The position numbers and the translations under genes were made by a program. 64,000 bases of DNA from an uncultured Candidatus Saccharibacteria bacterium (GTDB lineage: Bacteria > Patescibacteriota > Saccharimonadia > Saccharimonadales > UBA10212): the NCBI GenBank assembly GCA_964514575.1, contig CAZETJ010000002.1, forward strand, positions 1,391 through 65,390, read 5' to 3'. How positions within the stretch are numbered: position 1 is the first letter of the stretch; each line of letters opens with the position of its first letter. Shown here piece by piece: positions 1 to 64,000 of this stretch. The notes beneath the pieces are model-generated. The model ran no database searches, was not told where the DNA came from, and saw only the letters and a list, made by a program, of their open reading frames with translations.

Positions 1-75
1 AACGTCGCCGAATTTTATTTCGACAGGCTCTCGTGATACTTCAGGATTTGGCGGACCGGTTTCTTCATCACCCAT
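1..75 (-). CDS. First 25 codons of an ORF that runs off the left edge (MGDEETGPPNPEVSREPVEIKFGDV...)
   Basis: ATG at 75-73 on the minus strand. A TATACT box (87-82, minus sense) lies 6 nt upstream and there is no SD. Too short to name. Confidence 0.3.
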   Translation of the reverse strand, partial: MGDEETGPPNPEVSREPVEIKFGDV

Positions 76-108
76 ACCGAAAGTATACGCTTAGACACCT
101 AGACAGGG

Positions 109-130
109 AATACTTAACTAGTTAAGTATT
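109..130. repeat. Perfect 22-bp palindrome AATACTTAACTAGTTAAGTATT (motif family copy 1)
   Basis: Read directly and self-complementary. Intergenic, between the VIT gene stop and the next minus-strand start. Confidence 0.9.
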
Positions 131-140
131 TAATATGTTT

Positions 141-854
141 TTATATATTAGCGCCGACCAGGCGGCCAATACCATAGGTAATCAGCATAGCCAAAGCGCC
201 GCCTACGGCCACGCGTAGGACCGCGTGTTTAACGGGAGCTTTGCCGAACCGAGCGCTTATCGCGCCGGTTATCACCAGCGCTAGGATGACGCTGACGAAA
301 GTAATAGGAATACGACTGGCGGCAGGTGGAATCAAAATTGCCGCCATTGGTAAAACGGCGCCGCCCAGGTAGGCTGCCGCCGATGCAATGGCCGCTTGCC
401 AAGGGTTGGCCAAATCGTTCGGGTCGATGGCTAGCTCGGCATCCAGATGAGCGGCATAGGGATCTTTTTGAGACAGCTCTTTGGCAACTTCTTTCGCGGT
501 CTTGGCCGAAAGGCCTTTGGAGATATAAATCTGGGCCAGCTCGTCCAACTCCTCGTCAGGGTAATGGTCCAGCTCGAATTTTTCTTTTTTGATCATGGCC
601 CGCTCGGTATCGCGCTGACTGCTGACCGATACGTATTCGCCCGCGGCCATAGATAACATCCCGGCGACCAGACCGGCCAGCCCGGCGGTCAAAATCGGCG
701 TCCGGCTATTGGTAGCTCCGGCTACGCCAACAACCAACCCGGCAATAGAAACGATTCCGTCATCGGCGCCCAACACGGCGGCTCTCAGCCGGTTCAGTTG
801 CTTGGTCGAGTTTTTGTCGAGCGAATCGGTGTCTATGTTTTTAACATCTGTCAC
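141..854 (-). CDS. VIT1/CCC1-family Fe/Mn transporter
   Basis: 237 aa. Has LGADDGIVSIAGLVVGVAGA, a cytosolic helical insert (ELDHYPDEELDELAQIY) and C-terminal TM helices typical of the VIT family. Confidence 0.8.
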   Translation of the reverse strand: MTDVKNIDTDSLDKNSTKQLNRLRAAVLGADDGIVSIAGLVVGVAGATNSRTPILTAGLAGLVAGMLSMAAGEYVSVSSQRDTERAMIKKEKFELDHYPDEELDELAQIYISKGLSAKTAKEVAKELSQKDPYAAHLDAELAIDPNDLANPWQAAIASAAAYLGGAVLPMAAILIPPAASRIPITFVSVILALVITGAISARFGKAPVKHAVLRVAVGGALAMLITYGIGRLVGANI

Positions 855-896
855 ATCTGAATTATATCGCTTCGCGTCCAGAAAACCTTAAACGGC

Positions 897-1322
897 TTAG
901 TCTGGGTCCAGAAACTCTTCAAATTTCCGGACGGCGTTATCAAACTTCCGTTGATTGTAAACCACTGGCTTGGCAAACATATAGGCGTTAATAATTACGC
1001 CTTCGTGAGCGTCTGCCGGTCTCTTGACTATGTAGCCACCATTCTCTTTGACTATTTTTGAAAATTCCGACGGTCGAGGTTTCAAGGTATTCTCGTAAAG
1101 GGTCCAGTAGAAATGGGTGCCATCGACCTTTGCTTTAGGCGGCGCGGGTGCTTCTTCGCCGTCTAGCAAGAACAGTGGATGCGGCCAGACATCTCTTTCG
1201 TAGTGGTGGGTCGGGATGTCTGTAAAACCGGCGATTGAAACTCTGCCTAAATCAAGCGGTCGGGTATCGCCCGACTCTTCTAAGCGTAGTTCGGGGAACA
1301 GGCGAAAGGTCACCTCTTTCAT
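897..1322 (-). CDS. Hypothetical protein, 141 aa
   Basis: Clean ORF with the same compositional character as its neighbours. No motif recognised. Confidence 0.55.
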   Translation of the reverse strand: MKEVTFRLFPELRLEESGDTRPLDLGRVSIAGFTDIPTHHYERDVWPHPLFLLDGEEAPAPPKAKVDGTHFYWTLYENTLKPRPSEFSKIVKENGGYIVKRPADAHEGVIINAYMFAKPVVYNQRKFDNAVRKFEEFLDPD

Positions 1323-1406
1323 AAGCTAATCATGCGCTGGCTTATTCGGTCAGTGCAAGCATAAACGTTTCGGATTTGGGCGTACAATAAAAACAGGAGG
1401 ACACTA

Positions 1407-1586
1407 ATGAAAAAATGGAAAGAAAACAAAAGCCGCGGCGGCCCAATGCCCGGATACGGTCTAGGTATAATCGGCGCGGCCGTATATTACCTGCACACTA
1501 CGACAGGTCTATGGCCAAGCGTTACGGCTCTACTAAAAGCTTTGGTCTGGCCGGCATTCTTGGTCTATCATTTGCTCGGTTTGTAG
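1407..1586 (+). CDS. Small membrane protein, 59 aa (MKKWKENKSRGGPMPGYGLGIIGAAVYYLHTTTGLWPSVTALLKALVWPAFLVYHLLGL)
   Basis: AGGAGG at 1395-1400, 6 nt before the ATG at 1407. Two hydrophobic segments. Absent from the supplied track, where the out-of-frame arginine-rich ORF 1415..1606 is the likely artefact. Confidence 0.55.
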   Translation: MKKWKENKSRGGPMPGYGLGIIGAAVYYLHTTTGLWPSVTALLKALVWPAFLVYHLLGL

Positions 1587-1626
1587 TTTCAGCTTGCTTT
1601 CAGTAAGTAGGCTTAGAGTCTAGCTT

Positions 1627-3072
1627 ATGTCTGCCGTCAATCGCGGTATCCGCAACGCTTTCCGCAACCAAGTCCGCACGCTTTCGATTGTTTTAATTCT
1701 GGGTCTCTCCATTGGCCTGGCCTTGGTGATGTTGATAGCCCACCAAGCTGTCGGCCAAAAAATTAACCAGGTCAAAGCTAACGTTGGCAACACCATCAAT
1801 ATTTCTCCGGCCGGCTTTAACCCGCAGAGTTCGGCCAATAATGCCCTGACTACCGATCAGCTAGCCAAAGTCAAAAACGTTAACCATATTACTAGTCTGA
1901 CCGAAACTCTGACCGACAGGCTAACAACCATTGGCTCAAGCCAGCCATCGTTTTCTAATAACTCAAACGCCAGCAGCAATGCCCAAACCAGCCTGACGTC
2001 CCCAATCAAATTAAATAGTGATAGCGGCGGAGGTGGGCGATTCTTTATCTCGGGCGGTGACAGCAGTCTACCGACTAATTTTAGCCCGCCGATTACGATC
2101 CTGGGCACCAATAGCCCGACCCGGCTGAACTCTAGTATCGGTAACCCCGTAACCATAATCAGCGGTACGGTTATCGACGGATCGAAAGACACCAACGACG
2201 CTATGATTAGCAATGCTATGGCCGACAAAAACGGCCTTAAGGCGGGCTCAACTTTTACAGCCTACGGCCAAACGCTCACGGTAGCCGCTATTTATGGGAT
2301 TTCTGAAAACGGCACACAGGCCGGCAACGATACGGTTATTGTCAGTTTGCCGGCGCTACAGCGATTAAGCGGCCAGGGCAACGTGGTCAGTAGCGCTACA
2401 GCGGCAGTGGATTCAGCCGACAATTTAGCCACTGCCACCACTACCATAAAAACTGATCTGGGTTCGAGCGCCGACGTGCAAAGCGCGCAAGACGAAGCCA
2501 ACAATACTGTCCAGCCACTGAAGAACGTTCAGAGTATCTCGCTAATAAGTCTAATTGGCGCGCTGGTAGCTGCCGCTATAATCGTCTTTTTGACCATGGT
2601 CATGATTGTTCGTGAGCGCCGCCGCGAAATCGGCATCCTAAAAGCTATCGGCGCGTCAAATATGAAAGTCATGTTCCAGTTTATGAGCGAAGCGCTAACC
2701 TTGACGATTCTGGCGGCCGTCATCGGCCTGATTATCGGCGTGGTTGGCGGCAACCCAGTCACTAATACGTTGGTAACCAACAGCACCAATTCCTCATCAA
2801 CGACCGCATCAACTACCGCCGGCGGCGGCTTTGCGTCAAGATTCGCATCTGGCGGCAGTGGTTCAGTGACTTTCCGCCGGCCAACGGGCAGTCTGCTTAA
2901 CCGGACTGGCGGCGGCGTGAGTAACACTATCCGTAACATCCACGCCAATATCGGTTGGAGTCTCCTGGCTTACGGCTTAGGCGCGGCGCTTTTGGTGGCG
3001 ATCATCGGTAGTGCCGCCGCCTCGTGGCTGATTTCTAAAGTCCGCCCGGCGGAAGTAATGAGGGCTGAATAA
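1627..3072 (+). CDS. ABC transporter permease, FtsX/MacB-like
   Basis: 481 aa. N-terminal TM, large Ser/Thr/Asn-rich periplasmic domain and a C-terminal FtsX-type TM bundle (RERRREIGILKAIGAS). Coupled to the ATPase by an ATAATG overlap. Confidence 0.8.
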   Translation: MSAVNRGIRNAFRNQVRTLSIVLILGLSIGLALVMLIAHQAVGQKINQVKANVGNTINISPAGFNPQSSANNALTTDQLAKVKNVNHITSLTETLTDRLTTIGSSQPSFSNNSNASSNAQTSLTSPIKLNSDSGGGGRFFISGGDSSLPTNFSPPITILGTNSPTRLNSSIGNPVTIISGTVIDGSKDTNDAMISNAMADKNGLKAGSTFTAYGQTLTVAAIYGISENGTQAGNDTVIVSLPALQRLSGQGNVVSSATAAVDSADNLATATTTIKTDLGSSADVQSAQDEANNTVQPLKNVQSISLISLIGALVAAAIIVFLTMVMIVRERRREIGILKAIGASNMKVMFQFMSEALTLTILAAVIGLIIGVVGGNPVTNTLVTNSTNSSSTTASTTAGGGFASRFASGGSGSVTFRRPTGSLLNRTGGGVSNTIRNIHANIGWSLLAYGLGAALLVAIIGSAAASWLISKVRPAEVMRAE

Positions 3073-3740
3073 TGCTTAAAGTCAAAAACCTTTCTAAATC
3101 ATTTAAATCTGGCGACACCACCGTTCATGCCGTGGACGACGTATCATTCGAGGTTGGCGACGGAGCTTTTGCTTCAATTGTTGGCGCCAGCGGCAGTGGC
3201 AAGACGACCTTGCTGTCTCTACTCGGCGCGCTGGATAAACCGACCAGCGGTACCATTGAGGTCGCCGGCCAGAACATAACCGCTCTTTCCGACCATGACT
3301 TGATAAAATACCGAGCTCGTAGCATCGGCTTCGTTTTCCAAAGTTATAATCTAATTCCTAACTTATCAGCGATTGATAATGTCATGCTGTCCATGGAATT
3401 TGCCGGTACTCCAAAATCTGATCGTAGAACTCGGGCCGAGGAACTTCTAAATAAAGTCGGCCTAACTGATGACAAACAGCTACGCAAACCTGGCCGCCTG
3501 TCCGGTGGCGAGCAGCAGCGGGTGGCTATCGCGCGGGCTTTAGCTAATCAGCCCAAATTAATTTTGGCAGACGAGCCAACGGGGAATCTGGATTCCGAAA
3601 CCGGCAAGCTGATTTTCGACTTGCTGCACTATCTGGCCAAAAAAGAGAACACGACCATCATTGTCGTAACGCACGACTTATCAATTGCCGGCAAAACCGA
3701 CCGGCAATTCAAATTATCTGACGGAAAACTAACTAAATAG
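3072..3740 (+). CDS. ABC transporter ATP-binding protein (MacB/LolD-like)
   Basis: Walker A GASGSGKTT, signature LSGGEQQRV, Walker B LILADEPT. Confidence 0.95.
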   Translation: MLKVKNLSKSFKSGDTTVHAVDDVSFEVGDGAFASIVGASGSGKTTLLSLLGALDKPTSGTIEVAGQNITALSDHDLIKYRARSIGFVFQSYNLIPNLSAIDNVMLSMEFAGTPKSDRRTRAEELLNKVGLTDDKQLRKPGRLSGGEQQRVAIARALANQPKLILADEPTGNLDSETGKLIFDLLHYLAKKENTTIIVVTHDLSIAGKTDRQFKLSDGKLTK

Positions 3741-3742
3741 TT

Positions 3743-3862
3743 TTATTTGCTACGGCGAGCGTACCAGTTGCTGCCGGTGGCTCTTAAGAATTTGCCAAAG
3801 CCAAATAGAAAAACGCCAAGGCCGATGGGAGAGCCCCAGCCCAGTACTTGATTCCAATCCAT
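3743..3862 (-). CDS. Possible 39-aa membrane peptide (MDWNQVLGWGSPIGLGVFLFGFGKFLRATGSNWYARRSK)
   Basis: Read by hand on the minus strand. AAGGA lies 8 nt upstream. One hydrophobic helix. Below the track size cut-off. Confidence 0.3.
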   Translation of the reverse strand: MDWNQVLGWGSPIGLGVFLFGFGKFLRATGSNWYARRSK

Positions 3863-3931
3863 AGTGCTTATCCTTTCAACATAATTCTAACAGCCTGCGC
3901 GAGAGAAACTAGCGGACTTGGCGCAAAGTTA

Positions 3932-3937
3932 TATAAT
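3932..3937 (+). promoter_or_regulatory. -10 box TATAAT placed 7 nt before the ATG at 3945 (leaderless-type)
   Basis: TATAAT-tgaaagt-ATG with no SD. Confidence 0.4.
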
Positions 3938-3944
3938 TGAAAGT

Positions 3945-4475
3945 ATGAATAAAAAGTTCTGGTGGCTCACAGGTGCCGCTCTAGTCGGCATGTCCAGCAC
4001 GCTCTGGCAGATCATCGAGAAGGTCTCATTACTAAAAAATCCTAAGGTAGCACTTTCCTGCAATTTTAATAGCACCTTTAATTGCTCAGATGTACTTAAC
4101 GCCCATCAGTCTTCTATATTCGGCCCGCCCAATGCCGCGATTGGCTTGGCCGTCTTCAGCTTTTTCTTGGCGATAGGCATAGCTGGTTTGACCGGCTCTA
4201 AATTTGTTCGCAAATTTGCGCTAGCCATCCAAGGTTTGGCCTTATTTATGCTGGGATTCACATTGTGGTTTTTGTTCGAGAGTACCTACCGCATCCACGC
4301 CGTTTGTATCTTTTGCTTATTCATCGGCACATCGGTCTTGGTAATTAACGCCGTGATGCTGAGGCATAACTTTGGCGAACGAATAAAACGCTGGTCCATC
4401 CGCGGAGCTGATCTGTTTGGCTGGGCGCTGGTTTGGCTAATTGTAGCTTTTGCCATGCTCCTAAAATTTGCGTAG
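3945..4475 (+). CDS. Vitamin K epoxide reductase (VKOR)-family membrane protein
   Basis: Loop cysteine pair (SCNFNSTFNC) plus a CIFC redox motif in a TM helix, and 4-5 TM segments. I prefer the ATG at 3945 over the TTG at 3918. Confidence 0.7.
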   Translation: MNKKFWWLTGAALVGMSSTLWQIIEKVSLLKNPKVALSCNFNSTFNCSDVLNAHQSSIFGPPNAAIGLAVFSFFLAIGIAGLTGSKFVRKFALAIQGLALFMLGFTLWFLFESTYRIHAVCIFCLFIGTSVLVINAVMLRHNFGERIKRWSIRGADLFGWALVWLIVAFAMLLKFA

Positions 4476-4488
4476 ACTGAAGTCTAGT

Positions 4489-4830
4489 ATGGATTTTGAC
4501 GAGTATCAAAAAAAAGCCATTACGACTGATGTCTACGGTGGCAAGGGCGACATCCAATCAATCGCATTTTTAAATAAAGTTTTAGGCTTGGTCGGCGAGA
4601 CTGGCGAGGTGGCCGAGAAAGTCAAAAAGCTGCAGCGCAATCAGGCTGGTGAAATGAGTAAATCTGACAGGCAGGAGCTGCTCAAGGAGTTGGGCGATGT
4701 ACTTTGGTATTTGAGTGCATTAACTTTCTATCTCGGCGAATCGCTAGACAAGCTTGCTCAAAGCAACCTAAACAAACTTTTCGATCGTAAATCACGAGGC
4801 GTTATCAAATCCCAGGGCGACAACCGTTAA
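4489..4830 (+). CDS. MazG-like nucleotide pyrophosphohydrolase
   Basis: 113 aa. GLVGETGEVAEKVKK...ELGDVLWYL matches the EExxE/ExxD MazG helix motifs. Confidence 0.8.
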   Translation: MDFDEYQKKAITTDVYGGKGDIQSIAFLNKVLGLVGETGEVAEKVKKLQRNQAGEMSKSDRQELLKELGDVLWYLSALTFYLGESLDKLAQSNLNKLFDRKSRGVIKSQGDNR

Positions 4831-4850
4831 GTTTTATAAAAGTTGTGTGT

Positions 4851-4881
4851 GCCACCGGCCGGGAGTGTCCCGGCCGGTGGC
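4851..4881 (-). terminator. Perfect 14-bp GC-rich hairpin (GCCACCGGCCGGGA gtg TCCCGGCCGGTGGC)
   Basis: Lies 13 nt after the stop of the minus-strand high-GC ORF. Followed on that strand by ACACACAACTTTTATAAAAC. Confidence 0.8.
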
Positions 4882-4894
4882 TGTTGGCCGTCCG

Positions 4895-5473
4895 TCAGGT
4901 GAGCTTGATCGAGCTGAAGAACTTCGTGGCGAAGGCCGGCTTGGTCTTGCGTGGACCGGGGTAGTAGCCGGCGTGGATGTAGTAGACCTCGCCCCGGTGC
5001 CAGACCGTGTATCCGATGTAGCCGTACAGGTCGTTGAACTTCGCGGCCAGGTTGCCGTCGAACGTAGTTCGCGTCGGGTTCGTGACGCCGCCGTTGATGG
5101 CGGTTAGCGCCTGCCACGGATCCGAGTACTTGCTCTTGAACACGTCGATCGCATAGAACTCCTGCTGGCACCCGGAGGCGATTACTGCCTCGCACGGTTT
5201 GCCAGTCTTGACGTTGCGACCAACACCGGAGCTCCAGTCATCGGACTTCCTGGTCGCCGAAGTCGCGCCGTCGAAGACGCTGTGCCCGTAGCTGAACTTC
5301 ATTCCGGTGATGTACGGGAAGTCAGCGCAGAAGTGCGCCGTGCTGATGCAGTGGTGATGCCACGTCACTTGAGGTGACATGCTGTTCTTGAAGTTCGCGC
5401 TGGAGCTCGTCGCTGCGCTGATGAGCGCGATGACGGTCGCCAGGCAGGCAAACAAGCAGATGCGGCGGAGCAT
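4895..5473 (-). CDS. Secreted cysteine-containing protein, 192 aa, on high-GC island 1
   Basis: GGAGGGAG SD 5 nt before the ATG. Signal peptide MLRRICLFACLATVIALISAATSSSA. Strong G/C preference at third codon positions, unlike neighbouring genes. Family not recognised. Confidence 0.75.
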   Translation of the reverse strand: MLRRICLFACLATVIALISAATSSSANFKNSMSPQVTWHHHCISTAHFCADFPYITGMKFSYGHSVFDGATSATRKSDDWSSGVGRNVKTGKPCEAVIASGCQQEFYAIDVFKSKYSDPWQALTAINGGVTNPTRTTFDGNLAAKFNDLYGYIGYTVWHRGEVYYIHAGYYPGPRKTKPAFATKFFSSIKLT

Positions 5474-5581
5474 GTGACTCCCTCCCTCGGGGATAGTAGG
5501 TGCGAGTTTTCTGACGGAAAACCATTCCGAGCCGAAACTCGGTTGCGATATTATAACACTAAAGCTTATGTACGTCTATGC

Positions 5582-6268
5582 TCAAACGGTATGACGTGTC
5601 TCTTTGGTTGGAGAATTATCTAAAGATTGCCACAAGTACCAGCAGGCAACCGATTCGTAGGGATGCCACTTATTTTTATTAGCGATGGTGATGATCTGTT
5701 CAGGAGTCGGTAGCTTGCTTGTCCCGTTAGAAATTCCTTGACTAGTTAAGGAATTTTTTATGGGATAAAGTTTCTGGATGGCTTTGCGGATACCAAGATC
5801 GCCAACCGGCAAAACATCCAGCCGGCCGAGGCCGAACATCATAAACATGTGCGCGCTCCACTCGCCGATACCTTTGACGGCTGTCAATTGTTCTATTAAC
5901 TGGTCGTTAGGCATGGTGCTGATATGATCTAGGTCGAGTCGGCCGTCAATAATGTGCTGCGCCAAATCTTTCATGTAGCCGACTTTCGGCCAACTACAGC
6001 CGGCGTCGCGCAGTTTCTGACCGTCAATTCTGAGCAGCTGCTCAGGCGTGGGCATCTTGTCGTCAAACAGCGCCAAGACCCGGCGCCAAATGGTGCCGCC
6101 GGCTTTAGCCGACAACTGCTGGCCAACGATGGAACCGACCAGCTCGCCATAATAATCTTTGTGCGGTTTCAGGCGGCACGGTCCGCTGGATTTTATTACC
6201 GGCGCTAATTTTTTATCAACCTTAACTAAGTAAACTTCGGCGGCTCGCAGTTTTTGGGCAAATGTCAT
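5582..6268 (-). CDS. HhH-GPD DNA glycosylase (AlkA / 3-methyladenine glycosylase II-like)
   Basis: LTAVKGIGEWSAHMFMMFGLGRLDVLPVGDLGIRKA is the helix-hairpin-helix plus catalytic Asp region. Start trimmed to MTFAQKL (6268). Confidence 0.8.
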   Translation of the reverse strand: MTFAQKLRAAEVYLVKVDKKLAPVIKSSGPCRLKPHKDYYGELVGSIVGQQLSAKAGGTIWRRVLALFDDKMPTPEQLLRIDGQKLRDAGCSWPKVGYMKDLAQHIIDGRLDLDHISTMPNDQLIEQLTAVKGIGEWSAHMFMMFGLGRLDVLPVGDLGIRKAIQKLYPIKNSLTSQGISNGTSKLPTPEQIITIANKNKWHPYESVACWYLWQSLDNSPTKETRHTV

Positions 6269-6360
6269 GAATTTATTAAAACATCGCCCTTTGTTTTGTC
6301 TAAATGCTTGTGCTAAACTATGATCAAATCTAAGAGGTAAACAAAAAGGGGTAAACAAAG

Positions 6361-6870
6361 ATGAATCCAAATTCTGTCGCTGCGCCAAGGCCCGGTTTAA
6401 TGCATGACATCATGCCGCCGTATGCCAAGGCTTTTAATAAAACAATGACGGCTAAGGCTGACACACTGCCTCAGCAACCGGCTGCACCGAGCATACCGGT
6501 TACTGAACCAGAGCCAACTCCAAATCCCGTTCCGGCGCCTCCAGTCCCAGCTGAGCCGGTTGCGCCGCCCCAAGAGCCGACTACCTCGATGTCTGCTGAG
6601 TCTATTCCGGTCCAGCAGCAGTCTGCTAGCTCGCCAGCCGTTCAGCCAATGTTCCCAACCGAAACCGCTTCGGTCCCGATGCCAGCGGTTCAAAATGAAG
6701 CACCAGCGCAAGTTGCCGACAACCATGTTTCTCAACCAGCTGCTGCTAAGGCCGCGCATGCGCCGCGTGGGTCTAAAACCAACTGGCTGGTTATTAGTCT
6801 GGCCGTGATTGTCGCGCTAGGCCTGGCAGCCGCCGCTTATTTTGCTCTTAAATCTTCTAGCCAGCTCTAA
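6361..6870 (+). CDS. Pro/Ala-rich protein with a C-terminal TM anchor, 169 aa
   Basis: AAGGGG SD. Low-complexity PxP repeats followed by WLVISLAVIVALGLAAAAYFAL. Confidence 0.55.
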   Translation: MNPNSVAAPRPGLMHDIMPPYAKAFNKTMTAKADTLPQQPAAPSIPVTEPEPTPNPVPAPPVPAEPVAPPQEPTTSMSAESIPVQQQSASSPAVQPMFPTETASVPMPAVQNEAPAQVADNHVSQPAAAKAAHAPRGSKTNWLVISLAVIVALGLAAAAYFALKSSSQL

Positions 6871-7622
6871 TTGATATCAAATTCCAGGACCAAGGCTTTA
6901 TGGTCGGACACGAGCTCGTTTGAAGCGGTGAAGCTTTTGACTTCTATTTCTTTGCTAACAAAAATATAATCGCAAACCTCTATCTTCCGCGTCAGTTGGG
7001 TGCGCGTTGTCCTCAATTCGTACTTTATAGATAGATTCTCTAAGTGATTATTGATCTGCTCAAGAGATTTACTATCTGGCGTAAGGTTAAAATCACCAGT
7101 CAGAATAATTGGTCCACTGAGCCTCTTAATATATTCAGTGATTTGTTTCATCTGCCGCAGGGTACCAGCATCCCCGTTCTTATGTTCCGGGATGTGATGT
7201 CCGTGGTGGTTTAAAACATGCAGAGACTGCCCATTTAAAGACACCTGGACATGCTGAAGATTTCTGACATTATAATCATCGATATCAAAATCGAAGCCAC
7301 TTTTATGGGCTTTGTTGGTAAATATAGTTTCTTGTTTTTCGAAGGGTAGGGTTGAAATGATGGCATTCCCGAAATGAGCCTCCTTAGTCATAAATTTGAA
7401 AGAGAACATAGCCGAATGAAAAAGATAAGTTGGCTTTTGCCAGCAAGCCTGCAAGCCCTCTATTGACTTAAAAATTGCTCCGTTGCCATTGATACTAATC
7501 GCTTCTTGAAAGCAGGCAATGTCCGGTTGCTGATCGGAAAAAAAGAACATCAGTGGATTCTCTAGCCGGCCGCCATAGATATTTGCTTGAACTAGCTTCA
7601 CGCAAACCTTCCGCGTAGCCAC
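6867..7622 (-). CDS. Endonuclease/exonuclease/phosphatase (EEP) family protein
   Basis: CFQEA, LTGDFN and VSDHKALV motifs. Confidence 0.8.
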   Translation of the reverse strand: MATRKVCVKLVQANIYGGRLENPLMFFFSDQQPDIACFQEAISINGNGAIFKSIEGLQACWQKPTYLFHSAMFSFKFMTKEAHFGNAIISTLPFEKQETIFTNKAHKSGFDFDIDDYNVRNLQHVQVSLNGQSLHVLNHHGHHIPEHKNGDAGTLRQMKQITEYIKRLSGPIILTGDFNLTPDSKSLEQINNHLENLSIKYELRTTRTQLTRKIEVCDYIFVSKEIEVKSFTASNELVSDHKALVLEFDIN

Positions 7623-8890
7623 TCGTCGAGGGAACCAGAACCGCCGGCGGACAGGGCAATGACTAAATCGCCGGCCGCGGCGTGTTGTTTAATTTTTCGG
7701 GCAAGCGAATCGTCAAGTTCGGCAGCCTCGGCGTGCTGCTTTGACTCATTACTTAACATGTTAAGTAATTTGTCAGGGGTCAGGAGTTCCAAATCTTTAT
7801 TCTCACGCGCTAAGTAACTCGGCACTATATAAAACTGTTTTACGTTGTCAAACAATTTCTCTAACTCGTCTTTTATAAAATGCTGGCGGGTGTTATGCAG
7901 GCCTTCGTAGATTACGACGACATTATCACCAGCGACTTCATGTGCCGTGGCGAGAGCTCCGCGGATCTTAGGCGGCGTATGCGCATAATCGCTGTATATA
8001 TTGGGAGCGACTTGCTCGAAGCGGCGCGACAATCCAGGAAAATCGTTCAAAATTTCTAGATTCTTTTCCAAAGGAAAATTGGGCAATCGAGCGAAGGTTT
8101 GGGCGACTAACCAAGCATCCAGGCGGTTAACGCGCCCGACCAACCTCAACTTTTGGTCAATTGCCGGATCGCCATCGTCTAAGATCAAAAACTTGTCATC
8201 TTGCTCCAGGGCTAATGCCTCGGCGTCTGAGTGCCACAAAGTGGCTCGCTCGGATTGATCCAAAAATTCCCGGAAAGCGTCAAAGTAAGATTCGCGGGTC
8301 GGGTAAATATCGGGATGGTCCCAATCTAAACCCGAGATTAGAGCCATGTGGGGATAAAAACTTAGGAAATTGCGGTCGAACTCATCTGCCTCATAAATAA
8401 AATATTCGCTGTCTGCCTCCAGGTGGCCCATATCGCCAAAGCTGATTTTAGCCCCAACTGACCAGGCTGCCTTGACCCCAAGTTTTTGGGCTAACCAAAT
8501 GGCCATGGCAGTGGTTGTGGTCTTACCGTGAGTTCCGGATACCGCGATTAGCTTCAGACCCTTGTCGCTTATCAATTGGCTAAGAAATTCATCGCGACGG
8601 CTAGCTTTAATACCGTGTGTTTCACAAAATTTCAACTCCGGATGGTCAGGCTCAGTTTTTGGCAGGGCAGAACTGTAAACAAACCAGTCAATCGGCTTGG
8701 CGGCATATACTTTGGCGATAGCCTCGGCCGTTTGGCCGATGTGGATATCGCTAACACCCTGTTTTTTCAGGCTGTCGATATAGCTGCTGTCTTTGGCGTC
8801 CGAACCGCTGACCTCGTAGCCAGCCTGTTTAGCGATCAGCGCCAGCGGGCCGATACCAGTCCCGCCAATGCCAGAAAAGAAGATGTGCAT
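7598..8890 (-). CDS. Mur ligase family protein (MurC/Mpl-like)
   Basis: IFFSGIGGTGIGPLA Rossmann start and the VSGTHGKTTTTAM P-loop. Confidence 0.85.
   Translation of the reverse strand: MHIFFSGIGGTGIGPLALIAKQAGYEVSGSDAKDSSYIDSLKKQGVSDIHIGQTAEAIAKVYAAKPIDWFVYSSALPKTEPDHPELKFCETHGIKASRRDEFLSQLISDKGLKLIAVSGTHGKTTTTAMAIWLAQKLGVKAAWSVGAKISFGDMGHLEADSEYFIYEADEFDRNFLSFYPHMALISGLDWDHPDIYPTRESYFDAFREFLDQSERATLWHSDAEALALEQDDKFLILDDGDPAIDQKLRLVGRVNRLDAWLVAQTFARLPNFPLEKNLEILNDFPGLSRRFEQVAPNIYSDYAHTPPKIRGALATAHEVAGDNVVVIYEGLHNTRQHFIKDELEKLFDNVKQFYIVPSYLARENKDLELLTPDKLLNMLSNESKQHAEAAELDDSLARKIKQHAAAGDLVIALSAGGSGSLDEWLRGRFA
7748..7769. repeat. Perfect 22-bp palindrome ATTACTTAACATGTTAAGTAAT (motif family copy 2, inside the Mur ligase gene)
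   Basis: Read directly. Encodes LLNMLSN on the minus strand. Confidence 0.9.
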
Positions 8891-8962
8891 GAGCTTAGTT
8901 TATCTATTTAAGCGTTCGCTTTCCAGTTGCCAAGCGTGCCAACGCGTGCCAACATTAACGTT

Positions 8963-9571
8963 ATGAAGGCCTGGTCTAAAATTAAAAAAGCAATCGATCC
9001 GCGCTATGCCTCATATAAAGTATTCTTGGCGCTGTTTCTCGTAAGCGCCATAATTTGCGTTTTCGCGCTGCGTGGTAATAACGAAACCATGATCGGCTTA
9101 CGCAACCAGGTTTATGCTGCTGATAAATCAGGCCAAGGCGTTGAGCAGTCCTTAGATAAACTGCGAGCCTACGTTTACGCGCACATGAACACTAATCTGT
9201 CCAGCGGTGGTAATACCATCAAGCCGCCGATTCAGTTGAAATATACTTACGACCGATTAGCTACCGCTGCTGAGCAGCAAGCCAATAACACCGGCTTATA
9301 CACGGTCGCCGAGAATTATTGCCAGGCTCAGATTCCAGCTAGCGTTTCAATATCTGGCCGTGGACGGATCGGTTGCGTCCAAGATTATATCAGCAGTCAT
9401 GGCGGTCAGCAGCCGGTAGCTATCCCGGTGGCTGCCTATGAGTTTGATTTTTTGAGCCCCACCTGGAGTCCGGATTTGGCTGGTTGGAGTCTCGCGGCCA
9501 GCGCATCGTTCTTAATTGGCACCATCGGCTCGTATCTAATCCAACGGGTTAAAACAAAAATCCCGGTTTAA
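8963..9571 (+). CDS. Hypothetical membrane protein (N- and C-terminal TM)
   Basis: ORF 8927..9571. I prefer the ATG at 8963 (MKAWSKIKK). Family unknown. Confidence 0.55.
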   Translation: MKAWSKIKKAIDPRYASYKVFLALFLVSAIICVFALRGNNETMIGLRNQVYAADKSGQGVEQSLDKLRAYVYAHMNTNLSSGGNTIKPPIQLKYTYDRLATAAEQQANNTGLYTVAENYCQAQIPASVSISGRGRIGCVQDYISSHGGQQPVAIPVAAYEFDFLSPTWSPDLAGWSLAASASFLIGTIGSYLIQRVKTKIPV

Positions 9572-9586
9572 ATTAACCGGGATTTT
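9557..9586. terminator. Bidirectional hairpin AAAATCCCGGTT taaatt AACCGGGATTTT
   Basis: 12-bp stem with A/T runs on both sides, between convergent genes. Confidence 0.8.
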
Positions 9587-9607
9587 CTAAAGCCCTAAAT
9601 CCTGAAC

Positions 9608-10195
9608 CTAAGGGGTTGTAGCTGCGGCGTTAGAGCTGGTTGTGCTACTGGTCTGGCTACAGTTAGGTCCGTTTGGATTCTGCTGGATAAACTGTTTGAT
9701 AGCCGTAACAACCTTGCCATTGTCCTGCAGGTTCTCCCAGAAAGCGACCTGATTGCGGTTGATGACCATCTCGTCATATGGCGAGTGTAACTGCTGACAG
9801 CCGAGCTTGGTTAGCTGCGGATTAGCGGCAGTGCCGGTCGATGTTTGGTCGGTCGTCAGATAATAGACGTCTTTGAGGATCACATACTTGTCATTCAAGC
9901 GTGTGATGTGTCCAAAATAAGTAGTGTAAGCTACCGATCCGGAAGTACTACCGCCGTTAAGGAAAACAGCTTGATATTTATCCGTCTTGACTTGGCCGGC
10001 CTCGGAATAACCGATACTACCGTTAGACCAGATTGACCACCCAATTACTATTAAAAGCACTAGAGCCACCAGGAAAGTGAATATGAACCACTCAATCCTT
10101 ACAGCTCGGGCCTCCCAGTCGAAGTGCTTGCGGCGAGACTTTTGCTGGACAGGAGTCCCTGCGGACTGATCCTGACCACGTGACATAAACTCCAT
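9608..10195 (-). CDS. Hypothetical membrane-anchored protein, 195 aa
   Basis: AGGTGGA SD. Single TM (WFIFTFLVALVLLIVIGWSIW) followed by an extracytoplasmic domain. Confidence 0.6.
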   Translation of the reverse strand: MEFMSRGQDQSAGTPVQQKSRRKHFDWEARAVRIEWFIFTFLVALVLLIVIGWSIWSNGSIGYSEAGQVKTDKYQAVFLNGGSTSGSVAYTTYFGHITRLNDKYVILKDVYYLTTDQTSTGTAANPQLTKLGCQQLHSPYDEMVINRNQVAFWENLQDNGKVVTAIKQFIQQNPNGPNCSQTSSTTSSNAAATTP

Positions 10196-10460
10196 AAGAT
10201 TTATCCACCTAACTTTAAATTAACTACTCCCGTATATTAACGCATAAGCACTTTAGGGCGCAAGCCTGCTTCGCTAAGGTGTTGTTGTACTTAATACTCC
10301 TTAGACGGGCCTTGGCGCAAAAAGTTTATCTAACAGGGGTCATTCAGGCGATTCACCTCTGTAACTCCTTGGTTGAACGCTTGGCCGGGTTGACAAGTAA
10401 AATCTTAACAGAGTATGTTAGGGGTACATCAATTAATTAACGGAGAGAGGGAAATAAGCA

Positions 10461-10658
10461 ATGGCTTATAAGCACACTAACAGTAAAGGTGTTACCTATT
10501 ACCTAAACGCCAAGGCAGTTACGCTGCGCGGCGGCAAGACACAAACGATTTACTACTTTTCTAAGGACGAGCGAGCCGACACTGGCGTAGATTTGCCAGA
10601 CGACCGCGTTGTCAACGAAAATCCGCGCAACGGTTTCTTGACCCTCAAGCGCAAGTAA
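10461..10658 (+). CDS. Small basic hypothetical protein, 65 aa
   Basis: GGAGAGAGGG SD, followed by a terminator. Confidence 0.55.
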   Translation: MAYKHTNSKGVTYYLNAKAVTLRGGKTQTIYYFSKDERADTGVDLPDDRVVNENPRNGFLTLKRK

Positions 10659-10681
10659 TTTCGATTTAAGACAAATAAGAG

Positions 10682-10711
10682 TACCCGCTCAGCTTTTGGG
10701 CGGGTATTTTT
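10682..10711 (+). terminator. Rho-independent terminator TACCCGC ... GCGGGTA TTTTT
   Basis: 7-bp GC stem plus a T5 run directly after the 65-aa ORF. Confidence 0.7.
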
Positions 10712-10746
10712 ATGACCAAAAATGCCTAGTGTATAGTGGAAAGAGT

Positions 10747-11508
10747 ATGTCCGTAATCCTGGAGGTCGACAACCTGCAGAAGTCTTATGGAGGCCGCAAG
10801 GTCGTCAAGGGTATTAGCTTTGACGTCGCTCAAGGCGAGGTTTTCGGAATCCTCGGCCCCAACGGCGCTGGCAAAACCACTACCCTGGAAATGATTGAGA
10901 CCCTGCGCGAGATTGACGGCGGCCATGCTCGTATCAACGGTATCGACGTGGAAAAACAGCCTCAGAAAATTCGCTATATGATTGGCGTCCAGACCCAATC
11001 GACGGCGTTCATGGATAAGGTCAAGTTGACGGAACTGCTGGAGCAGCAGGCCGCCGCTTACGGCGAGCGGGTTGATACACACGAGCTTTTGAGGGACGTC
11101 AATCTGGACGATAAGGCCGATTCATATATAGAGAACTTAAGCGGCGGCCAAAAACAACGTTTCTCGATCGCCGCCGCGCTAGTCCACAACCCAACGGTAT
11201 TCTTCATGGATGAGCCCACGACCGGGCTTGACCCTAAGGCCCGGCGCAACTTGTGGGAGCTGGTTCAGAAAATTAACCAAAAAGGTAAGGGCACGACCAT
11301 CATTTTGACGACCCATTATATGGAAGAGGCCGAAGTGCTATGCGATCGCGTGGCAATCATGGACGAAGGCAAAATCGTAGCCATGGATACGCCGGCCGAC
11401 TTGGTCCAAAAGCTGCTCAAGAAGGGTTTCAAAAAGGCGCGCAAAGTTGAACAAGCCAATCTTGAGGATGTTTTCTTGAATCTGACAGGCAAGGAGCTCG
11501 GCCGATGA
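10747..11508 (+). CDS. ABC transporter ATP-binding protein (ABC-2/DrrA-like)
   Basis: GPNGAGKTT, LSGGQKQRF, FFMDEPTTGLD. Start trimmed to MSVILEV. Confidence 0.93.
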   Translation: MSVILEVDNLQKSYGGRKVVKGISFDVAQGEVFGILGPNGAGKTTTLEMIETLREIDGGHARINGIDVEKQPQKIRYMIGVQTQSTAFMDKVKLTELLEQQAAAYGERVDTHELLRDVNLDDKADSYIENLSGGQKQRFSIAAALVHNPTVFFMDEPTTGLDPKARRNLWELVQKINQKGKGTTIILTTHYMEEAEVLCDRVAIMDEGKIVAMDTPADLVQKLLKKGFKKARKVEQANLEDVFLNLTGKELGR

Positions 11509-12737
11509 AAATCTTCTGGGTTGTTGTACTGGTTTTGGTTATTGCGCGCATTGGCTGGCGTATCTCACGCCTGGTTCGCAAAAATCAGCCAAAGGCTCAA
11601 CCCGCCAGACCTAAGTCCAATAAAGATTTGAGCCAGCACCAACGCAATCTATTTACCATTTGGGTTTTTGCCAAAATTAGCGTTAAGCGCTACTTCCGCG
11701 ATCGGCTGGCCCTGTTCTTCACGGTAGCTTTTCCACTGATATTCCTCTTGGTCTTTGGCAGTCTTAGCAAAGGTAGCGGCGTAACTTTTCATGTCGGCTT
11801 AATCAATCAAGGGGGCAGCGCCTTCTCCCAGAAATTTATTAATGAAATTAACACTAACAAATCCTTCAATGTGGACAAGACCGTTACTAGCCTAGCAACC
11901 GCCAAGGATAAAATGAGCAAAAGTGAAATTGATGCGACTATTGTTTTGCCATCGGATTTCGGTGCTGTTAAAGACAATTTGCCGGCCGGCCAGGCACAGA
12001 TTTATTTCGACGAAAACAACGTCCAGGCCGCGCAGACTATTAGCTCGGTGGTTCAGGGGCAGCTTGATGGCGTCAACACTCAGCTGATAAAAGTTAAACC
12101 GCCGTTTAGCGTCAAAAATGTCTCGACCAATACCGGCGGATTATCTAAGTTAGACTACACTGTTTCGGGGTTGCTCGGCTTCTCAATAATTGGCCTCGGT
12201 ATCTTCGGCCCGGTTAATTATTTCCCGGAGATGAAAAAGCAGGGGGTCTTGCGGCGCCTGCACATCACGCCGCTGAGAGTCTGGCAGTTCTTTGTGTCCA
12301 GTGTTATATCTAACGCTATCATCGGATTGTTCTCGATCGGTATCATGATCGGCGTGGCCGCCGCGCTATTCCATTTCAAAATGGTGGGCAATTACTTTGA
12401 ATTAGCGACCTTTATCACATTGGGCATTTTATGTATTTTTGGCATAGGACTGGCGATCGGCGGCTGGGCTCGCAATGAGCGCCAAGCTGCGCCGCTGGCC
12501 AACGTAATTGTTTTTCCGATGATGTTTTTATCTGGTACTTTCTTTCCACGCTATGCGATGCCGGAATGGCTGCAGCACGTCAGTGCTTACTTACCCCTGA
12601 CTCCAGTAATCGACGGCATCAGAATGATCGCGACCGAGGGCAAGCATCTAACGCAGATTGGTCCACAGCTGGGCTGGGTGGCAATCTGGACAATTATTAT
12701 TTATGCCATCGCGTTCCGCGTTTTCCGCTGGGAATAA
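11505..12737 (+). CDS. ABC-2 type transporter permease
   Basis: ATGA overlap with the ATPase. N-terminal TM, large loop and six C-terminal TM segments. Confidence 0.8.
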   Translation: MKIFWVVVLVLVIARIGWRISRLVRKNQPKAQPARPKSNKDLSQHQRNLFTIWVFAKISVKRYFRDRLALFFTVAFPLIFLLVFGSLSKGSGVTFHVGLINQGGSAFSQKFINEINTNKSFNVDKTVTSLATAKDKMSKSEIDATIVLPSDFGAVKDNLPAGQAQIYFDENNVQAAQTISSVVQGQLDGVNTQLIKVKPPFSVKNVSTNTGGLSKLDYTVSGLLGFSIIGLGIFGPVNYFPEMKKQGVLRRLHITPLRVWQFFVSSVISNAIIGLFSIGIMIGVAAALFHFKMVGNYFELATFITLGILCIFGIGLAIGGWARNERQAAPLANVIVFPMMFLSGTFFPRYAMPEWLQHVSAYLPLTPVIDGIRMIATEGKHLTQIGPQLGWVAIWTIIIYAIAFRVFRWE

Positions 12738-12740
12738 AAC

Positions 12741-12772
12741 TTTTACCACTTTGTTCCGGCAAAGTGGTAAAA
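12741..12772. terminator. Hairpin TTTTACCACTTTG ttccgg CAAAGTGGTAAAA
   Basis: 13-bp stem directly after the permease stop. T/A runs make it usable in both directions. Confidence 0.7.
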
Positions 12773-12799
12773 ACCTCTCGAGCCGATTCAAACTCTAGA

Positions 12800-12935
12800 T
12801 GGTCGTTCGGTCTTCAGACAAAAGTGAACCTGCGGGACTTCTCGCTGACGCTCGTCGGAGAACACAAAAACCAATACTTAACTAGTCAAGTAATTTATAA
12901 GAGTATGAAAAAGCGCCTAGGCGCTGCGTAGGTTA
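12800..12935 (+). repeat. Segment X: decayed sequence paralogous to 52185-52355
   Basis: Colinear blocks: caaaa..gaacc..tgcgg..tcgct.gcgctc, then act.a.tagtcaag.a.t, then tgaaaag. The conceptual C-termini are also similar (YLTSQVIYKSMKKRLGAA versus GLISQALSSIEKKPRLC). Confidence 0.35.
12873..12895. repeat. Motif family copy 3, AATACTTAACTAGTCAAGTAATT (imperfect)
   Basis: Read directly. Intergenic, next to high-GC island 2. Confidence 0.8.
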
Positions 12936-12958
12936 AAAACCTCGCGCGCCTCAAGGCG
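12908..12958 (-). terminator. Two tandem GC hairpins with T-runs on the minus strand (AGCGCCTAGGCGCT-TTTTT and GCGCCTTGAGGCGC..GGTTTTT)
   Basis: Downstream of the minus-strand three-gene high-GC operon. Confidence 0.6.
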
Positions 12959-13013
12959 CTGTGCCTGGGTGAGAGCTAGGCTCAACCAATCCCAGGACTT
13001 CTGCTTTGTACAA

Positions 13014-13256
13014 CTAGTCGGCTTCACTCATCACGAACCCCACCTCGGCGAGCCAGATGACGAAAGCGACGAGACCGAAACAGAAAACGACGGAGTTGTT
13101 GGAGAGGAGCAAGAAAAAGCTGAGCCAGCCGATGAAGAAGTACAGAATCGGCAGCTCCTCGAGAACCTCACCCACCAGGCTTCGAAATGGGTGATCGTAC
13201 TTCCACCTCTCTTGTTCGTAGTCGGCCTTCCGTTGTTCGTACGAACGAATGATCAC
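13014..13256 (-). CDS. Small membrane protein, 80 aa (high-GC island 2, gene 3)
   Basis: GTG start preceded by GAAAGGGG. Hydrophobic core LPILYFFIGWLSFFLLL...FCFGLVAFVIWLA. Corresponds to the C-terminal part of track ORF 13014..13466. Confidence 0.6.
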   Translation of the reverse strand: MIIRSYEQRKADYEQERWKYDHPFRSLVGEVLEELPILYFFIGWLSFFLLLSNNSVVFCFGLVAFVIWLAEVGFVMSEAD

Positions 13257-13270
13257 GCTACCCCTTTCGG

Positions 13271-13471
13271 TCAGTACGGCTCGGGGAATATGAGGCGCTC
13301 GATCGCCCAGAAGAAAGCGGCGATCAACACGCCGACGATGAGTGTGCACCAGCCGACCCAGAAGGTTCCGGTCGAGTTGCTGACGTTGTAGGCCGAGCAC
13401 ACCATTGCTGCCAAAGCGCACCACACCATGGCGGCGCAGGCTCCAGCTGCGGCGGCTACGATCCACCTCAT
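13271..13471 (-). CDS. Small 2-TM membrane protein, 66 aa (island 2, gene 2)
   Basis: The ATG overlaps the upstream stop (ATGA). Sequence MRWIVAAAAGACAAMVWCALAAMVCSAY...WCTLIVGVLIAAFFWAI. Confidence 0.6.
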   Translation of the reverse strand: MRWIVAAAAGACAAMVWCALAAMVCSAYNVSNSTGTFWVGWCTLIVGVLIAAFFWAIERLIFPEPY

Positions 13472-13665
13472 GTCATGCTCCTTTTTCGGCCTTGGTTGCG
13501 GCCTGAGCGCCATACGGCGAAGATCATGCCCCAGATGGCGCCCGGTAAGCCCGCTTCGAATGCTGTCCACGCATCGTGGCCGTCGCCTAGAACGACTAGA
13601 ACTGCCGTTGGTATGAGCATCAATACCAACCACGTGTAGGCGAACCACTCCCATCTCTTGTCCAT
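13468..13665 (-). CDS. Small 2-TM membrane protein, 65 aa (island 2, gene 1)
   Basis: GGGAGA SD 5 nt before the ATG. Sequence MDKRWEWFAYTWLVLMLIPTAVLVVLG...AIWGMIFAVW. Confidence 0.6.
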   Translation of the reverse strand: MDKRWEWFAYTWLVLMLIPTAVLVVLGDGHDAWTAFEAGLPGAIWGMIFAVWRSGRNQGRKRSMT

Positions 13666-13824
13666 GTTTTCTCCCGGTCTAAAAGAACTAATGCTGACTG
13701 GAGCCGAAGCTCGACAGCCAAAATCATAAAGCAAATTCTACAATAAACAGGGGTAAATAGCAATCAAAAAATGACAAAAGCAGGGTTCTAAAAGCTGGGG
13801 CATGTCGCTTATACTATTTAGCAG

Positions 13825-15411
13825 ATGGAGAAGTGGTTAAGCAGGGCGAACCGGCGCATTTCACTGCCTAGCGCGGCGGCGCTCTTGATTGCCGCTTCGC
13901 TGATCGGTCTAATCCTTGGTTTTGTGCGGACCCAAATCATCAACGGTAGTTTTAATTACGGTACAAATGTCGCTACCGACCCGTATTTTGCCGCTTTTAA
14001 AATTCCGGATTTCTTCTTCTACACCATAGCTGCCGGTGCGCTTGGCGTGGCTTTCATGCCTTTTCTGATGGATCGTCTACAAAAAGGCGATCGTAAAACC
14101 GTCTGGCACCTAACATCCAGCCTGCTCAACCTGCTCAGCGCCCTAATGGTCATCGTTGGGTTCGCACTATTGTTATTTCCCGGCTTCTTTATCCGTATCG
14201 TAATTGGCCACAACCTAGGCCCGCACGAGACGCACCAAGCCATCGTGATTATGCGTTTGATCGCTTTTAACCCGCTGTTATTTACCATCTCCGGTATTTT
14301 AAGCGCGCTTCAGCAAACTTTCGGCCGATTCTTTTTCTATGCTCTGGCGCCAATCCTTTATAACGGCTCGATTATTGCCAGCGCCTATATATTTAGGGGA
14401 CACATAGGTCTGATTGGTTTGGGCATTGGTGCTCTTTGCGGCGCCATCTTGCAGCTACTATTCGTACTACTTGGCCTCGTGGGCATGGGCTATCGCTGGA
14501 CGCCGGTTATCGCGTGGCGTAGCACCGAATTCAAACAAATCCTACGCAACCTGCCGCCGCGATCAATCGACCAAGGCATTGACTCCATCAACTCGATTGT
14601 CGAGACTAATCGTGCTAGTACGCTGCCCAGCGGCTCGATTACCTTCTATGAGAACGCCTATACGTTGCACTTAGCGCCGATATTGCTGATCGGTACGACG
14701 ATTGCCACAGCGGCTTTTCCACGCCTTAACGAGCGGCTCAGCCAAGGCCGGCCGGATCTATTCCGGCGCGACTTTTTGAGGGTTTTTAGAGCAATTTTCT
14801 GGATTATCTTGCCGATGGCGGTCATTACATTCTTTGCCCGAGCGTATTTAGCACGTTTGATTTATAAATCGCCAGAACCAACAATTGCCTTAGTTTTGGG
14901 CTTCTTGGTCGGGGCGGTCATTTTCCGAACGCTCTATGCTATCATTAGCCGATATTTTTATGCCCAAAAAGATACCCGGACACCGCTTTACGTCTCGCTG
15001 TTCACAATCGCCCTAAACATTTATCTAGCGTTTACTTTGTCGCACATTTACGGAATTGTCGGCCTGGCGGTGGCTCAATCGATTGTAGCCACGGTCGAGG
15101 TATTTATACTGTTAGGCATCATGGTTTGGCGTGATCATAATCTATTTACTCCAGAATTCTGGAGTGACGTTACTCGCAGTATGTCTGTTACTGGCTTTAC
15201 GGTCGTAACCTGCTATACCATGGTCAAGCTAGTGCCGCTTTATGCCGCTGACAAAGGTTTTATAACCCTAGGCAGCAAACTGGTGTTTATCGTAATTCCA
15301 ACGCTGGCGGTGCATGTCGCGATATCATGGTTGTTCGCCCTGGAAGAAGTCCAGCCGGTAATAGAGAAACTTCGTAAATTGATCTTTCGCCCCGTCCGCG
15401 CTATAGAATAA
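13825..15411 (+). CDS. murJ: Lipid II flippase MurJ/MviN
   Basis: 528 aa, about 14 TM segments. N-terminal LILGFVRTQIINGSF..FKIPDFFF pattern of MviN. Confidence 0.8.
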   Translation: MEKWLSRANRRISLPSAAALLIAASLIGLILGFVRTQIINGSFNYGTNVATDPYFAAFKIPDFFFYTIAAGALGVAFMPFLMDRLQKGDRKTVWHLTSSLLNLLSALMVIVGFALLLFPGFFIRIVIGHNLGPHETHQAIVIMRLIAFNPLLFTISGILSALQQTFGRFFFYALAPILYNGSIIASAYIFRGHIGLIGLGIGALCGAILQLLFVLLGLVGMGYRWTPVIAWRSTEFKQILRNLPPRSIDQGIDSINSIVETNRASTLPSGSITFYENAYTLHLAPILLIGTTIATAAFPRLNERLSQGRPDLFRRDFLRVFRAIFWIILPMAVITFFARAYLARLIYKSPEPTIALVLGFLVGAVIFRTLYAIISRYFYAQKDTRTPLYVSLFTIALNIYLAFTLSHIYGIVGLAVAQSIVATVEVFILLGIMVWRDHNLFTPEFWSDVTRSMSVTGFTVVTCYTMVKLVPLYAADKGFITLGSKLVFIVIPTLAVHVAISWLFALEEVQPVIEKLRKLIFRPVRAIE

Positions 15412-15413
15412 AC

Positions 15414-16151
15414 ATGCCCACAATTTCAGTCATCATTCCTTGTTTAAACGAAGAAAAATATCTGGGCCTACTTTTGGAGGACTTAGCTAAGCAATCCGTT
15501 ATGCCCGATGAGGTCATAGTGGCGGACTGCGATTCTACTGATAACACGGTATCGGTTGCCAAAAGCTATCAGCGCAAATTGCCGATTAAAATTGCTCATT
15601 CACCAAAACAAAATCCAGGTTCCGCACGGAATGCGGGCGCCCAACAGGCATCGACAGACTATTTGATATTTATAGATGCTGACATGCGTATACCAAAAAA
15701 CACAATCGAGGTCATTGAAAACAGCCTAAACGAGAAGCAGGTAGACTTTTTGACTCCTAGCTATAAATCCGACGGCCTGCATCCGGCCGACCGTTTTTTA
15801 TTTTGGACAGTTAATCGTTGGATGCGCAAAAATATCAGTTCGGGAAAGCTAGCAGCAATCAGCGGATTCATGTGTGTCAAGCGGGTAGTGCATAACCGAC
15901 TTGGCGGCTTCAACACAAAAATGGCTGTCGGCGAAGACATAGATTACGTTGCAAAACTACGCAAGCATAAATTGAGCTATACCTATCTGGACAGCCTTGT
16001 AATTGTAAATTCCAGTCGTCGGTTTGAAGGCAGAAGTCTAATAACCGCTCTCCTGCAACAACTTATACAAAATTCTGATTTGGCGCGCTGGTTTTTTCAG
16101 CCACTGTTGCGCAAAGTTGGCTTACAAAAAAAGTACGGCCACTACCAATAG
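15414..16151 (+). CDS. Family 2 glycosyltransferase
   Basis: ISVIIPCLNEE ... VADCDSTD ... FIDADM (DxD). Confidence 0.85.
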   Translation: MPTISVIIPCLNEEKYLGLLLEDLAKQSVMPDEVIVADCDSTDNTVSVAKSYQRKLPIKIAHSPKQNPGSARNAGAQQASTDYLIFIDADMRIPKNTIEVIENSLNEKQVDFLTPSYKSDGLHPADRFLFWTVNRWMRKNISSGKLAAISGFMCVKRVVHNRLGGFNTKMAVGEDIDYVAKLRKHKLSYTYLDSLVIVNSSRRFEGRSLITALLQQLIQNSDLARWFFQPLLRKVGLQKKYGHYQ

Positions 16152-16176
16152 CTCCACCTCTGTTACAATAGGGGCA

Positions 16177-17958
16177 ATGACTCAGGACCATATTCGGAAT
16201 TTTTGCATAATTGCTCATATTGACCACGGCAAGAGTACGCTGGCCGATCGTTTGCTGGAATTGACTGGTACGGTCGAGAAAAGGCAAATGCACGAACAGT
16301 TGCTCGACAAAATGGAGCTTGAACGCGAGCGTGGCATAACCATCAAGCTGGCGCCAGTACGTATGAAATATAAGGACGTTGAACTTAACTTGATAGACAC
16401 GCCAGGCCATGTGGACTTTAGTTACGAAGTTAGCCGTTCGCTTGAGGCCGTCGAGGGAGCGATTTTGGTAGTCGACGCCACGCAGGGTATCCAAGCCCAG
16501 ACGCTAGCCAATGTTTACTTAGCTCTAGCTGCTGATTTAAAAATAATCCCAGTCCTCAACAAGATTGACTTGCCAGCTGCCGACGTCGATAAGGTCAGTG
16601 CCGAAGTTGTCGGGCTACTGGGCTGTAAGCCCGAAGAAATTTTGCATGTAAGCGCTAAGACCGGACAGGGGGTAGAAGAACTGCTGGAACGGCTTGTTCG
16701 AGAGGTTCCGCCACCCAGCGGCAGCGCCGAAGACCCAACTCGGGCCCTGATCTTCGATAGCTACTATGATGATTACCGCGGAGTAATTTTGTATATCCGG
16801 CTGGTTGACGGGCAGATCAACAAAGACTCGCATATCAAAATGTTTGGCACCAAGGCCGAGGGCTTAGCGCTAGAAGTCGGCTATTTGAATCCCGACATGA
16901 AATCCTCTGGCAAGTTAACAGCGGGAGAAATCGGCTACATTGTGACCAACCTTAAGACTACTCGATCGGGCCGGGTTGGCGATACCGTGACACTAACCGA
17001 CCGGCCATCTGAGACAGCTCTGCCGGGTTATCGCGATATCACGCCGTTTGTTTATGCCGGGTTTTTCCCTGATAGCAACGAAAATTACCAACTTTTAAAG
17101 GACGCTGTCGAAAAATTATCGCTTAGCGACTCGGCGCTTCAGTTTGCGCCGGAGAACTCGCCAGTTTTAGGTTTCGGAATACGCATTGGTTTCTTGGGCT
17201 TGCTCCATATGGACATAGTCCGCGAACGCCTGGAGCGCGAGTATAACCTAGAGCTGATCATTACTAACCCCTCGACCGACTACCAAGTGACTACTACAAA
17301 CGGACAAAAGCTAGACATAAAGTCAGCGGCAGAACTGCCGGATGCTAGTGAAGTCGTAGAAATTCGCGAGCCTTGGGTTAAGGGTGAGATTGTCGCGCCC
17401 AGCGAGTATGTCGGCGTGGTATTGCAGTTGATTGTCACGGCCCGTGGCGCCCATAAACACATCGGTTACGTCGAAGGCGGCTTGGCGGTGATTGATTTTG
17501 AGGCGCCATTAGCCAACCTGCTGACAGATTTTTACGACCAGCTTAAAAGCGTTACGTCCGGCTACGGATCGTTTAACTACGAGCTGGAAGACTATAGACC
17601 CGAAGATTTGGTCAGGTTAGATTTTTATATAGCCGGCGACCGAGTTGATGCTCTGTCCGTGGTGACGCACCGTTCGGAGGCCGAGCGGTTAGGCCGTCAA
17701 ACCGTCGAGAAATTGAAAGACGTCATACCGCGCCAGAACTTCAAAGTTAGCTTGCAAGCCGGCATTGGCGGTAAGTTTATTGCCCGCGAAGATATCTCGG
17801 CCTATCGCAAAGATGTAACCTCCGGTCTTTACGGCGGCGATGTGTCCCGCAAAAAGAAGGTGCTTGCCAAGCAGAAAAAGGGTAAAGAGCGGCTGAAGCG
17901 CTTCGGCCGTGTCGATATGCCTGCCGAGGCCTTTGCTGTTATGCTAAAACGAGATTGA
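16177..17958 (+). CDS. lepA: Elongation factor 4 (LepA)
   Basis: IRNFCIIAHIDHGKSTLADR, DTPGHVDF, NKIDL and the LepA C-terminal domain. Start trimmed to the ATG at 16177. Confidence 0.95.
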   Translation: MTQDHIRNFCIIAHIDHGKSTLADRLLELTGTVEKRQMHEQLLDKMELERERGITIKLAPVRMKYKDVELNLIDTPGHVDFSYEVSRSLEAVEGAILVVDATQGIQAQTLANVYLALAADLKIIPVLNKIDLPAADVDKVSAEVVGLLGCKPEEILHVSAKTGQGVEELLERLVREVPPPSGSAEDPTRALIFDSYYDDYRGVILYIRLVDGQINKDSHIKMFGTKAEGLALEVGYLNPDMKSSGKLTAGEIGYIVTNLKTTRSGRVGDTVTLTDRPSETALPGYRDITPFVYAGFFPDSNENYQLLKDAVEKLSLSDSALQFAPENSPVLGFGIRIGFLGLLHMDIVRERLEREYNLELIITNPSTDYQVTTTNGQKLDIKSAAELPDASEVVEIREPWVKGEIVAPSEYVGVVLQLIVTARGAHKHIGYVEGGLAVIDFEAPLANLLTDFYDQLKSVTSGYGSFNYELEDYRPEDLVRLDFYIAGDRVDALSVVTHRSEAERLGRQTVEKLKDVIPRQNFKVSLQAGIGGKFIAREDISAYRKDVTSGLYGGDVSRKKKVLAKQKKGKERLKRFGRVDMPAEAFAVMLKRD

Positions 17959-17959
17959 T

Positions 17960-18652
17960 ATGGACGCAGAGACAGTTGAACTAGTTGAAAAGTATAAGCC
18001 CAACCTTGATGTGCTCCGGGCAATGGGGCGGATTGAGCTTTTGGCGACGGTCGGGCCAACGGCCTCTGGCAAGACCACGCTTATGAACCGACTAGTGGCT
18101 AGCGACCCAAACTTCGCGATGGTTATAGACGAAACTACCCGCGCCGCCCGGCAAGGCGAAACTAACGGTGTTGATTTCTTGTTTCGCAGCCGCGAGGAGG
18201 TTCTGACCGAGATGGGTGACGGAGAACTTGTTCAGGTTGCGCTCGGTCCAAACGGCGACTTTTACTGCACCAGGGCAGATAGCTATCCAGAAAAAGGAGT
18301 CGGCCTATTGGCGCTAGTTCCGGCAGCCGTGCGGGGATTTCGACGCCTGCCAATTAAAAAATTCCACACAGCTTTTATTGTTCCAGCGAGCTACGAGCTA
18401 TGGCAGTCATGGCTTAAAAAACAAGCCGAAGCCAGCGGCTGGGATGAAGCCAAACTAGCTGGACGTCTGGCGGAGGCCGAGCAATCTTATAAGTTCGCTC
18501 TAGCTGACGAGCAGATGAGATTCGTTCTAAACGACGATGTCGGTAAAGCCGCCGAGCGTTTACGGCAAGTCGGGCTAGGCCAGACGCCAGACGATGAAGC
18601 AGAGGCTCGTCAAACAGCCGAAGAAAATTACCAGAAGTTGTTAGAGAGGTAG
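17960..18652 (+). CDS. Guanylate kinase-like P-loop protein (paralog 1, intact Walker A)
   Basis: GPTASGKTT, ETTRAARQGETNGVDFLFRSREEV, VLNDDVGKAAERL. Confidence 0.7.
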   Translation: MDAETVELVEKYKPNLDVLRAMGRIELLATVGPTASGKTTLMNRLVASDPNFAMVIDETTRAARQGETNGVDFLFRSREEVLTEMGDGELVQVALGPNGDFYCTRADSYPEKGVGLLALVPAAVRGFRRLPIKKFHTAFIVPASYELWQSWLKKQAEASGWDEAKLAGRLAEAEQSYKFALADEQMRFVLNDDVGKAAERLRQVGLGQTPDDEAEARQTAEENYQKLLER

Positions 18653-18658
18653 GCGGAT

Positions 18659-19387
18659 ATGCTCGATTTCGAACTGAAAAACCACGATGAGTTCACGAAA
18701 ATTCTAGCCAATTACCATATCTCGAAGCCGGCCAAAAAGTTACTGGCCGATTTAAAACTAGTTCTCATTTTGGCGCCGACTTCAACTGGCCGCAGCGTTT
18801 TAATCCGCCAGCTGGTTAAGACCGGCCACTATTTTTACATAGTCTCTGATACTACACGGCCACCACAAGTAAGAGACGGCAAACTCGAGAAAAATGGCCA
18901 CGCCTATTTCTTCAAAACCGAAGAAGAAGTGCTTAGCGGCCTAAGAGCCGGCCAATACCTAGAAGCCGAGATAGTGCACGACCAGCAAGTTTCAGGTATC
19001 AGTATAAGGGAGCTCGAAGCGGCCAAGCGGGCTCGAAAAATTGCGATAACAGAGGTGGAACATGGCGGGGTTGATCATATAAAGGCCATAAAACCCGATA
19101 CTGTCGCGATTCTACTATTGCCGCCAAGTTTCGAAGAATGGCAGTCGCGCATAGCTGGCCGTGGCGGACTTGGACCAGACGAAATTAACCGCAGACTGCT
19201 AGGCGCTGCCAAAATTCTGCAGGCAGGCCTCGAACATGATTATTTTGAATTTGTAATCGCCGGCGACGTCAGCCGCACTACTAAAATAATTGACAATCTA
19301 GCAGCTGGACAATCCAACCCAGAACAGGCACATGGGCGCCAACTCGCTCACAATCTCCTGAAAGAACTCGCAGAAGTTATCCACTAA
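18659..19387 (+). CDS. Guanylate kinase-like protein (paralog 2, degenerate Walker A)
   Basis: APTSTGRS in place of GxxGxGKS/T. Also SDTTRPPQVRDGKLEKNGHAYFFKTEEEV. Confidence 0.65.
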   Translation: MLDFELKNHDEFTKILANYHISKPAKKLLADLKLVLILAPTSTGRSVLIRQLVKTGHYFYIVSDTTRPPQVRDGKLEKNGHAYFFKTEEEVLSGLRAGQYLEAEIVHDQQVSGISIRELEAAKRARKIAITEVEHGGVDHIKAIKPDTVAILLLPPSFEEWQSRIAGRGGLGPDEINRRLLGAAKILQAGLEHDYFEFVIAGDVSRTTKIIDNLAAGQSNPEQAHGRQLAHNLLKELAEVIH

Positions 19388-19430
19388 TATGCCGCTTGTT
19401 CGGCAAGACGCTTACGACTATTGTTAATCT

Positions 19431-19898
19431 ATGGAAGCTGCTTTGCAGCCTCAGGTCGTCTTGCAAGCGTCTGAGGCATCAGACATCCAGCAGTTGGCCG
19501 ACGAGGCCGAGCATTTGCTCAACCTCTTTTATGACCAAGATTATTTGGGACGCACGCTATCTTCTGAAGATGGCGAATTCATGGCTCGCCGATTCGGGGA
19601 GAATGTAGTAGCCATCCGTCTTCGGCGGCTTGGCGGAAGTGTAACAATACTGGCTCAATTCGAGGAAGAAGAGTTTTATAAAGGCCGCCGGCTGACCAAA
19701 GCAGGCGATACTATTACGCAGCGACATGATTTTGATCTAAGTTCAGTTAGTCCAACCATCCTAGCAGAATTAAAAGATGCACGCTCCGCTCAACCACCTG
19801 TGCCACGTAGCGGACATCAATTCACTGTTCATGGTATGCGGGTTTCGCGCCCCAAAAGGGGTCCAGTGGCGCCATTCAGACACAATTGGCACTCTTGA
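19431..19898 (+). CDS. Hypothetical protein, 155 aa
   Basis: Clean ORF directly upstream of hrcA. No motif recognised. Confidence 0.5.
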   Translation: MEAALQPQVVLQASEASDIQQLADEAEHLLNLFYDQDYLGRTLSSEDGEFMARRFGENVVAIRLRRLGGSVTILAQFEEEEFYKGRRLTKAGDTITQRHDFDLSSVSPTILAELKDARSAQPPVPRSGHQFTVHGMRVSRPKRGPVAPFRHNWHS

Positions 19899-19922
19899 CT
19901 AAATGCTGCTAACTTCGATAAA

Positions 19923-19949
19923 CTAGCACTCAGAACAAGAGAGTGCTAA
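19923..19949. promoter_or_regulatory. CIRCE operator (CTAGCACTC-N9-GAGTGCTAA)
   Basis: One mismatch to the consensus TTAGCACTC-N9-GAGTGCTAA. Abuts the hrcA ATG. Confidence 0.85.
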
Positions 19950-20654
19950 ATGACTAAACGACAAGCCAAGATTCTACAAGCTATCGTCGAAGAATACGCC
20001 GAGGTGGCCAGCCCTGTCGGCTCTAATCTGTTGGCCAGGGTATTCGGTGTATCTAGCGCCACCGTTCGCGCCGAAATGGCTGAGCTGGAGCGCGAAGGAT
20101 ACATTATGCAACCTCATACTAGTGCTGGTCGCGTTCCAACAGACAGGGGCTATCGTTTTTATGTTAATGAATTAGCCCAGGAGACCGTGGCTGAACTGCC
20201 CAAAGGCCAGCGTGTAGAACGGGCTTTGTCCGCTCGAGTACACAGCGCCGGCCTGCCGGAGCAAACTATCCGTAGTGCCGTCGATACCCTGGTCGAGCTG
20301 ACCCATAACTTAGGTCTGGCCACTATCGGCCCCCAACTTTATATGAGCGGCCTATCCAATCTATTCGGCCAGCCGGAATTTATGCATCCTGGTCACGTTC
20401 AAGAAGTTGCTAGACTGTTGGATAATCTAGAGCCTTGGCTTTACGAAGCTGCGCCCAACGAGCCACTAAGCGTATTTATTGGCCGCGAGAACCCCATCGG
20501 CCGCAGCGCCGGCGCCAGTTTGATTATCAGCCGTTTCCGCAGTCCGTTCTCTGACCGTAGTTATATCGGCGTACTTGGGCCGACCCGCCAGAGTTATCGC
20601 GAAGTCATGAATTTGGTTAGCCGGGCCGGCCAAACTCTGGAGGCCAGTTTCTAA
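19950..20654 (+). CDS. hrcA: Heat-inducible repressor HrcA (short form, 234 aa)
   Basis: N-terminal winged helix ILQAIVEEY...PVGSNLLA...SSATVRAEMAELEREGYI.QPHTSAGRVPTDRGYRFYV. Confidence 0.9.
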   Translation: MTKRQAKILQAIVEEYAEVASPVGSNLLARVFGVSSATVRAEMAELEREGYIMQPHTSAGRVPTDRGYRFYVNELAQETVAELPKGQRVERALSARVHSAGLPEQTIRSAVDTLVELTHNLGLATIGPQLYMSGLSNLFGQPEFMHPGHVQEVARLLDNLEPWLYEAAPNEPLSVFIGRENPIGRSAGASLIISRFRSPFSDRSYIGVLGPTRQSYREVMNLVSRAGQTLEASF

Positions 20655-20714
20655 TGTTTTTCTATTGGCTACATGACTTATGGAAGTTAATAACCGGTAA
20701 ACTAAAAGGGACAG

Positions 20715-21188
20715 ATGATGAGTAAAAAACCAACCATAGCTGAATTAGAGCAAAAGATCAGCGAGCTGACCGAAGCCTTGCAGCGTGAACGGGCTGACGC
20801 CATCAACTTGCGCCGCCGCACTGAGGAAGAACGGTCGCAAATGGCTGATTTTTATAAAGCTATGGTCGTGCGAGAACTTCTGCCGGCATTGGATAATCTA
20901 GACCGTGCGCTTCAGCACATTCCAAAAGAACATGCCGACCACGACTATGTCAAAGGTATCCAAGGCGTGGCTAAACAATTCGAGCAGTGCCTGGCTCAGC
21001 TTGGGGCGGAACGGATTAAGACTGTTGGTGAAATCTTCGACCCTAAACTGCACGAGGCAGTTCATATGGAAGACGGCGCCGGCCATGTTGAAGTCGTTTG
21101 CGAGGAGCTTCAACCTGGCTACAAAATCGGTGATGAGGTTATAAGACACGCTATGGTTAAAGTAAGAATGGAGAAAAATAATGTTTAG
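20715..21188 (+). CDS. grpE: Nucleotide exchange factor GrpE
   Basis: RERADAINLRRRTEEE...LLPALDNLDRAL...FDPKLHEAV. Confidence 0.92.
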   Translation: MMSKKPTIAELEQKISELTEALQRERADAINLRRRTEEERSQMADFYKAMVVRELLPALDNLDRALQHIPKEHADHDYVKGIQGVAKQFEQCLAQLGAERIKTVGEIFDPKLHEAVHMEDGAGHVEVVCEELQPGYKIGDEVIRHAMVKVRMEKNNV

Positions 21189-21693
21189 GAAAAAAACTTT
21201 CTACCCTCCGAAAATAGCCGAGACAATACTAGGTCTATCTGGAAAAGATGTAATGTGGATGTTTCAGAATTTGCGACCTGGTATGGATATTGAAAATATG
21301 CCAACTGGCGAAACCGGTATTTTTGACGCCTGGTCTGAATACATGAAAGCTCTGTTTGGCATCCATCTATCTTATGTCGACCCGGGATTAAGGAAAGGTT
21401 TTGAACATCTTTTGCAAGATGCCACTGTCGTCAGACTGAAGAGCTCTGAGAACGTTGATGACCTAGAAAAATTAGTTTCCAACAAACAATGGTTTGAAGG
21501 AGCGGCAGAATACAGTCGCTTGTCCGATGGTGAAATTGTAAAAAAGCTTTTAAAAGAGCTTATAAAAGCTTTTCCGTGGGAACTATCATCCAATGAAGAA
21601 AGTGTTCTGGAGAACTACCTGACCAGACACTTGCCCCAAATACACGATGAGCTAAAGAAACATAAGTTTAGTATCCGTATAGAAGATAACTAA
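21181..21693 (+). CDS. Hypothetical protein, 170 aa, inserted between grpE and dnaK
   Basis: The start overlaps the grpE stop by 8 nt. No motif recognised. Confidence 0.55.
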
Positions 21694-21704
21694 GGAGGTA
21701 TAAA

Positions 21705-23618
21705 ATGGCAAAGATTATCGGAATCGATTTAGGAACAACTAACAGTGCGATGGCAGTGATGCAGTCTGGCAAGCCGGAGATTATCGCCAACAGCGAAGGC
21801 AATCGCACTACGCCAAGCGTAGTAGCGATTAATAAAAACGGCGAACGGCTGGTCGGCCAAGTGGCTAACCGCCAACGGGTCACTAACCCAACTAACACTA
21901 TTTTTGGTATCAAGCGTTTAATTGGCCGCAAATTCGAGGATAAAGAAATCCAGCGCGACATGGAGTTAATGCCCTATAAGATTGTTAAGGCCGGTACCGG
22001 CGTTAAGGTCGAGATGGCTGGCAAAGAATATAGCCCCGAAGAAGTTAGCGGCATGATTTTATCCAAGCTTAAGGCTGACGCCGAGACTTTTCTGGGCGAG
22101 CCGGTCACCGAAGCCGTCATTACCGTGCCGGCTTATTTTGACGACTCGCAGCGCCAAGCGACTAAAGACGCCGGTAAAATTGCCGGACTGGAAGTCAAGC
22201 GCATCATTAACGAACCAACGGCGGCCGCTTTGGCCTATGGCCTGGACAAAGGCAAAGAAGAAAAAATTGCCGTCTTCGACCTAGGTGGCGGTACGTTCGA
22301 CGTATCGATCATGCAGCTAGGCGAGGGCGTTTTCGAAGTCCTTTCTACCAACGGCGACACGCACCTCGGTGGCGAAGATTTCGACATGCGCATCGTTAAC
22401 CATTTTGTGGAGCAGTTCAAGAAAGAATCTGGCATTGATGTTAAGGACGACAAGGCCGCGATGCAGCGTCTTAAAGAAGAGGCCGAGAAGGCCAAGAAAG
22501 AACTGTCCACGACCGAAGTGGCCGACATCAACCTGCCATTCCTGACAGCCGACTCCGAGGGTCCAAAGCACTTTGAGTACAAACTGACCCGCGCCAAACT
22601 TATCGAGCTGGTGCAAGAGCTCATCGACAAAGTCGAGGATCCGTGCCAAAAAGCACTCAAAGACGCCAAACTTACCAATAGCGACATCAATGAAGTCATT
22701 TTGGTCGGCGGCATGACTCGCATGCCGGCCGTGGTCGAAAAAGTTAAGCAAATTTTTGGCAAAGATCCATTGCAAGGTGTTAATCCTGACGAAGTTGTGG
22801 CCGTCGGTGCCGCTATCCAGGCCGGCGTTCTACAAGGCGACGTTAAAGATGTTCTGCTCCTGGATGTTACACCGCTGTCTCTTGGTATCGAGACTTTGGG
22901 TGGTGTATCTACCAAATTGATTGAGCGTAACACTACTATTCCAACCAGCAAGAACGAAACGTTTTCTACAGCTGCCGATAACCAAAACAGCGTGGAGATC
23001 CACGTTTTGCAGGGCGAGCGCGGGATGGCTGGCGATAACAAGTCGCTGGGCCGTTTTGTGCTAGATGGTATCCCGCCAGCGCCGCGCGGTACGCCCCAGA
23101 TCGAAGTGACCTTTAATATCGATGCTAACGGTATTTTGAACGTCTCGGCTAAGGACAAAGGTACCGGCAAGGAACAAAGCATCACGATTCAAAACAGCGG
23201 CAATCTGGACAAAGCTGAAGTCGAAAAAGCTGCTAAAGAGGCCGAAGCCCATGCCGAAGAAGATAAGAAAAAGCGCGAGGCTATAGAGGTTAAAAACCAG
23301 TTGGACAACTCCGTCTACCAGGCCGAAAAAATGAAGACTGACTACAAAGACAAGCTATCCGAAGAAGACCTCAAGACTTTGCAGAGCGCGATTGACGAAG
23401 CAAAAACTCACCTAGAGGCCACAGACAAAGATGAGCTAGAAAAAGCCGCCAAAGATTTGACAGACGCTATCATGCCCATTGGCGCCAAAATGTACGAGTC
23501 GGCCCAAGCCGAAGAAAAACCAGCCGAAGACTCCGAAAAATCTGACGACAAGAAATCGGATAAGAAAAAATCCGACAAAGACGAACCAGTCGAGGGCGAG
23601 GTGGTAGATGAGAAATAA
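21705..23618 (+). CDS. dnaK: Chaperone DnaK (Hsp70)
   Basis: [38 protein letters not shown] and an EEVD-like acidic tail. Confidence 0.98.
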
Positions 23619-23790
23619 ATATTTCTCTGCCGAAGGATTACTGTGGTTGGTGGTGTTTGTTGGCGCCGTTACGATCACCAACTGGTTAGCGCCCCACAAC
23701 TTTTGGCTGGGTCTTGTTGTGGCCACCATTGTAGGCGCGGTTGTATGGTTACTTTGGAAAAAAGTCGTCGACGATAAGAAAGGGGAGTGA
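23608..23790 (+). CDS. 2-TM membrane protein, 60 aa
   Basis: The ATG overlaps the last dnaK codons. Sequence [16 protein letters not shown] ... [17 protein letters not shown]. Confidence 0.5.
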
Positions 23791-24467
23791 GCATGCTTGA
23801 GCTAGTACCCGATGATCCAGAGAAGCTTACCGAAGATAAAGTAATCGAAGCCCTTCATGAGATAGACGAGATCCTTGATTACGAAGAAAGCCACACACAA
23901 CCCGGCAGGATAGGATTTCATCCTAACGATCCTTGTTTTGAGGAGCCATTGCTTAAAGGCGATAGTCCATTACTGAGATTCTTGAGTACTACAAAGTACG
24001 ATGTTTTGATCCGAAAGCGTGAAGGAAAGATTGGCCGAGCCAAGGCGCAACCGTACAGAGAAAGCCACGAAGAAATACAGGCAGAATTTCCTCGTATTTC
24101 CGTAAAGGACCTGGAGTACACTCAGCTAAGAGAGCGAAGAGGCGCAAGTTTATCCGGTAACAAGTTCAGAAAATCGATAGTTACTCTTTCCTTGGGCCAG
24201 CAACTCGAAATGGAAGATCTATCCGGTGGAGAATACGGAATCGTGTTTAATATCATTGATGCTAAAAACACTGAAGGGCGGAGACTGACCATATCCGCTT
24301 TTCCATACGCCGGCGGGAGGAGAGAATTGCCTAGGGATGAAATTAATAAGTTTGACCCCGCTCACTTATTGACCAGACATAACCATGAAACCGCTGAGCT
24401 TTTGATTCAGGGCATCAAAGCTGCCAAAGAAAATGAGGATCGGAGAATAGGGCGGAGAAGTCGTTAG
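23787..24467 (+). CDS. Hypothetical protein, 226 aa
   Basis: GTGA overlap with the preceding ORF. Soluble and charged. No motif recognised. Confidence 0.55.
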   Translation: MSMLELVPDDPEKLTEDKVIEALHEIDEILDYEESHTQPGRIGFHPNDPCFEEPLLKGDSPLLRFLSTTKYDVLIRKREGKIGRAKAQPYRESHEEIQAEFPRISVKDLEYTQLRERRGASLSGNKFRKSIVTLSLGQQLEMEDLSGGEYGIVFNIIDAKNTEGRRLTISAFPYAGGRRELPRDEINKFDPAHLLTRHNHETAELLIQGIKAAKENEDRRIGRRSR

Positions 24468-24616
24468 TGAAACCAACCAACTTCCTGCGCTACGTGCTTT
24501 TACCCGCAGTGGCCGTAGCCGCAGGAGTTAAGCTTGGCATAAAGTATGCTCAAGACCATTATGTCTCTAAAGATCGCAGGTTCATTGATGCCGAAATCGC
24601 GAAAGGCAAAAAATAA
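24467..24616 (+). CDS. Small membrane protein, 49 aa (VKPTNFLRYVLLPAVAVAAGVKLGIKYAQDHYVSKDRRFIDAEIAKGKK)
   Basis: The GTG overlaps the upstream TAG (TAGTG) and its TAA overlaps the next ATG (TAATG). Not in the supplied track. Confidence 0.45.
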   Translation: MKPTNFLRYVLLPAVAVAAGVKLGIKYAQDHYVSKDRRFIDAEIAKGKK

Positions 24617-24990
24617 TGCTTAGCCCAGAAGGGTATCAGTCGCCAGACGAACTTATAGAACCTCATCCATTGGACGAGATCGGAATGGATATTAACGTCC
24701 TGCTTGAGCAAGGGGGCTATATAAATCCAACGATGACAGGGTTCTCAACCACTCGGAACATTCAGCACGGAGATGTGTCTTTTTTTCTCTGTCGGATCGA
24801 TAGCCCCGAAAGCCGGAAGTTTACGGTCGGAATAGACCTAGTCCATGACGATGAGCTGGTGGCAGTTTGTAGCTATCAATGGGATATTTATGATCCGGCC
24901 AGTAGCAGTTTGAACGAGCGAGATTTTAAAAAACTTAGGACAGTTTTGAACGTTGCCGGCATGATCGTGAGGAACGATGCCGAAGCGTGA
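24616..24990 (+). CDS. Hypothetical protein, 124 aa
   Basis: Translationally coupled to the upstream ORF. No motif recognised. Confidence 0.55.
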   Translation: MLSPEGYQSPDELIEPHPLDEIGMDINVLLEQGGYINPTMTGFSTTRNIQHGDVSFFLCRIDSPESRKFTVGIDLVHDDELVAVCSYQWDIYDPASSSLNERDFKKLRTVLNVAGMIVRNDAEA

Positions 24991-25060
24991 TTATTACGAA
25001 GTTTTAGGTGTTGGTAAAAGAGCCAGCGTCGGCGAGGCACAGGAAGTAGTATTTATATGA
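24977..25060 (+). pseudogene. Fragment of a diverged dnaJ 5' end ([27 protein letters not shown])
   Basis: Matches codons 1-25 of the resident dnaJ ([24 protein letters not shown]). Lacks the HPD motif. Ends in an ATGA overlap with the next ORF. Confidence 0.8.
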
Positions 25061-25602
25061 TTAACAGGTATGAATTTTTAACATTCAGGATCGATAACGC
25101 GTTAGCTGAGAAAAAAGCTAGACCCCACTCTGTGGCGGTAGACGGCCTTGGTAAAATTGCGGTGAGCGAGGTCAATCTAGGCGAGGTAACAATAGGGAAG
25201 TTTGCGACCTCTCGGCGGCAACTTGTAAGACATAATGTCATGGCTCGTTTTATCGAATCAGCGTTTGACCCAGGAGACGTAGCCAGACAATTATGGCTTC
25301 CATATGAACCGGATCCATCTAAACGAAAAAGAGCTATTATTGCAACATCGGCTGAATCCGCCCGGAGATTCAACATATGGCAAGACGTGGCTTCCCTTGC
25401 AGATAATCTCAACGATTACGACCCATATGATGAACAGACTAATGCGCTTTATGAAGAAGCTAAACTATTGCTACATCTGGCCGATGCCAGGGACGAGAGC
25501 TTCGGCTTTGAAGTTTCAGGAGTGGATACCTTTGATAAATTATTAACCTTGGCCGCTAACTTACAATCCGTAGATACCGGGTCGGAGGACAATCTTGGCT
25601 AA
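25057..25602 (+). CDS. Hypothetical protein, 181 aa
   Basis: Clean ORF, acidic C-terminus. No motif recognised. Confidence 0.55.
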   Translation: MINRYEFLTFRIDNALAEKKARPHSVAVDGLGKIAVSEVNLGEVTIGKFATSRRQLVRHNVMARFIESAFDPGDVARQLWLPYEPDPSKRKRAIIATSAESARRFNIWQDVASLADNLNDYDPYDEQTNALYEEAKLLLHLADARDESFGFEVSGVDTFDKLLTLAANLQSVDTGSEDNLG

Positions 25603-25714
25603 ACGTGATTATTACCCCAGCACCAAAAACTTGATGCTCCATAATCTGATTACAGACTATTCTGCTCAGGTTTTGGTACGGGGCAGGCGAAGTTTCGGAG
25701 GCTATCGTGGCTAA
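25595..25714 (+). pseudogene. Second dnaJ 5' fragment (LAKRDYY then unrelated sequence), ending over the true dnaJ start
   Basis: TTGGCTAAACGTGATTATTAC repeats the real start GTGGCTAAAAGGGATTACTAC. Confidence 0.65.
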
Positions 25715-26816
25715 AAGGGATTACTACGAAGTACTTGGTGTTTCTAAGAACGCCAGCCCGGACGAGATTAAAAAGGCTTATCGGCAGCTAGCTGTCCAAC
25801 ACCACCCAGACCGCGGTGGCGATGAAGCTAAGTTCAAAGAAGTCAGCGAAGCCTACGAAGTCTTAAACGACCCCAGCAAGCGCCAACGCTACGACCAGTT
25901 CGGCCATGCCGGCGTTGGCACCAGTGCCGCCAGCGGCGGCAACCCATTTAGCGGCTTCGGTGGTTTCTCTGGCGCCGAGAACATCAACTTTGACTTCGGC
26001 GACCTGGGCCTGGGCGATATTTTTGGCAGTTTCTTTGGCGGTGATATGGGCGGGGCGCGTAACCGGCGCGGCAACCGCGGCCGAGACGTCGAAACCGATA
26101 TAGAAATTTCATTTGAACAAGCAGTTTTTGGCACTGAAGTCGAGCTTAAGCTCAACATGGAAGACGTTTGTGAGCACTGCAAAGGAACGACCGCCGAGCC
26201 TGGCTACGAGCTCAAAACCTGTCCGAACTGTAATGGCTCCGGCCAAGTAACCAACGAAATGCGGACCGTTTTTGGCAATATTCGCCAGAGCGCTACTTGT
26301 CCGCAGTGCAAAGGCCGGGGCAAGATTGCCGAAAAACCATGCAGCGTCTGCCATGGAAAGGGCACTCATCGTAAGGATCGCATGGTAACGCTTAAAATCC
26401 CGGCCGGCATTGACGATGGCGCGACTATCCGCTTGCGTGAGCATGGCGAAGCCACAGCCGGCGGCCATCAGGGTGATCTCTATGTAAACATCCGAGTCCG
26501 GCCGCACAAAAAATTCACTCGTGAGGGAGAGCTGATTTTATCAACCGAGCATATCAGTATGGTCGAAGCTGCCCTTGGCACCGAAATTGACGTCGAAACC
26601 GTCGACGGTAAGGTTCGCATGAAAATACCTGCCGGTACCCAGAGCGGAACCGACTTTAAATTATCCGGCCACGGCGTGACACACCTTAATAAATCTAGCC
26701 GCGGCGCGCATATTGTTACAGTAGTTGTCGACACGCCAATCAAACTGTCGACTAGTCAAAAGGGACTACTCGAAGAACTGCGCCATAGCGAAGGCCGTCG
26801 CGGAATTTTCAACTAA
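25707..26816 (+). CDS. dnaJ: Co-chaperone DnaJ
   Basis: GTG start with a GGAGG SD. J domain with HPD, a G/F-rich region and four CxxCxGxG zinc motifs. Confidence 0.97.
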
Positions 26817-26829
26817 ACTCCAAAGAGCT

Positions 26830-28722
26830 CTATTCTAGCCCTTGTCTGGCCAAGCCGCCCCACTCCACGACCGTAAAACCTGTGCGCTTGGGAGCTTTGA
26901 ATTGTTGAGCGGGTAAGTTGTACGGTTGGCCCAGGCCTTCGAAATCCAAGAAGACACGGATGACCGTTTTAGGGGCAGGGTTAATGTTTAGCGGAGCCAA
27001 TTCGTTCATCTGTTGTGTGTTTAGCCAACTCAAACGTACATAAGGCTTTTTAATAGCCAGGAGTTTTTGCCCCCAAAAGTTTATAAAATCGTTTACTTCA
27101 CCAGGCTTTAGGCCTTGCTGGGCAAGTTGAGACCGTACAGTTTGGACAGAATCTGCAGTCGGGACAATTACGCCATCCGTTATGTCAGGATAGACTCCCC
27201 AGCCATAGCCTTCCCAGAATAAGCTGGAGTAAGAATGGCCGTCATATGATAATTGGCCGTCGGGATGCGCCAGAACTTTTTGCCAGCCGCTGTTGGTGTA
27301 GAACGGATCCGATTTAGTTATCGTAGCGCCGACCTTGACTGATACATTTGTGTCTGTCTGAGGGTAAAGATAAATAACTGGCTTGGCACAGCCGCCGCGT
27401 ATAAACATATCCTCTCTTTGGTATAGAACGTATTCTCCAAACCCGTTTTTCGCCAGGAAGTAAGCATGTTTGTCGGTTATCTGTTGGACGGTTAGATTTT
27501 TTAGCGAATTATTGTCCAGGTTGCTGCCACCATCGTAGTCTTTGGTAAAAATTTCTTGAACCAGCGGTGAGCTAGTAGATAGCTGGTAGACAGCCTGGCC
27601 GGCACCAGTAGTGCCGACACTGCTTAAATCGGAAACTGAAATACTCTTGCCAATTACATAGCCGAGCGAACCGCAGCCCTGGCCGCCGCTAAAGTAGCTG
27701 CTTGAATTAGAGTCGCCGCTTGTCCAGTTAATCGATAAATTATCAGCAGAGACTAAAGTACCCGAAGGCTTATAGGAGATTGCGAATAGCGTCTTGAAGG
27801 TAGCATAAACTTCAATAACCTGAAAAGTATCTTGGTCGTTAGTCACCACTCCGTAGTAGCTAAGGCCGTCCTTGTCAGCTATTTTGTGTATTGATGCAGG
27901 ATCAGTTACAGCTCCGAATACACTGGCTCTCATCGATGCAAGCCCATTTACCAAAAGTGTCGCTGAGCTCATCGGTTCATTGCGCGTTAAATCTTGCCCG
28001 ACTACATTAACTGTGTCCGGGAAAGTTATACCACTGAGCTTATTGGTCAAATCGAAATTCACACTAGCCGCAGTAGAGCCTTGATAGGTCGCCTTGAAGG
28101 TATCTGGCGAATAGTCCATTTGAGCCAGCAAACTATAAGTACCGTCAGAGTGGTTGATCGCGTAAATGGTACCTACGGACCGTTCACCTGTTAGCCCTGG
28201 GGTGTTGATGGTGATAATTTTAGAACCGTCACTGGTGCTGCCTATCTGATAGTATTGTAGGTCGGTAAGATTTATAGAGTTGGTACAGCCAGTAGCTTGA
28301 TTAGTCTGAGTATCGTAACCGGTGCAGTCTTGACCGAAAGCATCGGTGTTTTTGAAAAGCTGAAGGCCAGATAAGCTTTTTGGAGTATCCAAGTAATTTA
28401 TATCGCTGAGATCAGTAGGTGCCGGCAAAACAGAGTTTGATGTCACCTTCTTTTTAACGAATGTTGTAACTTGCTTAACGGGGGCCTTATCGCCGTGCCT
28501 AATGACAAGGTAGGTTGTCCCGGCAGCAAGTAAAATTGTAGCCATAGCCAGGGGTATGAATATTTTTTTGTGGGAAGAGATTGTCCTCCAGATTCTAGGA
28601 TGCAGTTTAGGCGTTTTTGGTACGGCTGACGACGGGTCAGTAGATGGTGCTGGACTTTCTATAGGAGGGGATAGTGGCGGTTCCGGCGGAATAGCTGGAA
28701 CAGGATTCTCGTTATCTTGCAT
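26830..28722 (-). CDS. Large membrane-anchored surface protein, 630 aa, unknown function
   Basis: Pro-rich N-terminus, one TM (IFIPLAMATILLAAGTTYLVI) and a long extracytoplasmic region. Confidence 0.65.
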   Translation of the reverse strand: MQDNENPVPAIPPEPPLSPPIESPAPSTDPSSAVPKTPKLHPRIWRTISSHKKIFIPLAMATILLAAGTTYLVIRHGDKAPVKQVTTFVKKKVTSNSVLPAPTDLSDINYLDTPKSLSGLQLFKNTDAFGQDCTGYDTQTNQATGCTNSINLTDLQYYQIGSTSDGSKIITINTPGLTGERSVGTIYAINHSDGTYSLLAQMDYSPDTFKATYQGSTAASVNFDLTNKLSGITFPDTVNVVGQDLTRNEPMSSATLLVNGLASMRASVFGAVTDPASIHKIADKDGLSYYGVVTNDQDTFQVIEVYATFKTLFAISYKPSGTLVSADNLSINWTSGDSNSSSYFSGGQGCGSLGYVIGKSISVSDLSSVGTTGAGQAVYQLSTSSPLVQEIFTKDYDGGSNLDNNSLKNLTVQQITDKHAYFLAKNGFGEYVLYQREDMFIRGGCAKPVIYLYPQTDTNVSVKVGATITKSDPFYTNSGWQKVLAHPDGQLSYDGHSYSSLFWEGYGWGVYPDITDGVIVPTADSVQTVRSQLAQQGLKPGEVNDFINFWGQKLLAIKKPYVRLSWLNTQQMNELAPLNINPAPKTVIRVFLDFEGLGQPYNLPAQQFKAPKRTGFTVVEWGGLARQGLE

Positions 28723-28830
28723 ATGTTTAGTCTTTGGCCTAACTCTATCTCGCGCTACCTATTCTGTAAAGTATCAATTTTGCATAGACAACCTCTTCAA
28801 AAACTCGTCTGCCCAGTACATAATAAGCAT

Positions 28831-28992
28831 ATGCTTAAAAATAAAGACCAGGCTGGTTTTGTGCCGATGCTTGTCATGATAATTATTGTCCTTGGCGTAG
28901 TGGTTTGGCTTGGTTATAAGCACGTATCCGACGCTCACCAGAAAAAGATTCTGCAAAAGGCCAACCAGGTGGAGAGCTCTCTTAGTCAGTAA
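28831..28992 (+). CDS. Small single-TM protein, 53 aa
   Basis: MLKNKDQAGFVPMLVMIIIVLGVVVWLGY... This is the internal ATG of track ORF 28717..28992. Confidence 0.4.
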   Translation: MLKNKDQAGFVPMLVMIIIVLGVVVWLGYKHVSDAHQKKILQKANQVESSLSQ

Positions 28993-29062
28993 CGGGCTTT
29001 ATTAGACGGCTGACGCATGCTTAGTATTGATAAAAATGTAAAAAGGTGTTAGAATAACCGCC

Positions 29063-29572
29063 GTGTTACCAGATAAAACAATCATAGGGCGAGGGGAGAG
29101 CGTAAACTTCCCATCCATTGGTCTAAAGAATATCCCCGCCAAAATAGATACCGGCGCGGACTCTTCTTCTATTTGGTGCAGTAAAGTTAAGATGAGAGAC
29201 GGCAGTTTAAGTTGCGTACTATTCGCTCCCGGCAGTAAGTACTATACCGGCGACGAGATAGTTTTTGGGGCCAGCGAACTTGAAGTCACAAGAGTGGCCA
29301 GTTCATTTGGACATAAGCAATTGCGCTACAAAGTTAAACTACCCGTAGAGATAAAAGGCAGGACGATTAGAGCCAGCTTTACTCTTACCGACCGGTCCAC
29401 AAAGCTCTACCCAATTCTGATTGGACGTAGTACTCTACAAGGGAAATTTGTAGTCGATGTTACGAAAGATAGCCCGCTGGGAAAACAAGAGACTGCCCGC
29501 AAAAAACGATTACAAAGTGAAATGAAACGAATCAAGGAAGAACTCGATAGTGAAAATAGCAATCTTATCTAA
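29063..29572 (+). CDS. Retropepsin-like / ATP-dependent zinc protease-family protein (RimK-associated)
   Basis: AKIDTGADSSSIW (D-T-G). Overlaps the rimK start. Confidence 0.7.
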   Translation: MLPDKTIIGRGESVNFPSIGLKNIPAKIDTGADSSSIWCSKVKMRDGSLSCVLFAPGSKYYTGDEIVFGASELEVTRVASSFGHKQLRYKVKLPVEIKGRTIRASFTLTDRSTKLYPILIGRSTLQGKFVVDVTKDSPLGKQETARKKRLQSEMKRIKEELDSENSNLI

Positions 29573-30476
29573 AGGACCAGGTAACTACTCGACCAAGCGG
29601 CTGAAAGAAGAGGCCCTCAAGCACGGCCATGAAGTCGAGGTTATAAACTATGCCCGCTGCGAAGCAAAAATCCAAGAAAATAACCAAGTTATTACTTACG
29701 ACGGTGAAGAACTCAAAGGCTACGACGTCATTATTCCGCGAATTGCTTCGTCTTTTACACGCTATGGTTCGGCCATCGTCCGCCAGTTCGAGATGCAAGG
29801 CGTCTTTACGACAGCCAGCTCGATCGCTATTGTCCGCTCGCGCGACAAGCTAAGAGCCACCCAATTATTGGCGCGCGCTGGCATCGGTATTCCCAAAACG
29901 ATTTTTTCTAGAGGCATGTTAAACCCCGAAGAGATTGATAAGCTTGTCGAAGAGCTAGGCGGCCCGCCAATAATTATCAAGCTGGCTCGTGGTACGCATG
30001 GCCGTGGTGTTGTCTTGGCCGAAACCCGCAAAGCTGCCCGCTCAGTTTTGCAGGGCTTTTACCTTATGGAAGAAGAAGGCACCAACATTTTATTGCAAGA
30101 GTATATCGAAGAGGCCTCCGGAACTGATATTCGTGCTTTCGTGGTTGGCGGTAAAGTTGTTGCCTCCATGAGACGCCAAAGTGTCAATTCCGAGGATGAA
30201 TTCCGCTCTAACCTCCATCAGGGCGGCACCGGTTCGGTTGTTAAGCTAACTGACGAGGAAAAACGAATCGCCACTAAGGCCGCCCGGGCAATGGGGTTGT
30301 CGATTTGCGGTGTGGACATGGTCCGCTCCAAGCGTGGACCGCTAGTTCTGGAAGTTAATTCCAGCCCTGGTTTCGCGATCGAAAAAGTTACCGGCCGCAA
30401 TGTCGGCGAAAAAATTATCGAATATATCGAACAAAACGCCAAAGCTCGCCGCCGCAAAGACCGCGTCGGCGCCTAA
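29550..30476 (+). CDS. rimK: ATP-grasp ribosomal protein S6 glutamate ligase RimK
   Basis: MKIAILSK... PPIIIKLARGTHGRGVVL ... CGVDMVRSKRGPLVLEVNSSPG. Confidence 0.9.
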   Translation: MKIAILSKGPGNYSTKRLKEEALKHGHEVEVINYARCEAKIQENNQVITYDGEELKGYDVIIPRIASSFTRYGSAIVRQFEMQGVFTTASSIAIVRSRDKLRATQLLARAGIGIPKTIFSRGMLNPEEIDKLVEELGGPPIIIKLARGTHGRGVVLAETRKAARSVLQGFYLMEEEGTNILLQEYIEEASGTDIRAFVVGGKVVASMRRQSVNSEDEFRSNLHQGGTGSVVKLTDEEKRIATKAARAMGLSICGVDMVRSKRGPLVLEVNSSPGFAIEKVTGRNVGEKIIEYIEQNAKARRRKDRVGA

Positions 30477-30511
30477 CCCCGGTTAACTAGATATAAAATT
30501 GCTGTTAGAAT

Positions 30512-30988
30512 GTGCTTATGCCTGACATCCTGTTGGCCGTAATGGTTTTTGGCCCTTTAGTTATTACTTATTTTTTAAAAAGCAACGCGGCGCTTAGCTT
30601 CTTAGCACTCTGTGTAGGTTTTGTCCTGAGCACCTCAGTAATAGGCGACTTGAAGCACCTACTGAGCGAGACCCATCTTTCGATTGCCAACGACACGCTC
30701 GGAGCAGTTCTTGTGCTGGTGCCGTTTTTGCTGACGCTACTACTTAGCCGGCACGGGCATAGCCGCGGGCCAATGTTCTTCTTCCAACTTCTGGCGGCGT
30801 TAGCCGGCGGCGGCTTGCTTGCATTGTCGCTCGGGCCGCTGCTGACTTCCAGCTCAAGCTTTGATATTACCAACTCTAGTGCTTGGAACGAGCTGACCAA
30901 AGTCCAGGCCGGTGTCATTGGCTTTGGTAGCCTGCTCAGTTTACTGTTAGTCTGGACGCACAGTTACAAGCACACCAAGAAGCACTGA
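30512..30988 (+). CDS. Hypothetical polytopic membrane protein, 158 aa
   Basis: Four or five hydrophobic helices. Confidence 0.55.
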   Translation: MLMPDILLAVMVFGPLVITYFLKSNAALSFLALCVGFVLSTSVIGDLKHLLSETHLSIANDTLGAVLVLVPFLLTLLLSRHGHSRGPMFFFQLLAALAGGGLLALSLGPLLTSSSSFDITNSSAWNELTKVQAGVIGFGSLLSLLLVWTHSYKHTKKH

Positions 30989-31044
30989 TTGATTTTTCGG
31001 GTTAAAAAACAGATAATGTAAGGTGTTAAATTTCCCTATAGTTT

Positions 31045-31163
31045 AACCCAATTTTGCAAATCGGGGGTCTAGTAACCGTTTACAAAATTGAGAGGAGCGA
31101 CATAGCGCTAAGCCGAAGCTTTTACGAAACAGTAAAACGAGGAAAGCGCGTAAGTCGCGACGA
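31045..31163 (+). ncRNA. Structured tRNA 5' leader, copy A
   Basis: P0 31052-60/31079-87; box GAGAGGAG 31090-97; P1 GCGAC 31097-101 / GTCGC 31154-58; TAAGCCGAAGC; P2 31120-25/31132-37; GACGA 31159-63. Confidence 0.6.
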
Positions 31164-31241
31164 GGGCCCATAGCTCAGCCTGGTTAGAGCAGCGGCCTTT
31201 TAAGCCGCGTGTCGTGGGTTCAAATCCCACTGGGCCCTCCA
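31164..31241 (+). tRNA. tRNA-Lys (UUU)
   Basis: Cloverleaf folded by hand. Anticodon loop CUUUUAA. CCA encoded. Confidence 0.9.
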
Positions 31242-31290
31242 CAATAAAATCCAGTCGAGAGGCCGTTTTTAATCGTAAGCGATTAATTTA

Positions 31291-32739
31291 TTGCTCGCTT
31301 TCTGGCATGATGGATTTATGCGCAGGCTTCGGCGGACAACCTTAATTACCGCTGGCTGTTTATCGATCTTGGCTGGTTTGGGCTTAGCCCGCATAGTATC
31401 TTTTTCACCAAGCGACTGGCTGATATTTCTCTGGCCGATAGTATTATTACTTAAACGAAAAAATCTGACAGCCTTATTTCTGGTTGTATTACTCGGCATT
31501 GGCGTGGGTCTATGGCGGGGCACGCTATATATGCAAAAGCTGGGGCAACTCAGGCAGCTGACGGGACAACAGGTGATTGTCCAAGCTATGGCTACTAGCG
31601 ACTCGGTTTATTCGTCGGGCAACCAAATGGAATTCACTGCTAATAAGTCAGTGCTAATACCGCAACAACAACCGTTGGCAGGCTCTTTCAAAATCAGCGG
31701 CTTCGGCGTCCACATGGTTTATCGTGGCGATACAGTAAGAGTCGCCGGTAAACTTTATGCGATGCGCGGCTCAAACCAGGCCCGGATCTCTTACGCGCAG
31801 CTAGCCGTCGTTCAGGCTGGGCACAGTTGGTCTAGTGATTTATCGCGCCGATTCTCAGCGGGCATGCAGAATGCTCTGCCGGAGCCGCAGTCCAGTTTTG
31901 GTATGGGGCTATTGATCGGCCAGCGCATTAATTTGCCAGAACTAATTACGGCCGAACTAACTGCCGTTGGCCTAGTGCATATTGTGGCGGTCAGCGGTTA
32001 CAACCTGACGATCTTGATCCGCGGTGTTCAACGGCTACGACTAAGATCCAAGTACCAACAGTTAGCTGTTTCACTGGTTCTGATCGCTACCTTCATTACG
32101 ATCACTGGTTTTAGTGCTTCAATTGTCCGGGCGGCTTTGGTCAGTTCTCTCAGCCTATGGGCATGGTATTATGGCCGGCGTATCAAGCCGGCTGTACTCA
32201 TTGGTTTCGCGGCAGCTTTGACGGGAATGATTAACCCGTTTTATGTCTGGGGCGATATGAGCTGGTACCTATCTTTTCTGGCGTTTTTTGGCGTTATGAT
32301 TATCGCACCGATCATACAAGCCCGCCTGTTTAAAAAATCTCCCAAAATTCTGACCAGCGTTTTAATTGAAACGCTAAGCGCCGAGCTGATGACTCTGCCG
32401 ATAATTATGTTGAGCTTCAATCAACTATCAATGGTGGCCTTACTGGCCAATGTGATGATAGTACCGCTAGTGCCGGTCGCTATGTTGCTGGCCGCAATAG
32501 CCGGCACGGCCGGTATGCTTATCCCTCAGGTTGCCGGCTGGTTCGCTTTGCCGGCTCGGTTACTTTTGACGTATATGTTAGATATCATTCACCTGCTGGC
32601 TTCGATTCCGTCGGTTCTGATGCATCTATCAATCAGCGTGACCTATATGCTCGCCTTTTATATAGCTGTATTGATGGTTCTTTTAGTTGCTCACAAACAC
32701 ATCAAAAATAAAAAACCGGCTGACTTCGCACGAATTTAA
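31291..32739 (+). CDS. comEC: DNA internalisation competence protein ComEC/Rec2 (membrane channel part)
   Basis: Polytopic, with the GLVHIVAVSGYNLTIL competence-domain motif. Start uncertain (TTG 31291 or ATG 31318). Confidence 0.8.
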   Translation: MLAFWHDGFMRRLRRTTLITAGCLSILAGLGLARIVSFSPSDWLIFLWPIVLLLKRKNLTALFLVVLLGIGVGLWRGTLYMQKLGQLRQLTGQQVIVQAMATSDSVYSSGNQMEFTANKSVLIPQQQPLAGSFKISGFGVHMVYRGDTVRVAGKLYAMRGSNQARISYAQLAVVQAGHSWSSDLSRRFSAGMQNALPEPQSSFGMGLLIGQRINLPELITAELTAVGLVHIVAVSGYNLTILIRGVQRLRLRSKYQQLAVSLVLIATFITITGFSASIVRAALVSSLSLWAWYYGRRIKPAVLIGFAAALTGMINPFYVWGDMSWYLSFLAFFGVMIIAPIIQARLFKKSPKILTSVLIETLSAELMTLPIIMLSFNQLSMVALLANVMIVPLVPVAMLLAAIAGTAGMLIPQVAGWFALPARLLLTYMLDIIHLLASIPSVLMHLSISVTYMLAFYIAVLMVLLVAHKHIKNKKPADFARI

Positions 32740-32747
32740 TAAAAGAA

Positions 32748-32773
32748 AATGGGCGGTCCGGAGACCGCCCATT
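32748..32773 (-). terminator. Perfect hairpin AATGGGCGGTC cgga GACCGCCCATT
   Basis: Lies 2 nt after the minus-strand high-GC ORF stop. Followed on the minus strand by TTTCTTTTATT. Confidence 0.8.
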
Positions 32774-32775
32774 CC

Positions 32776-33264
32776 TCACTTGCCCCGGTCGAGATAGCTG
32801 TAGGTGCTGATCGTGTTGGAGGGGTATCCCTCCACGAAGGCCTCGGCCTGGACCTCGAAGATCCACGAGTCATCGACCCCGGAAGAAGGACCCGGGGGCG
32901 TCAGGACGTCGTAACGAATCTTCGGGATCGTCTGCCATGCCTGGAGCGTGTAGTGCAACGTGCGCACATTCCACGGTCCGTTCGACGAGCTCGAATCCCA
33001 GGACGTGAACTCCACGGTGACGTGCTGGACCTGCGCAGAGCGTGAGCTCAGTGAGAACAGATAGGTCATGTGGCCGTTCCAGACGTAGTACGACGCCGGC
33101 GAGAAGTTCGCATTCCAGCCAAGGACGGCTGGCTGCGGGTAGTGCGCGTCCGCTGGTGCGGCCTTGGCAATCGCTGCGAGAGCGAGTGCTCCGAGGCAGA
33201 AGACGAAGATCACGCAGCCCAGCGCAAAGATACGCTTGGGCCCTTGCGGGATAATCCTAGACAC
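32776..33264 (-). CDS. Secreted protein, about 162 aa, on high-GC island 3
   Basis: GTG start with AAAGGA 7 nt upstream. Signal peptide ...FALGCVIFVFCLGALALAAIAKAAPADA. Strong G/C third positions. Family not recognised. Confidence 0.7.
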   Translation of the reverse strand: MSRIIPQGPKRIFALGCVIFVFCLGALALAAIAKAAPADAHYPQPAVLGWNANFSPASYYVWNGHMTYLFSLSSRSAQVQHVTVEFTSWDSSSSNGPWNVRTLHYTLQAWQTIPKIRYDVLTPPGPSSGVDDSWIFEVQAEAFVEGYPSNTISTYSYLDRGK

Positions 33265-33403
33265 GGAAGTGTCCTTTCGACGGGGGAATGATAGCAAATG
33301 AGGTGCTCCGGCGAGGGAGCGGGCCACAAAAGTGGCGCATCACCCCACAGGATTCGAATATTTTAGCATAAACGTTATAAAAAAGCAACTCCCAGGCTGT
33401 GTT

Positions 33404-33425
33404 AACACCTTAAAAGTGTTAAAAT
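33404..33425 (+). promoter_or_regulatory. AACACCTTAAAA box plus an extended -10 (TGtTAAAAT), 6 nt before the yebC ATG
   Basis: The same 12-mer recurs at 38414-38425 in front of another -10 box. Confidence 0.45.
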
Positions 33426-33431
33426 AGGGGT

Positions 33432-34163
33432 ATGAGTGGTCATAGCAAGTGGTCAACAATCAAGCGCCAAAAAGGTGTTAACGATGCCAAGCGCGGCGCT
33501 TTGTTTACTAAATTGGGCAACCAGATCGCCATAGCGGCTAGGTCAGGCACTGACCCCGCCACTAATTCTTCCTTAGCTATGGTGATCGAGAAAGCCAAAA
33601 AAGCCAGCATGCCAAATGTAAATATCGAGCGTTCTATTGCCCGGGCAGCTGATAAATCTGCAGTCGCCTTAGAAGAGAACATGTATGAGGGCTATGGCTC
33701 GGGCGGCGTCGCGGTCTTGGTCGAAGTAGCCACTGATAATAAAAACCGTACTTACCCCGAAGTCCGTGCGGCCTTTTCCAAACATGGCGGCAGTCTGGCC
33801 GGCGCTGGCAGCGTGGCTTTCCAGTTTAGCCGCAAGGGCGTGATTCGTCTAAAAGGTCTTGGGGAAGATTTGGAGTTGGCAGCTATTGAAGCCGGCGCCG
33901 AAGATGTTTATGAAGAACCAGAAACCAGTGAAACCGTTGTTCACACGGCTCCAACCGAATTGGCCAAAGTCCGAGACGCCCTGATTGCCGCGGGGCTAGA
34001 AGTTGAGGACGCCGAGCTGACCTACGTGCCCAACGATGTTATTAAAGTTTCCGATAGCGAGACTGCCCGTAAAGTTATGAACCTTATGAATGCCCTGGAA
34101 GACATCGATGAAGTCGTGGCTACGCACACCAATTTTGATATAGACGAAGGCGTGCAGGTTTAG
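33432..34163 (+). CDS. yebC: YebC/PmpR family DNA-binding regulator
   Basis: MSGHSKWSTIKRQKG..DAKRG..F.KL is a hallmark N-terminus. Confidence 0.95.
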   Translation: MSGHSKWSTIKRQKGVNDAKRGALFTKLGNQIAIAARSGTDPATNSSLAMVIEKAKKASMPNVNIERSIARAADKSAVALEENMYEGYGSGGVAVLVEVATDNKNRTYPEVRAAFSKHGGSLAGAGSVAFQFSRKGVIRLKGLGEDLELAAIEAGAEDVYEEPETSETVVHTAPTELAKVRDALIAAGLEVEDAELTYVPNDVIKVSDSETARKVMNLMNALEDIDEVVATHTNFDIDEGVQV

Positions 34164-34165
34164 CC

Positions 34166-34804
34166 ATGAGATTATTTTTATCAAGCGAGAACCTGGGCGA
34201 ATACCCAGAAGCATTTATTGAGCTGGTCGGCGACAACAACAAGCTGGCCTTTATCGAAAATGCTAAAGACGACTGGACGCTTGATGATCGTACCGCTAAA
34301 CTCCAAGAGCACAAGCATCAGTTCAGACAGCTTGGCTTTGACGTTCATGAGCTAGACCTTAGAGATTTCTTTGGTAAAGCCGATAAGCTAGACAATTGGC
34401 TAAAAGATTTTGGTGGCGTGTTCGCTGCCGGTGGAAATTCATTTATACTACGTCGCGCCATGGCCCAAAGCGGTCTAGACAAGATCCTGATAAAACGGAC
34501 GAAAGATGACTCCGTAGCTTACGGCGGTTCAAGCGCTGGGAGCATAGTCGTTACGCCAAGCTTAAGGGGTAGCGAACATGGTGATTATCCTGATGTTGTG
34601 CCCAAAGGCTACGATAAAAAAATAATTTGGAAAGGGCTAAGCCTGGTCCCGTTTTATGTCGTGCCGCACTACAAGTCGAGTTGGTGGGGCGAGGAGGCTG
34701 ACATTATGGTCCGGAAACTCAAGGCCAAGGACTCACGCCATTACAAATTGCGAGACGGACAAGTCATAGTCGTTGAGGCTGGTAAAATCGAGTATCTAAA
34801 ATGA
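34166..34804 (+). CDS. Peptidase S51 (dipeptidase E-like)
   Basis: GGNSFILRRAM and GGSSAGSIV (Ser nucleophile context). Confidence 0.7.
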   Translation: MRLFLSSENLGEYPEAFIELVGDNNKLAFIENAKDDWTLDDRTAKLQEHKHQFRQLGFDVHELDLRDFFGKADKLDNWLKDFGGVFAAGGNSFILRRAMAQSGLDKILIKRTKDDSVAYGGSSAGSIVVTPSLRGSEHGDYPDVVPKGYDKKIIWKGLSLVPFYVVPHYKSSWWGEEADIMVRKLKAKDSRHYKLRDGQVIVVEAGKIEYLK

Positions 34805-34805
34805 G

Positions 34806-34874
34806 TCCCGTTAAAGCTAAGTATTTTTATAAAATCTGCCGGTTCGCTTGGCAGCGAGCCGGAGCTCTAACGGG
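34806..34874. mobile_element. MITE-like element, copy 1 (13-bp terminal inverted repeats, flanked by ATGAG/ATGAG)
   Basis: TCCCGTTAAAGCT ... AGCTCTAACGGG(A). Inner hairpin CTGCC/GGCAG. About 80% identical to 50887-50964. Confidence 0.6.
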
Positions 34875-35351
34875 ATGAGAATTATCGGCATCGATCCAGG
34901 CACGGGTATTCTGGGGTTTGGGATTATCGAGGCCGAAGGCGACAAATTCCACTTGGTGGATGGTGGAGTTATCCGAACGCCGGTTAAAGAAGACGATGCT
35001 GTGCGTCTGCAGACTATCTTCGAAGAACTGACCGATATCATTGCCGAGACTAAGCCCGAAGAAATGGCCGTCGAGAAATTGTTTTTTGCCCAAAATGTTA
35101 CTACCGCCATGACGGTCGCCCAGGCCCGCGGCGTAGTTTTGCTAGCAGCCAAGCAAGCCGGCCTAAAAATTTCGGAGTACACACCTCTCCAAATTAAGCA
35201 GGCGCTGACCGGCTACGGCCGGGCCGAAAAAAAGCAGGTCCAGGAGATGGTGCGGGTGATGTTGGGACTAAAAGAGATTCCAAAGCCAGACGATTGCGCC
35301 GATGCTCTGGCCGCTGCCATCTGTCATTCGCAGTCGGTTAAGGTAAAATAA
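34875..35351 (+). CDS. ruvC: Holliday junction resolvase RuvC
   Basis: MRIIGIDPGTGILGFGIIE ... EKLFFAQN ... DCADALAAAICH. Confidence 0.93.
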   Translation: MRIIGIDPGTGILGFGIIEAEGDKFHLVDGGVIRTPVKEDDAVRLQTIFEELTDIIAETKPEEMAVEKLFFAQNVTTAMTVAQARGVVLLAAKQAGLKISEYTPLQIKQALTGYGRAEKKQVQEMVRVMLGLKEIPKPDDCADALAAAICHSQSVKVK

Positions 35352-35355
35352 AGCC

Positions 35356-35928
35356 ATGATAGCCTCATTAAATGGCAAGGTTGCCGAAAAACAAGGCGAC
35401 TTGATAATCTTAGAGATCGGCGGACTCGGCTACGGAGTTTACGTTACGTTTGAAGATTTTGGCGCGTCAACGGTCGGCTCCAATGCCAAGCTTTATATCT
35501 ACGAGCACATTCGGGAAAACAGCCATGATTTATTTGGCTTTAGGCGCCCGGAAACAAAATTTTTGTTCGAGCAGCTACTGAGCGTCAATGGCGTTGGCCC
35601 TAAGATGGCTATGGCGATTATGAGTCTGGCAAATTCGGAGCAAGTTCGTTCGGCCATCGCCGGCGGTGATACCAAATTTATCACTGGCGCCAACGGTGTT
35701 GGCAAGCGCGTTGCCGAGCGGGTGATTGTTGACCTTAAAGACAAAGTCGGCCTGGCCGCCTCTGATACAGCCACGGATTTTTTGACGGCTAGCGCCAATC
35801 CTAACGACGAAGCTCTACAAGGACTGGTGGCTCTGGGATATTCCGTGCAAGACGCTGCTGAAGCTCTGAAAGGCGTTGACGATAAACTGCCATCTCCAGA
35901 ACGCATAAAGCAGGCCCTTAAGGCCTAG
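35356..35928 (+). CDS. ruvA: Holliday junction helicase subunit RuvA
   Basis: MIASLNGKV...GLGYGVYV... LLSVNGVGPKMAMAI (HhH). Confidence 0.93.
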   Translation: MIASLNGKVAEKQGDLIILEIGGLGYGVYVTFEDFGASTVGSNAKLYIYEHIRENSHDLFGFRRPETKFLFEQLLSVNGVGPKMAMAIMSLANSEQVRSAIAGGDTKFITGANGVGKRVAERVIVDLKDKVGLAASDTATDFLTASANPNDEALQGLVALGYSVQDAAEALKGVDDKLPSPERIKQALKA

Positions 35929-35944
35929 CTGGTAAAATATAAGT

Positions 35945-36412
35945 ATGTCTTCAAGTCCGGAAGCACAACCACCACAAGCTCAAGGTGATGAGATAGATTC
36001 AGCTCTGCGATCCGCAGAGCGCCTGCTGCAACTCGCTAGGGACCGCAGACCACAGGGTGTGGATGAACCTGTTGTGTTTGAGGCTCCAGAGACCATGCCG
36101 GACGCTGGTGATGAATATAGTAAGGCGTGGGACATAGAAGCAGCCAAATCTATACCACAGACCGACGCAGACATTAGAGCAAAATTAGCCAAACGCGGTT
36201 TGTATCCTCCGCGTACTGAGGAAGAGGTTGAAGCAGCTGAGCAGCAAAGATTGGCCGATTTACGGGCTGCAGCACCTCCGACTATCAGGAAACATCAAAA
36301 ACCGCCGGCTGAGCGGGTATCATCCAGAACTCATGCAGAATTAAGTCCTAGGGTTCGCGCTAGGCCCGGCAACCAAAGGCCAGGTCCTTCTTATCCCAAG
36401 CTATTCGAGTAG
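35945..36412 (+). CDS. Hypothetical low-complexity protein, 155 aa
   Basis: Rich in charged residues, Pro and Ala. No motif recognised. Confidence 0.45.
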   Translation: MSSSPEAQPPQAQGDEIDSALRSAERLLQLARDRRPQGVDEPVVFEAPETMPDAGDEYSKAWDIEAAKSIPQTDADIRAKLAKRGLYPPRTEEEVEAAEQQRLADLRAAAPPTIRKHQKPPAERVSSRTHAELSPRVRARPGNQRPGPSYPKLFE

Positions 36413-36421
36413 AATAAGATT

Positions 36422-37390
36422 ATGAGTTTTTTGCAAGGGCTGCCTAGGCTGTTTTTTGTTTTGGCGCCGATGGACGATGTCACAGATACCGTTTTTAGAC
36501 AGATCGTGGCGGACTGCGCCAGGCCGGATTTATTCTTTACTGAATTTGTGAACGTCGATGGCTTAGCTAGCCCTGGTCGGAAAAAACTCTTGCCAAAATT
36601 GTGGTTCGATAAAAAGGAACAGCCCATCGTCGCCCAACTATGGGGGCTTAAACCGGACAATTTTTATAAAGCCACCAAAGACCTAAAAAAAATGGGTTTC
36701 GCCGGAGTGGATCTAAATATGGGCTGTCCGGTCAAAACCGTCATCAAAAACGGCGCCTGCGCCGCGCTCATTGATAATCGGGAGCTCGCGGGTGAGATTA
36801 TCCAGGCGACACAAAAAGCGGCCGGCAAGGATTTTCCGGTCAGCGTCAAAACCAGAGTTGGCTTTAAAGAGATCGACATGAGCTGGATAGAATTCCTGTT
36901 ATCAAAAAAACTTAACATGTTAAGTATTCATGGACGGACGGCTAAACAACTATCCAAAGTTCCGGCTGATTGGGGGCTCATAGGTCAATCCCGCGAGCTG
37001 CGCGACAAGCTGTCGCCCAGCACTCTGCTGGTTGGCAACGGCGATGTCAGCAGTCGTTCTGAGGGGCTAGCTCTGGCAAAGAAACATAAACTTGACGGTA
37101 TAATGCTCGGCCGGGGCATTTTTCATGACCCGTTTATTTTTGCCAATTCGCCGGATGGCGAAAGTCCGTGGCAAGCATGGACCAAGCAGCAAAAACTGGA
37201 GCTATTTTCACGCCACATTAAACTTTATCTGCAGACCTACAAGAACAATGAGCGTAAATTTGAGGCTCTGCGAAAATTTTGCAAAGTTTATATCAACGGC
37301 TTTGATGGAGCCAGCGAGCTGCGTGCCAAATTTATGGAAACACATACCCCAGACCAAGCACTAGCATTGTTGGCAAAGGACTTAATTTAA
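36422..37390 (+). CDS. dus: tRNA-dihydrouridine synthase
   Basis: LAPMDDVTDTVFR ... GVDLNMGCP ... TIM-barrel Dus motifs. Confidence 0.9.
   Translation: MSFLQGLPRLFFVLAPMDDVTDTVFRQIVADCARPDLFFTEFVNVDGLASPGRKKLLPKLWFDKKEQPIVAQLWGLKPDNFYKATKDLKKMGFAGVDLNMGCPVKTVIKNGACAALIDNRELAGEIIQATQKAAGKDFPVSVKTRVGFKEIDMSWIEFLLSKKLNMLSIHGRTAKQLSKVPADWGLIGQSRELRDKLSPSTLLVGNGDVSSRSEGLALAKKHKLDGIMLGRGIFHDPFIFANSPDGESPWQAWTKQQKLELFSRHIKLYLQTYKNNERKFEALRKFCKVYINGFDGASELRAKFMETHTPDQALALLAKDLI
36910..36925. repeat. Motif family copy 4, ACTTAACATGTTAAGT (16-bp palindrome inside dus)
   Basis: Read directly. Encodes LNMLS. Confidence 0.8.
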
Positions 37391-37404
37391 GCTAGAGTAC
37401 GGTT

Positions 37405-37617
37405 GTGGGTGAATCAAAACAAAAACCCGAGGGAACACCAGTCGATCCTGAGGCCGGCCCTGAATATGAGTCAGTCATTGATGTAGTCGCTAGGTCCATC
37501 AGATCTGCCAGAGAAATTATGAGTCCAAAGCCACCGGGCATTGATCGATTGCCGCCTGAGAAACAGGCTGAAATCATGAGGCGCAATCTCAGCCGGCGAG
37601 AAGAACGGGGCTGGTGA
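37405..37617 (+). CDS. Hypothetical 70-aa charged protein
   Basis: ORF only. Confidence 0.35.
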   Translation: MGESKQKPEGTPVDPEAGPEYESVIDVVARSIRSAREIMSPKPPGIDRLPPEKQAEIMRRNLSRREERGW

Positions 37618-37663
37618 ATACTAGCCAGCTAGTGGTCTTTCCATCTGTTATACTGACATCTAA

Positions 37664-37740
<77 letters not shown>

Positions 37741-37765
37741 GCTTAGGCCGTGACTCCAGCTTCCG

Positions 37766-37788
37766 TAAAACAGCGGGAGCTGTTTTAG
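37766..37788 (+). terminator. Hairpin TAAAACAGC ggga GCTGTTTTA
   Basis: 9-bp stem with a T-run, 25 nt after the tRNA. Confidence 0.6.
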
Positions 37789-37963
37789 TTTCAGCTTCCA
37801 CACGTCCTTACGCTTAACAAAACTGGAAGAATCTGCAAGCAGGATCTTCCAGTTTTGTGCAGAACCAGTAGGATGTATCGTTGCTGCTTTTCCATCCGGC
37901 TTATCCTCAAGCCGGATAGGCAGGGAGTTAGGACCACCTGCGGTATCCAGGTGAGGCGCAAGG

Positions 37964-37969
37964 TATAAT
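37964..37969 (+). promoter_or_regulatory. -10 TATAAT, 7 nt before the ATG at 37977 (leaderless-type)
   Basis: TATAAT-tattctt-ATG with no SD. Confidence 0.45.
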
Positions 37970-37976
37970 TATTCTT

Positions 37977-38411
37977 ATGAGGCTGCAGCCGATAAAAATC
38001 AAAAAACACTTTACGACCAGCAATGTGGCGCTTTATATCTTCGCGCTAATCGTGCTGGCTATAACCTGGAGTGGTGTAAAAACCATCCAAAGCAACTATG
38101 AGCTGCAAAAACAGGTATCTGTTCTAAAGCAACAAAATGACGTGACGAGCCTACAGAACCAAACTATCCAGCTCAAAAATCAATATTACGCCACCGACCA
38201 ATACTTGGATTTAGCGGCTCGCCAAGATCTTGGACTGGCAGCACCCGGCGAACAAGTTCTGTTGATCTCTAAAGCTACCGCACTCAAGTATGTTAATACT
38301 TCGATTGCTTCCCAAGTTCAAATTTCAAAAAGTGACACTCGACCGCAATTTATAAAAAATATGGAAGCTTGGCGAGACTTTTTGCTTGGACGAAACGTCA
38401 GTGGCAATTGA
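37977..38411 (+). CDS. Septum formation initiator (FtsB/DivIC-like)
   Basis: N-terminal TM followed by a coiled coil (YELQKQVSVLKQQNDVTSLQNQTIQLKNQ) and YLDLAARQDLGL. Confidence 0.7.
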   Translation: MRLQPIKIKKHFTTSNVALYIFALIVLAITWSGVKTIQSNYELQKQVSVLKQQNDVTSLQNQTIQLKNQYYATDQYLDLAARQDLGLAAPGEQVLLISKATALKYVNTSIASQVQISKSDTRPQFIKNMEAWRDFLLGRNVSGN

Positions 38412-38459
38412 CCAACACCTTAAAACGGGTTAGAATACGAAGCTAGTGCCCTTTGGGGC

Positions 38460-38571
38460 CCCCGCAAAATTTATTTTGTGGGGAGAGGAGAAGCAGCGAT
38501 AAGCTGAAGGAGCGAACAACTGAGACAAGGGTTGGTCGCCTCCGCAAGCTGACAGCTTGCTTCGACGACGA
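38460..38571 (+). ncRNA. Structured tRNA 5' leader, copy E
   Basis: P0 CCCCGCAAAA 38460-69 / TTTTGTGGGG 38474-83; GAGAGGAG 38483-90; P1 GAAGCA 38490-95 / TGCTTC 38558-63; GACGA 38567-71. A TAGAAT -10 lies at 38431-36. Confidence 0.6.
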
Positions 38572-38646
38572 CGCGGGGTGGAGCAGTAGTAGCTCGCATG
38601 GCTCATAACCATGAGGTCGCAGGTGCAAATCCTGCCCCCGCTACCA
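38572..38646 (+). tRNA. Initiator tRNA-fMet (CAU)
   Basis: CGCGGGGTGGAGCAG start with an unpaired 1:72 position (C:U). CCA encoded. Confidence 0.88.
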
Positions 38647-38653
38647 CGAAAAG

Positions 38654-38679
38654 CGCCCGACGCAAGGTCGGGTGTTTTT
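38654..38679 (+). terminator. Rho-independent terminator CGCCCGAC gcaag GTCGGGTG TTTTT
   Basis: 8-bp stem with one G:U pair, plus a T5 run. Confidence 0.75.
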
Positions 38680-38797
38680 CGTGGAGGGGCAGTCTGCACC
38701 TAACCGACAGAGAATTTTAAAATCTTAGTGATTAAGTCAGCGATAAATTCACAGACGCTTTTCTAGCGTGAACTCAGAGTGCCCCCGGCACTCTTCG

Positions 38798-38822
38798 GGT
38801 GCAAATCCTGCCCCCGCTACCA
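38798..38822 (+). repeat. 25-nt exact direct repeat of the tRNA-fMet 3' end (GGTGCAAATCCTGCCCCCGCTACCA)
   Basis: Identical to 38622-38646. Confidence 0.9.
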
Positions 38823-38924
38823 AGCATAAGCATTTTGACCTCTGAGAATAGAGGTCTTTTTGTTTGGCTTATGCTTGCGTAGAAATAATAACTTAATATA
38901 GGATTTAATTAATCGGAGCAAATT

Positions 38925-39356
38925 ATGTTGAGAGAAGATGATAAAAGAGGTTTTGTTTGGGAGTACGAAAGCTGGGCGTTTGGCGGTAATAGGCAGTGGG
39001 CAGAACCAGAGGAAGCAATTTCTGTTGGTGAACGAGTTGGTGAAGAGCTTTTTGATAGATTTGTAGGCGAAGATAGGGACTATGGTGATAGCCCCGAAGT
39101 CCGTGATAGTGCTCATAGGGTATTAGACACAGCACTTGAAGTTGTTGATTATGCAGCCCTTCCAACTGAACGAAGAGCCAATATTTTGCGTGGAGTAATA
39201 AACACACTCGAAAGCACTGGTGCATTAGGGGGCAGACCTGAGTGGGCAAAGGTCCAACCACGAGAGCGAATGTTCGGCAACAATCTTCGTCATGCTATAT
39301 CAACAATACGAAACCTAAGAAATCGACGCCTGAGAAGTGCAAACCCTACCGCCTAG
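38925..39356 (+). CDS. Hypothetical protein, 143 aa
   Basis: ORF in a visibly AT-richer stretch just after the tRNA-end repeat. No motif recognised. Confidence 0.5.
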   Translation: MLREDDKRGFVWEYESWAFGGNRQWAEPEEAISVGERVGEELFDRFVGEDRDYGDSPEVRDSAHRVLDTALEVVDYAALPTERRANILRGVINTLESTGALGGRPEWAKVQPRERMFGNNLRHAISTIRNLRNRRLRSANPTA

Positions 39357-39597
39357 ACACTGACAGGGCTATCTCTCCTAATCTCGTTCACTATCTTCCA
39401 CATAGTTATCAGTTCTCGTTTAACCTGGTTCCATTTCGGCTCTATCACGCCTACCAAGTTTGATTGCAGATAGAGATTGGTTCCAAAACCAGTCTCTATT
39501 TGATTTACCCTCTGTTATGGAAGTTTGAGTTCCGGTCGATTTGATCACATACTCATGCGGACAATGAGCGTATACTAAAGTCACCAAGGAGATTCGC

Positions 39598-39984
39598 ATG
39601 AATAAAGCATTGATGGTAATTATCGCAGTAGTGGTTCTGGCAGTGGGAGGTTGGGTTATTTATGATCGCCATAAGACAAATAGCAATACGAATAATTCAT
39701 CGTCCAATTCGAGCCAATCTGTGACATCGACGGGCGCAATAACTATTAAGAATATGATGTTCACACCCTCTCAAATATCAATTCAAAAAGGCGGGACAGT
39801 TACTTGGACAAACAACGATAGCACTACGCACACGGTAGTCGACGACTTAAGCAATGTCGGCGGACCATCCAGCGGAGATATCCAGCCTGGTTCAACCTAT
39901 AGTTTTACCTTTAATAAAACGGGTTCATTCCAGTACCACTGTAGTATTCACCCGTCTATGCGCGGAACAATAGTCGTTAAATAG
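39598..39984 (+). CDS. Cupredoxin (plastocyanin/azurin-like) with an N-terminal anchor
   Basis: AAGGAG SD. HTV...YHCSIHPSMRG type-1 copper ligand pattern (H, C, H, M). Confidence 0.8.
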   Translation: MNKALMVIIAVVVLAVGGWVIYDRHKTNSNTNNSSSNSSQSVTSTGAITIKNMMFTPSQISIQKGGTVTWTNNDSTTHTVVDDLSNVGGPSSGDIQPGSTYSFTFNKTGSFQYHCSIHPSMRGTIVVK

Positions 39985-40071
39985 GCTCTAGTCTTTCAGC
40001 TCAAATATGCTATCAGATTGAATCAAAAACTCCCTCGAACGAGGGAGTTTTCTGTTAGAAAACGACTAAAC

Positions 40072-40326
40072 TTAGCGATTTTCTTTAGGACGAGCCACGT
40101 CGACCGAGATGGTCCGGCCGCCAAGATCGGCGCCGTTCATGGCTGCTTGGGCAGCTTTGCCTTCTTCTTCGTTTTCGAACTCAACGAAGCCGAAGCCTTT
40201 GCTGCGGCCACTTTCGCGGTCACGGACAACAGTAGCGCTGGCTACAGTACCATGAGCGGCAAAAGCGTCACGAAGCTCTTCATCGGTGGTTGCGAAAGGC
40301 AATCCGCCTACAAATAGTTTGTACAT
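40072..40326 (-). CDS. RRM-type RNA-binding protein, 84 aa
   Basis: RNP2 KLFVGGL and RNP1 KGFGFVEF. Confidence 0.9.
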   Translation of the reverse strand: MYKLFVGGLPFATTDEELRDAFAAHGTVASATVVRDRESGRSKGFGFVEFENEEEGKAAQAAMNGADLGGRTISVDVARPKENR

Positions 40327-40569
40327 TCAATTTTTCCTTAATCTTATTTACTTAGGAACGACCACTTATAGTCTGATTCAGATTCGGCCGGTCCTAACAG
40401 ATCTTCAGGCGCCAATGCTTTATCGAACAGAACAGATAAGATCCTAACTAGCAAGAGTTAACCATAAATCGTTTAATAAAACAACGACCCTATAAAAGAT
40501 TATTGTTGACAAGCATTAGAACTATATATAATCTGAGCTTAGTTCACAAAAAACAAAAAGGAAAAAGTA

Positions 40570-40647
40570 ATGTCAGCGCCACAATTCATAATGCCGCAGA
40601 CCAGTCCTGAGTTTAGCGAGATTGATAAAATCTTGATGAACAGCTAA
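40570..40647 (+). CDS. Possible 25-aa peptide (MSAPQFIMPQTSPEFSEIDKILMNS)
   Basis: A TTGACA...TATAAT promoter about 50 nt upstream and AAGGA 8 nt before the ATG. Confidence 0.3.
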   Translation: MSAPQFIMPQTSPEFSEIDKILMNS

Positions 40648-40663
40648 CGGCTGGCGGTCACGA

Positions 40664-40695
40664 AATAACAGATGCTATACTACATCTGTTATTTT
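40664..40695 (+). terminator. Hairpin AATAACAGATG ctatacta CATCTGTTATT + TT
   Basis: 11-bp stem, 9 nt upstream of tRNA-Met. Confidence 0.5.
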
Positions 40696-40704
40696 AGTTT
40701 GCGA

Positions 40705-40781
40705 GGCAGGGTAGCTCAGTTGGTTAGAGCACAGGACTCATAAGCCTGCGGTCGCGAGTTCGAATCTCGCCCCTGCTACCA
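40705..40781 (+). tRNA. Elongator tRNA-Met (CAU)
   Basis: Cloverleaf folded by hand. Has a G1:U72 wobble and an A31:G39 mismatch. Confidence 0.8.
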
Positions 40782-40913
40782 CGCAAAATTCCGGCTTATT
40801 GAGACAGAATTTTTACGCCAGAAGATTCTTACGTAAAAATTCATGTCTTGACGGCCGGTTTTTGCTTTTCTGCTCGCTTTATCCCCAAAGCTCGCAGGAG
40901 ACCAGGACAGAAA

Positions 40914-42119
40914 TTACTTTGTCAGGTTCTTGATGGCGTTGATGAAGGCAGCTTCTTTTAAGCTGACAGCTTTTGACTCGGAAGTTTTTAAGAGCAAGTC
41001 GGTAGCTTTGACCATGTAATTTTCCAACTCGCGGTTTACCTTATCCTCTGGCCAGTGCTCGCCGGCCTTGTTTTGGACCCATTCCAGGTAACTGACGATC
41101 ACACCCCCGGCATTAGCGATAATATCCGGCAGAACGGTCACTCCTTGTGAGTTTAAGACATCCAGCGCGGCTTCATTGATTGGGCCATTAGCGAGCTCGA
41201 CAATGATTTCAGACTTAAGACTTTCTACGTTCGCTTCCGTTACGGCATCGCCCAGAGCTGCCAGCACCAAAATATCAACATCAAGGTCTAACATCTCCTC
41301 GTTACTCATCTTTTGGATGCCTTCGCTCTCGAAGTCGGCAAAGCGCTTGCCGGCCTGCTTGAATTTGTCCAGGGCTTTGGCATCCAGGCCATTTGGATTA
41401 AAAAGTGCTGTCCGTGAATCACTAGCGGCTACTAATTTCCAATTAGGGTGATCGTTTGCCGCGACGACCGAGAAGAACGAGCCGACATTGCCAAAACCCT
41501 GGACGGCATAGGTTAGCTGCTTATCCGCTTGGCCCATGTGCTTGAGCAATTCCCTTAGAGCAATAACGCCGCCGCGTCCAGTGGCTGCGTCGCGGCCAAG
41601 GCTGCCGCCGCGCTCGATGCTCTTGCCGGTAAAGCTCGCCCGGCTGGAATCACCGGTCAGTTTCTGATACTCATCGACCATCCAGTCGATGATTTCAGCG
41701 TTGGTATTAACGTCTGGAGCCGGCACATCTTTGTCTGGTCCGATGTGCGGCACTAAATGCTGAACGTATTTACGGCTAAGCTCTTCGAGTTCGTTTTTGT
41801 CGAGGCTCCTAGGATCGACCACTACGCCGCCTTTACCACCACCAAGCGGTAAACCGACGGCAGCTGTTTTGTAACTCATCAACGTTGCCAAAGCTCTGAC
41901 TTCGTCCAAGTCAACTTCGGGGTGGAACCGTATACCACCTTTGTATGGCCCGAGCTTGCTACTATGTTGAACGCGGTAAGCCGGGAAGGTCTTGCCGTTT
42001 TTGAGCTTTATATCAAACGTGTGTTCAGCGTCGATCTTTATAAGTTTTTTAATTTCCTCGTCGCTTAAGCCGAGTGTCTTTCCGGCGCGGGTTATAAAGG
42101 CATGGGCGGTACTTAGCAT
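40914..42119 (-). CDS. Glu/Leu/Phe/Val dehydrogenase (glutamate dehydrogenase-like)
   Basis: KGGIRFHP ... GLPLGGGKGGV ... GFGNVG Rossmann motif. Confidence 0.9.
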   Translation of the reverse strand: MLSTAHAFITRAGKTLGLSDEEIKKLIKIDAEHTFDIKLKNGKTFPAYRVQHSSKLGPYKGGIRFHPEVDLDEVRALATLMSYKTAAVGLPLGGGKGGVVVDPRSLDKNELEELSRKYVQHLVPHIGPDKDVPAPDVNTNAEIIDWMVDEYQKLTGDSSRASFTGKSIERGGSLGRDAATGRGGVIALRELLKHMGQADKQLTYAVQGFGNVGSFFSVVAANDHPNWKLVAASDSRTALFNPNGLDAKALDKFKQAGKRFADFESEGIQKMSNEEMLDLDVDILVLAALGDAVTEANVESLKSEIIVELANGPINEAALDVLNSQGVTVLPDIIANAGGVIVSYLEWVQNKAGEHWPEDKVNRELENYMVKATDLLLKTSESKAVSLKEAAFINAIKNLTK

Positions 42120-42210
42120 CTGTTTCTGACTCCTATAATCTTAAATGGCTCCTGGGTTACTATAGCCTACTGCTTTGCAATTTTCACCCGCCGAACCTAA
42201 TATTAACCTA

Positions 42211-42747
42211 ATGGCTGACCAGAAGAAAAAACAGGAGCTCGATAAAAAGCTTGAACGGATGAATCCGGTCGAGCATCCAAAAGACCTCACTGACCGAGCA
42301 TTTCGAATCGGCTTGCTGCTAAAAGCTTTGGATGGGTTGATCGAGACTCTTGGCGGGATCCTACTTTTAATTATTAGCCCGGCTCAGATTAACCACTGGG
42401 CGGAAAGGCTGACCAACGGCGAGCTCAGCCAAGACCCCCACGACTTTATAGCCAATCACGTCTTAAGAACGGCCCACAATCTGACGGGCTCAGCTTTGAT
42501 ATTCGGAGCTATTTATTTGCTGAGCCACGGGATCGTTAAATTAGTTCTGGTCTTTGAGGTCTGGCGTGATCATCTTTGGGCTTATTTGGCGCTAATTGGT
42601 GTTACGGCGCTGTTTGTGATTTATCAGCTCTATAGGATTGTCGATAAGTTCTCGCTCGGGCTGACCCTATTAACGATCCTCGACCTAATAATCATTTACT
42701 TGACGACTGTTGAATACCGGCGCCAAAAAGTCCGTCTGGCCAGCTAA
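42211..42747 (+). CDS. DUF2127-like membrane protein
   Basis: RAFRIGLLLKALDGLIETLGGILLL pattern. Start trimmed to MADQKKK. Confidence 0.6.
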   Translation: MADQKKKQELDKKLERMNPVEHPKDLTDRAFRIGLLLKALDGLIETLGGILLLIISPAQINHWAERLTNGELSQDPHDFIANHVLRTAHNLTGSALIFGAIYLLSHGIVKLVLVFEVWRDHLWAYLALIGVTALFVIYQLYRIVDKFSLGLTLLTILDLIIIYLTTVEYRRQKVRLAS

Positions 42748-43271
42748 AGCCAACGTATAATTTGGGCATTAGGAAGCTCCTCTTCGATAGGAACTTCAAC
42801 CTGGCTGGTTTGCTTTAAAATTTGATCCCGCAGAACTCGGCCAAAAGTCCCGTGGCCTACAATCAATAAATTATTAGCTTCTAAATTTTTGAGGAACTCG
42901 GCAGCCTTAACGCCTCGAGCTAATAGTGCCTCAGTTGTTTCTATGCCGGGAACTTGCTCAAATTCTATTCCGTCGGCCGCCTCGTAAGGTTTTTGCTGTA
43001 GCTCGCCGTAATTTCTTTCAATTAATAATTCAGATTTAATAATTCTGTCTTTCGAATAGTCTATAACCGCAGCGATAATTTCAGCCGTTTCCGATGCCCT
43101 CGATAGCGTTGAGCAAACTATCCTATCTACCCCGAGGCTTTTAGCTTGTTCGCCCTCCAGCTTGGCCTGCTTGCGACCGTGGCTGGTTAAAGGGGTATCC
43201 CACGTTCCTGCAAATATCCTGTCTTTATTAGCCTGGCTCTCACCGTGACGGGCAAAGTATAGTTTTTTCAT
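42744..43271 (-). CDS. Histidine phosphatase (phosphoglycerate mutase-like) family protein
   Basis: LYFARHGESQAN (RHG motif). Confidence 0.85.
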   Translation of the reverse strand: MKKLYFARHGESQANKDRIFAGTWDTPLTSHGRKQAKLEGEQAKSLGVDRIVCSTLSRASETAEIIAAVIDYSKDRIIKSELLIERNYGELQQKPYEAADGIEFEQVPGIETTEALLARGVKAAEFLKNLEANNLLIVGHGTFGRVLRDQILKQTSQVEVPIEEELPNAQIIRWL

Positions 43272-43831
43272 TCTTGGTCCGAATACCACTTGGCAAAATC
43301 GTGCCAGACTTTTGAGGCGTTGTGGTCAGCCCCGAGATCCTGCTTTTCGTAAACTTCGGCAATACTTTTGCCCTCGTCTCCATCTAGCGAGACTACGGTG
43401 TGGTTGGCGTATTTGGATTCACCGCGTGCCTCTTTCAGAATTTTGCCAGAGAGGTTGGCTTGAAAAATCTTCTGTTCAACGTCGTTGTTATAAACCAGTC
43501 TCATGGTCAGCGTCACGCGTCTGTCTTTTAGCGACAGAGTAAGGTTCAGGAAATCCTGCGGAGTAAGCCATTTGTTAATGGAGTGCATATAAACTCCGGG
43601 AAACCCGCGCAGGCCAGAAAATGCCCACGAGTCGTCGGTTATCACGAGCGGTTCTTTTAGTGCCACATACATTTTGTCGGCTTTATCAATTGCGACCTTT
43701 TCCGCGTCCTCGCCCTGGACTTCTTCTATATCAGCGTTTTTTCTGACCAATTGGATGCCATGGCTCCGGCAAACCACATCCGCCATCATAAACTTCATCT
43801 CATTGCTGGTGGCAAAAACCAAACTCTTCAT
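43268..43831 (-). CDS. Ham1/RdgB-like non-canonical NTP pyrophosphatase
   Basis: VFATSNEMKF ... ITDDSWAFSGLRGFPGVY. ATGA overlap with the downstream gene. Confidence 0.7.
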   Translation of the reverse strand: MKSLVFATSNEMKFMMADVVCRSHGIQLVRKNADIEEVQGEDAEKVAIDKADKMYVALKEPLVITDDSWAFSGLRGFPGVYMHSINKWLTPQDFLNLTLSLKDRRVTLTMRLVYNNDVEQKIFQANLSGKILKEARGESKYANHTVVSLDGDEGKSIAEVYEKQDLGADHNASKVWHDFAKWYSDQE

Positions 43832-43848
43832 TACTGATAAGATTATAA

Positions 43849-44733
43849 GTGATGGAAGTAGAATTGGCACCGGGCAAATACGTCTTGGCTGTTTCTGGCG
43901 GCGTAGACTCCATGGTGTTGCTGGACCTTCTGGCGAGGAAGCCAAGAGTTGAAATTGTTGTAGCTCATTTTGACCATGGCATTCGGCCGGACTCTGGCAA
44001 GGATACGCTTTTTGTCGAGAAGGCGGCTAAAGATTATAATTTTCCATTCGAGACGGGAGAGGGAAGACTGGGCAGCGAGGCTAGCGAAGCCCAAGCCAGA
44101 GCAGCCCGCTATAAATTCCTGGAATCCGTGAGACGCAAGCATAAGGCTCAAGCAATCATTACCGCTCATCATCAAGACGACCTTTTAGAAACCGCTCTAA
44201 TTAATATTCTTCGGGGCACTGGGCCGAGAGGTCTGGTTGCCATTCAAAACAATAGCCAGATCATAAGGCCGCTGCTGGGATTCACAAAGGCAGAGATTTC
44301 TATGTATGCCAAAAAACAGCATCTAAAATGGCGCGAAGATAGCACCAACGCGGAAGATAATTATCTACGCAACTATCTACGGCACAAAATTATCCCCAAA
44401 ATTGACGAAAAGCAACGCGAGCAAATTCTGGGCAACATCGACAAAGTGGCAAAAGTCGGCATAGACCAAGATAGAATATTTGCGATCTTGTCTCGGCAAC
44501 TCCTAAAAAACCAACAGATCAATCGGCTAGGCTACATTTCTCTGCCCGGCGTTGTCGGCAAGGAGACGCTTGTCCAGTTGTTAAGGCAGCTGGACATCGG
44601 CGACTTTGATAGAAAAACTATTGAACGTTTAGACATGGCATTAAGGACCGCAAAAGCTGGCACGGTAGTCAACGTCGTGGGATCCACCAATTTAAACATC
44701 GGTAAAGATGTTGCCTCTTTTAGCCTCGCCTGA
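43849..44733 (+). CDS. tilS: tRNA(Ile)-lysidine synthase TilS
   Basis: VLAVSGGVDSMVLLDLL PP-loop. Confidence 0.9.
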   Translation: MMEVELAPGKYVLAVSGGVDSMVLLDLLARKPRVEIVVAHFDHGIRPDSGKDTLFVEKAAKDYNFPFETGEGRLGSEASEAQARAARYKFLESVRRKHKAQAIITAHHQDDLLETALINILRGTGPRGLVAIQNNSQIIRPLLGFTKAEISMYAKKQHLKWREDSTNAEDNYLRNYLRHKIIPKIDEKQREQILGNIDKVAKVGIDQDRIFAILSRQLLKNQQINRLGYISLPGVVGKETLVQLLRQLDIGDFDRKTIERLDMALRTAKAGTVVNVVGSTNLNIGKDVASFSLA

Positions 44734-44742
44734 CTAGCGGAC

Positions 44743-44751
44743 TGATATAAT
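44743..44751 (+). promoter_or_regulatory. Extended -10 TGATATAAT, 8 nt before the ftsH ATG (leaderless-type)
   Basis: TGATATAAT-atcctcgt-ATG with no SD. Confidence 0.5.
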
Positions 44752-44759
44752 ATCCTCGT

Positions 44760-46628
44760 ATGGATAGAAAACAGTTTAAGCTGGGAGGTCCTAGCGGTGG
44801 TAGGCGAGGCGTTTTCAAAAACGCTGGCTTTATAGCGCTTTTGATACTTATTGGACTGGTTATCTATTCTGCGATGGGGCAGCCAACCAAACTACAATCG
44901 ATACCTTTTTCACAAGCCATCCAACAAGCTAATAGCGGCCAGATAAAACAAATCGTCATCAATGGCGATGAACTTGATATTACTCCAGCGGGCCAGAACC
45001 AAGCTACCGAGAAATCATTTAAAGAGCCCGGTTCTAGTATTTACGAGCAAGGCTTGCAGCAGGGCAAGGTTCAGCTAGTAAATAAGCCTCAATCTAATAG
45101 CGGCAACAGTGTTTGGGGCCAGCTACTCATCGGCATTTTGCCGGTGATACTGATCGCCTTTATTTTGATCATAATGTTTCGTAGTGCGCAGGGGCAGGGC
45201 AACCAAGCGCTCAGCTTCGGCAAAAGCAAGGCCCGCCTCTATGGCAACGAAAAGGATCGTATTACATTCTCCGATGTAGCTGGTAACGACGAATCCAAGC
45301 AAGATCTGCAGGAAGTCGTAGAGTTTTTGAAGTATCCCAAAAAGTTCGAAGGAGTCGGCGCTAAAATTCCTAAGGGCGTACTCTTGGTTGGTCCTCCGGG
45401 TACTGGTAAAACCATGCTCGCTCGAGCGGTAGCCGGCGAAGCTAATGCGCCGTTCTTCTCTATCTCTGGTTCGGAATTCGTCGAGATGTTCGTTGGTGTA
45501 GGAGCTAGCCGGGTAAGAGATCTTTTTAACAAGGCCAAGAAAAACGCGCCATGCATCATTTTTATAGACGAAATTGATGCTGTCGGTCGCCGCCGCGGCT
45601 CTGGTATGGGCGGCGGGCACGATGAGCGCGAGCAGACCCTCAACCAAATCCTGGTAGAAATGGACGGCTTTGAACAGGGCCAGAACGTGATTGTACTAGC
45701 CGCTACCAACCGTTCCGATGTGTTGGACCCGGCGCTGCTTCGCCCCGGACGTTTTGACCGCCGCGTCAATATTGACCTACCGGATCGGCGCGATCGCAAA
45801 CTTATACTAGAGACCCACTTTAAAGACAAGCCAGTTGGCAAGGATGTTGACCTGGACAGCTTAGCCGCAAAAACGGCCGGTTCGTCTGGCGCCGACTTGG
45901 CTAACATCGCCAACGAGGCGGCAATTCTAGCGGCTCGCCACAATCGCAAAGTTATCGAGAACGAAGATGTCGTAGCGGCTTTTGAAAAAGTAGCTATCGG
46001 ACCGGAGCGCAAGAGTAAGGTCATGAGCGAGAAGGAAAAAGAGCTGACGGCCTACCACGAAGCTGGGCACGCCGTTGTCGGGCATGTATTGCCGGATAGC
46101 GATATGGTTCATAAAGTTACTATCATCCCGCGCGGCCCGACCGGCGGCGTTACTTGGTTTATTCCGCCCGAAGATAAAAGTTACCACAGCATCGTTGAAT
46201 TCAAGGATGTACTGGCTCGCATGCTTGGCGGCCGGGTGGCCGAAGAGCTGATCTATGGTGCCGACCACGTTACTACCGGTGCCGGCAGCGATCTGCAAAA
46301 AGCCGCCGAGCTGGCTCGCGATATGGTCATGAACCAAGGCATGGGCAAAAAACTGCGAGACCAAGTCTTCCAGGTGGACGAAGGTATGATGATAGAAAGG
46401 CTAGTCCACGAACGTACCTATTCCGACGAAACCGCCAAGGTGATTGACGATGAAGTCGAGGCTTTGATCACCGAGGCTGGCTCTCGTGCTCGCATCGTGC
46501 TCAAAGCCAATATGGACAAACTCGAAGATCTCAAAAAAGCTTTACTCGAGAAAGAAACTGTTGAAGCGGACAATGTTCTAAAAATCCTGAAGGGCTCGCA
46601 CATGCCCAAAGCCGCAGCCCTTTATTAG
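44760..46628 (+). CDS. ftsH: ATP-dependent zinc metalloprotease FtsH
   Basis: GPPGTGKT, the AAA second region of homology and the HEAGH zinc site. Confidence 0.97.
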
Positions 46629-47041
46629 TTGAAGTAGACCTTACCAGTTTTATAGCTTTCCAGCGAAAGCTTGCAGGCTTCAAACATTTTAGGAGGCAGC
46701 TTATCTAAGCTGTACCAATCCCACGAACCGGCTTTTTCCGGTTCAAGGACCTTGGGCTCGCCGCTAGCCCAGTCGGCTATCATTCCTATGTGAGCGTAGT
46801 GCTTACCCGGGTAGTGTGTCAGATTAGTTACATATAAAAAACGAATATTCTTAATTCTTATGCCGCATTCTTCACTGGTTTCTCTACGGCAACATTCTTC
46901 AAACGACTCCCCAAACTCAAGATGCCCTCCAGGGAAAGCGTACTCGCCGGCGCCATGAGCTCCTTTGCGTTCAGAAAGAAGAACTCGACCGTTCTTCATA
47001 ATCATCACCCCGACTCCAACCTTTGGCATATTTACCATCAA
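46625..47041 (-). CDS. NUDIX hydrolase
   Basis: GGHLEFGESFEECCRRETSEECGI Nudix box. Confidence 0.85.
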   Translation of the reverse strand: MMVNMPKVGVGVMIMKNGRVLLSERKGAHGAGEYAFPGGHLEFGESFEECCRRETSEECGIRIKNIRFLYVTNLTHYPGKHYAHIGMIADWASGEPKVLEPEKAGSWDWYSLDKLPPKMFEACKLSLESYKTGKVYFN

Positions 47042-47075
47042 TATAATAATAACGCTAAAATGTTAAACTGTTGGT

Positions 47076-48122
47076 ATGGCAGTTGAGAGGATTATAAACA
47101 CTACGGCTAGTCCGCTGGACAGCGGAGATCCGGTCGAGGAAGAGCTGCAAGAAACCCTGCGGCCCAGGGACTTTATAAATTATGTGGGCCAGGAGCGATT
47201 AAAGAAAAATTTAAAACTATCAATCAGTGCCGCCAAAAAACGCGGCGAACCGATTGACCACGTCTTACTTTATGGCCCGCCAGGTTTGGGAAAAACCACT
47301 CTGGCTGGCGTCATCGCCAATGAAATGGGCGCTCAAATTCGGGTAACTTCCGGTCCCGCGATTGAGCGGGCAGGGGACTTGGCTAGCCTGCTGACCAACC
47401 TCTCCGACGGCGATATCTTATTCATCGACGAGATCCATCGCCTGCACCGAATTATCGAAGAGGTCCTTTATTCGGCTATGGAAGACTTTAAGTTAGATAT
47501 CATGCTAGGCAAAGGCCCGAGCGCCAAAAGTCTGCGCCTGGATTTACCGCGTTTCACTATTATCGGTGCCACTACCCGAACTGGCGAATTGGCTGCCCCG
47601 CTGCGCGATCGTTTTGGTATGATCCATCGCTTGGAGTTTTACACGCCCGAGGAAATTGCCCGGATTATAAAACGCTCCGCCAGAATCTTGGATGTAAAAA
47701 TTGACGACAAGGCAGCTAAGCTGCTGGCCGGTCGAGCTCGGCTGACGCCCCGCATTGCTAACCGGCTACTGCGCCGGGTACGTGACTACGCTGACATTAA
47801 TGCTGACGGCATCATCGACGAACCGCTGGCTACTAAAGCTTTGGAGCTGCTCGAAATTGACGATCTCGGCCTCGACCCGGCCGATCGCCAACTGCTAGGC
47901 GCAATCATGGATTTTCACGCCGGCGGCCCGGTCGGCCTGCAAACCCTGGCTGCTTTAACCTCCGAAGAGCAGACCACTATCGAAGATTTCCACGAGCCAT
48001 ATTTAATGCAAATCGGCCTATTGGAGCGTACTCCCCGCGGCCGTAAAGTTACGCCCAAAGCCTGGCAACACCTTGGCAAGAAACCTAAAGCTGGCACTAA
48101 GAACCAGCCTACGCTACTGTAG
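47076..48122 (+). CDS. ruvB: Holliday junction helicase RuvB
   Basis: [19 protein letters not shown] and TTR sensor motifs. Confidence 0.97.
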
Positions 48123-48130
48123 GAGTTAAC

Positions 48131-48775
48131 ATGCCAGAAGACCAAAAAGAAAAATTCGAAATTGGAGCTATAGCTGTGACTAATGCCGGAGACACGGGCA
48201 AAAAAACGATCCTAAACAAAATTGGCGGCTTCGCTATTACCAAGGTCGACCAAAAAGTTTTGGAACCTGGCGAGACTTTGGTGACGGTGGTTCGTCGCCA
48301 CCCGATCGGCATTATTGGCATCTACGTCGAGATGCTGACTGGTATTTTGCTAGTCATCGGACTCGTCATTCTGGCGATGGTCGGATTTTTCTTTAGCATT
48401 TCTTCTCAGACAAAGGGACTAGTAGCAGCTATGGGGCTATTCGTGGTCGGGTTCTTGATCGCGATCTTACTTATTTCTACATATGTATACAGGCAATGCC
48501 GACTGGTAGTGACAGATAAAAGCGTCGTCCAAATTTTGCAAAGAGCGCTATTCAATCGCAAAATCTCCCGCCTTAGTATGAGTAACGTCGAAGACGTCAA
48601 TGTCGAGCAACAAGGTGTTTTGCCAAGTATGTTTAATTACGGTACGTTGGTAATTCAAACTGCCGGTGAAGTCGACAATTTTGTTTTTAAGTTTTGCCCA
48701 ACACCCGACCAGTACGCGAACCGGATTTTGGAGGCTCGCCAAAGCTACGTCCGAAATTATTCCGAAGACCACTAA
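48131..48775 (+). CDS. Bacterial PH-domain (YdbS/YdbT-like) membrane protein
   Basis: Two TM segments followed by a PH-like domain (LVVTDKSVVQILQRALFNRKISRLSM). Confidence 0.65.
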   Translation: MPEDQKEKFEIGAIAVTNAGDTGKKTILNKIGGFAITKVDQKVLEPGETLVTVVRRHPIGIIGIYVEMLTGILLVIGLVILAMVGFFFSISSQTKGLVAAMGLFVVGFLIAILLISTYVYRQCRLVVTDKSVVQILQRALFNRKISRLSMSNVEDVNVEQQGVLPSMFNYGTLVIQTAGEVDNFVFKFCPTPDQYANRILEARQSYVRNYSEDH

Positions 48776-48777
48776 AA

Positions 48778-49275
48778 CTAGTCCAAAGATTGCTTGGTGT
48801 AGATTCCGCCCGATTCCAAATTGGCGCTAAGAGTGTAGCTGGTGCAAGCAACATCCAGGTCGTCGCATTCGGCCGGGCTGACGGCGTAGCCGTAACAGCC
48901 TTTGTCTGGAGCGGTTGTCGCTTCTAGCTGCGGTTGGCCGTTAACATTACAGAATTTATTCCTGCTGGCCCATGAAGGGTCTTTCAGGATCTGAGAATCA
49001 AAATTTTTGAAGTTAACGCTTATAAATTTTGGATCATTTAGCTGTCCGGCGGTTGGGTATTTATCATTCTCGGCTTGATAGGTATTAATTTGTTCTTGCA
49101 GGCTCAAAAGGTCATTTTTCCTCTGGCTGTCTCGAGATTTCTGAGCCACGGCACTATAGTTAACCGCGACTAGCACACTCAAGACACAAATGATCACTAG
49201 CAGGATCAAAAGCTCAAGGTTAGAAAAGCCGCCGCTACTACGGCGCCCAGGCCGTTTCAAGTTAAGTTTGAACAT
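48778..49275 (-). CDS. Type IV pilin / pseudopilin
   Basis: Prepilin motif GG|FSNLELLILLVIICVLSVL with Glu at +5. Confidence 0.8.
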   Translation of the reverse strand: MFKLNLKRPGRRSSGGFSNLELLILLVIICVLSVLVAVNYSAVAQKSRDSQRKNDLLSLQEQINTYQAENDKYPTAGQLNDPKFISVNFKNFDSQILKDPSWASRNKFCNVNGQPQLEATTAPDKGCYGYAVSPAECDDLDVACTSYTLSANLESGGIYTKQSLD

Positions 49276-49409
49276 AGTGCACTATTTAATATAGGGTCAA
49301 AGCCGCGGGTCCGCAAGGAAACAGTTTAAAAACACCAAGGTTACAACATTATTTTTGGAGCGCAAGCTAAGTTGATATACTGAGGTTAATATCGTTAAGG
49401 AGGCAAAAA

Positions 49410-50426
49410 GTGGCAGACAAAACTAAAGACGCAGCCGCTCGGTCGAGCGGTAAAGTCCAAGCTCTTAAGCTGGCAGTTGATCAGATTGAAAAGCAGTTTG
49501 GCAAAGGTTCGATCATGCGGCTTGGTGAAGCTCATGCCGCTGACGTCGAAACAATTTCAACCGGCAGCCTTAGTCTCGACTTGGCTCTAGGCGGAGGAAT
49601 TCCTCGCGGCCGGGTTGTTGAAATCTACGGCCCAGAGAGCTCTGGCAAAACAACGGTTTGTTTGCACGCCGTGGCGGAGGTTCAGAAAAATGGCGGCACT
49701 GCGGCCTTTATTGACGCCGAGCATGCCCTAGATCCGGCTTACGCCAAGCGCCTGGGCGTTAATACTGATAGTCTGCTAATCTCTCAGCCAGATAGCGGCG
49801 AACAAGCTTTGGAAATTTTGGAAACCCTTGTACGCTCCAACGCCGTTGACATTGTCGTGATTGACTCGGTTGCTGCTCTAGTTCCCCAGGCCGAAATCGA
49901 GGGCGACATGGGCGATGCCCACATGGGCCTGCAAGCTCGGCTGATGAGCCAAGCTTTACGTAAACTAACCGGCATAATTTCCCGCACCAAGTGCACGGTA
50001 ATTTTTGTTAACCAGCTGCGTATGAAGATCGGTATCATGTTCGGTAACCCAGAGACCACGACTGGCGGCAACGCTCTAAAGTTCTATGCTTCAGTGCGTA
50101 TGGATATTCGCCGTCTCAGCCAGATCAAACAGGGCGATCAGGCCATTGGCAACCACTGCCGGGTCAAAGTCGTTAAGAACAAAATCGCGCCGCCTTTCCG
50201 CGAGGCCGAATTCGACATCATGTACAACGAGGGTATTAGCAAATCTGGCGATGTAATTGACTTGGCTGTGGCTAAGGGCGTGGTCGACAAGACCGGCGCT
50301 TGGTACGAATATAGCGGCGAAAAAATCGGCCAGGGCCGTGAAGCTACCAAGAAATTCCTAAAAGAAAATCCCAAAATTTTGGATAAAATCTCCAAAGAAA
50401 CTATAGTCGCCGCCAACAAGGAGTAG
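49410..50426 (+). CDS. recA: Recombinase RecA
   Basis: GTG start with an [18 protein letters not shown] and the loop L1/L2 regions. Confidence 0.98.
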
Positions 50427-50429
50427 ATA

Positions 50430-50885
50430 GTGACCGCAACAAACCATGCCATAACCGGCGCAGTGATCGCTGTTACTTTTAGTTCGCCGTGGTTGGCGCT
50501 GCCGGCGGCTTTGCTGTCACATTTTGTACTAGACGCTGTTCCGCATTGGGACTATCAACTGAAGCTTGCCGCGAAGCGAGCCGTAATGGCGGGTGATCTT
50601 TTACTAGCGGCCATAATTATTTTGGCGGTCGCTTTCTTTGCCGGTACGTTCAACGCGCCGGTTTGGGTGATTGTAGCCTGCGGCGCGCTGGCTGTGGTGC
50701 CCGATGCTATGTGGCTGCCGCATATCTTACGCGGCCGGCCAATTCCCATGGGTGACGACAGGCCGCTTTACTACGCTAGGCGATTTCACCGCTGGATTCA
50801 GTGGAGCGAGACAAAGCGATTGGGTATTTTAACTGAGTCTGTTTGGCTGGCGGCCATGGTTATAATTCTGTTTCAGTCGAAATGA
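50430..50885 (+). CDS. Membrane protein resembling YdjM/DUF457 metal-dependent hydrolases
   Basis: MTATNHAITGAVIA...LSHFVLDAVPHWDY and four TM segments. Confidence 0.5.
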   Translation: MTATNHAITGAVIAVTFSSPWLALPAALLSHFVLDAVPHWDYQLKLAAKRAVMAGDLLLAAIIILAVAFFAGTFNAPVWVIVACGALAVVPDAMWLPHILRGRPIPMGDDRPLYYARRFHRWIQWSETKRLGILTESVWLAAMVIILFQSK

Positions 50886-50886
50886 A

Positions 50887-50964
50887 TCCCGTTAGAGCTA
50901 AGTATTTTATCAAAGATAAAATCTGCCGCATATCTAGCCGGCAGTTATGCGGAGCTCTAACGGG
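50887..50964. mobile_element. MITE-like element, copy 2 (perfect 13-bp terminal inverted repeats, flanked by ATGAA/ATGAA)
   Basis: TCCCGTTAGAGCT ... AGCTCTAACGGG(A). Inner hairpin CTGCCG/CGGCAG. Confidence 0.6.
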
Positions 50965-51561
50965 ATGAAAATTACGGCCCTCAAGCAGCAGGTTAAAAAT
51001 CCGGGACGGGTTAGTATTTTTGTCAATGAGAAATACAGTTTTTCACTGACCATTAACCAGGTGGCTGACTACGGGGTCAAAAAAGATCTAGAAATATCCG
51101 AGGCCGAGCTTAAGAACTTCAAAAAAATGTCCGAAGACGGCAAGCTGGCAGCGCGGGCTCTCGAGTGGGTGCTCAACCGGCCGCATTCAGTCCGTGAGTT
51201 CAAGGATTACATGTACCGCAAAAAGGCCGAGCCGGAACTGGCCGGAAAGTTGATCGAGGAGTTCGGGGCAAAGGGTTACCTAAACGACGAAGCCTACGGC
51301 CGATGGTTGATCGAGCTAAGGGCTAGGACCGGCAAAAGTAACCGGGCGATGAGCGCCGAGCTTTTTGCCAAAGGATTGGATAGGGAAGTCATTGGTCAGA
51401 TTCTAGAAGAGCAGGAGGCCAGCGAGGCGGAACGACTACGGGTACTAGTAGCCAAGAAACGACCACTCTCCCGATATAAAAATGATGACCCAAAGCTTAT
51501 AAAATACTTAACTAGTCAAGGATTCTCTTACGACCTAGTTAAGCAAGAGTTAAATACTTAA
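50965..51561 (+). CDS. recX: RecA regulator RecX
   Basis: Three-repeat helical protein following recA. Start trimmed to MKITALKQQ. Confidence 0.8.
   Translation: MKITALKQQVKNPGRVSIFVNEKYSFSLTINQVADYGVKKDLEISEAELKNFKKMSEDGKLAARALEWVLNRPHSVREFKDYMYRKKAEPELAGKLIEEFGAKGYLNDEAYGRWLIELRARTGKSNRAMSAELFAKGLDREVIGQILEEQEASEAERLRVLVAKKRPLSRYKNDDPKLIKYLTSQGFSYDLVKQELNT
51502..51524. repeat. Motif family copy 5, AAATACTTAACTAGTCAAGGATT (inside recX)
   Basis: Read directly. Confidence 0.8.
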
Positions 51562-51576
51562 CTAGTTAAGTATTTA
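51551..51576. repeat. Perfect 26-bp palindrome TAAATACTTAACTAGTTAAGTATTTA (motif family copy 6)
   Basis: Read directly. Contains the recX stop codon. Lies between convergent genes. Confidence 0.9.
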
Positions 51577-51601
51577 CTAAAGGGAAAAGAGCAGCGATTT
51601 T

Positions 51602-52123
51602 TTACGTTGCCGGAGCCGCAGCGAATTCTGGCGCGTCGGCCGTCACTTCCGTGTCTCGTACCAGTATGTAGCTGTCCGTTACTTCCAGTATCTGCGTTCT
51701 GTCTATAATCAGAGTGCTTTGGGTGGCTAGAATTTTGGTTACCGGCCGGGCGACATAAAGTTTTTGAACAAACATGCCTTCGTTATAACTGTAGTCATTG
51801 ATCTTGCCGAGTTTACTGCGCTTGGTCCTGACGGTTTTGCCAAGTAAGTCAAATTTAATATCTAAAATTTCGCGATGGCGGACAAGGTCCGAGGGCGAAC
51901 TTAGTACGTCTTCATCGTTGACGGCTAGGCCTTCGCTGGAAGCTTGGCGGATATCTTCAATCAGCAGGATTTTTGGTTCCGGGTGGCCGGACTCTTTGCA
52001 CCACCAGCCTAAAATCTTAAGATTGTGCGGGTTAATCACCGGAGTTTTGGCAATGGCTATCGCCCCGCCCAAACGCAGGCTGACAACCGGCTGGTTCATC
52101 AATGTGGCGCTTAATCTAAGCAT
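51602..52123 (-). CDS. PRC-barrel domain protein (two repeats)
   Basis: The LMNQPVVSLRLGGAIAIAKTPVINPHNLKILGWW pattern is repeated. Confidence 0.5.
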   Translation of the reverse strand: MLRLSATLMNQPVVSLRLGGAIAIAKTPVINPHNLKILGWWCKESGHPEPKILLIEDIRQASSEGLAVNDEDVLSSPSDLVRHREILDIKFDLLGKTVRTKRSKLGKINDYSYNEGMFVQKLYVARPVTKILATQSTLIIDRTQILEVTDSYILVRDTEVTADAPEFAAAPAT

Positions 52124-52184
52124 AAGTACAGTTTATTACTTTTGATGGCAAAAGTAATGCAAAACCACCGGGCGGCTAGCTCGC

Positions 52185-52355
52185 TTGACGCAAGCTCAAA
52201 GTCAAAAATACGAACCGCCTGCGGAACTCGCTAGCGCTCAAACAGTCCTCGGCTTTATGGTTGATATTTTTGACGATCTTGCTCGGGCTCGTCAGATGCC
52301 CGGACTCATTAGTCAAGCATTGAGCTCGATTGAAAAGAAACCACGATTATGTTAA
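52185..52355 (+). repeat. Segment Y: paralog of 12800-12935, possibly a decayed gene end
   Basis: See the feature at 12800. Conceptual peptide ...MVDIFDDLARARQMPGLISQALSSIEKKPRLC. Confidence 0.35.
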
Positions 52356-52435
52356 AGTATTAATCTATTCACAAGGCTTTAAACAGTTTTGGAATCGTAC
52401 ATGGAGCTCAAAGCTCCCCGAACTAGGAAAGGTGG

Positions 52436-52930
52436 ATGTTTGCAATGGTCGACTATGACGCGTTGCAGAGAATCGTGCGCTTAACGCACGCCGACCCGCT
52501 GACACAGGCGATCGCCATGTTCATCCTCGGCGGAAAGACCGGCGATCGTCGAGATGCCGTGCTCGATGCAGCTATGACGGGGCTCACCTCAGACGACGTA
52601 CGCACCATGTTCGGCGACAGGGTCAGGATGGAGCTCCTGCTCAACAAGGATCTTGATCGCCTAGAGGACGACGACCCATGCCAATGGGCTCGCCTGATCA
52701 AGGCCGATGGGCGCGGAAACCCGCATGACAGCGCGTTCTACCAGCTGTCGCCGTTCAGGGGGAAGCGCATTGCCTTCTTCACCTACGGAGACCAGGTCGA
52801 CGTGCTTCTTCGTGGCTCGGTGTACAACGGGGACCTCCCTGGCACGGATTTCCTCCTGGTCATCGACGCGAACGCGCCCTTCAAGGACGCGGAGGTGCAC
52901 TCCCTGAGCCAGCTTTCCGCCGTCGAGTAG
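52436..52930 (+). CDS. Cytoplasmic protein, 164 aa, on high-GC island 4
   Basis: GGAAAGGTGG SD. No signal peptide. Strong G/C third positions. Family not recognised. Confidence 0.7.
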   Translation: MFAMVDYDALQRIVRLTHADPLTQAIAMFILGGKTGDRRDAVLDAAMTGLTSDDVRTMFGDRVRMELLLNKDLDRLEDDDPCQWARLIKADGRGNPHDSAFYQLSPFRGKRIAFFTYGDQVDVLLRGSVYNGDLPGTDFLLVIDANAPFKDAEVHSLSQLSAVE

Positions 52931-52956
52931 TACACGGATCCACTAGTTCGCACATT

Positions 52957-52987
52957 GCGGGAGCGACGACAACTTCGTCGCTCCCGC
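52957..52987 (+). terminator. Perfect hairpin GCGGGAGCGACGA caact TCGTCGCTCCCGC
   Basis: 13-bp stem followed by CTCAACACTTTATAAAC. Confidence 0.75.
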
Positions 52988-53049
52988 CTCAACACTTTAT
53001 AAACGTAAGCACTTGCTTTAGCGATTTATCAGGATAATAATTCAGAAAA

Positions 53050-54411
53050 ATGAGGCAAACCCTGGCGAAGCTGTCGGTGGTGTTATTAATCCTGGGTTTT
53101 GCTCTTATTCCGACCGTCGTAAAGGCCACTTTCGCGGCTGCCGACCTAACTATCATAAGCTTCAAAATGACCGGCTCGGAGTCGATTGTGCTAGAGAATA
53201 CCAGCGGCGCCAGTCTTAATCTGCAGAACTATATACTTGAGTATTTCAACAAATCTTCCGGTATCAATTTCAACGTACCCACAGACAGCCAACAGTTGCC
53301 AAATTTTATACTGCAGCCACAACAATCCTTCTTGCTTAGCGGCGATACGGTAGCAACATGCGGGGCTACCGGAGAGTCTAATCTTTCAATAAGCCTAAGC
53401 GACACGAATGGCTACTTTGAGGTAATAAAGGTCGGCGGCAGTGGCCCGACCGTGACCTATACGCCGCAGGATCATGTGAGTTGGACTTCGTCCTCAGCTC
53501 CGACACCGCCGACTACAGACGGCATAGACCTCCATTCTGTCGGCTCGACATCAGGTAGCATAAATAGCGCGAACTCAATCTATTACAGACAGCTTTCCGA
53601 CGGCAGCTGGCAGAGAGCGGCTATAGACGCTACGCCCTGCAACCTTTTTGTGAGTATGATCGCCGGCGGCGGGACAACCTATGTGGATTGGGCGGAGGGT
53701 TCTGCTGCTCCAGCTATGATACTGGCTGCTAGCGCCGATACTGGCATACCAACCAGCGACTTAGGACTGGCCGCACCGCAGATTACAGAACTTTTGCCAA
53801 ACCCGGCCAGCCCACAGAGCGATGATGAGGATGAGTTTATCGAACTTTATAACTCAAACGCCGTAGCATTTGATCTCTCTGGTTTTAAATTGCAGGTTGG
53901 GTCGACCACTAAACATACCTATACGATCTCGGACGGTACAATAATTGAGCCTAAAGCATTTAAAGCCTTCTTCTCGGTAGATACCAATTTGGCGATGAGC
54001 AATACCAGTGGCCAAGCCGCACTGTTGGATCCTCTTGGCAATGTTATGAGTCAATCGGATCCTTACGGCAGCGCTAAAGACGGGCAGTCGTGGGCTTTGG
54101 CTAATGGCAAATGGTATTGGACTACCACCCCAACACCAAACGCCGCCAATCAAGTGAGCGGCGCGACAACTGCTAGTAGCTCGTCTAGCAAAACCAGCGG
54201 TACAACCAAAAGTGTTTCGACCCAAAGCTCTACTGGCGCCACTAATGCCGCCAATAATTCTTTACCTGCAACACCTCTGCACGCATGGACGCTTGCCGGG
54301 GTCGGTGGAGCCGCGCTACTATATGCTGGCTATGAGTACAGAACTGACTTGGCAAACAATATCTACCGGCTCCGGCGATACTACGAGGCTAGGCGAGCTC
54401 CTCGGAAGTAA
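53050..54411 (+). CDS. Secreted lamin-tail-domain (LTD) protein with a C-terminal TM anchor
   Basis: Signal peptide. ITELLPNPASPQSDDEDEFIELYN LTD motif. Ser/Thr-rich linker and WTLAGVGGAALLYAGY. Confidence 0.7.
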   Translation: MRQTLAKLSVVLLILGFALIPTVVKATFAAADLTIISFKMTGSESIVLENTSGASLNLQNYILEYFNKSSGINFNVPTDSQQLPNFILQPQQSFLLSGDTVATCGATGESNLSISLSDTNGYFEVIKVGGSGPTVTYTPQDHVSWTSSSAPTPPTTDGIDLHSVGSTSGSINSANSIYYRQLSDGSWQRAAIDATPCNLFVSMIAGGGTTYVDWAEGSAAPAMILAASADTGIPTSDLGLAAPQITELLPNPASPQSDDEDEFIELYNSNAVAFDLSGFKLQVGSTTKHTYTISDGTIIEPKAFKAFFSVDTNLAMSNTSGQAALLDPLGNVMSQSDPYGSAKDGQSWALANGKWYWTTTPTPNAANQVSGATTASSSSSKTSGTTKSVSTQSSTGATNAANNSLPATPLHAWTLAGVGGAALLYAGYEYRTDLANNIYRLRRYYEARRAPRK

Positions 54412-54829
54412 ATTAGCCGGCGGCGAAGTTATAGAACTGCGCTCCGATTTGGGAGGCGGCAAAACAACTTTCGTAAAAGGCCTGGCTAAAGGCGCCGGCA
54501 GTTACGACCAAGTCGCTAGCCCAACCTTCACGCTCAAGCGGATTTATAAAACTCCAAAACTTCAAATTTTTCACTACGATTTTTATCGGCTGAGCGAGCC
54601 GGGCATTTTACACGAAGAATTGGCTGAATCTATCAGCGACCCAAAGGCCGTGACCGTGATTGAGTGGTCCGATATCGTCAAAGATGTTCTGCCCACGGAT
54701 CACTTAGCAGTTGAATTTATACCGACGGCTAGTAATTCCGAAGAGCGCCAGATAACTATTAGCTACCCGGAAAATTGGCAAGGAATTATGCGCGAGATAG
54801 AAACACAGTGGCAGGAGAGTCAGCCATGA
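54332..54829 (+). CDS. tsaE: tRNA t6A biosynthesis ATPase TsaE
   Basis: LRSDLGGGKTTFVKGL ... VASPTFTL. The only in-frame ATG gives an 80-nt overlap with the LTD gene. Confidence 0.8.
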   Translation: MSTELTWQTISTGSGDTTRLGELLGSKLAGGEVIELRSDLGGGKTTFVKGLAKGAGSYDQVASPTFTLKRIYKTPKLQIFHYDFYRLSEPGILHEELAESISDPKAVTVIEWSDIVKDVLPTDHLAVEFIPTASNSEERQITISYPENWQGIMREIETQWQESQP

Positions 54830-55215
54830 AAATACTAACGATCAGAACAGACAAACCAAAGGCAGAGCTAGGGGTATATGACGGCCAAAAGAAATTAGCT
54901 TATATAAAGTGGCTGGCCGACCGGCAGCTGGCCGAAACCATTCATACTAAAATCTCAGAAATACTTAACAAGTCAAGTATTTTGCAAGATGACCTGCGGG
55001 GAATAGCTGTATTCAAAGGTCCGGGCAGTTTTACGGGTTTGCGGATCGGTTTATCCGTCGCCAATGCCCTGGCCTACTCGCTGAGCATCCCTATCGTTGC
55101 CGCTGACGGCAAGAATTGGGCTTCCCAGGCCATAAAAAAATTAGAAACAGGTAAGAACGATAAAATTGCTTTGCCTGAGTACGGCGCGCCGGCCAGAACC
55201 ACGCTCCAACGCTAA
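54826..55215 (+). CDS. tsaB: tRNA t6A biosynthesis protein TsaB (short form)
   Basis: ATGA overlap with tsaE. GPGSFTGLRIGLSVANALAYSL. Confidence 0.85.
   Translation: MKILTIRTDKPKAELGVYDGQKKLAYIKWLADRQLAETIHTKISEILNKSSILQDDLRGIAVFKGPGSFTGLRIGLSVANALAYSLSIPIVAADGKNWASQAIKKLETGKNDKIALPEYGAPARTTLQR
54959..54982. repeat. Motif family copy 7, AAATACTTAACAAGTCAAGTATTT (inside tsaB)
   Basis: Read directly. Encodes ILNKSSI. Confidence 0.8.
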
Positions 55216-55396
55216 ATAATTTGACCAACCAGCCAAACCGGACGTATAGTAGGTTTAGGATTTTTCTGGATTTTGGGGAAACATCCATCCGAACGATTAA
55301 CTTAAATACTGATACCTGCTGTTAAGAGTTGGCGCTAAAGAAGTGATAGTGATCGCAAAAACTAGATAACAGCTACGGTCCTAGTAGGAGGACGAT

Positions 55397-56851
55397 ATGG
55401 CAATACTGGATTTTTTCACCGGTAGGGCTGCCGCTGAGGCTAAAAAAGAACTGGCTCAGGCTAAAAAAGAAGCAGCTGAAACAGTTCGAAAAGCTGAAGA
55501 AGATGCAGCACGGCGCATTGAAGAAATGCGCAAGGACGAACAAAAGCGCCGAGGCGAGCTGAAGGATATTGAAGCCCGTTTGCTTGGTCGCGAGGAATCG
55601 CTCGACAAGAAACTAGACGAGCTGGATAAGCGCAGCGAGAACCTTCGCAAGTCCGAGGGCGAAGTCGAGGATCTAAAAAACGAAATTCGCGACATTCGCG
55701 GAAAACAGCAGGAGAAGCTGGAAAAGATCGCTAAGCTGTCTAAGACCGACGCGACTGACAAGCTCATGCAAATGACTGAGCGTGACATTAAGAACGACTT
55801 ACTCGGTCTGGTCAATAAACTACAGAACGAAGCTCGCGAAAATGCCGAGGAACTTTCGGCCACGATTTTGGCTACGACTATGGAACGCATGGCTTCCGAA
55901 GTTACATCGGAGCGTACCGTCACGGCCGTTAAGCTGGAAGACGAAGAAATGAAAGGCCGGATCATTGGCAAGGAAGGCCGCAACATCCAGGCCTTGCAAA
56001 GAGCTACTGGCGTCGACATCTTGGTGGATGAAACCCCAGGAATGATTGTGCTGTCTAGCTTTGATCCTGTCCGCCGCGAGATTGCTCGCCAGGCCATGGA
56101 GATGCTACTAAAAGACGGTCGGGTTCACCCAGGCCGGATTGAGGAAGTTGTCGAGAAGGCGCAGAAACAAGTTCAAAAAGACGTCATCCGAGCCGGCGAA
56201 GATGCCGCACGTGAAGTCGGACTGGTGGGAATACCACCAGAAATTCTGCAATTGATGGGCGAGTTAAAGTACCGTACCAGCTATGGGCAGAACGTTCTTA
56301 AGCACTCAGTCGAGATGGCTCAATTGGCTGGAGTACTAGCCGAAGAACTTGGCGCCAATGTCAAAACTGCCAAATATGCTGCCTTTACTCACGACATGGG
56401 CAAGGCTCTATCGCACAAAGTCGAGGGTAAGCACCACCACATCACTGGCGAGATGCTGCGCAAATACGGCGCCCCGGAAGAAGTTGCTGAGGCAGCCGAA
56501 CAGCACCACGACGATATGGAATCAACAAGTATCGAGGGCCTAGTAGTTCGTGTTGTAGACGCCATCAGCGGCGCCCGGCCAGGCGCCCGCAACGTCAGCG
56601 CCGAGAACTTTGCCGAGAGAATGAAAGACTTGGAAAATACCGCGCTTGGATTCGACGGCATCGAAAAGGCCTATGCAATTAGTGCTGGCCGTGAAGTTCG
56701 AGTTTTTGTGCAGCCGAAATCCATCGACGATTTACAGGCTATCAAACTGGCTCGAGACATTGCCAATAAGATTGAATCGACAATGCAGTACCCAGGGACC
56801 ATTAAGGTCAACGTTATCCGCGAGACTCGTGCTATCGAATTCGCTAAATAG
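55397..56851 (+). CDS. rny: Ribonuclease Y
   Basis: AGGAGG SD. Coiled coil, KH domain (GRIIGKEGRNIQ) and HD domain (HDMGKA). Confidence 0.95.
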   Translation: MAILDFFTGRAAAEAKKELAQAKKEAAETVRKAEEDAARRIEEMRKDEQKRRGELKDIEARLLGREESLDKKLDELDKRSENLRKSEGEVEDLKNEIRDIRGKQQEKLEKIAKLSKTDATDKLMQMTERDIKNDLLGLVNKLQNEARENAEELSATILATTMERMASEVTSERTVTAVKLEDEEMKGRIIGKEGRNIQALQRATGVDILVDETPGMIVLSSFDPVRREIARQAMEMLLKDGRVHPGRIEEVVEKAQKQVQKDVIRAGEDAAREVGLVGIPPEILQLMGELKYRTSYGQNVLKHSVEMAQLAGVLAEELGANVKTAKYAAFTHDMGKALSHKVEGKHHHITGEMLRKYGAPEEVAEAAEQHHDDMESTSIEGLVVRVVDAISGARPGARNVSAENFAERMKDLENTALGFDGIEKAYAISAGREVRVFVQPKSIDDLQAIKLARDIANKIESTMQYPGTIKVNVIRETRAIEFAK

Positions 56852-56881
56852 TTCGCTCGCGTTCGTAGTACACTGGACTAA

Positions 56882-57298
56882 ATGATCAAGGTTGTCCTAT
56901 TTGATTATGGTGGAGTGTTGTCGCGGCTGTTGGTGCCGCAATACAAAGTCCGGCGGCTGGCCAAAGCCCTGCACAACCAGGGCATCAGCGTGGCGGTTCT
57001 GTCCAACATGAACTCACTTGGCGGCTGGGGTATCCGAATGCTGGGTCTGTACCACGGATTCGCGCCAGTGATTCTGTCCTATCAGGAGGGCGTCCGCAAG
57101 CCCGACCCGCGCATCTACCAAATAGCGATTAAAAAACTTGGGGTTAAGCCCAACGAAATTCTGTTCGTAGATAATTTGGTCGAAAATGTAAGGGCGGCGC
57201 GGGCAGGAGGGATACAAACGCTGCACGCTGATGGCACCAAAAGACTAATCTCTCGGCTCAAGACAATCTTAGCTAAAGAAAACAACCTAGTGCTATAA
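56882..57298 (+). CDS. HAD-superfamily hydrolase (short)
   Basis: VVLFDYGGVL ... KPDPRIYQ ... LFVDN. Confidence 0.7.
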   Translation: MIKVVLFDYGGVLSRLLVPQYKVRRLAKALHNQGISVAVLSNMNSLGGWGIRMLGLYHGFAPVILSYQEGVRKPDPRIYQIAIKKLGVKPNEILFVDNLVENVRAARAGGIQTLHADGTKRLISRLKTILAKENNLVL

Positions 57299-57316
57299 TT
57301 ACCCCTGTTCTGGCAA

Positions 57317-57392
57317 CGGGGTGTGGCGCAGTTGGTAGCGCGCAGCGTTCGGGACGCTGAGGCCGCCGGTTCAAGTCCGGCCACCCCGACCA
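57317..57392 (+). tRNA. tRNA-Pro (CGG)
   Basis: CGGGGTG acceptor stem, loop UUCGGGA, CCA encoded. No structured leader; a TATAAT box lies at 57293-98. Confidence 0.9.
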
Positions 57393-58189
57393 CTTTTGGC
57401 TTGGTGATAGAGCACAGTCGTGAAGATGCTATTTATAAGTTTGAAGATTACCAAGCCCGAGGTGGCTAACTCTAAGCTGACTAACCAGCCGACGTTTTCG
57501 GCAGTACGTCCATGAAAAATACCGTGCTGAATTAGTTTCGGCAAAGCGACTACCAAAAAGACCGCCACGTACATCCAGATTTTCAAAACTAAGCCCTCGC
57601 GCCAGGTCTTGCTGAATGTATTAATCGTGCCGCGAATTGTTGCGCCGACGCCTTTATGCTCGGTTAAAACTTCTGGAGCCACTTGGGCCATGTGCAAGGT
57701 TAGCGAATTTCCCATAACGCCAACGAAACCTTTTGGCAGTTTACGGCGTTGGGCGTAAACTGCCATCGGAAAAAAGAAGACTGCCGCCACTGCGAATTTG
57801 GTAATTCTAAAAAAATGACTCAAGACTTGGCGTAGAGCGTAGAACGGCGGGACTGGCTGTCTCTCTAGCCTGGCTAGAACTCCGGCAGAAATCGCGCAAC
57901 TGAAATAGGCGGTGACTAAAGCGGCATAAAAAAATGAAAATCCGACCAGCCCTAGGATTATCCGGGTGTGGTGTGGTGCTAGATCACCAGCCCCTGTGAA
58001 AATGCGATTATACCAATGAGCGAAGATCGAAGCGCCGACTATCGGGTAGGTTAACGATATAAAAAGACCGGCACTGTAAATATAGGCAATGATCTGTGGG
58101 TAGCGGGCAGTGACTTTAAGACCATCTTTGACGACGGCTGCCGCACCGCGAGTAGCGGTCTTGGTACCATGAAAGAATTCTGCCGGCAT
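57371..58189 (-). CDS. Hypothetical polytopic membrane protein, 272 aa
   Basis: Six or more TM segments. The last 22 nt overlap tRNA-Pro on the opposite strand. Confidence 0.6.
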   Translation of the reverse strand: MPAEFFHGTKTATRGAAAVVKDGLKVTARYPQIIAYIYSAGLFISLTYPIVGASIFAHWYNRIFTGAGDLAPHHTRIILGLVGFSFFYAALVTAYFSCAISAGVLARLERQPVPPFYALRQVLSHFFRITKFAVAAVFFFPMAVYAQRRKLPKGFVGVMGNSLTLHMAQVAPEVLTEHKGVGATIRGTINTFSKTWREGLVLKIWMYVAVFLVVALPKLIQHGIFHGRTAENVGWLVSLELATSGLVIFKLINSIFTTVLYHQAKSGRGGRT

Positions 58190-58340
58190 GACTAGAGTTT
58201 ATACTACCTCAGCGGTTAAAAGGTAAACTTTTGATATATAGCTTTGCGCCGAGAAAACTATTTTTCTACAATGACTGTACTTTCTCGGGCTCTGCATATA
58301 ATTCTCACTTATCGCTCGAATTATAATTACCTCCTAAATA

Positions 58341-58456
58341 AAACCAATTTTGCAAGCTAGGCACCGATGCTTGTAAAATTGAGAGGAGTAACTTAGCACT
58401 AAGCCGAAGCTTTTGATTCACTAACCAAAACGAGGCAAATGCGCAAGTTATGACGA
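58341..58456 (+). ncRNA. Structured tRNA 5' leader, copy B
   Basis: P0 58348-57/58369-78; GAGAGGAG 58381-88; P1 TAACTT 58389-94 / AAGTTA 58445-50; TAAGCCGAAGC 58400-10; P2 58411-30; GACGA 58452-56. Confidence 0.65.
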
Positions 58457-58533
58457 CGGGGTGTGGCGCAGTTGGCTAGCGCGCCGCGTTTGGGACGCGG
58501 AGGCCGGAGGTTCGAGTCCTCTCACCCCGACCA
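58457..58533 (+). tRNA. tRNA-Pro (UGG)
   Basis: Cloverleaf folded by hand. Loop UUUGGGA. CCA encoded. Confidence 0.9.
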
Positions 58534-58546
58534 GAACTAAGCTACA

Positions 58547-59194
58547 ATGTTTATAATGCTTGCGTTATTTGCTTGTTTGGTGGGGGTGCTGTCAATCCTA
58601 TTGGTGGCCGAAGCGCTCTGGCGCGGCGGCCACTTGAGGTATGAAGACCATCGAAAATTTGTGCACATTGGTGTCGGCATTTTTGTAGCATTTTGGCCAT
58701 GGATCATCGGCTGGCATTGGATTGAGCTGCTAGGCCTGGCGATGGCCTTTGTAGTTTTGGTCGATCGACAGATTCGAGTTTTTCACTTTTCAGTCAGACT
58801 CAATCGCCAGACATATGGTGATATTTTGTTCGCACTAGCTATTACAGCTTGCGCCCTGCTAGCTAACAACAAGATAATTTTCGCGCTCGCTATATTAAAT
58901 CTATCCGTAGCCGACGGTGTGGCCGCCATTATTGGCAATCATTTTGGCCGGCACTTTCGGTACAAAGTTTTTGGCCAAACCAAATCGGTGATCGGCAGTA
59001 TGGCTTTTTGGCTTGGCTCTATGTTGATACTGGGCATCGGACTACTTTTCTTCCAAGTTAATCCGCACCACTACCTGTGGATGCTGTTATTCTTACCGCC
59101 AACTCTAACCTGGCTAGAGAACTTCGCGGTTTACGGAACGGACAACCTGGCTGTCTCGCTGGCTGTAGTTGCCACCCTCCGACTCATAAATTAG
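58547..59194 (+). CDS. Polyprenol/dolichol/phytol kinase-like membrane protein (CTP-transferase 1 superfamily)
   Basis: SVADGVAAIIGNHFGRH...GQTKSVIGSMAFW. The ATG lies 13 nt after the tRNA CCA. Confidence 0.55.
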   Translation: MFIMLALFACLVGVLSILLVAEALWRGGHLRYEDHRKFVHIGVGIFVAFWPWIIGWHWIELLGLAMAFVVLVDRQIRVFHFSVRLNRQTYGDILFALAITACALLANNKIIFALAILNLSVADGVAAIIGNHFGRHFRYKVFGQTKSVIGSMAFWLGSMLILGIGLLFFQVNPHHYLWMLLFLPPTLTWLENFAVYGTDNLAVSLAVVATLRLIN

Positions 59195-59723
59195 ATGAAC
59201 CAATAAGGACGCCGGCGAGAAAAACTAGCCCTCCGCCGACAATGACCTGCAACGCGGAGATCCAGGCTTTCATTTCAAAGAAGCGGTAGCGAATGTAGGC
59301 AATGACTAGGAGTTCTATGCCCACGACCAAGTAGGCTAGGGTTAGGGCGGTGTGAATGTTGCCGCTCAAGAAGGGCAGGGTATGAAATATGCCACCCAGA
59401 AAAGTCATGGCGCCGATTATCATGCCGCGGCGTACAGGCCGTCCGCGACCGGTAAGTTCGCCAGTGTCGCTTAAGCCTTCGGCAAAAGCCATTGAGATTC
59501 CAGCACCGACGGCAGCCGACAGGCCGATGACAAAAGCAAAGTGCGGTTTATGGGATGCGAAAGCAGCGGCAAAGATTGGCGCCAAAGTTGAGATCGAGCC
59601 GTCAATCAAACCAGCCAGACCCGGTTGAACAGTTTGCAGAACGAAGCGATTGTATTCTGCTTCAGTCCGCGGTGTTTTACCGCCAAGCTTAATCGGCCAA
59701 GAAAATGGGTTAATATCTGTCAT
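59184..59723 (-). CDS. VIT-family membrane protein (no N-terminal cytosolic domain)
   Basis: GLIDGSISTLAPIF ... GISMAFAEGLSD ... Start trimmed to MTDINPF, 9 nt after the tRNA-His CCA. Confidence 0.7.
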   Translation of the reverse strand: MTDINPFSWPIKLGGKTPRTEAEYNRFVLQTVQPGLAGLIDGSISTLAPIFAAAFASHKPHFAFVIGLSAAVGAGISMAFAEGLSDTGELTGRGRPVRRGMIIGAMTFLGGIFHTLPFLSGNIHTALTLAYLVVGIELLVIAYIRYRFFEMKAWISALQVIVGGGLVFLAGVLIGSSNL

Positions 59724-59732
59724 AAAAATTGC

Positions 59733-59810
59733 TGGGGCGAACGATGGGTCTTGAACCCACGACCTCCGGGACCACAACCCGGCGCTCTAACCAACTGAGC
59801 TACGTTCGCC
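59733..59810 (-). tRNA. tRNA-His (GUG) with an encoded G-1
   Basis: Cloverleaf folded by hand. Loop UUGUGGU. An extra 5' G opposite C73. CCA encoded. Confidence 0.9.
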
Positions 59811-59925
59811 TCGTCGGAACTTGCGGTTTTGTCTCGTTTTGCCAAATTGGCAAAAGCTTCGACCTGAACCTATGTTCCTCCTCTCAATTTTACAAGCAGC
59901 AATGCTTGGCTTGCAAAATTGGTTT
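59811..59925 (-). ncRNA. Structured tRNA 5' leader, copy C
   Basis: GAGAGGAG within 59878-88; P1 GGAAC (59878-74) / GTTCC (59820-16); P2 palindrome 59837-55; GACGA 59815-11. Confidence 0.65.
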
Positions 59926-59964
59926 AGACCAAAGACGCCGTAATTGTATCACCAACAGAGGTGA

Positions 59965-60207
59965 TTACCTAGCTATTCTTAATTTCTTTATTACTCTAGC
60001 GAGACCCGAGAGCCCAATCTCAGGCGGTACGTCGGTTTCCTCAACACGTTCACCAAATCTGTCATATCTTTTTATAGCCGGAACAACTTCTTCAGCAACT
60101 CGGCCATTACTGTAAACTAGCATCCCATCGATGTGGGCGGGCGCAAAACTCTCGGCACGCGGTAGAAGTGTGCCCTCGAGTCTAAGTTGTTCTCCAACTC
60201 CAGCCAT
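59965..60207 (-). CDS. Hypothetical protein, 80 aa
   Basis: ORF only, no SD. Lies 52 nt downstream of tRNA-Arg. Confidence 0.35.
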   Translation of the reverse strand: MAGVGEQLRLEGTLLPRAESFAPAHIDGMLVYSNGRVAEEVVPAIKRYDRFGERVEETDVPPEIGLSGLARVIKKLRIAR

Positions 60208-60259
60208 TTAAGTTAATGATAACTATAATCTGTTTATATAAAAAGTGCGGAATTAACAA

Positions 60260-60336
60260 TGGTACCCCGGGCAGGACTTGAACCTGCGACCTTGAGCTTA
60301 GAAGTCTCCTGCTCTATCCAACTGAGCTACCGGGGC
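60260..60336 (-). tRNA. tRNA-Arg (UCU)
   Basis: Loop CUUCUAA. Has a G1:U72 wobble and a weak anticodon stem (G27:A43, A31:G39). Confidence 0.8.
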
Positions 60337-60337
60337 T

Positions 60338-60412
60338 TGGTGCGGGTGGAGGGAATCGAACCCTCATCCTGAGTTTGGAAAACTCATATACTAGCCGCTG
60401 TACGACACCCGC
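60338..60412 (-). tRNA. tRNA-Gly (UCC)
   Basis: Loop UUUCCAA. CCA encoded. Lies 1 nt from tRNA-Arg. Confidence 0.88.
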
Positions 60413-60460
60413 TCGTCAAAGCACGGCTTAAGCCTATACCGCTCCTCTTAATTCTACAAG
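60413..60460 (-). ncRNA. Minimal tRNA 5' leader, copy D
   Basis: TTGTAGAATTAAGAGGAGCGGTATAGGCTTAAGCCGTGCTTTGACGA followed directly by the tRNA. Confidence 0.5.
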
Positions 60461-60495
60461 GTAGAGAGTACACTGAGAATAGAAAGGGGAGAATT

Positions 60496-60834
60496 ATGGA
60501 TAAAGATTTTTTGGTGGTTACAACCACCACAAACGACATACCAGGCTACAAAATAACCAAAGTCTACGGCGAGGTTTTTGGCCTGATAGTCAGGAGCCGC
60601 AACCTATTTAGTAATATCGGAGCGGGCTTCCGCACGGTTTTTGGAGGAGAAGTTCGTGGCTACACCAAGCTTTTGAGTGACAGCCGCGAGCAGGCCATTG
60701 AGCGAATGTGCGAAGAGGCTAAGTCGAGAGGCGCCAACGCTGTTGTCGCTATGAACTTCGATTCTGGCGGCATGGGCAATATCATGAACGAGGTCGCCGC
60801 TTACGGCACGGCCGTCAAAGTCGAAAAAATCTAA
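60496..60834 (+). CDS. YbjQ/UPF0145 family protein
   Basis: GGGGAG SD. GYKITKVYGEVFG...GGEVRGYTKLL...ANAVVAM. Confidence 0.88.
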   Translation: MDKDFLVVTTTTNDIPGYKITKVYGEVFGLIVRSRNLFSNIGAGFRTVFGGEVRGYTKLLSDSREQAIERMCEEAKSRGANAVVAMNFDSGGMGNIMNEVAAYGTAVKVEKI

Positions 60835-62357
60835 GCTTCGTGAGCAATAGTGATGTGGGCACCGAGCGAATTAAGCCGCTCGGCCAAATCTTCATACCCG
60901 CGGTTGATCGTATAAATATTACGCAACATCGATGTGCCTTCGGCAGCCATCATGCCTATTAAAAGAATCACTGCTGGTCGTAAGCCACTCGGTGCCACCA
61001 CCTCGCCGGCCCGCCATTTAGTTGGACCATTAATAAAAACGCGGTGCGGATCAGCCAGCTCAAGATCGACGCCGATCTTCTTCATCTCGGTATACATCAG
61101 TGCCCGGTCTTCGTAAACCCAGTCATGAATCAAGGTGCGGCCCTTGGCTACCGCGGCAATTGGCACAAAGTAGGGCAGGTTATCGATATTGATTCCTGAA
61201 CCTCCCGCCAGAGGGTGTAGTTTTTCCTCTGGCGCCTTAAGCTCGCCGTTATGTTTATAGATTGTAATATCCGCTAGGTCAGCATAGCCATTGTCAGATT
61301 TGTATGGCTCGCTGAGTTTTATGCGCAGCCCCATCATCTTAAGTTTGAGCAGTTCCAAATCAAGAAAATCAATCGGCGCTCGCTTGATGGTGATCTGCGA
61401 GTTGGTTGTAACGGCTGCTGAAATAAATGTCATGGCTTCCACTGGATCTTCGGTTGGCGTATAGCTTACATTTCGTTTAATGGTTTTGGTGCCGCGGATT
61501 TTCAGCGTTGGTGTGCCAATGCCCTCGATTTTAACGCCCAGTTTCTGCAGGAAGAAACAGACATCCTGGACCTGGTAGTTGGCGCTGGCCTGTTTAATAA
61601 TGGTCTGGCCTTCGATTCGCGCGGCAGCCAGTATGGCATTCTCGGTCGCCACGTCGCTCATTTCATACATGACTACTGGCGAAGTCGGTAACTTGCGGCG
61701 GACAGAGATTTGGTAATGGCCATTATGGGCTTCGATCTGGGCGCCAAATTCAGCTAGGGCATAAATATGCGGGATGATTGTCCGCCGGCCCAGTTCGCAG
61801 CCGCCGGCATAGGGAATTTTAAATTCGGAATGTTCATGCATTAGCGCTCCGGTCAGCAAAATAACGATGCGAGTTTTACGGGCAGATTCTTTATTCATTT
61901 GATCGAGCCTGAGCGTAGTTGGTGGTTTGATTTCCAGCTCATTGCCAGGCAGCCACCGGATATGGACTCCGATGCTAGTTAAGACTTCGATGATCCGGTT
62001 CACTTCTTCAATTCTTGGCACGCGTTTAAGCCGGGTGGTGCCGTGGTTCAAAAGGCTGGCGCAGAGCAGGGCGACTGCGGCGTTTTTGGAAGTTTTAACT
62101 TCGATCTCGCCGGATAGCGAATGGCCGCCTTCAATCTGAAGGTTAATGCCGCTGCTACCCAAAGAGATAATCTGCTTATTAAGTACTCTGCTAATACGAC
62201 CGATTGTCTCCAGGCTGAGGTTTTGTTTGCCGTGCTCCATACGGTTGACGGCCGACTGGCTAGTGCCGAGCTGCCTGGAGAATTCTGCCTGAGTTAGGCC
62301 CTTCTCTTGTCTAATCTGTGCAATCAATTGGCCTATTTGCTGGTTTGTTTCCTGCAT
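60831..62357 (-). CDS. murA: Fusion of an XRE-type HTH domain and UDP-GlcNAc 1-carboxyvinyltransferase (MurA)
   Basis: N-terminus IRQEKGLTQAEFSRQLGTSQSAVNRMEHG. Then the MurA fold: KTSKNAAVALLCASLL and the AGGCELGRR active-site Cys loop. Confidence 0.8.
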   Translation of the reverse strand: MQETNQQIGQLIAQIRQEKGLTQAEFSRQLGTSQSAVNRMEHGKQNLSLETIGRISRVLNKQIISLGSSGINLQIEGGHSLSGEIEVKTSKNAAVALLCASLLNHGTTRLKRVPRIEEVNRIIEVLTSIGVHIRWLPGNELEIKPPTTLRLDQMNKESARKTRIVILLTGALMHEHSEFKIPYAGGCELGRRTIIPHIYALAEFGAQIEAHNGHYQISVRRKLPTSPVVMYEMSDVATENAILAAARIEGQTIIKQASANYQVQDVCFFLQKLGVKIEGIGTPTLKIRGTKTIKRNVSYTPTEDPVEAMTFISAAVTTNSQITIKRAPIDFLDLELLKLKMMGLRIKLSEPYKSDNGYADLADITIYKHNGELKAPEEKLHPLAGGSGINIDNLPYFVPIAAVAKGRTLIHDWVYEDRALMYTEMKKIGVDLELADPHRVFINGPTKWRAGEVVAPSGLRPAVILLIGMMAAEGTSMLRNIYTINRGYEDLAERLNSLGAHITIAHEA

Positions 62358-62507
62358 TTGCCTCAATAGCTTACCACATATGGTAAGCCCCCTCAATCTC
62401 TCTTAATCCTTACCGAGTGGCTTTAGGTGAGTAGTGATACAATAATTTAATGATCTAGCTACCTCAACTTCACGAAATATATAAAGTGAAATAGAGGAGT
62501 TATTAAA

Positions 62508-63785
62508 ATGGACGATAAACAAGTAGCGGCGCTAATCGCCGGCGAGGAAAAAAGGCAACGTGAGGGCTTAGAGCTAATCCCCTCTGAGAACTATGTCAGC
62601 CGGGACGTGCTCAATGCTTTGGGCAGTGTTTTTACTAATAAATACTCCGAGGGTTATCCAGGCAGGCGTTATTACGGCGGCCAAGACTTTACGGATAAGG
62701 TCGAGACGCTGGCTATCGAGCGGGCAAAAAAACTGTTCGGTGCCGACCACGCCAATGTCCAGCCACATTCCGGGGCGCCAGCTAACATCGCGGTGTATTT
62801 TGCTTGGCTGGAGCCAGGCGACACAGTTTTAGGGATGAGGCTCGACCATGGCGGACACCTGACCCATGGGCATCCGGTTACTACTATGGCCAAACTTTAC
62901 AACTTCGTACGCTACGGTATCAAGGACGTAGAAACTGGCGAGATTGATTACGACGAGATGCGTCGCGTTGCCCTCAAAGAAAAACCTAAAATAATCCTGG
63001 CCGGCTTCTCTGGCTATCCACGCAACTTGGACTACGCTAAGTTCGCTGAAATCGGCAACGAGGTTGGTGCTCTGCTGATGGCTGACATGGCTCACATAGC
63101 TGGCTTGATTGCCGGCAAAGCCCTGCCGAACCCGTTCGATTTTGGGTTCCAAGTGATCACGACTACTACGCACAAAACTCTGCGCGGTCCGCGCGGGGGT
63201 ATGATCTTGACGAAGGGCACGGTTGGCAACCCGCTTAAACCGGTCGAGAAAACGCTAGAAAATCTGCCCACGTTGATTGACCGTGAAGTTTTCCCAGGCT
63301 TCCAGGGCGGCCCGCACATGAACAACACAGCTGCCAAAGCCATAACTTTTGGAGAAGCTCTTAAGCCAGAGTTCAAAACTTACGCTAAGCAAATACTCGT
63401 TAACGCTAAAACACTTGCCGACGAAATGATGAGCCGCGGCTTTAAACTGGTGACTAACGGTACCGACAATCACTTGATCATGGCCGATGTCCACACTAGC
63501 TTTGGGGTAGATGGCAGGGAAGTGCAGGATATTCTTGATAAGATCGGCTTATCCGCAAACTGCAACTCTATACCCAACGATGTTCTGCCGCCGTTTCGAC
63601 CTAGCGGACTGAGGCTCGGCACTCCAGCCATGACTACTCGTGGTTTAAAAGAAAAAGACATGGCCCAAATTGCGCAGTGGATGGCCCAAGCTATCAAGAA
63701 TCGTAAAGACGATAAAATACTTAACAAGTTAAGTAATGAAGTCCGGGAGTTCAGCCTAAAATTCCCATTACCCAGCGACCAGTAA
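62508..63785 (+). CDS. glyA: Serine hydroxymethyltransferase
   Basis: AGAGGAG SD. LIPSENYVS ... TTTTHKTLRGPRGG (PLP lysine). Confidence 0.97.
   Translation: MDDKQVAALIAGEEKRQREGLELIPSENYVSRDVLNALGSVFTNKYSEGYPGRRYYGGQDFTDKVETLAIERAKKLFGADHANVQPHSGAPANIAVYFAWLEPGDTVLGMRLDHGGHLTHGHPVTTMAKLYNFVRYGIKDVETGEIDYDEMRRVALKEKPKIILAGFSGYPRNLDYAKFAEIGNEVGALLMADMAHIAGLIAGKALPNPFDFGFQVITTTTHKTLRGPRGGMILTKGTVGNPLKPVEKTLENLPTLIDREVFPGFQGGPHMNNTAAKAITFGEALKPEFKTYAKQILVNAKTLADEMMSRGFKLVTNGTDNHLIMADVHTSFGVDGREVQDILDKIGLSANCNSIPNDVLPPFRPSGLRLGTPAMTTRGLKEKDMAQIAQWMAQAIKNRKDDKILNKLSNEVREFSLKFPLPSDQ
63715..63737. repeat. Motif family copy 8, AAATACTTAACAAGTTAAGTAAT (inside glyA)
   Basis: Read directly. Encodes ILNKLSN. 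Confidence 0.8.
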
Positions 63786-63887
63786 GCAGACTCATTCTCC
63801 GATAGGGCGTGTTTTGTTTGAAGAACTTCTTTACAATGTCAAGCTTATGCTTGCAAAATCTTTTAACAAGAGAATAATTGTCGATAT

Positions 63888-64000
63888 ATGACAAGAGTCG
63901 AGACCAGTCCCGAAATTCTTGAAGCGAAAAAGAAGCTCGAAGCTATCTTTGCCATAGGACAAATAGCCTTGAATTTGGAGAACGAAGCCTCGCAGTTACG
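63888..64000 (+). CDS. Start of an ORF leaving the window (MTRVETSPEILEAKKKLEAIFAIGQ...)
   Basis: TTGCAA-N17-ATAATT promoter (63851-63879) with the ATG 8 nt after the -10. No SD. Confidence 0.3.
   Translation, partial: MTRVETSPEILEAKKKLEAIFAIGQIALNLENEASQL

What the first reader, a model, noticed from the sequence alone, without database searches (positions are those of the whole stretch)
59723..59925. Leader copy C plus tRNA-His (G-1 encoded), followed after 9 nt by a VIT-family ORF
On the minus strand the order is:
- an extended -10 TGATACAAT (about 59950-59942);
- the full leader;
- GACGA;
- G-1 and tRNA-His, with its CCA ending at 59733;
- the ATG of the VIT-like gene at 59723.

The spacer between the tRNA and the ATG is gcaattttt. 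It contains no SD and no terminator. The leader and tRNA therefore appear to form the 5' part of an mRNA.

P2 in this copy is a 19-nt perfect palindrome (59837-59855).
Basis: seen in the sequence. Interest (0 to 1): 0.65.

Follow-up and report, generated by a model that had tools for sequence, protein, structure and literature searches.

The report
Structured pre-tRNA leader, tRNA-His–VIT operon
A tRNA-His gene in a Saccharibacteria genome is preceded by one copy of a previously uncatalogued, strongly conserved ~115-nt folded RNA leader found in front of many tRNAs and tmRNA across this bacterial lineage, and is followed 9 nt later by an iron-transporter-family gene that appears to ride on the same transcript.

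Summary
On the minus strand the order is: extended -10, leader, GACGA, G-1, tRNA-His(GUG) with its CCA ending at 59733, a 9-nt spacer, then the ATG of a VIT-family ORF at 59723.

The leader is not specific to this gene. It belongs to a family of structured RNAs, not matched in Rfam 15, that sits flush against the 5' end of tRNAs of at least 32 anticodons and of tmRNA. It occurs in at least 65 Saccharibacteria species genomes. Across 112 sequences, 33 of 37 base pairs show compensatory changes.

It is tied to the tRNA 5' end rather than to the transcription start, since it also occurs between tRNAs and in the 16S-23S spacer. It carries no codon-like specifier. It does not correlate with read-through into downstream genes.

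The tRNA-His to VIT junction is conserved in 15 contigs, with a 5-16 nt AU-rich spacer and no SD, promoter or terminator, whatever the type of leader. So co-transcription is well supported by comparison, but it does not depend on the leader.

I read the unit as promoter, leader, tRNA-His, VIT. RNase P and 3' tRNA processing would release a nearly leaderless VIT mRNA. The leader's own role is still inferred.

The parts
59943..59951 (-). Extended -10 promoter-like box TGATACAAT. Just upstream, at 59953-59968, lies GGTAAT-CACCTCTGTT, the -10 plus C-rich discriminator signature seen at most tRNA promoters in relatives.
   Evidence: Sequence. The TAnAAT-cACCTCTGTT signature recurs upstream of leaders and of tRNAs without leaders in many loci. 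Its use as a promoter is inferred.
59811..59924 (-). Leader copy C, a structured 5' leader of pre-tRNA-His.
   Evidence: CM scores 135.7 and 121.7 bits. Fold -41.2 kcal/mol, z = -4.0. Family covariation is shown.
59885..59921 (-). P1 hairpin (CAAUUUUGCAAGC...GCUUGUAAAAUUG).
   Evidence: 12 of 13 P1 pairs show compensatory changes across 112 sequences.
59878..59885 (-). GAGAGGAG linker. It is SD-like, and it is also the 5' strand of the proposed basal G.A helix.
   Evidence: Nearly invariant. Complementary to the 16S tail, mean -13.7 kcal/mol. The pairing with CGACGA is inferred.
59813..59881 (-). P2, a long interrupted stem (four helical segments with conserved internal loops UAG/CGYAAG and CGAAG/CGAG).
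   Evidence: helices 3-7 are 86-98% paired, and most pairs show compensatory changes.
59837..59855 (-).
   Evidence: Sequence. The helix CUUUUG/CAAAAC is nearly invariant in the family.
59811..59816 (-). CGACGA junction, the 3' strand of the basal helix, ending at position -1 of the tRNA.
   Evidence: G-5 A-4 C-3 G-2 A-1 are 80-90% conserved in leader-bearing tRNAs. tRNAs without the leader have a U-biased -1 instead.
59733..59810 (-). tRNA-His(GUG) with encoded G-1 (59810) and encoded CCA (59735-59733).
   Evidence: ARAGORN, Rfam, sequence.
59724..59732 (-). 9-nt spacer GCAAUUUUU with no SD, no -10 box and no hairpin.
   Evidence: Equivalent 5-16 nt AU-rich spacers occur in 15 related contigs.
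59184..59723 (-). VIT-family (PF01988) membrane protein ORF, 179 aa, starting at the first ATG after the tRNA.
   Evidence: Pfam. The N-terminus aligns from M1 with L056 and other homologues.
31046..31163 (+). Leader copy A, before tRNA-Lys(UUU) at 31164-31241.
   Evidence: 108.9-121.4 bits.
58342..58456 (+). Leader copy B, before tRNA-Pro(UGG) at 58457-58533.
   Evidence: 107.6-131.6 bits.
38457..38571 (+). Divergent leader copy before tRNA-Met at 38572-38646.
   Evidence: CM 26.4 bits, E = 1.7e-4. It keeps P1, GAGAGGAG and CGACGA.
60413..60499 (-). Truncated leader copy before the tRNA-Gly/tRNA-Arg pair (60412-60260).
   Evidence: CM 19.0 bits, E about 0.01. It keeps P1, AAGAGGAG, the UAUAG loop and GACGA but lacks the distal part of P2.

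Best explanation
Leader copy C is one member of a clade-wide family of structured RNA domains, about 115 nt long, that form the 5' leader of tRNA and tmRNA precursors in Saccharibacteria.

It is transcribed either from an upstream sigma-70-type stable-RNA promoter or as the spacer after an upstream tRNA or 16S rRNA. It folds into a P1 hairpin plus a long P2 rod. The base of P2 (GAGGAG opposite CGACGA, modelled as G-C pairs alternating with tandem G.A pairs) ends flush against tRNA position +1, or G-1 for tRNA-His. RNase P cuts the leader off; a class-A RNase P RNA is encoded in a leader-bearing Saccharibacteria contig (L083).

I take its most likely role to be a cis-acting module for pre-tRNA maturation or stability, recognised by a conserved trans factor. 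It is not a sensor of tRNA identity and not an mRNA regulator.

At this locus the primary transcript runs promoter, leader, tRNA-His, VIT. RNase P cleavage at A(59811)|G-1(59810), together with endonucleolytic 3' processing just after the encoded CCA, releases the tRNA. That leaves a VIT mRNA with a 5' UTR of at most 9 nt, AU-rich and without an SD. It would be translated in the leaderless-like mode that many genes of this genome appear to use.

**Shown:** the sequence anatomy; the RNA structure, by covariation; the association with tRNA and tmRNA 5' ends; the independence from tRNA identity and from the transcription start; the conservation of the tRNA-His-VIT junction; the presence of RNase P RNA in a leader-bearing Saccharibacteria contig.

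**Inferred:** promoter use, co-transcription, RNase P cleavage at the junction, the G.A geometry, the mode of translation, and the leader's actual function.
For: **Structure.**
- The three window copies share one fold with 9 compensatory pairs.
- Across 112 homologues, 92.9% of cells are paired against 27-47% when the partner is slid, and 33 of 37 pairs show double changes. Many G-U pairs show the structure is strand-specific, so it is RNA.

**Distribution.**
- No Rfam match at gathering threshold or at E <= 10.

**Coupling to RNase P substrates.**
- 92 of 118 pattern hits have a tRNA within 27 nt (69 at exactly 23 nt), covering at least 32 anticodons.
- tmRNA follows at the same spacing in L073, L084 and L108.
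- There are almost no orphan copies.
- The junction GACGA is 80-90% conserved only in leader-bearing tRNAs.
- RNase P RNA class A scores 215 bits in L083.

**Not promoter-bound.** The leader also follows other tRNAs and lies in the 16S-23S spacer.

**tRNA-His-VIT unit.**
- No terminator or promoter between them.
- The 5-16 nt junction is conserved in 15 contigs.
- Leaderless-type starts are common in the window.
- CCA-encoded tRNAs are cut a few nt downstream in another bacterium (PMC3848588).
Against: - There is no transcript, cleavage or binding data for any step.
- A stable helix reaching position -1 should hinder RNase P rather than help it, because the RNase P protein binds a single-stranded leader (established knowledge). 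So 'helps processing' is not self-evident.
- Many tRNAs in the same genomes do without the leader (3 of 8 units in the window; 75 tRNAs without it in the sampled loci).
- Several loci show the leader-linked tRNA copy decayed and replaced by a downstream copy with a short leader. The leader is therefore dispensable for any individual tRNA.
- The conserved internal loops and the invariant CUUUUG/CAAAAC helix are unexplained by a purely passive leader.
- In L119, the closest VIT relative, the gene has its own promoter.
- No complementarity to RNase P RNA beyond shuffled controls.
Confidence: 0.6

Rival explanations
1. The leader is itself the functional product. It would be a multi-copy small RNA whose exact 3' end is made by RNase P cleavage of the adjoining tRNA. 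It then acts in trans, for example by titrating a protein, or by titrating the anti-SD of 30S subunits through its exposed strong SD-like GAGAGGAG. The tRNA would serve as promoter-sharing partner and processing signal.
For: - Conserved loops and some invariant helices point to recognition by a trans factor.
- The linker pairs with the 16S tail at -12 to -16 kcal/mol, as strongly as the best real SD in the window. Divergent subfamilies keep AAGGAGG.
- Both ends lie in helices, which should favour stability.
- The leader stays intact next to decayed tRNA fragments in at least 9 loci.
- There is precedent for functional tRNA spacer RNAs: the 3'ETS-leuZ sponge in E. coli (my own knowledge).
Against: - The CGACGA partner strand is conserved just as strongly, which the G.A helix explains better than an SD function.
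- In the folded state GGAG is not free.
- There are almost no stand-alone copies with their own terminator.
- There are no expression data.
Confidence: 0.2
2. The leader is a ligand- or protein-responsive gate on RNase P cleavage, a natural counterpart of synthetic riboswitch-controlled pre-tRNA processing. It would tune the maturation of many tRNAs and tmRNA together.
For: - The rod-like fold has three conserved internal loops.
- The basal helix covers positions -1 to -6, which RNase P needs single-stranded.
- The element is generic across tRNA identities.
- Engineered leaders can control RNase P in this way (PMC8925977).
Against: - There is no alternative-pairing expression platform, no candidate ligand, and no multi-helix junction or pseudoknot.
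- Only a subset of tRNAs carry the element.
- In divergent subfamilies the distal loops are replaced by unrelated hairpins, which argues against a conserved aptamer.
Confidence: 0.08
3. VIT is transcribed from its own start, from a weak promoter that overlaps the 3' part of tRNA-His. TTCAAG in the T-arm would be the -35 box and AGCAAT or CAATTT in the spacer the -10 box. This would give a truly leaderless mRNA, so the leader and tRNA would not be part of the VIT mRNA.
For: - This genome uses many -10-only leaderless promoters.
- L119 has an unambiguous TATAAT 6 nt before the VIT ATG.
- In L056 a 23-nt tRNA-His 3' remnant is retained before VIT, with CATTAT 4 nt upstream of the ATG.
- The neighbouring 215-aa gene probably has its own TACAAT 7 nt before its second ATG.
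Against: - In the window, no hexamer with A at position 2 and T at position 6 sits 6-8 nt before 59723, and the promoter scan finds nothing there.
- Across relatives, the -10-like strings lie at inconsistent distances from the ATG (1-4 nt), and most spacers have none.
Confidence: 0.2
4. The 'leader' is a DNA-level repeat with no RNA function of its own: a MITE- or REP-like element, or a promoter cassette whose P1 arms happen to resemble -35 and -10 boxes (TTGCAA-18-TAAAAT).
For: - The promoter scan flags TTGCAA-18-TAAAAT inside P1 of copies B and C.
- The element is dispersed in many copies.
Against: - Copies within one genome are only about 76-81% identical, with compensatory and G-U changes.
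- The orientation and distance to tRNA +1 are fixed.
- Canonical promoters lie upstream of the element.
- In most family members the P1 sequence is not promoter-like.
Confidence: 0.03

Closest known systems
Ordinary bacterial pre-tRNA 5' leaders removed by RNase P
   Same: Located directly 5' of tRNA +1 (or G-1 for tRNA-His). RNase P RNA is present in a leader-bearing Saccharibacteria contig. tmRNA, another RNase P substrate, carries the same element.
   Different: Ordinary leaders are short, unstructured, unconserved and U-biased at -1, as the tRNAs without this leader show here. This one is about 115 nt, folded, conserved across a whole class-level lineage, and has A at -1 inside a conserved CGACGA.
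tRNA-mRNA co-transcription units (E. coli thrU-tyrU-glyT-thrT-tufB operon) and mitochondrial tRNA punctuation
   Same: A tRNA immediately upstream of an ORF with no terminator between them. Excising the tRNA would create the mRNA 5' end close to the start codon, as in mitochondria (my own knowledge).
   Different: Here the spacer is only 5-16 nt with no SD, in a free-living-type bacterial genome rich in leaderless genes. The pairing tRNA-His/VIT is lineage-specific. No transcript evidence is available.
T-box leader RNAs
   Same: A long structured leader RNA with G.A-rich motifs that is functionally connected with tRNA.
   Different: T-boxes precede aminoacyl-tRNA-synthetase and amino-acid genes, bind tRNA in trans through a specifier codon, and end in a terminator/antiterminator. 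Here there is no Rfam T-box hit, no specifier signal and no terminator, and the element precedes the tRNA gene itself.
STAB-SD and 5'-hairpin stabilisers of Gram-positive mRNAs (PMC4113751, PMC3997798, PMC5737220)
   Same: A 5'-proximal hairpin followed by a strong SD-like sequence (GAAAGGAGG-type) that is not followed by a start codon. RNase Y is encoded in the window.
   Different: Those elements stabilise mRNAs against RNase J1. Here the element precedes a tRNA, is cut away from anything downstream by RNase P, and its SD-like strand appears to be paired with CGACGA.
Functional tRNA spacer RNAs (3'ETS-leuZ sponge of E. coli)
   Same: A by-product of tRNA precursor processing that could have its own function.
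   Different: 3'ETS-leuZ acts by base-pairing with sRNAs and is a single locus. This is a 5' element, multi-copy, with conserved structure rather than a conserved pairing sequence.

Membership tests
Bacterial tRNA-His | Cloverleaf scoring above the tRNA model threshold, with a GUG anticodon | tested here: met
   ARAGORN tRNA-His(gtg) at 59733-59809. Rfam RF00005 scores 67.5 bits against a gathering score of 29.
Bacterial tRNA-His | Genome-encoded G-1 opposite C73, and an encoded CCA | tested here: met
   G at 59810 precedes GCGAACG. The 3' end reads CGTTCGC-C-CCA and ends at 59733.
VIT family (Pfam PF01988) | Whole-protein score above the Pfam gathering cutoff | tested here: met
   47.1 bits against 28.1, E = 3.4e-12.
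Any Rfam 15 family (for the leader) | Covariance-model match to the leader region | tested here: not met
   Only tRNA hits at gathering threshold over the whole window. Nothing relevant at E <= 10 over 59650-60050.
T-box leader | Specifier triplet complementary to the anticodon of the cognate tRNA | tested here: not met
   Best column matches the codon in 6 of 86 sequences, against a shuffle maximum averaging 6.05. Mutual information with anticodon bases is at null level for two of the three; the first base just reaches the null 95th percentile (0.217 vs 0.210).
T-box leader | Terminator/antiterminator with the T-box sequence, upstream of an aaRS or amino-acid gene | tested here: not met
   No terminator in the leader. 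It precedes tRNA and tmRNA genes.
tRNA-mRNA co-transcription unit | No terminator and no separate promoter between the tRNA and the ORF | tested here: met
   One search finds none, and the 9-nt spacer leaves no room. By eye there is no -10 box with A2/T6 at 6-8 nt from the ATG.
tRNA-mRNA co-transcription unit | Evolutionary conservation of the junction | tested here: met
   15 contigs have gaps of 5-16 nt. The one exception is L119.
tRNA-mRNA co-transcription unit | A single primary transcript spanning both | not testable with these tools
   Needs RNA-seq, a Northern blot or RT-PCR.
STAB-SD-type 5' stabiliser | SD-like sequence strongly complementary to the 16S 3' end, not followed by a start codon | tested here: met
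   Mean -13.7 kcal/mol against GGAUUACCUCCUUUCU. The conserved sequence downstream is NUAG, not a start codon.
STAB-SD-type 5' stabiliser | 30S binding that protects the downstream RNA from 5' exonuclease | not testable with these tools
   Needs toeprinting and half-life measurements. The SD-like strand is also predicted to be paired.
Kink-turn | Canonical stem, 3-nt bulge, then tandem sheared G.A pairs | tested here: not met
   Tandem GA/GA juxtapositions are present (GGAG/CGAC and CGAAG/CGAG), but they are flanked by Watson-Crick pairs with no bulge or a 1-nt bulge (inspection).
MITE/REP-type dispersed repeat | Near-identical copies, variable orientation and context, no compensatory substitutions | tested here: not met
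   76-81% identity between the window copies, with compensatory changes. Orientation and distance to tRNA +1 are fixed.
Riboswitch | Conserved aptamer plus an expression platform (terminator or SD sequestration) | tested here: inconclusive
   Conserved internal loops exist, but there is no platform. Divergent subfamilies replace the distal P2 with unrelated hairpins.

The most novel reading that the evidence does not exclude
The leader would be a new class of functional RNA specific to Saccharibacteria. It would be a G.A-rich rod stacked directly on the acceptor stem of tRNA and tmRNA precursors. Either it gates RNase P processing of a large subset of tRNAs in response to a cellular factor, or, once released in amounts matching tRNA synthesis, it acts in trans. 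In the trans case it could sequester the anti-SD of ribosomes and shift translation between SD-led and leaderless mRNAs. Either way it would link stable-RNA synthesis to global gene expression in an ultra-small episymbiont.
Probability: 0.25. Interest if true: 0.9.

Novelty: new variant of a known kind. Interest (0 to 1): 0.7.

Why it matters
Pre-tRNA 5' leaders are normally treated as disposable, unconserved sequence. Here a large part of the tRNA set, plus tmRNA, of a major Candidate Phyla Radiation lineage carries a leader with one of the clearest covariation signals obtainable from so few steps. It is absent from Rfam, and four full-text literature searches on it found nothing.

That implies an unrecognised step or factor in stable-RNA biogenesis, or a new abundant small RNA, in organisms with about 1-Mb genomes where every conserved 115 nt repeated many times must pay its way.

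It also gives a practical tool: a covariance model that marks tRNA and tmRNA 5' ends in Saccharibacteria MAGs.

Separately, the conserved tRNA-His-VIT junction is a clean bacterial candidate for a tRNA-punctuated, nearly leaderless mRNA. This makes directly testable the question of how mRNAs without an SD are generated and translated in these bacteria.

Tried and rejected
- **T-box-like sensing.** I tested codon complementarity and mutual information between every leader column and the anticodon or first tRNA bases. All but one were at the permutation null; the first anticodon base only just reached the null 95th percentile (0.217 vs 0.210).
- **Known RNA family.** Rfam at gathering threshold and at E <= 10 gave nothing for the leader. 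The unknown RNAs after the leaders in L039 and L051 also gave nothing.
- **Leader as marker of read-through into mRNAs.** Terminator frequency after leader-bearing tRNAs (40/83) matches that after tRNAs without it (32/74).
- **Leader as promoter-proximal element.** Rejected because it also follows other tRNAs and lies in the rRNA spacer.
- **Leader replacing RNase P, as a self-cleaving ribozyme.** A canonical RNase P RNA is present, many tRNAs lack the leader, and there is no ribozyme match in Rfam.
- **Base-pairing between the leader and RNase P RNA.** No better than shuffled controls.
- **Covariation test of the proposed G.A layers.** The positions are almost invariant in the alignment. My relaxed regex was contaminated by AAGGAG in the P1 loops, so no claim is made.
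- **Phage carriage.** No hit in viral contigs.
- **P1 as a promoter (TTGCAA-18-TAAAAT).** Rejected because of P1 covariation.
- **Literature.** Four of the six full-text searches targeted the motif itself and found no description of it; the other two looked for analogues.
Full report
**1. The observation**

- TGATACAAT lies at 59951-59943. It is preceded at 59968-59953 by GGTAAT-CACCTCTGTT.
- A leader of about 115 nt runs from 59924 to 59811 and ends in GACGA (59815-59811).
- G at 59810 is G-1.
- tRNA-His(GUG) occupies 59809-59733 (ARAGORN; Rfam 67.5 bits). Its acceptor stem is GCGAACG/CGTTCGC, its discriminator is C, and its CCA is encoded and ends at 59733.
- The spacer gcaattttt occupies 59732-59724.
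- An ATG at 59723 opens a 179-aa ORF that matches Pfam VIT1 (PF01988, 47.1 bits).
- The 19-nt palindrome TTTTGCCAATTTGGCAAAA is at 59855-59837.
- No terminator-like site lies between the tRNA and the ORF.

**2. The leader is a real, repeated, structured RNA**

The window holds three clear copies:
- A: 31046-31163, before tRNA-Lys(UUU).
- B: 58342-58456, before tRNA-Pro(UGG).
- C: 59924-59811, before tRNA-His.

A motif pattern finds only these three, against 0.00 expected by chance. They are 76-81% identical. Each folds independently into the same shape, with z-scores from -2.8 to -4.0. That shape is a P1 hairpin, a short purine linker, and a long interrupted stem P2.

With only three sequences, 9 of 37 predicted pairs already show compensatory double changes. 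A covariance model also finds two degenerate copies, before tRNA-Met (38457-38571) and before tRNA-Gly/tRNA-Arg (60499-60413). So 5 of the 8 tRNA transcription units in the window carry the element. Rfam 15 has no match for it at gathering threshold or at E <= 10.

**3. Distribution**

I built a pattern from the linker and the internal loops, leaving out P1, and scanned one genome per GTDB species.
- 117 are true hits. They come from 65 assemblies, nearly all labelled Candidatus Saccharibacteria, Saccharimonadia or Saccharimonadales, with up to 8 strict-pattern copies in one genome.
- One hit, in a deltaproteobacterial coding region, is chance.
- There was no hit in viral contigs.

Model R1 retrieved 112 copies from the window plus 98 loci (alignment A4). 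On A4:
- 92.9% of cells are canonical pairs, against 27-47% when the 3' partner is slid by 1-3 columns.
- 33 of 37 pairs carry compensatory changes.
- None of 500 column shuffles reaches any observed measure.
- G-U pairs are frequent (for example UG in 38 sequences at pair 92-207), so the structure belongs to the sense strand, meaning RNA.

The consensus is CAA..(P1)..UUG-AGA-GGAG-NNNC-NUAG-(stem)-CGAAGCUUUUG-(loop)-CAAAACGAG-(stem)-CGUAAG-(stem)-CGACGA followed by the tRNA.

**4. What it is attached to**
- Of the 118 pattern hits, 92 have a tRNA starting within 27 nt of the last motif (69 at exactly 23 nt). At least 32 different anticodons are represented.
- In L073, L084 and L108 the RNA that follows at the same spacing is tmRNA (Rfam). 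L049 and L009 look the same by eye.
- Almost no copy stands alone. The exceptions are followed by one of the following: a decayed 5' fragment of a tRNA, an extra hairpin module that again ends in CCGACG(A/U), or an unidentified RNA (L039 and L051; no Rfam match).
- The element is not bound to the transcription start.
  - Most copies lie 10-25 nt downstream of a -10 box with a conserved C-rich discriminator (cACCTCTGTT).
  - Others directly follow another tRNA (L025, L072, L012, L019).
  - Others lie in the 16S-23S spacer before tRNA-Ile/Ala (L044, L023, L020).
- It carries no identity signal. No leader column matches the codon or carries information about the anticodon or the first tRNA bases clearly beyond the permutation null; the first anticodon base only just reaches the null 95th percentile.
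- It does not correlate with what lies downstream. A terminator follows 40 of 83 leader-bearing tRNAs and 32 of 74 tRNAs without the leader.

**5. The junction**

In leader-bearing tRNAs, G(-5)A(-4)C(-3)G(-2)A(-1) is 80-90% conserved. tRNAs without the leader in the same loci show the usual U-biased -1 (U30, A21, C16, G8). So CGACGA is part of the leader and does not reflect an RNase P preference.

Placed opposite the equally invariant GAGGAG of the linker, it can form G-C, tandem G.A/A.G, G-C, tandem A.G/G.A, ending flush with tRNA +1. This would stack P2 directly on the acceptor stem. This geometry is inferred. The positions are too invariant for a covariation test, and my relaxed regex was contaminated.

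Divergent subfamilies replace the distal half of P2 with unrelated hairpins. They always keep P1, then RRAGGAG(G), then a stem, then CGACG(A/U), then the tRNA.

The linker is also a very strong SD-like sequence. Against the 16S tail of these genomes (GGAUUACCUCCUUUCU) it gives a mean of -13.7 kcal/mol. That equals the best genuine SD in the window and is beyond the first percentile of random 15-mers. Because the partner strand CGACGA is conserved just as strongly, I consider the G.A helix the primary constraint. Ribosome binding is an open secondary possibility.

**6. Removal**

A full-length class-A RNase P RNA (215 bits) is encoded in L083, a leader-bearing Saccharibacteria contig. The leader is therefore not a substitute for RNase P. 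Cleavage at GA|G is the natural inference. I found no complementarity between the leader and that RNase P RNA beyond shuffled controls.

**7. The tRNA-His-VIT unit**

In the window there is no terminator, no SD, and no -10 box at 6-8 nt from the ATG.

Comparative data are decisive for the linkage. In 80 metagenomic VIT loci and the genome loci, tRNA-His lies 5-16 nt before the first ATG of the VIT ORF in the following:

| Locus | Gap (nt) |
|---|---|
| window | 9 |
| L056 | 10, measured from a 23-nt remnant identical to the window's tRNA-His 3' end |
| L120, L121, L140 | 7 |
| L122 | 9 |
| L124 | 5 |
| L126 | 5 |
| L128 | 16 |
| L130 | 8 |
| L131 | 7 |
| L133 | 5 |
| L134 | 5 |
| L135 | 8 |
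| L149 | 10 |

All the spacers are AU-rich and lack an SD. The N-termini align from the first methionine.

The 5' flank of tRNA-His in these loci varies:
- the long leader: window, L056, and a 46.9-bit variant in L121/L140;
- a different 'type-2' hairpin: L128, L149;
- another tRNA: L124;
- only a TATAAT-CACCCCTGTT promoter with a leader of about 5 nt: L130, L135.

So the dicistron is older than any particular leader and independent of it. The exception is L119, whose VIT is 94% identical to the window's. It has a 122-nt gap with a hairpin and a TATAAT 6 nt before the ATG.

The missing SD is not unusual. About 20 ORFs in the window have a -10 box 6-8 nt before the start codon, which suggests leaderless mRNAs, and about 22 have an SD.

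Together with the documented endonucleolytic cut a few nt downstream of CCA-encoded tRNAs in another bacterium (PMC3848588), the most economical model is this: tRNA processing leaves a VIT mRNA with at most 9 nt of 5' UTR, and it is translated in leaderless-like fashion.

**8. Copy B is not the same case**

The 215-aa ORF after tRNA-Pro(UGG) probably starts at its second ATG (58556). Homologues align from residue 3-4, and a TACAAT lies at 58543-58548, exactly 7 nt upstream. Relatives keep tRNA-Pro upstream, but with longer gaps that contain an own promoter (L122) or a terminator (L131). In L056 the gene has an SD and no tRNA upstream.

**9. Mechanism and rivals**

I commit to the following, with overall confidence 0.6. 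The leader is a cis-acting, RNase-P-removed domain of tRNA and tmRNA precursors, recognised by a conserved trans factor. At this locus it heads a promoter-leader-tRNA-His-VIT transcript.
- The structural-RNA part is close to certain.
- The co-transcription part I put at about 0.7.
- The 'processing or stability module' role I put at about 0.4.

Rivals:
- a trans-acting released RNA, possibly an anti-SD or protein sponge (0.2);
- a factor-responsive gate on RNase P (0.08);
- an independent VIT promoter overlapping the tRNA 3' end (0.2, which concerns only the co-transcription claim);
- a DNA repeat or promoter cassette (0.03).

A T-box-like mechanism, a known Rfam family and a self-cleaving RNase P substitute were tested and rejected (sections 2, 4, 6).

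**10. Novelty**

The tRNA-His gene, the VIT gene and tRNA-mRNA co-transcription are ordinary kinds. The leader family is not in Rfam 15, and four full-text literature searches on the motif found nothing. Two further searches, on analogues, also turned up no description of it. Those limits apply: subscription-only papers are not covered.

A conserved, covarying 5' leader shared by tRNAs of all specificities and by tmRNA is, to my knowledge, undescribed. I rate the whole as a new variant of a known kind, with a 0.25 chance that it represents a categorically new functional RNA.

Noticed in passing
window 109-135, 7748-7774, 12873-12899, 51503-51579 (two copies), 54960-54986, 63716-63742 and weaker copies: A 27-nt AT-rich palindrome, AATACTTAACTAGTTAAGTATTT, occurs about 10 times (family D1). 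It is often at gene ends or between convergent genes. It could be a bidirectional terminator, an operator or a DNA-uptake-type sequence.
   Followed up: no
window 38622-38646 and 38798-38822: The last 25 nt of tRNA-Met (38572-38646) are repeated exactly 176 nt downstream (family D4). This looks like an att-site-type scar of integration or tRNA gene replacement.
   Followed up: no
L007, L017, L020, L038, L093, L094, L098, L106, L110 (coordinates): A recurrent arrangement appears in these loci. The leader is followed by a near-identical 20-38-nt 5' fragment of tRNA X, then 75-200 nt that sometimes holds degenerate tRNA remains, then a promoter-like TAcAAT, then an intact tRNA X. This suggests frequent tRNA gene duplication or replacement, or insertion of a small promoter cassette.
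   Followed up: partly
L056 2035-2069: A 23-nt remnant identical to the window's tRNA-His 3' end sits between a different, leader-bearing tRNA-His and the VIT ATG. This is evidence that one tRNA-His gene was replaced by another while the old junction to VIT was kept.
   Followed up: yes
L010 2410-2502, L052 5217-5310, L065: An additional conserved two-hairpin module of about 85 nt (GAUAAU..AUUAUAUGCAGA..CCAAGAAA..UUUCUUGG..GAAGCUAUACGA) is inserted between the leader and the tRNA (His, Met, Cys). In these copies the leader ends in CGAUAA instead of CGACGA.
   Followed up: no
L099, L088, L028, L030, L128, L149 (upstream of tRNAs): A second, unrelated conserved pre-tRNA leader hairpin (…GAUGAGAAAAACCGNAGGUUUGUCUCAU…) precedes some tRNAs that lack the main leader. 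Saccharibacteria seem to have several families of structured tRNA leaders.
   Followed up: no
L039 5687-5830; L051 (minus strand, after 977): Two leaders are followed by RNAs that are neither tRNA nor tmRNA and match nothing in Rfam even at E <= 1. The one in L039 ends in a strong hairpin.
   Followed up: partly
window, many genes (e.g. ATG at 13825, 15414, 33432, 35356, 35945, 36422, 37977, 44760, 47076, 53050; minus-strand gene 57371-58189, whose ATG is at 58189): About 20 ORFs have a TATAAT-like box 6-8 nt before the start codon and no SD, which suggests abundant leaderless mRNAs. About 22 have a classical SD.
   Followed up: partly
window 59953-59962, 57296-57305 and many loci: tRNA promoters share a conserved C-rich discriminator and initial transcribed sequence, TAnAAT-nAC(C/A)YCTGTT, whether or not the long leader follows. 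This may be a stringent-type stable-RNA promoter signature.
   Followed up: no
window 58543-58556: The 215-aa ORF after tRNA-Pro(UGG) probably starts at the second ATG (58556) and has its own TACAAT 7 nt upstream. The ORF list's start at 58547 is likely 3 codons too long.
   Followed up: yes
window 59184-59194: The VIT ORF (minus strand) and the 215-aa ORF (plus strand) converge and overlap by 11 nt with no terminator between them. The two tRNA-led units would therefore produce overlapping antisense 3' ends. The same convergent gene pair is conserved in L056, L120-L124, L126, L128, L131 and L133-L135.
   Followed up: partly
window 34799-34884 and 50880-50974: Two pairs of 86-93% identical segments (families D9 and D10) lie just upstream of, and into the start of, ORFs at 34848 and 50947. 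This suggests paralogous genes with a shared 5' region.
   Followed up: no
L097, L103 (DATHNF01): Two leader-bearing contigs belong to a MAG labelled Verrucomicrobiia. Given their Saccharibacteria-type leaders and tRNA promoters, they are probably mis-binned or mislabelled.
   Followed up: no
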